Assembly (NCBI GenBank): GCA_963808625.1
Contig: CAWEHK010000040.1
Span: 1 to 33,898, forward strand
Source: an uncultured delta proteobacterium
GTDB taxonomy: Bacteria > Desulfobacterota > Syntrophobacteria > Syntrophobacterales > Syntrophobacteraceae
Reading direction: 5' to 3'
Length of the DNA: 33,898 nt
The notes beneath the pieces are model-generated. The model saw only the letters and a list, made by a program, of their open reading frames with translations, had not been told where the DNA came from and ran no database searches. Each line of letters begins with the position of its first letter. The stretch's first letter is position 1. Shown here piece after piece: positions 1 to 33,898 of this stretch. The translations under genes were made by a program, and so were the position numbers.

Positions 1-138
1 GTCTCGATACCCAAGCGCTTCCTCGAAGTCGAGACCTGGCGGGGAAGGATAGACGGGGTTTACCTCGAGGCACTCAGGGACGCTTACGCCGGAGCGATCC
101 TGGCCCTTGCTCACCAGGAGAGCGAAGCCGACCATTAG
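1..138 (+). CDS. 3' end of an unidentified CDS entering from the left edge
   Basis: Frame 1 is open from base 1 (VSIPKRFLEVETWRGRIDGVYLEALRDAYAGAILALAHQESEADH) to TAG at 136-138. No family recognised. Confidence 0.45.
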   Translation, partial: VSIPKRFLEVETWRGRIDGVYLEALRDAYAGAILALAHQESEADH

Positions 139-173
139 AGAGGACCATAGATGTGCCTGATTGGAATCCCTTA

Positions 174-240
174 GAGCGTGTCTAAAAGCACTGAATTAGA
201 GTCCTTGTCGTCATTCCCGCGGACGCGCGAATCCAGGTTT
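174..240. mobile_element. Solo IS5-type terminal repeat followed by a REP-like palindrome (MITE remnant)
   Basis: GAGCGTGTCTAAAA (174-187, preceded by TTA) is identical to the first 14 nt of the IS at 31994. It is followed by GTCATTCCCGCGGACGCGCGAATCCAGG (210-237). Confidence 0.6.
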
Positions 241-378
241 TTTAAACTTTCTTACCAAGCGCTGGTTGGCGGTTGGTCCGCTACGGAAGCTTTGCCCGCC
301 AATCCATAGGACCTGAGCACGTGCACCTGAACGGAGAGCTCGCTCCTTGATGCATGGCGGCTGAGAAGAAGACCATCG

Positions 379-1068
379 ATGATACAAAGAGTAAGCAAAG
401 TCTTATCCAGCATTTGGGCGGCGGAGAGCGGTCCATACGGACTGCTGATTTTATTGTTCGGCACGATCTTCGTGCTGGCCCCGCTGCTCTCGGCGCGGAT
501 GGTGAGACCGTTTATCCCCGAGATCGCCTTTGCCCTGATCCTTGTTGCGGGGGCATTCAACGTCAGTTCGCGGGCCTCCGTTCGGGGGTTCGCCCTGGCC
601 ATCGCGGTATTGTCGGTGGTCATCAACAGGCTGGCGTCGGCGTCCTCCGAAATAGCGGCTGCGGCTGCAGATACGGTGCTCGCCACGGGGATGCTTGCGG
701 TGTTCACGCTGCTAATGGTCAAGCGGTTTCTTATCAGGGGACGAAAGCCTGCGCATCGTATCGCCGGAGCAGTGGCGGTCTACCTGCTGCTTGGACTCAT
801 CTGGGCGCGCCTCTACCAGTTCGTGGAACTGGTGAGCCCCGGCGCTTTCCGGGTTCCGGAGGGTGAGACGGTCAACGGTGCCAGCCTGACCTACTTCAGC
901 TTCGTCACCCTGGCGACGCTCGGCTACGGCGATGTTTCGCCGGTCCACATCGTGGCGCGCGATCTGGCCGTCCTCGAAGCGATCATGGGCCAGCTCTATC
1001 TGGTGATTCTCATTTCCCGGCTGGTGACCGAAGGGGTGGAGAAATCGGGAATGGGACAGGACGGTTGA
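379..1068 (+). CDS. Potassium channel family protein (Ion_trans_2-type pore with extra N-terminal TM helices)
   Basis: 229 aa, multiple TM segments, pore signature YFSFVTLATLGYGD. Confidence 0.9.
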   Translation: MIQRVSKVLSSIWAAESGPYGLLILLFGTIFVLAPLLSARMVRPFIPEIAFALILVAGAFNVSSRASVRGFALAIAVLSVVINRLASASSEIAAAAADTVLATGMLAVFTLLMVKRFLIRGRKPAHRIAGAVAVYLLLGLIWARLYQFVELVSPGAFRVPEGETVNGASLTYFSFVTLATLGYGDVSPVHIVARDLAVLEAIMGQLYLVILISRLVTEGVEKSGMGQDG

Positions 1069-1090
1069 AAACCTGTGGCTCTCCCACCAC
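683..1090 (+). repeat. Direct repeat copy A (3' ~60% of the K+ channel gene plus downstream bases)
   Basis: Aligns by eye at high identity with 5349-5756. Confidence 0.9.
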
Positions 1091-1250
1091 TAAACTCGTG
1101 GATTCCATTTCAAGCGGCTCGTATTATCAAGCTCCCCGCCTGCAATGAGCAAGATGGGGACTCTCGTCCCCGTCCTCTCCGATCACCCGATGAGTGGGTC
1201 ATGGTGCGGGTGAGCTGTATCCCACCCGCCAAAACAAAGATGACAGACTT

Positions 1251-2099
1251 CTAGAAGGCGGCTGAGATGCGCAGCCCGCCGAAAACATGCCAGTCCTCGC
1301 TATCCCAGGAGAGCAGGCTGATTTCCTGGCTGCCGCTGGGGCTGAGCGGAAAGGCATAGCCGATCCTGGGTGAGAGGGTGACGAATTTCCAGACCGGGAT
1401 ATTGAGAGCGGCAAGAGCCTGGCCTGACATAAAGCCGGAGAAGGCTTCCTCCGGATCGGTCGGATCAGGATAGGAACTGTTGTCGAGGGAGTTTAGGTAG
1501 AAGAAGCTCACCCCCAAATCCGTGCTCATCCCGTACCAGGGGAGCTTGAAGTTGCGCGAAAGATCGAACTGGATGGTCCAGCCGGGATTGTGCGACACCT
1601 CGCGGTAGCCGATGACCCCGACGTTCAACCAGGGAAGGGCATAGGAGAGACCGGCATAGACTTCGACGCTGTCGGGAATGTCGGCTTGCAGGGTGCGGTC
1701 AAGGCCGTAAGCATAGTATATGCAACCAACAGTTCCACTCAGCCCGCCATAGATCTCTCGAGAGTAGGTGGCAGTGAAGTCCGTCTCGTTCCATTTAGCC
1801 CCTACGGACGGGTTATTCTTATACTTGGAATCGGTGTCGAAATTCCCCCAGAGGTTGATTGAAAAACCCTTGTAACTAACAGTCATCGACGGCTGTATGA
1901 CCGCACTGTCCTGGCTGAGAGCAAAGCCCCGCCAAACGTACTGGCTGAGCACATCAGTGTAGCCGCTAAAGCTGGGCCGGTCTGCTTCTCCCTCAGCTTT
2001 AACCGGAGCGCTATAGAACATCACCAACAATAGTGCTATGGTAACCGATAACCCGATTCCTGCTCTTACCCAATGGTATTCTTTCATCGATCCAGCCAC
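1251..2099 (-). CDS. Outer-membrane beta-barrel protein, Gcw_chp/TorF-like putative porin
   Basis: Sec signal peptide ending PVKA, N-terminal DVLSQYVWRG...SAVIQPS motif, NETDFT, aromatic-rich strands and C-terminal beta-signal ending in F (GGLRISAAF). Confidence 0.75.
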   Translation of the reverse strand: MAGSMKEYHWVRAGIGLSVTIALLLVMFYSAPVKAEGEADRPSFSGYTDVLSQYVWRGFALSQDSAVIQPSMTVSYKGFSINLWGNFDTDSKYKNNPSVGAKWNETDFTATYSREIYGGLSGTVGCIYYAYGLDRTLQADIPDSVEVYAGLSYALPWLNVGVIGYREVSHNPGWTIQFDLSRNFKLPWYGMSTDLGVSFFYLNSLDNSSYPDPTDPEEAFSGFMSGQALAALNIPVWKFVTLSPRIGYAFPLSPSGSQEISLLSWDSEDWHVFGGLRISAAF

Positions 2100-2249
2100 C
2101 TTAAGTTAGAATTCAATTATGGTCGCACTTCAGCGCGTACCTTGTGCTTCGGTACAACGCTTCGCAGGGTATCGAATCTGTGTTGCTGGTCGGTTGCACT
2201 CGGCTTATTCCAACCGTTCACCCCGTCAAACCTGTGGTACCTGCTCTCC

Positions 2250-4601
2250 TCACTTGGGGCTTCGGGTGTTGGGAACGGTCTTACCCACCATTTCCCTCAC
2301 AATGGTGAGAGTCTCCTCCGCTGCTTCCTTGGGCGGCAGGGCGGTATCGGCGATATTGCAGACCAGCCTCGTCACATCGTGGTCAACCTTCTTTTGCGTC
2401 CATACCTTGCCCTTGAGAACCGTGATATAGACTGAGTAGGAGTGATGCGTGGTGCCGGGCCGCTCCCCGATGATATGGAGAATGCCTTTGAACCGGTTGG
2501 GGTCTGAGTTTTCAAATAATAGCTCGCCGATCTCATACCCCGCCCGGACCCTGCCGCTGGTGACGACGATATTCGTTTCGTTCACCTTGGCGCCAGCGTC
2601 CGTGAGCAACCTCGTGATCTCCGCCAGATAAGGCGCAAGGTGGCCATCATCCATGATGGCCTTGGCGTTCAGGCCGTCGGAGATCACGATCTGGGCATTG
2701 GGAGGATTCGCTCCCCATGAGCTCCTGAGCTTTTCCAACGCGGCAATGGATTCCGGGCTCAGCTTTTCACCCGTTTCCGGATGAGTAATATAGTTCTCTC
2801 GATTGGTGGACAGCGTGCGGGCCAACAGCACATTGGGGATGGTCTTGATGAATTCGGGGTTGAGCTCAGTCCACAGCGATACCTTGGCATCGTCGTAGTA
2901 GGACTTGACTTTCGCTTCCAGTTGCGGATTGAGGTCCCAAAGATTCTTGCCGTGGCCGATGGCGAGATCAACGCCTCTTGCGTCAACTTCTTTTATTTTC
3001 TCGCGTCCTTCGGCATAGATCTCGTCCACGGAACGTTTATCACCCTTGGCCAGGCGATACTGGTAGTACACCCAAAGAGGATCGCCGAAGTGCTCGGTGT
3101 ACTGGTCGTTTTTGTCCACAATCCCGATCCGTTTATAAAAATCCCACATGGCATCATTGACCTTGAAACCGAATTTCTGCCGCAAACGGACGTGATCCTG
3201 AAACGCCGTCGTGAGATAGCTCAACATGGGGTCATTCTTGGTGGGCAGGCTCATCAAGTAAGCTGGATTGGCCGGCATGATCTGGTCCTGGCACCAATCC
3301 AGATCATCCAGAGTAACCGACATATGCAGCGTCGAGCAGATGTCGAGGCCAATCGTCAGGCCATGGAGCTTCCCCATGGCGATATCTTCCAGGCAGACTC
3401 GCACCAGTTGCTCCCGGGTCCTGAAAACCTCAGGCCCGATGAACCCGGCCACATCGTTCACATGCAGCCAGCCCCCTTTGGGCTGCACCTTGTTCAGCTC
3501 AACCTGCACCGCGCGGCTGAAACCGTACTTCCGGGACTCGAGCACCATCATATCGACGCCATGGGCCGCGCCATTGGTAAATTCGGAACCCTGACCGGTC
3601 TCAAAGTAAAGCCCGTATTGTTCCCCTTTCTTCAGTTGGGCATATTTCAGGATCTTCTCGACAGTGATATCAAACGTCTTGTTGCAGCTATCCGTTCCGG
3701 CAAGGCTCTGGAACATGGTTGCGACCGAGCCCGGGTGTCTTTTCGCAACCTCCGCCTGGACGTCGATGTGGGCGAGCACGCACCAGGGGATGGTGTCCTG
3801 GAGCTTGAAGGTATCGACCACATCCTTGAGCGCCATTTCCACCGTAGCGACGCTCGTTACCTGGCTGTCAACGGGGTTGGTTCCGATCACGATGTCGCCC
3901 GTGGCATAGGAAAACGCGTCAAGCACCTGCCAGACCACATCATCGGGATTGTCGGTGGGTGAATTGGGCTGGATGCGGGCGCCCAGGTAGCCTTTTGCTC
4001 CCAGGTTGGTGCCCGGCATCGGGTTGAATATCTTTTGATCAATCGTGATCAACTCTTCATTAGTCATCAGCTTGGGCACGCACCCGATGGTGTCGCTGGT
4101 GAGGCCAAACATGATGCCCTTTATTTCCGCCTCGGGCTTGGTCAGCAGAAATTCCTTCAACTGTCCCATGGTCCAGTCTTTGATCTTGTCGTACTGGGCC
4201 TGGTCAGTGCTCTGCCAGATCAGCTTCTGCAAGTCGTCCACCAGCAGGGGATGCTCATAGAGGTCTTTGATTTTCGTGTTTGCCAGAAGGGTCCGAGCAT
4301 TCTGCCGGGTCGCTTCATCAATGGCGCCCACCCCAATGGTCAGGTCGCCCTCCTTGAAGGCATTCGAGGCACCGATCACTTGCTGATAGAGGGCCTGATC
4401 AAAACCACCTTTAACTCGGGTGACATACGCGAAGACGTCTTCTCCCGGCTTTGCCTCCTTGATCGCAATGGCCTCAGCAGCGGAAGCCGTCTTCGAAGCA
4501 AGCGTAACACCCGCAAGGGCGACACCGGCAAGTCCCATGATTCCAAGGAATTGTCGCCGGTATATTCCTTCGTATCCATTCGATGACCTGGCTTTATCCA
4601 T
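2250..4601 (-). CDS. eutBC: Fused ethanolamine ammonia-lyase large+small subunit (EutB-EutC) with a Tat signal peptide
   Basis: 783 aa. EutB motifs: ARIQPN, VIGTNP, LYFETGQGS, VNDVAGFIGPE, DPMLSYLTT. EutC motifs: QIVISDGL, GRVRAGYEIGE, IIGERPG, CNI. N-terminus has YRRQFLG, an h-region and an ASA cleavage site. Confidence 0.9.
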   Translation of the reverse strand: MDKARSSNGYEGIYRRQFLGIMGLAGVALAGVTLASKTASAAEAIAIKEAKPGEDVFAYVTRVKGGFDQALYQQVIGASNAFKEGDLTIGVGAIDEATRQNARTLLANTKIKDLYEHPLLVDDLQKLIWQSTDQAQYDKIKDWTMGQLKEFLLTKPEAEIKGIMFGLTSDTIGCVPKLMTNEELITIDQKIFNPMPGTNLGAKGYLGARIQPNSPTDNPDDVVWQVLDAFSYATGDIVIGTNPVDSQVTSVATVEMALKDVVDTFKLQDTIPWCVLAHIDVQAEVAKRHPGSVATMFQSLAGTDSCNKTFDITVEKILKYAQLKKGEQYGLYFETGQGSEFTNGAAHGVDMMVLESRKYGFSRAVQVELNKVQPKGGWLHVNDVAGFIGPEVFRTREQLVRVCLEDIAMGKLHGLTIGLDICSTLHMSVTLDDLDWCQDQIMPANPAYLMSLPTKNDPMLSYLTTAFQDHVRLRQKFGFKVNDAMWDFYKRIGIVDKNDQYTEHFGDPLWVYYQYRLAKGDKRSVDEIYAEGREKIKEVDARGVDLAIGHGKNLWDLNPQLEAKVKSYYDDAKVSLWTELNPEFIKTIPNVLLARTLSTNRENYITHPETGEKLSPESIAALEKLRSSWGANPPNAQIVISDGLNAKAIMDDGHLAPYLAEITRLLTDAGAKVNETNIVVTSGRVRAGYEIGELLFENSDPNRFKGILHIIGERPGTTHHSYSVYITVLKGKVWTQKKVDHDVTRLVCNIADTALPPKEAAEETLTIVREMVGKTVPNTRSPK

Positions 4602-4648
4602 GGCTCCATCCCCCGTGAATTATTGTTCTCAAAAAACAAGACCGTTTC

Positions 4649-4670
4649 AAATGTGACATTCGTAACAAAG
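4649..4670. promoter_or_regulatory. Possible CRP/FNR-family-like operator upstream of eutBC
   Basis: TGTGA-CATTCG-TAACA (4652-4667) is one mismatch from TGTGA-N6-TCACA and lies ~50 bp upstream of the eutBC start. Confidence 0.3.
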
Positions 4671-5348
4671 CCGCGAGGAGCAAAACGCTTGCCTCCTCAG
4701 AAATCCCAGAAAGCGCGAATCTCTTCGTCGCTAGAATTCCATGTTGCATTGCGCGGCGGGATCGGCTCTTCGAAGAATTCCGGGAGGCAATTACGCTTGT
4801 TGTGCATCCGGCAGCAACATTGAAATCATGTTCCGTAGCAAGGATTTTCCGGCCGGGGACTCGCCCCTTGCCTATCATCATGCTGATACGATATCGAGCA
4901 TTTATCATGTTTATGATCGCTTGAAATATTTTCTGAAGTGTGTAAGGAGGCAAATCCAGGGAGGATACAAAGACCGTTGCTATCCAACAAAACAGTACGT
5001 ATCTCGGGTCACAGGCAATAAGCGTTCGGCCTTAAAGGATGCGTCTCAGTGAAAATCTTTATCACCAGAGGGAGGATGTGTCCATTGGACCTTGGTCCAA
5101 TGGGCCTTCCCTTCACTGTTTTATGCTCCATTCCTCAATGAAAAACATATTCGGGCAGCACACAGCAACCCTCTCAAGGAAACAGCCAATGATACACACA
5201 CCTGCGGTACAGGGAAGATGATAGCACGAGAGAATAGTGTGGTCAATTACGGATGGACTGGCGAGCGGCCGGTGGTAGGCTCAAGGAAGCAGATTGCCGT
5301 AAGGCCTTGAGGATTTTGAACAAAGAAGGTTCGATCGACATGGCGCCC

Positions 5349-5756
5349 CCATGGGGATGCGCGCCGTGTTTACGCTGCTGATGGTCAAGCAGTTGCTTAT
5401 CAGGGGGCGTGAGCCGTTGCAACGTATTGCCGGCGCGGTGGCGATCTACCTGCTGCTTGGACTCATCTGGGCGCGCCTGTATCAGGTCGTGGAACTGGTG
5501 AGCCCCGGCGCTTTCCGGGTTCCCGAGGGTGAGAGTGTCAATGGTGCCAGCCTGACCTACTTCAGCTTCGTCACCCTGGCGACGCTCGGCTACGGTGATA
5601 TTTCGCCGGTCAACATCGTGGCGCGCGATCTGGCCGTCCTCGAAGCGATCATGGGCCAACTCTATCTGGTGATTCTCATTTCCCGGCTGGTGACCGAAGG
5701 GGTGGAGAAAGCGGGAATGGGACAGGACGGTTGAAAACCTGCGGATCTGCCACCGC
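5349..5756 (+). pseudogene. 5'-truncated duplicate of the K+ channel gene (repeat copy B; ORF 5351-5734)
   Basis: Protein is nearly identical to residues ~103-229 of 379-1068 and lacks the N-terminal TM segments. Confidence 0.85.
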
Positions 5757-6090
5757 CTCAAGCGGGTGATCGCTCAACTGACCCAGGACCCTTACATGAT
5801 GCGTGATTTTAGGGTTGCAGGATCTTCTTCTCGTACTTACTTTATACTTCTTGTAATTACACCATAATCTTGATTCAGCATCGGAGTCTCAAGCGCTCAA
5901 AGCTCTTGTTCTCGTTCCTACATAGGCGACACCGGTTGTTCTGATCCGCGGGGGGGAGCCGCGACTTTATTCCAAAGGTATTATAGTGGTTAGGGTAGTT
6001 AGCAGCCGGGCGGAGATGGCTCACCGGTTGTCTTTTTTCAAAGAGTATCATGAGGATTATTAATCAACAGTTTGAAGGGAAAGGAAAACC

Positions 6091-7183
6091 ATGAGGAAAA
6101 AAGCAATTCATTGGCAAATTCTGGGGTTTGTTCTGGTCTGCGGCAGTGTTCCTGGGAAGCTCTACCGCAGGGGCCGCTGCATGTGCGCCCAAAGTCGACA
6201 ATTTCATCTTCTTTGTGGATCAATCCGGCTCCATGTACGCAACCTACGAAAAGGCCGGGGCGGTTAAAATGAAGGTCGCAAAGCAGATTCTTGCCGACAT
6301 GAACGCCTTGATCCCCGAAGTGGGGTATAAGGGCGGCCTGGATCTTTTCGCCCCGTTCCAGGAGCTTCGAGCCCCGGTGGTCTACAATCGCGCTGAATTA
6401 GCGGCCGCCATTAAGACCATCAAAGACCAACAGGCAATCTACGGCCGTCAGACACCGATGGCCCCGGGCATTCTCAGCGCCGAAGAGGCGGCGGTGCTGG
6501 CCGGGTTGCAGGGAAAGACGGCCGTCATCATGCTGAGCGACGGCAAGTCCAACGTTGGCGGCGATCCGGTCTTGGCAGCGAAAGAGGTAGCTGAAAAATA
6601 TCCCAATGTTGTCTTCCATGTGATCTCCTTTGCCCAGCCCGGTGTGAGAGATTCGAAGACCATCAAGGGCACGGGCATCGATCAGGCAAAAGAGAAAAAG
6701 GGAGAGGCGATCAATCGGGCAATTTCTCAAATTGGCGGTGGAATGTTCGTTGAGGCTTCGAGCCTTTACCGGAACAATGCAGCTATGCAGCAGTTCGTGA
6801 ACAACGTGTTCTGCACTGAGCCGAAACCAGCTGCGGTAGTTGAGCAGAAGGTCGTGCTGAGAGGGATTCAGTTTGACGTCGATAAGTCCATTATCAAGCC
6901 CGAATTTCAGCCCATCCTCGATGAAGCGGTGTCTTCGCTGAAATCCAAGCCGGACGTCAAAATCGTAATCAACGGATACACGGACAATACCGGCACTGCT
7001 GCTCACAATATGGGGCTTTCCGAGCGGCGGGCCAAGGCCGTACTTGACTACTTTACCACAAAAGGAATTTCGGCGAGCCGGATGCAGGCCGTCGGTCATG
7101 GCATGAATGATCCCATCGCGGACAATAACACGAAAGATGGTCGAGCGCTCAATCGTCGGGTAGAACTCAAGGTCGTGCAATAG
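6091..7183 (+). CDS. VWA-domain + OmpA-like peptidoglycan-binding protein (apparent frameshift in the signal peptide region)
   Basis: MIDAS-like VDQSGSM and LSDG, plus a C-terminal OmpA domain (FDVDKS, GYTDNTG, LSERRAKAV, NRRVE). The RBS-preceded ATG at 6091 is 1 nt out of frame with ORF 6128-7183. Confidence 0.85.
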
Positions 7184-7197
7184 CCTTGATTGAATAG

Positions 7198-7248
7198 CCC
7201 TAAGTTCCCCTTTCATAAAGGGGGACTTAGGGGGATTTTCAGACAGCC
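7198..7248. repeat. CCCCTTT-N3-AAAGGGG palindromic element with an IS-end-like tail; may also terminate ompA
   Basis: CCCTAAGTTCCCCTTT cat AAAGGGGGACTTAGGG, followed by TTTTCAGACAGCC. Confidence 0.55.
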
Positions 7249-7306
7249 ACTAAGGGGGCCGAAAAACTCAAAGACGGCACGGCGGTGACCATAAGGCCCA
7301 TCCGCG

Positions 7307-7530
7307 CTACGCCCGCACCCAGCCCTCGGCCTCCTTCAAGGAAGATGGAGAAAAGAACTCGATCTCAGTGGTCCTGAAACCTTTTCCGACGAAAGCAAGG
7401 GCCTCAACCTTCCAGCGCTCATCGCCCACAATCGCCATCCTGGCGATGTCATTTCCGTGGGCCAACAGAAAATCAACGTCGCTCCAATCGACCCCTTTCT
7501 CCCATCCCTGGAAGTTCTCGACGATCGAAT
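7307..7530 (-). pseudogene. SpoIIAA-like (STAS/SEC14) domain protein, C-terminal fragment
   Basis: ENFQGWE...DIARMAIVGDERW...EIEFF...EAEGWV is typical of this family. The N-terminal part is missing. Confidence 0.65.
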
Positions 7531-7593
7531 GGCCTATGTTTCCCCACCATTTCCCGCGAAACCATGACACAGTCAATTTTTATGCCGGTTCGC

Positions 7594-7621
7594 TTGACAC
7601 GGACGATCTTTGTGGTATTCC
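7594..7621 (+). promoter_or_regulatory. Putative sigma70 promoter for the 7697 gene
   Basis: TTGACA (7594-7599), 16-nt spacer, then TATTCC preceded by TGG. Confidence 0.35.
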
Positions 7622-7696
7622 TGCACCGTCTCAGGTAACCTGCGGGTCAGCACCCCAATGTTGGCAAGGCGTATCTCACCAAGGAAAGGAGTTTTC

Positions 7697-8299
7697 ATGA
7701 AAAAGCTGGTTGTTGTCGTGATGGCCGTCCTGTTCACCCTGTCGATGGGGGCAATGGTTCTGGCCGAGGAGAAGGCTGCGGTGGAGAAGAAGGCCGCGGC
7801 CAAGAAGCCGTCAGTAACGAAGGAACGGACGGCGCAGGTGACCGCCACGGTCGAGGCCATTGACCTGGAAAAGCGGATCGTAACCTTGAAGGGTTCCAAG
7901 GGGAACATTTTCGACCTCAAGGTCGGGGAGCAGGCCAAGAACCTGCCCCAGTTGAAGGTCGGCGACCGGGTGACCATGACGTACTACGAGTCGGTTGCGG
8001 TCAAGGTGTTCAAGAAGGGGGAGGTACCCCCGGTCCAAGGGAGGACCGAGGGGGTGATGACCGCCGAACCCGGTCAGAAGCCTGGCGGGGCCGCCGTTTC
8101 CCAGGTGACGGTGACGGCCGCGGTCGAAGCCCTTAACAAGAAGAAGCAGACCGTTACCCTCAAGGGCACGGATGGAAAGTCCGTCACCGTGAAGGTGAAG
8201 GACCCGAAAAATATGGAGAACGTGAATGTGGGGGACGAGGTGGTGATCACCTATTCCGAAGCCCTGGCGATCTCCGTAAAGCCGGCAAAGAAGAAGTAG
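7697..8299 (+). CDS. Exported protein with two repeated beta-rich (OB-fold-like) modules
   Basis: RBS AAGGAG before ATG 7697, signal peptide MKKLVVVV...VLA, and internal repeats TATVEAIDLEKRIVTLKG / TAAVEALNKKKQTVTLKG and LKVGDRV / VNVGDEV. Confidence 0.8.
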   Translation: MKKLVVVVMAVLFTLSMGAMVLAEEKAAVEKKAAAKKPSVTKERTAQVTATVEAIDLEKRIVTLKGSKGNIFDLKVGEQAKNLPQLKVGDRVTMTYYESVAVKVFKKGEVPPVQGRTEGVMTAEPGQKPGGAAVSQVTVTAAVEALNKKKQTVTLKGTDGKSVTVKVKDPKNMENVNVGDEVVITYSEALAISVKPAKKK

Positions 8300-8324
8300 C
8301 CGGCGAGGGCCGCGGCAACCAATG

Positions 8325-8348
8325 AACGGGGCGGGAAACCGCCCCGTT
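8325..8348 (+). terminator. Hairpin downstream of the exported-protein gene
   Basis: AACGGGGCGG-GAAA-CCGCCCCGTT perfect 10-bp stem with a weak U-tract. Confidence 0.5.
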
Positions 8349-8873
8349 GCATTGGAAGCGCGTCGTGGCGGGAAGCTCTTCCCCTTCCGGTATACCGGTA
8401 TAAATGTTCACCAGGTCCGGCGGACGCCTGTCCCACCTCCTGATACCCAGGGAGCGTCCAGGCGACTGACAGCATTGTGCTTGCGCACGGTGATCAAGGG
8501 AGCGAGCACCAGGTGTTGCTCTGATTTCAGTTGCTTTCTATCCGAGTCATTTTTGTCGGCTTGTCCGACCCCTGCTTATAATAGACCTCGTTGTCCTTAG
8601 CAGAACGCTGAAACCCATCAGCTTGATTCACGAAACCGACGTGGTAGAATGCAACCTCCGGCATCCGGGGTTGTGGAAACACCTCCCCTTCCCTCATCTG
8701 AAAAAACCGAAAACACCTGATCCGGGGCCGGTTGTTATTGAATCAGCGAATCATTGGGGCGGCGGCGGAGGCGACAGGAAACTCCCGGATGACTCAACAT
8801 CATGGGTGTCTACCGAAGATTACCTGCAGGAATGCCAACAACGGTTGCGAACCAAATATAAGGGGAAAACTTC

Positions 8874-10034
8874 GTGACGGACATGAATACAGCCACGGAA
8901 TCCATCCTGCTGGTTGACGATCAACCGGCCAACCTACAGGTGCTTTTTCAGACGTTGAAGAGCGTCGGGAGCAATCTGCTCGTTGCCAAAAACGGCGAGA
9001 CGGCCTTGGCGATTGCCCAAAAAGCGCGTCCGGATCTCATTCTGCTCGACATCATGATGCCGGGAATCGACGGCTTTGAGGTATGCCGGCGCTTGAAAGC
9101 AGATCCAGCCACGGAAAAAATTCCGGTCATCTTCCTCTCGTCGCTGGACGAAACGGCGGATAAGGTCCGGGGGCTCCAGTTGGGTGCGGTCGACTACGTT
9201 TCCAAGCCCTTCCAACCCGAAGAAGTCATTGCGCGGGTCAACACCCACCTGACCATCCACCGGCTGAACCTCGAGGTGCAGCATCAGAGAGATCAACTGG
9301 AGCACGAACTGCAGGTCGTTTCGCAACTCCAGCGGAATCTTCTGCCTGAACGGCTGCCGCATATCGATGGCTTGAAACTGGCCGTGCATTATGAAACCAG
9401 CCGCTACGCCGGCGGCGATTACTACGATATCGTTGCCCTGCCGAACGGCCGTTGGGGTTTTCTGGTGGCCGATGCGGAAGGCCACAGTGCGCCGGCCGCC
9501 GTGATGATGGCCATGACCTGCGCCCTGTTTCGTTCGGGTTCAACCGGTGAGGAAGAAGCGGACCGCATGCTTACCTACATCAATGAAAACCTCTGCAAAG
9601 TGAACAAGGAAAGCTTTGTCACCGCCATTTATGCCGAATACGACCCCCGCCGCAGGACCTTCCGCATCTCCCGCGCGGGGCATCCCCTGCCCATCCTTTA
9701 CCGGTCTCCTGAAAGAAAAGCGCTCGAACTATCCTGCCCGGGCGTCTTTGCGATGGGATTGGAGGCTTTTCCCGAAGTTCCGGTAACCGAAGTAGCACTC
9801 GAGCCAGGGGACTGCCTGCTTCTTTACACGGATGGGGTGAGTGAGCTCTTCAACGAAGCAGGAGAACCCTACGGGGAAAAGCGCCTGCTGCGCCAAATCG
9901 AAGCGGCCTCCACGGATGACCCTGAATTAATGCTTAAAGGGATTGTCGAAGATTTTGCGGGCTTCGCGGGCGGTCGCCCAGCCGACGACGATCAGGTGAT
10001 GCTGATGATTGTGAGCGAGAGGACACTTCCGTGA
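8874..10034 (+). CDS. Response regulator receiver + PP2C/SpoIIE (RsbU-like) phosphatase
   Basis: [25 protein letters not shown]2C: GGDYYD, ADAEGH, LYTDGV, DDQ. Confidence 0.92.
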
Positions 10035-13000
10035 AACGAACCCAAAGGCCCAAATCTACGAAAGACGTCGTCAACAGACAGGATGCTCGAGATAAATCAA
10101 ATCCAGATGAGAGCACAGCCTATTCCCTGGCTGATCTTCTCGATTTCGAGCAGTTGAGCCAGATCCTGGAAAATTTCTGCGATGCCGTTGGAATTGCCTC
10201 GACCATCTTTGACCTGAAAGGCAACGTATTGGCTTCCGCACGCTGGCGGAGAATCTGCAGCGATTTCCATCGGGTTGATCCCCGAACTCGTGCTCGCTGC
10301 ATGGAAAGCACCTCTGAACTCGCGGCCGATCTTCAGGAAGGCAAGCCTTTCTCGATTTACCGCTGCAAGAACGGCATGACTGACGCTGCCTCGCCCATCG
10401 TAATCGAGGGCAAACACATGGCCAATGTCTGTGTAGGGCAGTTCTTCCTGACCGAACCCGATAGGGGCTTTTTCCAAAAACAGGCGGAGGAATTCGGCTT
10501 CGATACGGCAGGTTACTTACAAGCTCTCGATCAGGTTCCCATTTTTCGCGAGGAAGAACTGCCCGCTCTTCTCGGTTTTCTAACGGGCTTCACCCAGCTG
10601 GTGACATTCCTAAGCCTTGAGCGGATTAGAGCCAGAGAAGCAGAAAAGGTTAGTGAGCGGCGCGCTGAGGATGCGGAAGAGGCCAAAGCAGAACTGACGC
10701 GTTACAAAGCGCATCTGGAAAACATTGTGGAGGAGCGAACGGCTGAACTCAGAGATTCTGAGGGGCGCATAAGCCTCATCCTCCATTCCGTGGGCGAAGG
10801 CATCTTTGGGGTGGATGCCGAAGGCCGGGTCAGTTTCATCAATGAAGCTGCTCAACAGATGCTCGGATACGTTTTCGACGAAATGCTCGGGCAGCCGGTG
10901 CACGCCTTGATCCACCACTCGCATGCCGACGGGACGCCATACCCCGGGGAGGACTGCCCAATGTTCCATTCCTTCTCCCGGGGCGAGACTACCTCCCGTG
11001 AGGACGAGGTGCTCTGGCGCAAGGACGGTTCTTCTTTTTACGCGTCCTATACAACTGTGCCCATGCGCATGGGCGATACGATCACGGGCGCGGTCGTGGT
11101 GTTCCGCGATATCACCCGACGCAAGAAAATGGAGCAGGAACTCATCGTGGCGCGGGACCGGGCGGAGGCCGCCACGCGAGCCAAGGGCGACTTCCTGGCC
11201 AACATGAGCCACGAGATTCGCACGCCCATGAACGCCATCCTGGGCATGACCCACCTGGCACTTAAGACCGATCTGACACCGAAGCAGAGAGACTACCTCA
11301 ACAAGATCCACGTTTCAGCGAACTCCCTCCTCGGCATCATCAACGACATCCTGGACTTTTCCAAGATCGAGGCAGGGAAGCTGGATATGGAATCGGTACC
11401 TTTCGACCTGGATGAAGTCATGGACAACCTGGCCACTCTGGTGAGCGTCAAAGCCCAGGAAAAGGAAGGGATCGAAGTGCTGTTCAGCACGGCTTCGAAT
11501 GTGCCCCGGTCTCTCGTGGGAGACCCCTTGAGACTGGGCCAGGTGCTGATCAACCTGGCCAACAACGCCATCAAGTTCACGGAACACGGCGAAATCGTGG
11601 TTTCAACCGAAGTGGTCAACCTGGGGGAAGAGACGACGGAAGTCAAGTTCGCGGTGAGGGACACGGGCATTGGTCTCACCGAGGAACAGCGGGCAAGGCT
11701 ATTTGAGGCCTTCAGCCAGGCCGACACCTCAACTACCCGGAAGTACGGAGGGACGGGGCTGGGGCTTACGATAAGCAAACGCGTGGTGGAAATGATGGGC
11801 GGCAAGATCTGGGTTGAGAGCACGACGGGTGTCGGGAGCACATTTTCATTTACGGCTGTTTTCGGTCTCGGCCGGGAACAGGGCGGCGCCCAACACCTTC
11901 CTCCGCCCGATCTGAGAGGCATCAGAGCGCTGGTGGTGGACGACAACCTGACCGCGCGGGAAATTTTCCGGGAGATGCTGGAGTCCTTCTCCTTCGAAGT
12001 GACCCTGGCGGCTTCGGGTGAAGAGGGGCTGGCGGAAATCACGAAATCGCTTGACGGCCGTCCCTATGACCTGGTGATCATGGATTGGAAGATGCCGGGG
12101 ATGGACGGCATCAAGGCCTCGCAGCGGATTAAGCAGGATTCGAGGCTGACTCGCGTCCCGGCCATTATTCTGGTGACGGCCTACGGCCGGGAAGAAATCA
12201 TGCAGCAGGCCGAGGCGGCCGGGCTGGACGGCTTCCTCATCAAACCGGTGAGCCCGTCGGTGATGTTCGATACCATCATGCAGGCGTTTGGCAAGGACGC
12301 CCCGAGGGAGTCGCGGCTGGGCGTTGACAAGGATCAGGCGGCGGTGGCGCTGAAGGGCCTCGCGGGCGCCCGGGTGCTGGTTGTGGAAGACAACGAGATC
12401 AACCAGCAGGTGGCGATGGAGATCCTCGCCGGTGCGGGTCTCGATGTTTCGCTCGCCAACAACGGCCAGGAAGGCGTGAATGCGGTGCTGGCGAACCGCT
12501 ACGACGCGGTTTTGATGGATGTGCAAATGCCGGTGATGGACGGTTACACCGCCACCCGCCACATCCGTCGCGACCCGCGCTTCAAAGATCTGCCCATCAT
12601 CGCCATGACCGCCCATGCCATGACGGGCGATGAGGAGAAGAGCATGGCGGCCGGCATGAACGATCACGTCACCAAACCCATCGACCCGGCGCAGCTCCTG
12701 GCAACGCTGGCAAAATGGATCGCTCCTCGGGAGCTATCTCCCGCTGAGGATCTGCACCCGGCGACGGCCCATGACAAGACCACCACCGAGCATCAGCCAG
12801 GCTCGCCAGCGCCAGCCCGGGCACGCGCCCCGACCAGCACCTCTACCAGGAACGAGCAACCATTAACCAGGAACTCCACGCCGGGAAGAGCAGCCGTTTC
12901 CGGATGCTCTTCCCGGCTTCGATCTGGCCGAAGGGCTGCAGCGCCTCCAGGGCAACAAGGCGCTCTACCAGAAACTGCTGTTGAGTTTCACCACCGGCTA

Positions 13001-13523
13001 TGAGCAGGCGGCCGATGACCTGCGCAAGGTGCTGGACGCAAACGATTATGGCCGGGCACACAGCCTGGTTCACAGCATCAAGGGAGTCGCGGGCAATTTG
13101 GCGGCGCGGGAGCTCCACGCCGCGGCATTGGGGCTGGAAAAGCTGCTTAAACACGCGGATGAGAAGAATCCGCCGCCACCGGAAAGCATCAATGAAGCAC
13201 TTACCGTCTTCGAGGAACAACTGGAGCAGGCGCTGCAAGCCGTCCGCTCCCTGCCGCTCGCAGAGGGCGGGCAAAGCCCAGCGCCACCAATTGAGCCGGT
13301 CGCAAACCTGCCGTCCGAAGTGGCCAAAGAGGCCGCCGACCGCCTGCGGGAAGCTGCCGACATGGGGGATGTGACCAGCCTCATGGCCATTGCCGATGAA
13401 TTCTTGTCGCGCTCCGCGGAATTTGCCTCCTACCATGCAAAAATTGCCCAGCTGGCCGACGACTTCGACCTCGACGGCATCCTCGCCTTGGTCAATGATC
13501 TGCTGAAAGAGCAAGGAACCTGA
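10031..13523 (+). CDS. Hybrid sensor histidine kinase PocR-PAS-HisKA-HATPase-REC-REC-Hpt (frameshift near 12885)
   Basis: PocR-like N-terminus ([25 protein letters not shown]), [30 protein letters not shown] and two receivers. The Hpt part ([13 protein letters not shown]...[10 protein letters not shown]) continues in the +1 frame to 13523. Confidence 0.88.
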
Positions 13524-13759
13524 GCGGGCAAGGCCCACCTGAAAGATGGTGCCCGCCAATTTGCCGACAAAGGTCCACGGCTACGCCCTCCTCGAAGTGA
13601 AATCCGCGGACTCCTCACTCCCCTTGCCAGACAGCGTGGTGTCTATTGGACCATGATTCAATGGTGACAAGGGGCAATATCGGTGGCCGGATCACCAACA
13701 ACCTGAAGGGACGAAGGTGCGACGTTAAGGGGCCAGCTCAGATGGTCCATCCCGCCTCG

Positions 13760-13949
13760 CCTTCCGATGAGACACAAGGAAACCTGCTATCTGAAACATG
13801 TTGCTGACTTTCCCCTTTTGGCCTATTCTTGCACCGGCGTTTGCCGTGGAAGATGGTGAACCGTCTTAACCACTTGTCGTGAGCCTGCTCGGTCTGGATT
13901 GAGTGAGGCTTTTTCGGATCTCGTCCCGTACCTGATCGAGCAATTTCAC
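13760..13949 (-). pseudogene. intI: Integron integrase N-terminal remnant (copy A)
   Basis: From GTG at 13949, with one frameshift, it reads MKLLDQVRDEIRK/PHSIQTEQAHDKWLRRFTIFHGKRR. This matches the IntI N-terminal motif LLDQVR..IR..HYS.RTEQAY..WI.RFI.FH.KRHP. The catalytic domain is absent. Confidence 0.8.
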
Positions 13950-14080
13950 CCAAGTAAAGCCGTGCCCGTATCTTTTGGAGTATTCCCATCAGCCGTGCCT
14001 GAGCTGTCAGCCATTGCTCAGTTTCTCTGTATACCATGCAAAATGTAATGGTGTCAGGAAATGGGAGAATCACCTTAGCT

Positions 14081-14137
14081 TTCTGGTTATCATCGGAAAT
14101 GGCGAGATAACCAGAACTACACAATTACTTGTTGGGT
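14081..14137 (+). other. Putative attI site region
   Basis: G^TTGGGT at 14131-14137 lies 182 bp upstream of the divergent intI start and just before the first cassette gene. It is near-complementary to the cassette's R'' GCCCAAC. An 11-bp inverted repeat lies at 14081-14091/14106-14116. Confidence 0.6.
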
Positions 14138-14168
14138 AATATTAATCAGGAGTAGAGGAAGACAAAGA

Positions 14169-15353
14169 ATGAAAATTACACAATTGGATATTGAGGGTTT
14201 CCGTTCTCTTCGAAAGGTAAGCTGGTTTCCTGGCGACCTCAATGTGATTATTGGTCCTAATGGGACTGGTAAATCAAATTTGCTACGTTTTATGGAGTTA
14301 ATTTCCATATCGTCGCAAGGCAGATTGGGGAAGTATATTCAATCGTTAGGTGGAATGGACCCGATAGTTTGGGATGGGACCGCTGCTTCCATAAAGTTTG
14401 TTCTTGAATCAACACCTGAAGGTGGGGATTTAGGCCCTGAACATTACGAGCTTGAACTGGCACGGCTTGGTCCTGGGAGTTCATATAAGGTTGAAAAAGA
14501 ACTTTTAATAAACTCTCATAAATTAAGGAGGGGGATTGAAAAGAAACCGTTTAAATTTTTAGAACGTTTTTCAAAGACTGCTGTTATCTTTGATGAAAAG
14601 GAACGGACCTTTACCACACCGGAAGAGTTTATCTCAGACGAGGAGAGCCTTCTTTCAATAACATCTGGACCATTCATTAATAATCACTTCATTCCACCAT
14701 TCCAAAGGGGACTGGCTTCTATCGCTGTTTATCATGATCTACATACCAATAAGGATGCCTCTGTTCGTCAACCTACTATTTCTCGCATGGAAAAGCGTGT
14801 TGATCCTGACGGACAAAATCTTATATCGGTCATGCACACGCTTTACACAGGCGATCGTGATTTCAAGAAAGACATAAATTCTGCCATGCAGGCTGCATTT
14901 GGCGATGATTTTGAAGAGTTAGTTTTCCCTCCTGCGTCTGACCAGAGAATTCAAATGCGGATTCGTTGGAAATCACTGAAACGAGAGCAATCGGCTGCTG
15001 AACTTTCAGATGGAACGCTCCGGTTTTTATTTTTGTTAACGGTCTTGGCAAGCCCATCACCAGCCCCAATTATCGCTATTGATGAACCCGAAACTGGTCT
15101 CCATCCATCAATGCTTCCTCTGGTTGCGGAATATGCAGTTGACGCGGCCACTAGATCTCAAGTCATTCTTACTACGCATTCTCCTCAATTCCTGGATGCT
15201 TTCGTAGGGAATAGGCCTACAACGACGGTTGCAAAATGGGAAAATGGTGAAACCATATTGCAAACATTAAAAGGGGGAGAGCTTGACTATTGGCTGAAAG
15301 AATATTCGCTGGGGTCTCTTTTTAGATCGGGTGAATTGGAGCAAATGGGATGA
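14169..15353 (+). CDS. ABC-type AAA ATPase (AAA_21/AAA_15-like), integron cassette gene
   Basis: Walker A GPNGTGKS, signature LSDGTLR, Walker B IAIDEPE, H-loop TTHSP. Visibly AT-rich. Confidence 0.9.
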   Translation: MKITQLDIEGFRSLRKVSWFPGDLNVIIGPNGTGKSNLLRFMELISISSQGRLGKYIQSLGGMDPIVWDGTAASIKFVLESTPEGGDLGPEHYELELARLGPGSSYKVEKELLINSHKLRRGIEKKPFKFLERFSKTAVIFDEKERTFTTPEEFISDEESLLSITSGPFINNHFIPPFQRGLASIAVYHDLHTNKDASVRQPTISRMEKRVDPDGQNLISVMHTLYTGDRDFKKDINSAMQAAFGDDFEELVFPPASDQRIQMRIRWKSLKREQSAAELSDGTLRFLFLLTVLASPSPAPIIAIDEPETGLHPSMLPLVAEYAVDAATRSQVILTTHSPQFLDAFVGNRPTTTVAKWENGETILQTLKGGELDYWLKEYSLGSLFRSGELEQMG

Positions 15354-16000
15354 GATTTATTCTTTTCGTCGAAGGTTATACAGAAGACAAGACATTGCCA
15401 AAATTCTTGAAAAAATGGCTTGATCCAAAATTAAATAACCCTATTGGGATCAGAACCGTTCGCTTTGAAGGATGGCCTGAGCTAGTAAAAGACGCTCCTC
15501 TAAAAGCAAAAATGCATCTGAACAGTCCATATAAAGACGATATTATTGCTGTGATTTCATTATTGGACCTTTACGGTCCGACCTTTTATCCTAATCATTT
15601 AGAAGGATGCAATGAACGTTACGAATGGGCAAAACAGTATATCGAAGAGAAGGTAAATCATCCAAAATTTTTTCAATTTTTCGCAGTTCATGAAGTTGAG
15701 GCATGGCTTCTGAGTCAACCAGATCTCTTTCCCTTGAAAGTCAAAAATGCATTCGCCAATAATATTCAAAAGCCAGAAACGGTAAACTTTGATGAGCCGC
15801 CGGCAAAATTATTGGAACGTCTTTATCCTTTGCATATAAATCGGTCATATAAAAAGGTGGTGAATGGTAAAGAACTTTTTGGAAAACTCGATCCGAACAT
15901 CGCATATCAAAAATGCCCAAAACTGAAAGAACTTCTGGATAAGATGTTGGAGTTGGCCCAACAAAAAAATGCAGCGGACGGCGAATCCGTGGGAGCGTGA
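15350..16000 (+). CDS. DUF4276-like (TOPRIM-related) protein, partner of the ATPase
   Basis: FVEGYTE, LLDLYG, HEVEAWLL, PETVNFDEPP, YKKVVNG, KCPKL. ATGA overlap with the ATPase gene. Confidence 0.8.
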   Translation: MRFILFVEGYTEDKTLPKFLKKWLDPKLNNPIGIRTVRFEGWPELVKDAPLKAKMHLNSPYKDDIIAVISLLDLYGPTFYPNHLEGCNERYEWAKQYIEEKVNHPKFFQFFAVHEVEAWLLSQPDLFPLKVKNAFANNIQKPETVNFDEPPAKLLERLYPLHINRSYKKVVNGKELFGKLDPNIAYQKCPKLKELLDKMLELAQQKNAADGESVGA

Positions 16001-16064
16001 GAGTAAGTGGTGTCCTGCTCACACTTGCCGTTACTTTGCGCCGCCGCTGATTTTGGTGTTAGCC
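15956..16064 (+). other. attC site 1 (109 bp)
   Basis: R'' GCCCAAC-AAAAA-AATGCAGCGGACGGCG ... CGCCGCCGCTGATT-TTGGT-GTTAGCC R'. The arms are complementary with two unpaired bases in the left arm. Confidence 0.85.
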
Positions 16065-16103
16065 CCACTGCTCGCGGACTGATGCCCGTTCACAGGATGT
16101 TTT

Positions 16104-16340
16104 ATGTAAGCTTTTGAGATCATCAGTGAGATAACGGGCATCGAGACCATCGCTACCGAGAGCTCGATTGATGAAATCTCACGTCTGCGAAAACATTACG
16201 GTCAGGGCCGCTGACGAAAACTCAAAGGTGTTGCTATGATTCGGCTTAGGAGCGGTCGAGTTCGCAAAGCCGAGCTTCACTGGTATGAAGCACACGGCCT
16301 TGGAAGAAAAGAGATAAAACGGAAACGCTATTTGGAATAA
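16104..16340 (+). pseudogene. Small conserved hypothetical gene (putative toxin-like first gene of cassette 2) with two nonsense codons
   Basis: Reads M*AFEIISEITGIETIA...HYGQGR*RKLKG...AELHWYEAHGLGRKEIKRKRYLE, with stops TAA at 16107-16109 and TGA at 16212-16214. Confidence 0.7.
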
Positions 16341-16359
16341 TGGAAGCAAGGATAAGAAG

Positions 16360-16605
16360 ATGAGCACGCCCAGATTTGCCATTTGCATTGACAACTCACA
16401 CTACCCAGCCTCTCTGGAGTTGCACAAAGTCTATCGTGCAGTCTTCGATGAGGATGCAGAGAGGGACGGGGATCTTCGCGTCATTGACGAGAGCGGCGAG
16501 GATTACCTTTATCCGGCAGATTACTTCCTCTTGGTCGACTTACCGCGCGATGCAGTCGCCACTCTAGACATGTCATTTACACGTAGTACGCAACAACCCG
16601 GCTAA
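16360..16605 (+). CDS. Small acidic hypothetical protein (second gene of cassette 2)
   Basis: FAICIDNSHYPASLE...RVIDESGEDYLYPADYF. The stop codon overlaps the R'' box GGCTAAC. Confidence 0.75.
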   Translation: MSTPRFAICIDNSHYPASLELHKVYRAVFDEDAERDGDLRVIDESGEDYLYPADYFLLVDLPRDAVATLDMSFTRSTQQPG

Positions 16606-16692
16606 CAAGGCCTGGAACCGAAGCCCGGGAAGCGTGGCGGCATCCTCTCTGGGAAACGGTGAAACGGGGTCGGCCCAAGATAAGTACTTGGC
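16600..16692 (+). other. Degenerate attC site 2
   Basis: GGCTAAC-AAGGC-CTGGAACCGAAGCCCG pairs partly with CGGGGTCGGCCCAAG. GGCTAAC exactly complements the GTTAGCC that opens this cassette. No intact R' box is present. Confidence 0.5.
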
Positions 16693-16897
16693 ACAACCGC
16701 AATTGTTCTTCCGTAACTCGCGATAAGTCCCTGAAATTACAGGACCAGTTTTCCCAAAATGCGCTCATTTTGTGGCACATAGCGGGTGCCACCACCAATC
16801 GAAAGGTTGAACGGCATCGGACTATGATGATTTCCTAACCTGCCACTTCTTTGCTTGAGGGTCTTGGAAGGCTCGTCCCGAGTGGGAGAAACCAAGG

Positions 16898-17050
16898 CTT
16901 CCGGCGCCAAGTCGCCCAGGAAGATTTCGCACCCTCCGCTGCCATCATGCGCGCCTGAGCTGCGCCGAGGCCGCCTGATGCACCACTGATCAGCGCCACC
17001 TTGCCGTTAAGTCGATTTGCCATGTGAGTGCCTCCCTTGCTGGATTGAAG
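16898..17050 (-). pseudogene. Duplicated 5' fragment (with RBS) of the SDR gene
   Basis: Near-identical to 22206-22359; encodes MANRLNGKVALISGASGGLGAAQARMMAAEGAK. Confidence 0.85.
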
Positions 17051-17092
17051 AAGAATAGGCAACCGGTAGCCTCGGATGCTGCCTGCCTTCCA

Positions 17093-17322
17093 GCCTTCCG
17101 ATGAGATACAAGGTAATCTGCTGTCTGAAACCTGTTGCTGACTTTCCCCCTTTGGCGTATCCTGGTGCCGGTGCTTGTTGTGGAGGATGGTGAACCGTTT
17201 TAACCACTTGTGTGAGCCTTCCCGCTCCGGATGGAGTGAGGCTTTTTCGATTTCGTCCCGTAGCTGATCGCGCACCTTCACCCTGGTACAGCCGTGTCCG
17301 TATCTTTTGGAGAGGACTCATG
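17093..17322 (-). pseudogene. intI: Integron integrase N-terminal remnant (copy B)
   Basis: Aligns with 13760-13990. From GTG at 17281 it reads MKVRDQLRDEIEK...HKWLKRFTILHNKHRH. Confidence 0.75.
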
Positions 17323-17468
17323 ACAGGGTCATGGGTCCGCAATGTTGCCGCCATCCTATCGGCCGGATTTAGCGCAGAGAACCGTGGAATCGTCACAAGA
17401 GGCGGGAATGCGCCCATCTTCTCTACAATCCAGCAAATGGAAATCACTCGAATGGGATCGGAGGGTCT

Positions 17469-18053
17469 ATGAAAAGATTATTCATGGTGGTGGTTGGGTT
17501 GATGTCCCTGATGAATCTTGGCGGGTGCGGCTACAATACCATGCAGGCAAACGAAGAAGCGGTCTTTGCTGCGTGGGGGGATGTGGAAGCCGCCTATCAG
17601 CGCCGGGCTGACCTGATTCCAAACCTGGTTGAAGTGGTCAAAGGGTATGCAAAGCATGAAGCCGACACCCTGACGGCCGTAACGGAAGCTCGTGCCAAGG
17701 TGGGTTCCGTGCAAGTTTCCAGGGAGATGCTCGGCAACCCCGAGGCCTTCACCAAGTTCCAGCAGGCCCAGTCGGAGTTGTCGGGAGCCCTGTCACGCCT
17801 GATGGTGGTGGTGGAGCGCTATCCCGACCTGAAGGCCAATCAGAACTTCCTGGACCTTCAAAATCAGTTGGAAGGGACCGAAAACAGGATCAATGTGGCC
17901 CGAGTGCGTTATAACAAGGTGGTGCAAGAGTTTAACACCAGCATCCGGATCTTTCCCAATTCCTTGACCAATTCCATACTCCTGCACCTTACCCGCAAAG
18001 AACCGTTCAAGGCCGACGAGGGAGCCAAAACGGCACCGCAGGTTAAGTTTTGA
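17469..18053 (+). CDS. lemA: LemA family protein
   Basis: [43 protein letters not shown]. Confidence 0.95.
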
Positions 18054-18067
18054 GGTCTACAAACCCC

Positions 18068-18949
18068 ATGAAACGGCTTAGCCTCATAGTGATCTTGTTG
18101 CTTCTGCCCTGGGCGGGGTATTGCCTGGATGTTCCGCAGTTGCGCGGCCGCGTCAATGATTATGCGCAAATGCTGACGCCCCAGGCGGTCGCTAACATCG
18201 ATGCGAGTCTGGCGGCATTCGAGCAGGCCGAATCCACTCAGGTTGTGGTTCTGACGATTCCCAGCCTTGCCGGCGAGACTCTGGAGGAGTTTTCCATAAA
18301 GCTCGCCGAAGCATGGAAGATCGGGCACAAAGGACTGGACAACGGGGTGATTGTGCTCATTGCAAAACAGGAGCGCAAGATCCGGATCGAAGTGGGACGG
18401 GGGCTGGAAGGGAAGCTCACCGATCTCATCTCCGGCCGGATCATCCGGAATGAAATGGCGCCCCGATTCAAGCAGGGAGACACTGAGGGCGGCATCATCG
18501 CAGGCACCTCTGCCATCATGGCTGCCGTCAAGGGTGAATACCAGGACAAGGCAGGCGATGTCAAAGAACAAGCAACGAATAAACCCCGCATCGTCGACCT
18601 CCTTATCTTCCTGGTGGCCGGGTGTCTCGGGATGGGGGCCATGTCCAAGATCCTGGGAGCGCTTCTTGGCACGGTTGGCCTGCCGGCCATCATTCACCTC
18701 TCCTATCCTGGTTTTACCTATCCTGTGCTTGCCCTGTTTGGCATCGCGGGTTTCGCCGGGGCATTGCTGCTTGCCGAGATTGGCAATCTGTTGCGCGCCG
18801 GCGGTGGCCGGGGCGGTGGCCGCCCTGGAGGCCGGGAGCTCTACCTTGGCGGCGGTTCCGGAGGCTATGGCGGATTCTCGGGCGGCGGTAGCAGTTTTGG
18901 TGGCGGCGGCGGTGATTTTGGCGGCGGCGGGGCATCGGGAGGCTGGTAG
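18068..18949 (+). CDS. TPM-domain (YgcG-like) protein with a Gly-rich tail
   Basis: Signal peptide, GRVNDYA, WKIGHKGLDNGV, RIEVGRGLEG and C-terminal GGGGDFGGGGASGGW. Confidence 0.92.
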   Translation: MKRLSLIVILLLLPWAGYCLDVPQLRGRVNDYAQMLTPQAVANIDASLAAFEQAESTQVVVLTIPSLAGETLEEFSIKLAEAWKIGHKGLDNGVIVLIAKQERKIRIEVGRGLEGKLTDLISGRIIRNEMAPRFKQGDTEGGIIAGTSAIMAAVKGEYQDKAGDVKEQATNKPRIVDLLIFLVAGCLGMGAMSKILGALLGTVGLPAIIHLSYPGFTYPVLALFGIAGFAGALLLAEIGNLLRAGGGRGGGRPGGRELYLGGGSGGYGGFSGGGSSFGGGGGDFGGGGASGGW

Positions 18950-18969
18950 CAGGAGGCTTTGCGGCAGAT

Positions 18970-19719
18970 ATGAGACCCAGAAGGACTTCAGATTTCTTCA
19001 GTGAGTCCGAGAAGGCTGAAATCAACAAGGCTATCCACGCGGCCGAACGAAGCACCTCGGGAGAAATTGTCGTCATCGCGGTCGAGGAGAGCGATCCTTA
19101 TCCCGACGCAACGATCGTTGGGCCGCTCTTGCTTTCCGGATTTGTTGCCCTCGTGATCTCCATTCTCATCGGAGTCGTGGACCATGCCTCCGATTGGGGT
19201 CACCTCCCGAACACCGCGATGCACTTTTGGGAATTGGCTCCTGAGATCGTTGGCCACATCACCATCTGGTCCTATCTTCCCATGCTGTTTGTCGGCTTTG
19301 GGCTCTTTTGGGGTCTTTGCAAGATGTACCCCCGTTTGAAGCTGGCATTCCTTGGAAGAACAAGGATAGAGACGACCGTGCGTCAAAGAGCGGTACGGGC
19401 CTTTTTTGAAAAGGGCCTTTACCGGACAAAAGATGAAACGGGTGTCCTCATTTTCATTTCCCTTATGGAACGCAAAGTCTGGATTCTTGGTGACCGGGGG
19501 ATCAATGAGAAAATACCCGAGGATTTTTGGAGGGCACTCGCCACAGAACTGGCTTCCGGGATCAAGGAGAACCGGGCCTATGAAGCGTTGCGCTCCGTCG
19601 TTGCCAGGTGCGGCCAAGAGCTCCAGAAAAGCTTCCCGATCAAAGCAGATGATGTCGATGAACTGCCGGATGAGGTGATGACTGACGGCGACCCGGATCT
19701 ACCGACGAACCGAGGCTGA
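18970..19719 (+). CDS. TPM-domain membrane protein (third gene of the lemA operon)
   Basis: AERSTSGEIVV, TGVLIFISLMERKVWILGDRGIN, ELPD. Confidence 0.9.
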   Translation: MRPRRTSDFFSESEKAEINKAIHAAERSTSGEIVVIAVEESDPYPDATIVGPLLLSGFVALVISILIGVVDHASDWGHLPNTAMHFWELAPEIVGHITIWSYLPMLFVGFGLFWGLCKMYPRLKLAFLGRTRIETTVRQRAVRAFFEKGLYRTKDETGVLIFISLMERKVWILGDRGINEKIPEDFWRALATELASGIKENRAYEALRSVVARCGQELQKSFPIKADDVDELPDEVMTDGDPDLPTNRG

Positions 19720-19782
19720 GCACCACTCATGAGAAAAGAGGTCAGTCTCCGGGGTGCCGCCGACCTCGCTTGTCGTCATCCC

Positions 19783-20025
19783 ATTACTTTATCAACATGA
19801 GGCTCCGCACCGGGAAGAAGGTAATGAGCGCCAGGGTCACCAGGAGGATGGCAATGAACGGAAGGGAGGTATCGTAAAAATAAATCACCGACTTCTCGAA
19901 TCGCAGGCTGGCGATGAGGAGGTCCATCCCGATCGGCGGCAGGGAGTAGCCGATGTGGAGATTCGTGAGAAAAATGATGCCCAGATGCAGCAGGTTGACA
20001 TCATAGCTTTTGGCAATTGGAACAA
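19783..20025 (-). pseudogene. Duplicated 3' fragment of the TRAP large permease gene
   Basis: Near-identical to 24423-24665 (VPIAKSYDVNLLHLGIIFLTNL...SLMLIK). Confidence 0.88.
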
Positions 20026-20136
20026 ATGGAAATGGCCTTACTAAGACCGGAGGTCGAGAGGGCATGTCAGAGCTGTAAGAGGCCAAAATAGTTCCGTCCG
20101 AAGCCGAACGGTCGAACGGTGTCATGGCAGAAATAT

Positions 20137-20451
20137 ATGAATCTCAATGACATAATGGATGCAATCCACAAAATCACGTGCGGATCAGTGATCATGCCGA
20201 CGAAGAGGCTGAAGCCGATGAGCTTACCTTTGACGAAATCTATTTCTCGGTTCTGCATGGAGAGATCATTGAGGATTATCCGGATGACAGGCCGTACCCA
20301 AGCTGTTTAATATACGGTATGACTTTCAGTGGAGATCCTATCCATTCTGTTTGGGCTTATAATGAAGAAAACCAGTGGGCGGCGCTGGTTCACGGTATAT
20401 CGGCCTGATCCGGATCTATGGATTAATTGGCGGGAGAGGAAAAGAGCATGA
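20137..20451 (+). pseudogene. DUF4258-family putative toxin with two frameshifts
   Basis: MNLNDIMDAIHK/HVRISDHADEEA...GEIIEDYPDDRPYPSCLIYG...PIHSVW...LV/TVYRPDPDLWINWRERKRA. Shifts fall near 20172 and 20390. Confidence 0.75.
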
Positions 20452-20714
20452 TGCCATTTGGAAAATGTCCGGTCTGTGGTGGTGAAATGGTGGCAAAGGA
20501 AGTGGAAAAACTGCTGCGTGGTGGTGTCAATACCGCAGTCCTAAGAGTTCCGGCCGAAGTGTGCCTGCACTGTGGTGAACGGCTCTATTCACAAGAGGTC
20601 GTCCGCTGTTTCGAGCGAATCAGAGCAAAGCTAAAGCGTCACGATACTTCCGATTTTCAGCCCATAGGGCAGGCCTTTCACGTAACAAACTGCAACTTTG
20701 AGAGTATCGCATAG
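20448..20714 (+). CDS. YgiT/MqsA-type zinc finger protein (putative antitoxin)
   Basis: CPVCGG...VPAEVCLHCGERLYS, with an ATGA overlap with the DUF4258 gene. Confidence 0.85.
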   Translation: MMPFGKCPVCGGEMVAKEVEKLLRGGVNTAVLRVPAEVCLHCGERLYSQEVVRCFERIRAKLKRHDTSDFQPIGQAFHVTNCNFESIA

Positions 20715-20761
20715 AAAATTCAGAGCACGTATCATCATCTGCCGCAAGGCCGCTCTTTTTG

Positions 20762-20849
20762 CCCCAACCAATCATTCGAGCCGCCGCCGAACCACGCCCG
20801 GAGTATTGCCTCAAGTCCTCGGCCGGCGCTGCTCAATTCTGCGATAGCC
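20762..20849 (+). other. attC site 3 (88 bp, R' box mutated)
   Basis: CCCCAAC-CAATC-ATTCGAGCCGCCGCCG ... CGGCGCTGCTCAAT-TCTGC-GATAGCC. It is followed by the same sequence that follows GTTAGCC at 16058. Confidence 0.75.
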
Positions 20850-21082
20850 CCACTGCTCGAGGACTGATGCCCGTTCACAGGATGTTTTATGGAAGCTTTT
20901 GAGATCATCAGTGAGATAACAGACATCGAGACCATCGCTCTCGAGAGATCGATTGATGAGGTCTCACATCTGCGAAAACATTACGATCAGGATCGCTGAC
21001 GAAGACTCAAAGGTTGTTGCTATGATTCGGCTTAGGAGCGGTCGAGTTCGCAAAGCCGAGCGTCACTTGTATGAAGCACACG
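20843..21082 (+). pseudogene. Truncated second copy of cassette 2
   Basis: Aligns with 16058-16297. ATG at 20889 (MEAFEIISEIT), the same in-frame TGA at 20997-20999, and truncation after YEAH. Confidence 0.85.
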
Positions 21083-21323
21083 TTGGCCGGCAGCGACTTC
21101 GACAAAGCCGTCGAGCAGGTCAAGCGGATCGTACAGCGGTCGCCTGAGGACCAAGCGGGTGCGGCCCCCAAGCGGGTCCGCCGTTTGCGCAAGCTCAACA
21201 ACAGATGAACATGCTCCACCACTTTGAGCTTAATACCGGACAGTTCCGATTCATCCCGCGCCGAGGCAGCGGAGCTAAGAAACCGCCCAAGAATAACTTG
21301 CACCCATTTCAGTCCTTTTCCGA

Positions 21324-21383
21324 ACCACGAAGAACACGAAGAGCACCAAGTCATTTCTTCGTGCTCTTCGTGTTCTTCGTGGT
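21324..21383. repeat. Palindrome built from 9-bp CACGAAGAR units
   Basis: ACCACGAAGAACACGAAGAGCACCAAG-tcattt-CTTCGTGCTCTTCGTGTTCTTCGTGGT. Confidence 0.85.
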
Positions 21384-21414
21384 AGAAGAAGGCCTTTTAT
21401 CTTTGGACGCCCCC

Positions 21415-21563
21415 TAAGCATAGCTCCGCATAAATGGGTATCCGAATTCCGGTCGTCATGCCCGCGAAGGCGGGCATCCAGGGTTTGTTGCTGGATTCCC
21501 GCCAAGAGCATGCGGGAATGACGACCGGGGGTAATGGACACTTTATTCTGCTGTGCTGTACTA
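21415..21563. mobile_element. MITE-like element with a REP-doublet core
   Basis: Imperfect terminal inverted repeats (TAAGCATAGCTCCGCATAAATG / CTTTATTCTGCTGTGCTGTACTA) with TA ends. The core at 21449-21528 is GTCATGCCCGCG..CGGGCATCCAG...CTGGATTCCCGC..GCGGGAATGAC. Confidence 0.6.
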
Positions 21564-22332
21564 AGGGCACGTATACCCCCCGTCGATCACCAGGTCGGAA
21601 CCAGTCATAAACGAGGACTCGTCCGATGCGAGGAAGACTACGCCATGGGCGATCTCGTCGGGTTTGCCGAAGCGTTTCATCGGTACCAGGGAGAGAAGGG
21701 GCTCCCAGGCCTCCCTGGGCACCGAGGTCTCGAACAGGTTCGTGTCAAACATGCCGGGGCAGACGGTGTTCACGCGGATGTTCTTGCCGACGAGCTCGAT
21801 CGCTGCCGATTTGGTCATCAGGCGCACGGCTCCCTTCGTACCCTGATACGCCGTTGAGATACCGGCACCCACGATGCCATAGATGGACCCAAAGTTGATG
21901 ATGGATCCACCCCCTGCCCGTTCCATCGCGGGCACGACGGTCTTCATGCCCAGCAGTACGCCAAGCTGATTGACGTTGATGATGCGGTGGAAGTCCTCGA
22001 CCGAGTGCTCCGTCAGCGGCTTGTGTAGATAGATGCCGGCATTGTTCGAGAGCACGTTGACTTTGCCGAATCGCTTCTCAGCCGTGTTCACAAACTCCGT
22101 CCAGTTGCTTTCCCGGGTCACGTCCAGTTGCAGATAATCCGCATCACCGCCCTTCGCCGTAATCTCGCTCGCACAGAGTTTTCAGCGGCACACAAAATTC
22201 GCTGCCTTCCGGCGCCAAGTCGCCCAGGAAGACTTTCGCCCCCTCCGCCGCCATCATCCGCGCCTGAGCTGCGCCGAGGCCGCCTGATGCGCCACTGATC
22301 AGCGCCACCTTACCGTTAAGTCGATTTGCCAT
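21561..22332 (-). CDS. Short-chain dehydrogenase/reductase (frameshift near 22172)
   Basis: GASGGLG Rossmann motif, NNAG, catalytic YQGTK, IRVNTVCPG, DGG. The sequence is split across two frames. Confidence 0.88.
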
Positions 22333-22569
22333 GTGAGTGCCTCCCTTGCTTGGTTGAAGTGATCGTCATCTGAATCCGGCGGCAACGCTGGCGTCACTGA
22401 TAATTCCTTCCTGTCAGCTTCCGCCGGATTTTCTGCCAGTTCCGCACCTCCCGAGGGCAGGATTGAGAACGCTGCCCATGCTGGCTTTCCTGCCATCTTC
22501 GTGGTTGCTCCGCCTTCCATCATTTCCATCGTCGCGACGACTTGATGACGATTTTAGATACTAATATTA

Positions 22570-22605
22570 TACTTTGCAAGTAGGCACCTTTTTGTTGTAT
22601 AGTAA
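22570..22605. promoter_or_regulatory. AT-rich divergent promoter/operator region between SDR and HxlR
   Basis: TACTTTGCAAGTA near-palindrome followed by GGCACCTTTTTGTTG in the divergent intergenic region. Confidence 0.3.
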
Positions 22606-22649
22606 GCTTCTGGAAACTATTCATCCAACTCTGAGAAAAGAGGGCTTGC

Positions 22650-23027
22650 ATGAAATGGGACGTCTATAACGAACATTGTCCGACGAGGATCGTGCTGGAC
22701 CGGATTGCCGACAAATGGACCGTCCTCATCGTCGGTGCGCTTGAGCCCAAGACGAAGCGGTTTGGGGAGTTGCGACGGGAGATCGGCGGCGTGTCTCAAA
22801 AGATGCTGACCCAGACGCTTCGAGGGCTTGAGCGGGACGGCCTCGTCGCCCGCATGGTTTATGCCTCGGTGCCGCCGAAAGTAGAGTATTCTCTCACCGC
22901 GCTCGGCCGCACGCTGGTGCCCATGCTTGATGCGATACGCGGGTGGTCGGAAAACAACATCGAAGATGTTTTGAAAGCTCGGGATGCCTACGATATCAGG
23001 GCTGCGTCCGAGGCGCCCGACGAATGA
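22650..23027 (+). CDS. HxlR-family winged-helix transcriptional regulator
   Basis: CPTRIVLDRIADKWTVLI, RFGELRR, SQKMLTQTLRGLERDGLV, PPKVEYSLT. Confidence 0.95.
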   Translation: MKWDVYNEHCPTRIVLDRIADKWTVLIVGALEPKTKRFGELRREIGGVSQKMLTQTLRGLERDGLVARMVYASVPPKVEYSLTALGRTLVPMLDAIRGWSENNIEDVLKARDAYDIRAASEAPDE

Positions 23028-23089
23028 CCGTTGCTTAAACCGTCCCCATGTGGCCGACGGGGACGGTCACATACCATCGGCAGCGTTCT

Positions 23090-23222
23090 GGAACTATCTC
23101 AAAATGGTCAAAACGCCTTTGGTTGCCATTCCGGCGAAAGCCGGAATCGAGGTGTTGCTAAGGATTCTGGATCTCGGCTTCGGCCGGGGTGACTGGGTAA
23201 GCCAGTTTTGAGCTCACATTCC
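23090..23222. mobile_element. Degenerate MITE-like element with a REP-like core
   Basis: Ends GGAACTATCTCAAAA / TTTTGAGCTCACATTCC; core GCCATTCCGGCGAAAGCCGGAATC...CTGGATCTCGGCTTCGGCCGGGGTGAC. Confidence 0.5.
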
Positions 23223-23498
23223 GCACCCGTTGAGTCATGAGAAGGCGAATTTCAGGATGAAGTTTTCTCCTGATGGTAAAAGCGTTTGCAGACGATCAAC
23301 CGTTTGGTGCCGACACCGATCGAGGTCAAGCCTGGCGTTATCGTTCTGGGGCTTTTACTGGAGACATGCACGGGGCGGTTGCTTCTCTATCGTTCAGGGG
23401 ATTTCTACGAGGCCCGATACACGAAGGTCCTTTTGGGAAAGGACCAGTTCCGGCAAGCGCGTTCAATGGCAACACGGTAAGTCGGGTGGTCTTGTGGG

Positions 23499-24059
23499 TC
23501 AACTTATCTGGGCTTTTTCCCACTCCCTGGTCAGGCCGTAATCCTGGACTTTTTGCCTGAGCCAATCCATGTCCAGTTCGTCGGGGGACAGATCGAGAAC
23601 CCCGATAATATCTTTCAGATGCTTGTCGGAGCCTCCCTCGCGGTAGAATTCCAATTTGCGCAGGATCACGTATTCTGGAGGAGCCAGCCAAACCTGTTCC
23701 CCGCTGATTTCGAGGGACCTTCGATGGGCCATGGCCCAATGGTGGAGAGGGTCTCTTCCCACCGTGTAGATGTCCGCCCGCAATCCCGTTTCGTGATGGA
23801 TAAGGTTGAAGTGGCCCCGCAAAGGGCGTTTGGCCTCGATCACGAGGTTTTCGAGGGGGGGGCAGTAAAAGCCATCGGACGGAAAAGCTTTGGTTATCTT
23901 AGCAACCGTTTTTGCTGTCACTCCGAGCACAAGATCGACATCATGGGTCAGCCGCGGTTCACCGTAGATGACGCAGGCTACAGACCCGGTGATCATGTAG
24001 GGGATGGCTGTCCGGTTCAGCCTCCTGATGAAGATCGTGATGAGGTCAGGTTCCGGCAT
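23499..24059 (-). CDS. Nucleotidyltransferase-fold protein (putative TA toxin component)
   Basis: Likely start MPEPDL. Motifs YMITGSVA...YGEPRLTHDVDLV (GS/DxD), PEYVILRKL and KHLKDI. Confidence 0.8.
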   Translation of the reverse strand: MPEPDLITIFIRRLNRTAIPYMITGSVACVIYGEPRLTHDVDLVLGVTAKTVAKITKAFPSDGFYCPPLENLVIEAKRPLRGHFNLIHHETGLRADIYTVGRDPLHHWAMAHRRSLEISGEQVWLAPPEYVILRKLEFYREGGSDKHLKDIIGVLDLSPDELDMDWLRQKVQDYGLTREWEKAQIS

Positions 24060-24231
24060 ACATGAAAATCTCCCTGACCGTCCATCGGATTCGCGCTTCG
24101 GTCCAGTCCGGATGCCGGGAACGGAGCCAAGCCTCCCGGCTCCGCCTGGCAAACCAGTACAGGTCATTGGCCAGGGCAAACTTCCGATCGGGGCTCATCG
24201 ACTTGTAGATGTGCTTCTGCTCCGAAAGCAT
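24046..24231 (-). CDS. Small basic helical protein overlapping the nucleotidyltransferase start (putative partner/antitoxin)
   Basis: 61 aa, IYKSMSPDRK...LRSRHPDWTE, with RBS AGGAG upstream. Confidence 0.7.
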   Translation of the reverse strand: MLSEQKHIYKSMSPDRKFALANDLYWFARRSREAWLRSRHPDWTEARIRWTVREIFMYAGT

Positions 24232-24423
24232 AAGACTCTACGCTCCTGCCTTAATCCATCCTCATGTCAGGCCCCACTGGCCCGTTTCCTCAGGCCGTCC
24301 TCGCTTGCCAAACTTGGGCAGACGACCTCATCTTGAATGGATTATCTCCTATCAGATTCCGTCCCGTAAGTCATCATCCCCGAGGAAACATCGATCAGTA
24401 ATGCCTTGCTAAACAGAAGGCGA

Positions 24424-25688
24424 TTATTTTATCAGCATGAGGCTCAGCGCCGGGAAGAAGGTAATAAACGCCAGGGTCACCAGGAGGATGGCAATGAACG
24501 GAAGGGAGGCATAGTACAAATAAATCACCGACTTCTCGAATCGCAGGCTGGCGATGAGGAGGTCCATCCCGATCGGCGGCAGGGAGTAGCCGATCTGGAG
24601 GTTCGTGAGAAAAATGATGCCCAGATGCAGCAGGTTGACATCATAGCTTTTGGCAATCGGCACAATGAGCGGCACGACAATAACCAGGGCTGAAAAGATG
24701 TTGAGCACACAGCCCACCCCGAGCAGGAACAGGTTCAAGATAAAGAGAAAAGCGTACTTGCTTTCGACATGGGTGCGCATGAAGCTCAGGATCTTGTTGG
24801 GGACCTGCTGGTCGATGAGGAAGCTGTTGAAGGCGAGCGATGCACCCAGAATGACCACAATGGCGCCCACCATAATCACGGTTTTCATAATCGTGGAGGG
24901 CAATTCCGCCAGCTTCACCTCCCGATGAATCACCATCTCGACAAGCAGTACGTAAATGGCCGTAATTGCGGCAGCTTCACTCAACGCCAGGTAGCCGCTG
25001 AAGATCCCGCCCAGGACCACCACCGGAAGAAGGACTTCCCAGACTGCTTCGCGCAGGGCGGCGAGGACTTCGCGGAAGGCGAACTGGGCATGAGCGCCCG
25101 TGGTGCCGGAACGAATGCCCTGAACCATGCTGTAAAGGGAGAGCAGGACCAGCATGAGCGCTCCCGGCACAACCCCTGCCACGAAAAGGTCTGCGGTATT
25201 GACGTCGGCAACCATGGCATAAATGATCAGCGGGAGGCTGGGGGGAAGAGCAGTCCGAGGCTCCCGCAGGTGGTGAGGAGCCCGAGGGAGAATTTCTCCG
25301 GGTACTTGTCGCCAATGAGGGCGGGTAACATCAACCCTCCGAGGGCGACGATGGTAATTCCCGAAGCACCGGTAAGGGCCGTGAAAAAAGCACAGGTAAT
25401 CAGCGAGACAATGGCCATCCCTCCGGGCGTTCTTCCCATGAGGGCGGTGGAAAGCCTGACCAGCCTCGCGCTGGCCTGGCTCTCCCCAAGCACATAGCCG
25501 GCGAAGGCAAAGAGCAGGAGGGCTATCAGGATGGGACTGGAAGCCAGACGGTACATTTCGATGATCACTGCCGCAAGGTCAATGCCGAGAGCTTGAAAAC
25601 ACAGGAGTGCGGCAGCGGAGATCACCAGGAACAGGGGCGCCCCGGAAAATGCCACGATAATCAGGCCGGCGGTCAGCAGCAGAGTCAT
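24424..25688 (-). CDS. dctM: TRAP transporter large permease (frameshift in the G6 run near 25240)
   Basis: FTALTGASG, GSLGLLFPP/SLPLIIY, LFVAGVVPG, PPIGMDL. Confidence 0.9.
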
Positions 25689-25899
25689 TCGTTCAAGTCA
25701 CCTCAGGTCGCAACTTTCATCAACCATCAACCATCAACCGGTTCTAAAGTCCTTCGTTCAGGTCACCTCAGGTCGCAACTTTCATCAACCATCAACCATC
25801 AACCGGTTCTAAAGTCCTTCGTTCAAGTCACCTCAGGTCGCAGCTTTCATCAACCATCAACCATCAACCATCAACCGGTTCTAAAGTCCTTCGTTCAGG
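25688..25899. repeat. Nested tandem repeat: units of 65, 65 and 72 bp plus a partial unit, each containing (CATCAAC)3-4
   Basis: Units start at 25688, 25753, 25818 and 25890 and are almost identical. Confidence 0.95.
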
Positions 25900-26396
25900 C
25901 CACCATGGTCCGCGCTCAGTTCGGCAACGAGCTGATATCCAAATCTCAGCGTCATGATCGCGAAACTCAGGGGAAAGACGGCTTCCAACCACCAGTTGGG
26001 AATGTCAGCGAACGCCATGGTGCCCGAGCTCATTTCGCTCTGTAAAAAGGTGATCGAGGCATACAGGAGGATGGCCGAAACCGCCGTGGAAAAGAGATTG
26101 CTGATGATGCCAAGGACCCGGGCACTCGCCGCGGGCAGCAACTTGGGAAGGAGGTCAATCTGGATGTGCTTGTTTTCCGCGGCAGCCCGCGCGGCCCCGA
26201 GCAAACTGACCCAGAGCACGATTTGCCGCAGCAGGGAGTCACCCCAGATGAGACCGGTTGAAAAAAAATTCCGTAGAACAATCTGGAGAAATGAAAAGAC
26301 GACAAGGAAGATAACCAGCGAAGCGATCAACCACTTTTCGAGCGCTCCGACCCATCGGCTCACCTGCGGTATGCTGTTGTGAAAGTGAGACTTCAT
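25881..26396 (-). CDS. dctQ: TRAP transporter small permease
   Basis: Four TM segments; QIVLRNFF, VLWVSLLGA, HIQIDL. Confidence 0.92.
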   Translation of the reverse strand: MKSHFHNSIPQVSRWVGALEKWLIASLVIFLVVFSFLQIVLRNFFSTGLIWGDSLLRQIVLWVSLLGAARAAAENKHIQIDLLPKLLPAASARVLGIISNLFSTAVSAILLYASITFLQSEMSSGTMAFADIPNWWLEAVFPLSFAIMTLRFGYQLVAELSADHGGLNEGL

Positions 26397-27394
26397 TGTT
26401 TTCCGCGAGGTTGCGCCCGGTATTCAGCGAGTTCCGCCTGGATCTTCTTATAGGTAGCCATGGGGAACTCCTTGGGCCCGAGGTCGGCCATGGCTTGATT
26501 GCTGAGTTCTTTGAAGTCCTTGAGCTGGCTCGGGTCGGGCGTTACTTTTTTCACCCCGCGCTTGAAGATGACTTCCAGGGCGTCAGCATTGTCTTTTCTG
26601 GTCTGCTCCGTGACCCGCTGCAGATACTTGGCCGAAACCTTTCTGAGGGTTTCCTGAAGGGGGGCGGGAATTTTGGCAAGGAACTTCTTGTCCATCACCA
26701 GGGCCCCGCCGACGTAAGAAACCGGAGCGTCGGTGAGGTATTTGATCTGGGTATACCACTGCGTGATCAGAGCATAGTAGGGCGAATTGTAAACGACTTC
26801 GAGGAGATTGGTCTGGAGGGCCATGAGCACATCCGGAGCATTGATGGCGACCGTCGACACCCCGACCTTGACCATGATCGCCTGCAGCATGGGGGCGTTG
26901 GATTTGCCCCAGACTTTCTTGCCCTTGATGTCCTGCAGGCTGGCGATTGGGGTGGTCGACATAAAATAGAGAAAACCAAGTTCCGGCCAACCCAGGACCT
27001 CGAAGCCCCGCTCGCCGAACCCGCGCTTCAGGTCGGGTTCGAGCTTCGCCATGATATGGTCGACCTCCTGGTAGTTGTCGAACAGGAAGGGCACGAGGAA
27101 GGCGCGCAGATCATGGTTCACGTCGGTAAGGGCGGAGGTGGTAAAGGCCGCCGCGTGCACCATGCCGATGCGGAGTTTCCTCAGAACATCCTCTTCATCA
27201 CCCAGGACGAAGCCCGCGAACAGTTTGAAGCCCACTTTACCGCCGGTTTCTTTGAGCAGCTCAGCGTTCATCTCGTTGAAAATCTGCATCATCGAGCTGT
27301 TTTCCGGCGCCATCGTGGCCAGTTTGATCTCGTACTCGGGCTCCCCTGCCGCACGCGCCGCCGGGACCGAGAAGAGCACCAGAAGACAAAGCAA
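26393..27394 (-). CDS. dctP: TRAP substrate-binding protein (DctP/TatP type); the true start may be further upstream
   Basis: IKLATMAPENS, LGDEEDVLRKLRIG, DVLMALQT, and a signal peptide ending AARA. Confidence 0.9.
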   Translation of the reverse strand: MLCLLVLFSVPAARAAGEPEYEIKLATMAPENSSMMQIFNEMNAELLKETGGKVGFKLFAGFVLGDEEDVLRKLRIGMVHAAAFTTSALTDVNHDLRAFLVPFLFDNYQEVDHIMAKLEPDLKRGFGERGFEVLGWPELGFLYFMSTTPIASLQDIKGKKVWGKSNAPMLQAIMVKVGVSTVAINAPDVLMALQTNLLEVVYNSPYYALITQWYTQIKYLTDAPVSYVGGALVMDKKFLAKIPAPLQETLRKVSAKYLQRVTEQTRKDNADALEVIFKRGVKKVTPDPSQLKDFKELSNQAMADLGPKEFPMATYKKIQAELAEYRAQPRGKQ

Positions 27395-27453
27395 ACCGAG
27401 GATCAGGACACAGCACTTCCTCGGGACCAGTTGTGCGCGGACTGGCAGCGCCG

Positions 27454-28371
27454 TTAAGATGGACTTCCAAAGTATTCCTCCGTCTTCGCCATGAGTTTTT
27501 TCGCTTTTTCTTTAGCCAGGGTATTAGGAAGGGTGAGCTCCGGGACTTCATCCACGGGGGCGGCCATGACCTCGCGCAAGGTCGCTTCAAAAAGCTGACG
27601 GTCTTTGATTCCGACGGCATAGTACTGAGCGAAGAGGACCTTGCCGGCCAATACCTTGTTGCCGCTTATGGCAAAGGCACGATCAAACTGTTTCTCTGCT
27701 TCCGCCAGTCCGCCCCCGAGAACGGGGGCCCGAACCGCGAGATAAACCCCCATCAAAAGGTGCGGCCCACCATAGTTGTAGGTGTCATCCAGGGCAAGGA
27801 CCCGGTCCAGGGTGACCCCGAAAACCGGCAAATCCCCGACGGCTTCAACATTGCCGAGGTTGCTGCTGATCCATCCGGCCCAGGCGCTGGCAGTCCAAAA
27901 CAGCGCGGGCACATCCTCTTTTTTATATCGCTCCAGGAAAGCCTTGAACTCATCGAGATTTCCTGCCGCGGCCTGGCCAAAATCTCCCCGGTCCGAAAGG
28001 GCCCGGAAGCCGTAGAGCTTGGCCTTGCGATAAAGGGCTTCGGCCGTTTTCGGCTGGTCGTCGGCAACAAACATCGAAGCATAAGAAGCGTAGGCCTTGC
28101 AGCCGGCGACGAGCAGTTCCCGGTTGTTGGGATAGGCTTCGATCAGACCATCCACCAGCATGAGGTAGGCAGGAGTGCCCTCTCTGACGATCGTGGCATC
28201 CGTCTGCCTGCCCGCTGCCTGCGCCACGTCCTGAAGGGTGAGGGCGACGGCGGTCACCCGCACCGACTTGGCCGGGACACAACCGGTGCAGGAGAGGACC
28301 AGCACCGCCGAAAGAAGAGAAAAGAAACGGGACGAAGCCGGGTAAAATCGGATCATTTTGCCTCTGCTCAT
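27454..28371 (-). CDS. TRAP transporter TatT-component lipoprotein (TPR-like)
   Basis: Lipobox-like LSCTGC, LFWTASAWAGWI, LDDTYNYGGPHL and helical repeats. It is the first gene of the T-P-Q-M cluster. Confidence 0.85.
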   Translation of the reverse strand: MSRGKMIRFYPASSRFFSLLSAVLVLSCTGCVPAKSVRVTAVALTLQDVAQAAGRQTDATIVREGTPAYLMLVDGLIEAYPNNRELLVAGCKAYASYASMFVADDQPKTAEALYRKAKLYGFRALSDRGDFGQAAAGNLDEFKAFLERYKKEDVPALFWTASAWAGWISSNLGNVEAVGDLPVFGVTLDRVLALDDTYNYGGPHLLMGVYLAVRAPVLGGGLAEAEKQFDRAFAISGNKVLAGKVLFAQYYAVGIKDRQLFEATLREVMAAPVDEVPELTLPNTLAKEKAKKLMAKTEEYFGSPS

Positions 28372-28633
28372 GTCACGGGGTTCGTCAATGAAGGCCGCTC
28401 CGTAACCGCCAGATCACGGGAAAAGTTGAGGGCTTATAGATAGTTGCTGGATCACGGTTTGTCAAGCCAAGAAATCGGCACCAGCCGCGCCGGCACCCTG
28501 TCCGCAAAACGACGAACAAAGCAAGGCATCGCGACCTGGCAGCTCTCGTCTTTCTCGGTAAGCAGGGCATCACCACGGGAGGAAACGAAAGGAAGAGGGC
28601 AGTTGGTGGCCGGCGCCGTGAGCATCACCTCGC

Positions 28634-29227
28634 TCAGGCCGACTCCTCCTCGTCGTCCTGAGAATCAGCGGTGAGCGGCTCGAGTTCCTTTTGTCTGATA
28701 TCAAGCCGCTTCCAGCGCCCCCTGTCGTTGATGAGCTTTTCCATTTCCCGCCGCACTTCCGTCTGGGAGATGAGTTCCGAGAGCAGGATGCGCTTGTAGC
28801 TTATGCTTCGCAATTCGTTTTCCAAAAATTCATCGCGCTCTTCCTTGAGTTTGAGGTTTTGCTTGAAGAGCTTCTCTTCAAGGTTTTCGTTCTCGATCAG
28901 CAAGCCGATGAACATGTCGGCGAGCCTGCTTCTCCTCAAACCCATCATGCCGATCCCGGCGGCCTTCTGCCGGTACTGATCCAGCTTGCCTTCCAGGAAA
29001 GAAATGCGCCTCAGCAGTTCGGCTTTTTCTTTTTCGAGCTTTTCCTTTTCATTGTCCCAAAAGTTCTTCAGCGCCTTCTCGATGGACAGCATTTCTTCTC
29101 GGTCATTGACGCTCTGGGCTGCATATCTGACAACCGTCTTGCGATACCCAAGGTAGTACCCCATCGAGAAAATGAGCAGCATACAGGATGCGACTGCAAA
29201 GATCTGGTATACAATTGGTGGAATCAT
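28634..29227 (-). CDS. Membrane-anchored coiled-coil hypothetical protein
   Basis: N-terminal TM helix, E/K-rich heptads and an acidic tail. Confidence 0.75.
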   Translation of the reverse strand: MIPPIVYQIFAVASCMLLIFSMGYYLGYRKTVVRYAAQSVNDREEMLSIEKALKNFWDNEKEKLEKEKAELLRRISFLEGKLDQYRQKAAGIGMMGLRRSRLADMFIGLLIENENLEEKLFKQNLKLKEERDEFLENELRSISYKRILLSELISQTEVRREMEKLINDRGRWKRLDIRQKELEPLTADSQDDEEESA

Positions 29228-29415
29228 CGCTATACAGGACCTCTTCTCAGTAGACTATCTGCACAAGCTCGCCATATCCTTTCCTCTCACCCCGAGCATA
29301 CTGAGCGACCCCTGAGGTTGCGGCGCATGGATCTTAAACATAATTCCGCCCCCTCTGCGATACTTTATGGTGAAAATGGAAAACGATCTCGGCAGCCAAC
29401 GCAGCCGCATGGTGT

Positions 29416-30687
29416 TTAGCTGAGCCGGCTGATTTTCACCGCGCACAGCTTCCCGCACATGGTGCAGGCTTCGCGATCCTGAGTCACCTGAAGCCGCCGC
29501 TTGACCAGGACAGGATCAAGCGCCTCGGTAATCATCCCGTCCCAATCCAATTTCTGGCGGCATTCGGACATCCGGCGGTCGGCGTCCATGGCGCCGGGAA
29601 GTCCCTTGGCAATGTCTGCCACATGGCCCGCGATCCGCGCCGCCATAACCCCGGCATAGACATCCTCGGCATTGGGCAGGCCGAGGTGTTCGGCGGGAGT
29701 TACATAGCAGATATAGTCAGCGCCCGCAGCACCGGCGATGGCGCCGCCGATGGCGGCGACGATATGATCGTAGCCTGCGGCAATATCCGTCGGCAAGGGT
29801 CCCAGGATATAAAAAGGGGCCCCGTCACAAAGCTTTTTTTGCAGGAGAATGTTTGCCTGGATCTGGGGCAGCGGCACATGCCCCGGCCCTTCAATCATGA
29901 CCTGGACGCCCCGGTTGCGAGCCCGCCTGGCCAATTCTCCCAAAATCATCAGTTCCTGCAACTGCGCGCCATCGGTGGCGTCGCAGATGGTTCCCGGACG
30001 AAAACCATCGCCCAGGCTCAGGGTAACGTCATACTTGTGGGCAATCTCGAGGAGATCGTCAAAATATTCATAGAGCGGATTTTCCTTACCGTTTTTGCGC
30101 ATCCAGTGCATGTGGATGGAACCCCCACGACTCACACAGGGCATGATCCGTTCGTAGGATTCGAGCCGTTTTACCGCGACCTGGGTGACGCCGCAGTGGA
30201 CCGTGATATAATCGAGCCCCTCGCGGCACTGTTTCTCGATGCTTCTCAGGAGCTGGTCCCCGTCCATTTCGTCCAGAGCCTGATGCCTTGCCATCATCTC
30301 GGTTGCCAGCGTATAAATGGGGACGGCCCCGACCGTTACCGGCGAGTGTTCGAGGAAAAACCGGCGAAACTCGGCCAGATCGCCCCCGGTGGAAAGATCC
30401 ATGATCGAGTCCGTCTTGGCATCCAGGGCCGCTTTGAGTTTTTCCGCTTCCATTTCCATGCTGCAGCATTCGCCACTCGTTCCCAAATTGGCATTTACCT
30501 TGGTTTTCAACCCCGACCAATAGCCCGGAGAATGGGAAAGGAATGGTTGCGATTCCTGGGCAGGACGGCCCGGCCCGCCGCAATCAAGTCCCGCAGTTCT
30601 TCGGCGCTAACCGGCTCGTCCCTTAACCGCTTCCCGCATCTCTTCCGTAACGATACCCGCTTTCGCAAAATCCAGTTGTGTAACCAT
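29416..30687 (-). CDS. thiC: Phosphomethylpyrimidine synthase (two apparent frameshifts near 30620 and 30511)
   Basis: [17 protein letters not shown] / ...AIGRG / [50 protein letters not shown] and C-terminal [12 protein letters not shown] riboswitch lies upstream. Confidence 0.92.
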
Positions 30688-30758
30688 AACATCCTCCACT
30701 TCGTGAGCTGGCGCGGGGAGCCTTGGCAATGGCTGTGAGCAACGTAGCCACTTGCCGG

Positions 30759-30789
30759 AAAATAAAAAAGGCCGTTTGGGAAAACGGCC
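30759..30789 (-). terminator. Intrinsic terminator (riboswitch expression platform)
   Basis: Minus strand GGCCGTTT-TCCC-AAACGGCC followed by a T-rich tract, between the aptamer and the thiC start. Confidence 0.8.
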
Positions 30790-30812
30790 ATCCGACAGCT
30801 ACCTTGTCGCGT

Positions 30813-30893
30813 GCCGATTCCTCCGCCAGTATTAATCTGGATCAGGTTCCAAGGGTTTGATCTCAGCCCTCATGAGGAGAGCACCCCTTCGGC
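30813..30893 (-). ncRNA. TPP riboswitch
   Basis: Minus strand GCCGAAGGGGTGC...GCTGAGATCAAACCCTTGGAACCTGATCCAGATTAATACTGGCGGAGGAATCGGC has the canonical TPP motifs and P1 GCCGA/TCGGC. Confidence 0.95.
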
Positions 30894-30908
30894 TATAGAA
30901 CCTTATTC

Positions 30909-31079
30909 TTATAATGCATCCCGAAGATGCTTGTGAAAATTTACCCTATAAATTGGGAAAAAGCAATCTACCGTATCGACTTTATGGGCTTCATTGATCT
31001 TACTGATCGCTCCTTCAAAGAGACGGAGCATTCTATCGATCAAGCGGTGTTCCCACATCATCGGGCCAATGGGTTTCAT
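30909..31079 (-). pseudogene. Hemerythrin/HHE cation-binding protein, N-terminal fragment
   Basis: MKPIGPMMWEHRLIDRML... then similarity is lost after ~38 aa. Confidence 0.55.
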
Positions 31080-31152
31080 AAGGAATCTTCTCCTTTCTTC
31101 GTTGTGATCCGTGATAGATAAATGAATGACACAGATTCTAACGGAGGAATAC

Positions 31153-31993
31153 ATGGCGACGCTCTTCGAATCCACACTGATCCAGCAAATGTCTCTGGCC
31201 AACCGATTCGTGCGGTCAGCAACCTGGGAAGGAATGGCCGGTGAGGATGGATCATGCACCCCGAAGCTGACCCAACTGATGGTCCAACTTGCCCGAGGGG
31301 GAGTGGGACTGATCATCTCGAGCGATTCTTATGTGAGCAAGGAAGGGCAGGCGGGACCCTGGCAGCTGGGGATCTATAGCGACGAACTGATCGCCGGCTT
31401 TTCCGAGATGACCAAAGCGGTACACGAGGCAGTTGGAAAAATCGTCATGCAGCTTGCCCATGCCGGGATTCTGGCCAATCCTGCTTTAACGGGTCAGCCC
31501 CCCAAGGACCTTCTCCCTTTGAAAAGGTTCCCACCAGCCAGGAAATGAACCATGAAGCGATTCAGAAGGTCATCGAGGCCTTCGGCCAGGCGGCCCTTCG
31601 GGCACAAACAGCAGGCTTCGATGGGGTTCAAATCCACGCCGCACACGGGTTCCTGCTCAGCCAGTTCCTCTCTCCCTTTTTCAACAAGAGGAGGGATCAT
31701 TACGGCGGGAGCATCGAAAACCGGGCGAGATTGGTCCTGGAGGTTTACCAGAGGGTCAGGGATAAAGTTGGAAACCATTTCCCAGTAATGATCAAACTGA
31801 ATTCAGAGGATTTTTTGGAAGGAGGCTTAACGGTTGGAGAGATGGTCCGGGTGGCATCAATGCTTGAAGCCGTTGGCATTGACGCCATAGAGTTGAGTGG
31901 AGGTACCCTTTATTCAGGGGAATGCACTCCGGTCAGGCAAGTGAAACCCGGTTCCGAAGAAGCCTATCACCTGGACGGGGCAAGAAAATATAA
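31153..31993 (+). pseudogene. NADH:flavin oxidoreductase (old yellow enzyme family), frameshifted near 31500 and truncated by the IS
   Basis: [48 protein letters not shown]. The C-terminus is absent after the IS. Confidence 0.88.
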
Positions 31994-32902
31994 GAGCGTG
32001 TCTAAAAAGTTTACACTGGACTCGGGGTTAGACTTCTGATAAGTCAACATGGGACAACCCTAGCAATGGAGGAGCCTATGTGTGACACAAGCCAACCGCG
32101 GCAGCCGTATTCCAGTGACTTGAGTGTGAATGAATGGCAGTTTCTCAAACCGCTGGTTCCCATGCCTAAACATGGCGGGAGACCGGCCAAATACGAGCGT
32201 TTGGAGATCCTCAATGCGATACTGTATTTGGTGCGCTCCGGTTGCGCGTGGCGTCTTTTGCCACATGACTTCCCTCCCTGGCGGATCGTCTATCACTACT
32301 TCTCGTCATGGCGCCGTGATGGCACATGGACACAGGTCCATGACGCACTACGATCCCAGGTGCGCATTGCCGAGGGACGGGAAGCCGAACCAAGTGCAGC
32401 CATCCTCGACAGCCAATCGGTCAAGACGACCGAAAAAGGGGGCTCCATGGATATGATGCCGGCAAGAAGGTCAATGGCCGCAAACGGCATCTGCTCGTAG
32501 ACACGCTGGGGTTGGTTATTGCCGTAGTCGTTCATGCAGCCAACATTCAGGATCGAGATGCGCCAAAATACTCTTCTCTCTGATACGCGATGCCTATCTG
32601 CGTATCCGGCTCGTTTGGGCCGATGGGGGATACGCTGGAAAATTGATCGAGTGGGTCGCTTCTTTGCGAAACAGCAACTGCCTCCGGTTGGAGATTGTGA
32701 AAAGGTCCGACGCAATCAAAGGCTTTTACGTTCTTCCGCGCCGCTGGGTTGTGGAGAGAACCTTTGGCTGGTTGGGACGTCATCGGAGACTTTCCAAAGA
32801 TTATGAGTACCTGACTGAAACCAGTGAAAACATGATCCGTGTCGCCATGATCAAATTGATGGTGCGGCGACTCGCATCCGGCTGACCTTTTTAGACACGC
32901 TC
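31994..32902 (+). mobile_element. IS5-family insertion sequence (IS1031/IS427-like), 909 bp
   Basis: Perfect 16-bp IRs GAGCGTGTCTAAAAAG / CTTTTTAGACACGCTC. Flanks are TAA (left) and TTA (right). Confidence 0.93.
32066..32885 (+). CDS. IS5-family transposase (-1 frameshift site AAAAAGGGGG near 32433; extra frameshift near 32560)
   Basis: [62 protein letters not shown]. Confidence 0.9.
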
Positions 32903-32976
32903 TTAGACTTTTTGGGATCCAGGAGAGACTTTGTTGTCCCACGTGCTCCCTGCCCAAATCCAGAAAGGAGAAACAG

Positions 32977-33885
32977 ATGGAAGGGCTCATCATGGAACTG
33001 GTTCTGGATAAGGCGAGGCACTTCGTGGAGGAGGCTGTAGCCTTTTACCAAAGGATGCCCAAAGCCATCGCTTTAGCCGAATTCTCCAGCCCCCAAGGAC
33101 GCTTTATTAAAGGCGACCAATATGTCTATGTATTGGATTCCACCGGGGTAATGATCGCCCACCCGGTCAATGAGAGTTTTGTGGGCCAGGATTTCTATTA
33201 CGTCACGGATATTGACGGCAAGAGCTTTATTAAAGAAATCGTCGATATCGCCAATGCTGAGGGTTCCGGCTGGGTGGAATATAAGTGGCTCGACTACATA
33301 ACCAAAACGGAACGACCTAAGCTGGTGTATTTTGAGAAGACCCATGGGGTGATCATTTGCAGCGGGATCTACGGGGGCAATCCGGCCTCCGGGATGCTGG
33401 AACACCCACCGGATGAAGATACCTTTCCTGCCTCATTCACCGATATTTTTCCAGCAAGCGACCTGGCGATTGACACCCAAATGGAAGATCACGAGGTTGA
33501 GCTCGTTCCGGATGACGTCAAGCGCTTTGTCGAGAAGGCAGTAGCGTTTTACCGAGTAAACGGCAGAGGGGTCGCTTTGGCCGAATTCTCGAACCCTCAA
33601 GGTCGTTTTGCCAAAGGCAGCCAGTATCTCTTTGTGCTGGACTCCACCGGGGTGATGCTGGCCCACGGGGTAAATACAAAATATGTCGGCAAAGATTTCT
33701 ATCGCATTGTGGATTCTGACGGGAAGACCTTTATCAAAGACATCGTTGATCTCGCCAATGCTGAGGGTTCCGGCTGGGTGGAATATAAATGGGTCGACCC
33801 CGTAACCAAAACGGAGCGACCCAAAATCGTGTATTTCAAGTGGACCGATGGCGTCATCATTTGTAGTGGTATTTACCGGTATTAG
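32977..33885 (+). CDS. Tandem double single-Cache (sCache_2-like) domain protein without a signal peptide
   Basis: Two highly similar modules (ALAEFS.PQGRF.KG.QY..VLDSTGVM.AH, D.DGK.FIK.IVD.ANAEGSGWVEYKW, GVIICSGIY) joined by an acidic linker. RBS AAGGAG. Confidence 0.88.
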   Translation: MEGLIMELVLDKARHFVEEAVAFYQRMPKAIALAEFSSPQGRFIKGDQYVYVLDSTGVMIAHPVNESFVGQDFYYVTDIDGKSFIKEIVDIANAEGSGWVEYKWLDYITKTERPKLVYFEKTHGVIICSGIYGGNPASGMLEHPPDEDTFPASFTDIFPASDLAIDTQMEDHEVELVPDDVKRFVEKAVAFYRVNGRGVALAEFSNPQGRFAKGSQYLFVLDSTGVMLAHGVNTKYVGKDFYRIVDSDGKTFIKDIVDLANAEGSGWVEYKWVDPVTKTERPKIVYFKWTDGVIICSGIYRY

Positions 33886-33898
33886 GAGTCCCCCAAGA

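Follow-up and report, generated by a model that had tools for sequence, protein, structure and literature searches.

A predicted exported single-chain ethanolamine ammonia-lyase in an uncultured member of the Syntrophobacteraceae

The stretch of 33,898 nucleotides analysed here (the window), from an uncultured delta proteobacterium, encodes an ethanolamine ammonia-lyase (EAL) in which EutB and EutC form one chain headed by an export-type signal peptide. Sequence comparison suggests that this fused EutBC is probably a periplasmic, adenosylcobalamin (AdoCbl)-dependent ethanolamine lyase that spares the cell a permease. The fusion itself is already published, in Pelobacter carbinolicus, and such fusions are already classed with the EALs; a literature search found no paper on export of fused EutBC.

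The fused gene and its lyase domains

The features of the locus are as follows.

4604..4614, minus strand: Shine-Dalgarno-like purine run ahead of the ATG at 4601 (anti-SD duplex -8.6 kcal/mol)
2250..4601, minus strand: fused eutBC gene, encoding a precursor of 783 aa (about 82.6 kDa once 41 residues are removed)
4479..4601, minus strand: predicted signal peptide of Tat type (residues 1-41), with the RR codons at 4554-4559 and a cleavage site placed by eye after A-S-A
3093..4388, minus strand: EutB (alpha, TIM-barrel) domain, residues 72-503; R209, Q211, N242, E334, D420, M450, Y462
2964..3092, minus strand: structured helical connector between the EutB and EutC domains, residues 504-546, from the AlphaFold2 model
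2283..2963, minus strand: EutC (beta) domain, residues 547-773; R684-V685, G712-E713-R714-P715, S723, Y725
1251..2087, minus strand: TorF/Gcw_chp-like outer-membrane beta-barrel gene (Pfam Gcw_chp, E 2e-7)

The first-pass annotation, which did not give the strand, had read the 783-aa ORF as a single-chain fusion, and this was borne out: the frame starts with ATG, has no internal stops and matched both Pfam EutB (residues 72-503, E 1.2e-144, 482.8 bits against a cut-off of 25) and Pfam EutC (residues 547-773, E 1.3e-32, 113.5 bits against 25.8). The NCBIfam EutB score exceeded its cut-off (642.7 against 554), and that of the NCBIfam EutC equivalog model, which is stricter than Pfam, fell below it (85.6 against 230). 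Canonical EALs have two separate subunits in a six-active-site oligomer, and the single ORF is a variant feature in this respect. Its GC3 (0.71) was similar to that of the adjoining genes. An assembly artefact as the source of the fusion was ruled out by one fused frame in 78 of 80 GTDB loci, the exceptions being L022, split by a frameshift, and L073, cut at a contig end. The family is easy to overlook, as its database label is simply EutB and at least one predicted gene begins after the arginines.

The AlphaFold2 model had a mean pLDDT of 91, with values below 50 for residues 1-41 and above 90 from residue 51 onward, including the connector helices (508-518 and 525-541). Modelling against the E. 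coli EAL, which had been proposed as a check, returned the EAL fold: Foldseek gave TM-scores over the target of 0.91 for the EutB domain (3abo_A, rmsd 1.9) and 0.77 for the EutC domain (3abo_D). The four motifs quoted in the first-pass annotation did align to E. coli EutB R160/Q162, N193, E287 and D362; together with M392 and Y404 these correspond to R209, Q211, N242, E334, D420, M450 and Y462, and R209, Q211, N242, E334, D420 and Y462 were kept in 47/47 aligned near homologues. We take Q162, N193, E287, D362, M392 and Y404 to be substrate contacts in E. coli EutB, as is R160, which is named in the title of a cited reference. The positions that we take to be cobalamin contacts (alpha S247, F258, Y285, F329 and I330; beta R206, V207, E228, R229 and Y241) were likewise kept in all 47 near homologues. 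The region of E. coli beta 253-260 carries changes in the fused protein where the alignment is ambiguous, and an aspartate, D383, stands for E. coli T325, beside V326, in 47/47 near homologues. Identity to characterised EALs was about 30% for EutB and 23-26% for EutC. The window protein shares both folds and the substrate and cobalamin positions with the canonical enzymes of E. coli, Salmonella and Listeria (PDB 3abo, 5ysr, 2qez), but differs from their separate EutB and EutC in being one chain with a helical connector and an export-type peptide, and its gene has no linked eutA, eat/eutH or shell genes.

The signal peptide and its exchange among relatives

The N-terminus was as the first-pass annotation had quoted it: the twin arginines occupy residues 15-16, and a stretch rich in G, A, L and V and free of charge leads to a Lys and then A-S-A|A. 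Residues 18-36 have the highest 19-residue hydropathy of the whole protein (1.94). RRQFL at 15-19 differs twice from S/T-R-R-x-F-L-K (Y at -1 and G for K at +5), and it fits the TatP pattern RR.[FGAVML][LITMVF] given in PMC6085387; the peptide also has the Gly-rich h-region, the A-x-A site and the length of 23-60 aa listed for Tat substrates in that source. The motif lies near the N-terminus and 3' of the start favoured by the Shine-Dalgarno match, since the anti-SD duplex was -8.6 kcal/mol at the annotated ATG versus -2.4 at the next Met past RR. Across the loci, energies of -4 or lower were found for 67/70 starts upstream of RR and 14/63 downstream starts; a later start that drops RR was ruled out by these energies and by the conserved upstream starts. 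A purpose-made rule (RR motif, h-region and AxA) matched 24 of 3338 predicted host genes (0.72%), 25 of 10532 internal windows (0.24%) and 103/120 homologues versus 0/8 canonical-type EutB proteins; judged from sequence, the export-type signal is not a chance match.

Conservation of RR among fused homologues, another proposed check, was found in 104 of the 120 closest homologues; 10 had a Sec-type peptide and 6 started inside the h-region, these two classes being assigned by eye. One of the late starts (P0073) corresponds to locus L013, whose DNA carries RR upstream of the called start. Among the 77 loci with complete 5'-ends (76 from GTDB plus the window) we counted 70 RR, 6 Sec and one without a signal peptide (L058, in a genome rich in shell genes); the first strict regular expression had missed 5/81 loci and was relaxed for the locus counts. 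The RR codons switch between AGR and CGN across loci, and the RR motif spans Thermodesulfobacteriota to rhizobia and Verrucomicrobia, with the fused gene present on Sinorhizobium meliloti and S. fredii replicons. In distant relatives, too, RR peptides were identified by eye, and some of these include a lipobox-like Cys.

Tat and Sec forms were interleaved on the tree (7 changes, 55 rows), also inside the host's genus, Sec rows nesting inside the window protein's own 100/100 clade, and a single Sec clade was rejected (p-AU 3.5e-57, 25 rows). Some Sec-type homologues are 85-88% identical to the window protein, and one comes from the host's genus; identity to the Sec form P0007 falls to 9% in residues 1-45, against 83-95% in the rest of the chain. 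A signal that is retained while close relatives switch between the Tat and Sec routes makes periplasmic work most likely. The predicted exported single-chain EAL stands, with signal and upstream start codon conserved and tatABC present in the host (tatC at C12:5545-6321, a TatA/B-family gene before it and two further TatA-family matches); TatC was found in 48/50 host genomes.

The reasons first given for this arrangement fared less well. It had been argued that Tat is used because the enzyme is folded and cofactor-loaded, which the Sec-type peptides in 10/120 near homologues and 6/77 complete loci do not support; given these close relatives, cytoplasmic cofactor loading would not be obligatory for the family. 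Nor does the fusion seem to exist so that one signal can export both subunits: eight genomes from the host's order (L098-L105; P0140, P0143) have a fused EutBC of about 690-700 aa, 37-39% identical to the window protein, which is likewise a single chain but, unlike it, has no N-terminal extension and is uncharacterised and presumably cytoplasmic. Fusion therefore does not depend on export. Sequences related to these signal-less forms branch outside, next to the signal-bearing group. Tat reportedly also carries partner subunits unfused (Rodrigue 1999), and fusion may be required for the Sec route only. The signal-bearing form was the sole EutB type in 47/50 host genomes, canonical EutB being kept as well in 3/50; two fused copies occurred in 3 genomes, and none of 96 genomes of the order had two full-length EAL types. 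The three EAL types substitute for each other across the order.

Gene neighbourhood and host background

The barrel gene lies downstream of the lyase gene, co-oriented and 162 bases past its stop, and is its probable operon partner. Its product has an N-terminal signal and a C-terminal Phe, its model is chiefly beta strands and the best structural matches were outer-membrane barrels; barrel homologues adjoin the lyase in 8/81 loci, the window counted. The commonest neighbours of fused eutBC are aldehyde-consuming enzymes, with recurrent alcohol dehydrogenase (ADH), aldehyde:ferredoxin oxidoreductase (AOR) and Pta/AckA genes (Zn-alcohol dehydrogenase in 26/81 loci, AOR in 4/81), and Pelobacter-type loci adjoin BtuF/FecCD-like ABC genes.

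As had been noted before, eutA, an eat permease and shell genes were all looked for in the window and not found (26 ORFs scanned; tblastn), so the genes that accompany eutBC in a Eut microcompartment locus are missing here. No eat or eutA homologue was detected by tblastn in the 80 fused loci or the window, and canonical loci had eat in 3/7 and eutA in 4/7. The missing permease was ruled out as proof of export: it is not specific to export because the signal-less fused forms are without Eat too (0/8, neither neighbouring nor genome-wide). No riboswitch was found at fused eutBC with Rfam, whose sole match in the window was a TPP element at 30801-30898. Promoter and terminator scans at the gene gave chance-level matches only, and a shared low-oxygen regulon was unsupported, FNR, CRP-like and sigma-54 boxes showing no enrichment upstream in 76 loci.

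The host has a diol-type microcompartment locus with diol dehydratase and its reactivase, an aldehyde dehydrogenase and an adenosyltransferase. It encodes adenosyltransferase and CobS and has four uninterrupted AOR matches; its "EutA" match proved to be FtsA. EutH was not found in the host, Eat scored below the model cut-off, and no ammonium transporter was found in this genome, which is 85% complete. Shell genes were present in 4/50 host genomes and absent from 46/50, and EutA-like genes were present in 6/50.

A proposed periplasmic route and its alternatives

The accepted view places AdoCbl radical enzymes in the cytoplasm or a microcompartment and has them depend on adenosylation in the cytoplasm and, often, on reactivation driven by ATP. 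Respiratory reductive dehalogenases (PceA/RdhA) resemble the window protein in being Tat-exported corrinoid enzymes, but they are redox enzymes of an unrelated fold, with no adenosyl ligand or 5'-deoxyadenosyl radical chemistry. The closest described relatives are in P. carbinolicus, where eutBC1 and eutBC2 (Pcar_0491 and Pcar_0467) are both fused and which includes strains growing on ethanolamine (PMC3543383). As described there, EutBC is treated as cytoplasmic and fed by uptake proteins, with no signal peptide named, and the word "signal" occurs nowhere in the six supplements; locus L080 of a Pelobacter sp., 62% identical to the window protein and with a similar neighbourhood, has a Sec-type peptide. 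The EutBC of Acinetobacter baumannii localises to the cell membrane and works without a microcompartment or EutA, but has two subunits, an EutC without a predicted N-terminal signal and, in the account of PMC9426561, no proposal of export. Absent eutA and shell genes are not diagnostic of location, because this enzyme works without either.

We propose that the window chain would fold in the cytoplasm, where it may bind AdoCbl, cross via Tat as a unit of about 83 kDa and be cleaved after residue 41; for Sec-type relatives, both folding and AdoCbl binding would have to take place in the periplasm. Ethanolamine could enter via the neighbouring outer-membrane barrel and be split into acetaldehyde and ammonium, and the uncharged acetaldehyde would diffuse in, to be oxidised by AOR or reduced by ADH. 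The likeliest gain would be that no inner-membrane permease is needed for the poorly crossing ethanolamine cation, rather than shielding of the cytoplasm; protonated ethanolamine requires Eat/EutH at acidic pH (PMC5821096). Damaged cofactor might be replaced without ATP, by spontaneous exchange or protein turnover. Acid resistance through ammonia release was ruled out chemically, as no proton is consumed when ethanolammonium becomes ammonium. ATP-driven reactivation is impossible in the periplasm. Tat has a substrate size limit, and the canonical enzyme forms an oligomer that holds six active sites; if assembled before export, an oligomer of that size would be too large. Both points count against the periplasmic reading, as do the non-canonical RR flanks, the few barrel neighbours (8/81), the low identity, D383, the failure to find an ammonium transporter in the host, the locus without a signal (L058) and the frameshifted one (L022).

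That acetaldehyde would be kept out, as an alternative to a microcompartment, had been the purpose first put forward, and mainly this, with ammonium as the used product, is a doubtful though export-compatible explanation. Shell genes are rare in the hosts, microcompartments are thought to confine acetaldehyde, and rhizobial hosts could take nitrogen from ethanolamine. The window's host, however, has a diol-dehydratase microcompartment and no detected ammonium transporter, relatives adjoin genes for cytoplasmic aldehyde-consuming enzymes, and shell-free cytoplasmic EALs are viable. Acetaldehyde is also volatile and crosses membranes. It is unlikely that the enzyme is exported chiefly for another vicinal amino alcohol or for periplasmic cobalamin binding or scavenging: the distance from characterised enzymes, the EutC score below the NCBIfam cut-off, D383 beside the pocket throughout the clade, the changes around beta 253-260 and the hosts with canonical EutB or two fused copies speak for such a role, as do the BtuF/FecCD-like genes and the suggestion of Aklujkar et al. 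(PMC3543383) of different substrates for the two P. carbinolicus copies; but every tested substrate-contact equivalent is retained, the order's genomes have one EAL type in place of another, and no neighbours are commoner than aldehyde-consuming enzymes.

An uncleaved membrane tether or remnant signal, with the enzyme on the cytoplasmic face, is improbable. Remnant RR peptides are known on some cytoplasmic enzymes, AdoCbl is made in the cytoplasm, and the oligomer size, the reactivation problem, the RR flanks and the membrane-localised Acinetobacter enzyme all favour such a tether; it would, however, need neither an A-x-A site nor an invariant RR on switching codons, would leave the repeated exchange for short Sec-type peptides unexplained, and does not account for RR persisting from Thermodesulfobacteriota to Verrucomicrobia. 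We consider it very improbable indeed that the peptide targets the host shell as an encapsulation peptide, like that at the N-terminus of canonical EutC: the host locus with its aldehyde dehydrogenase and adenosyltransferase would offer a shell, but it encodes a diol dehydratase with its own reactivase, shell genes are absent from 46/50 hosts, the residues past RR are uncharged throughout and do not make the peptide amphipathic, and the shell-rich L058 genome is the one whose locus lacks it.

The periplasmic reading, if extended to the family, gives somewhat better than even chances to a widespread AdoCbl radical clade with its site of action beyond the cytoplasm, for which Tat and Sec are interchangeable routes and which can therefore fold, bind intact AdoCbl and release damaged cofactor in the periplasm, needing neither ATP nor a reactivase. 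If true, this would mean that catalysis draws directly on AdoCbl present in the periplasm, and would raise the questions of how AdoCbl arrives and survives there and how inactivated enzyme is recovered. The near-identical Tat and Sec versions would be a natural experiment on cofactor loading before export, and S. meliloti and S. fredii, which carry the fused gene, are tractable hosts.

The fused lyase gene and its product

The window's lyase, annotated at first pass as a single-chain ethanolamine ammonia-lyase (EAL) with a twin-arginine (Tat) N-terminus, was recovered as such, with both domains located by Pfam and an arginine-pair (RR) peptide read in the sequence.

Features of the lyase gene and its neighbour
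2250-4601, minus strand: fused eutBC open reading frame, 783 aa, uninterrupted
Residues 72-503, minus strand: EutB domain (Pfam)
Residues 547-773, minus strand: EutC domain (Pfam)
1251-2087: TorF/Gcw_chp-like beta-barrel gene, next to the lyase gene

The protein passed the NCBIfam cut-off for EutB (642.7 vs 554) and fell below that of the EutC equivalog (85.6 vs a required 230). It was the sole EutB/EutC match in the host genome (85% complete), and the nearest titled related locus belonged to a Syntrophobacteraceae MAG (94% identity). The N-terminus carries RR at residues 15-16, an uncharged run rich in Gly, Ala, Leu and Val, a Lys and then A-S-A followed by A, in agreement with the Tat-signal criteria in PMC6085387, except that Tyr stands at -1 and Gly where the consensus has Lys. 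In the AlphaFold2 model (77-row alignment, mean pLDDT 91, pTM 0.89), residues 1-41 had no structure and confidence was high from about residue 45 onward, the helical connector between the domains included. Foldseek placed E. coli EutB first (30% identity; TM over the target 0.91, rmsd 1.9), followed by Listeria EutB and then by EutC chains (TM 0.73-0.77).

Several other features of the window were recorded. A palindrome at 4652-4667, 66 bases ahead of the lyase start, resembles a CRP/HcpR-family site; none of this type was found upstream of the lyase in 75 other loci. An Ion_trans_2 channel-like gene occurs on either side of the lyase-barrel pair (379-1068 and 5349-5754), the copies being 92% identical over 406 bases and the second apparently without its 5' part. 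A response regulator-SpoIIE phosphatase and a PocR-sensor hybrid kinase (8874-13003) lie 4-8 kb from the lyase; PocR domains are associated with diol and ethanolamine sensing. An AAA_21 ATPase and DUF4276 pair of low GC (14169-16000, GC3 0.35) suggests an acquired module of the defence or toxin-antitoxin type. Between 13759 and 24665 lie several repeats of 150-260 bases, direct and inverted and 85-95% identical (e.g. 19783-20025 with 24423-24665, and 16039-16296 with 20824-21082). Farther on, at 25683-25904, there is a short tandem repeat. Both dctM (24424-25215 and 25227-25688) and thiC (29416-30510 and 30507-30791, preceded by a TPP riboswitch at 30801-30898) are split, by frameshifts or assembly errors.

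Conservation of the predicted export signal and exchange of its type

A protein search returned 5811 proteins at E <= 0.001, the best 120 of which (75-93% identity) were analysed. All 120 had both Pfam domains and 104 matched the twin-arginine pattern. By eye, the remaining 16 comprised 10 short Sec-type peptides and six proteins beginning within the h-region; for one of the six, P0073, RR is encoded upstream in the DNA of its locus (L013), and its gene call therefore starts late. As a chance control, our own Tat rule was applied to host genes, internal windows, homologues and canonical (two-subunit) EutB, and gave 24/3338 predicted host genes, 25/10532 internal windows and 103 of the best 120 homologues, versus 0/8 canonical-type proteins.

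One fused frame was present in 78/80 GTDB loci (L022 was frameshifted and L073 cut). The complete N-termini (n=77, window counted) included 70 with RR, six Sec-type and one signal-free (L058). Anti-SD energies of -4 kcal/mol or better accompanied 67/70 starts upstream of RR and 14/63 downstream starts, and the arginine-pair codons differed by lineage (AGA, AGG, CGN). These sequence comparisons indicate that selection acts on the N-terminal signal. The loci range over Syntrophobacterales, Syntrophales, Desulfobacterales, Geobacterales, many rhizobia and one Verrucomicrobia MAG; S. meliloti and S. fredii replicons bear the gene (72-76% identity), labelled EutB or unannotated.

A tree built from the lyase without its signal (55 rows, P0076 left out) showed at least 7 switches of the Tat/Sec label. 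The Sec rows P0007 and P0009/L074 were nested within the window's own 100/100 clade, the L074 gene coordinates being those of the match in a genome of the host's genus (G082), and P0104 (Sec) and P0059 (Tat) were sisters (support 100/99). P0007 shared 9% identity with the window lyase in residues 1-45 and 83-95% in the remaining blocks. A single Sec clade was rejected (p-AU 3.5e-57) with 25 rows picked post hoc from the first tree, under LG+G4 without mixture. Since the labels interchange on the tree, what is conserved is an export signal and not a single route. Sec transports chains unfolded, from which we infer that Sec-type lyases must fold and take their cofactor outside the cytoplasm.

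Fusion, gene neighbourhood and carriers

The proposal that fusion serves the export of both subunits fits poorly with the fused chains lacking the extension in 8 genomes of the host's order. EutB was present in 21/96 genomes of this order, as five signal-bearing fusions, one more of that type with a cut 5' end, eight fusions of ~700 aa without extension (37-39% identity), five canonical forms and two fragments (L091, L096 and L106-L109 typed by score and frame length alone); no genome among the 96 had two full-length EutB types. A wider tree of 87 rows, made by a quick method with its long branches flagged and rooted on canonical-type EutB, placed signal-less fused proteins outside the signal-bearing group; other signal-less rows, some with eukaryote-like N-termini, sat within it. 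Separate fusions without signals also arose among canonical-type proteins. Fusion is independent of export, and fusion preceding export would be the simplest reading. P0122, P0126, P0173 and related rows of the same wider clade are fused EutBC proteins with eukaryote-like, transit-peptide-like N-termini, one of them bearing a long additional N-terminal domain.

The beta-barrel gene adjoined the lyase in 8/81 loci; recurrent neighbours were a Zn-alcohol dehydrogenase (26/81), phosphoketolase (13), AOR (4), and Pta and acetate kinase (4-5). After their Sec-type lyase, the Pelobacter-type loci L055, L079 and L080 encode a membrane protein of unknown type and an ABC ATPase, with BtuF/FecCD-like and MoxR/DUF58/VWA genes additionally in L055 and L079; the genes after these lyases are candidates for cofactor delivery. 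A second fused copy with a Sec-type peptide adjoins AOR in L126 (3466-11705) and L127, and complex-I-like (Ech-like) membrane subunits follow it in L126. The absence of reactivase and permease from the window, remarked at first pass, was confirmed for eat and eutA homologues, which were likewise absent from all 80 fused loci, of which 56 had long flanks, and from eight signal-less fused loci; canonical loci (n=7) had eat in three and eutA in four.

The host genome (85% complete) has tatC adjoining a TatA/B-family gene, two further TatA-family genes, CobS, BtuF/siderophore-class periplasmic binding proteins and four uninterrupted AOR matches. EutH was absent from it, no Eat exceeded the cut-off and no Amt was found; its EutA match is FtsA. 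Among 50 of the 80 carriers behind the loci (these 50 genomes being related and partly incomplete), 47 had the fused type alone and three a canonical type as well; TatC occurred in 48, EutA-like genes in six, shell genes in four and Eat above the cut-off in one. Five rhizobial genomes (G004, G006, G023, G038 and G050), without canonical eutB, each have two EutA-like genes, mostly 25-28 kb apart and not on the fused-lyase contigs.

Probable location and substrate of the lyase

Taken together, a periplasmic, adenosylcobalamin-dependent EAL is the most likely reading, and a fairly probable one. In our judgement export is highly probable and, given export, ethanolamine is likely to be the main substrate. 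Tat-exported corrinoid enzymes exist in the reductive dehalogenases, which, unlike EAL, are not known as adenosyl-radical enzymes.

Conservation was counted on 47 of the best 120 homologues: all 47 retained E. coli alpha R160, Q162, N193, S247, F258, Y285, E287, V326, F329, I330, D362, L402 and Y404, and beta R206, V207, G227-P230, S239 and Y241, whose functions are presumed, that of R160 alone being backed by a reference title. The M392 position is Met in the window lyase and Ile in 39/47, and Asp383 in place of Thr325, adjoining V326, is one clade-wide change. A different substrate, or a cobalamin-binding role, appears unlikely, and a tether leaving the enzyme facing the cytoplasm more unlikely still. 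That the N-terminus is an encapsulation peptide is very improbable; the host does have a microcompartment locus (L083, G000:C19:22675-37477), with diol dehydratase, reactivase, adenosyltransferase, aldehyde dehydrogenase and Fe-alcohol dehydrogenase.

For the periplasmic lyase, ethanolamine would pass the outer membrane and be cleaved in the periplasm, and acetaldehyde would enter by diffusion to reach AOR or ADH. According to PMC5821096, ethanolamine diffuses at neutral pH and its protonated form requires Eat or EutH, so that bypassing a permease is a plausible gain of export. Detoxification, the purpose suggested at first pass, is weaker, as acetaldehyde permeates membranes and the enzymes that consume it are cytoplasmic products of neighbouring genes. 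The EAL of PMC9426561 works without shell or EutA; the lack of either is thus uninformative on location, and a reactivase-free periplasmic enzyme is feasible.

A EutBC fusion was already described in P. carbinolicus, with uptake proteins assumed (PMC3543383); the passage on the fusion does not mention export, and the word 'signal' occurs 0 times in six supplements. Our literature search, with subscription journals mostly outside it, found no paper on an exported EAL. The lyase is a real feature, a known enzyme family in a new form and probably at a new location. The window adds to this the exchange of Tat and Sec signals between enzymes that are nearly identical and, within the same order, a fused sister type that lacks the signal.
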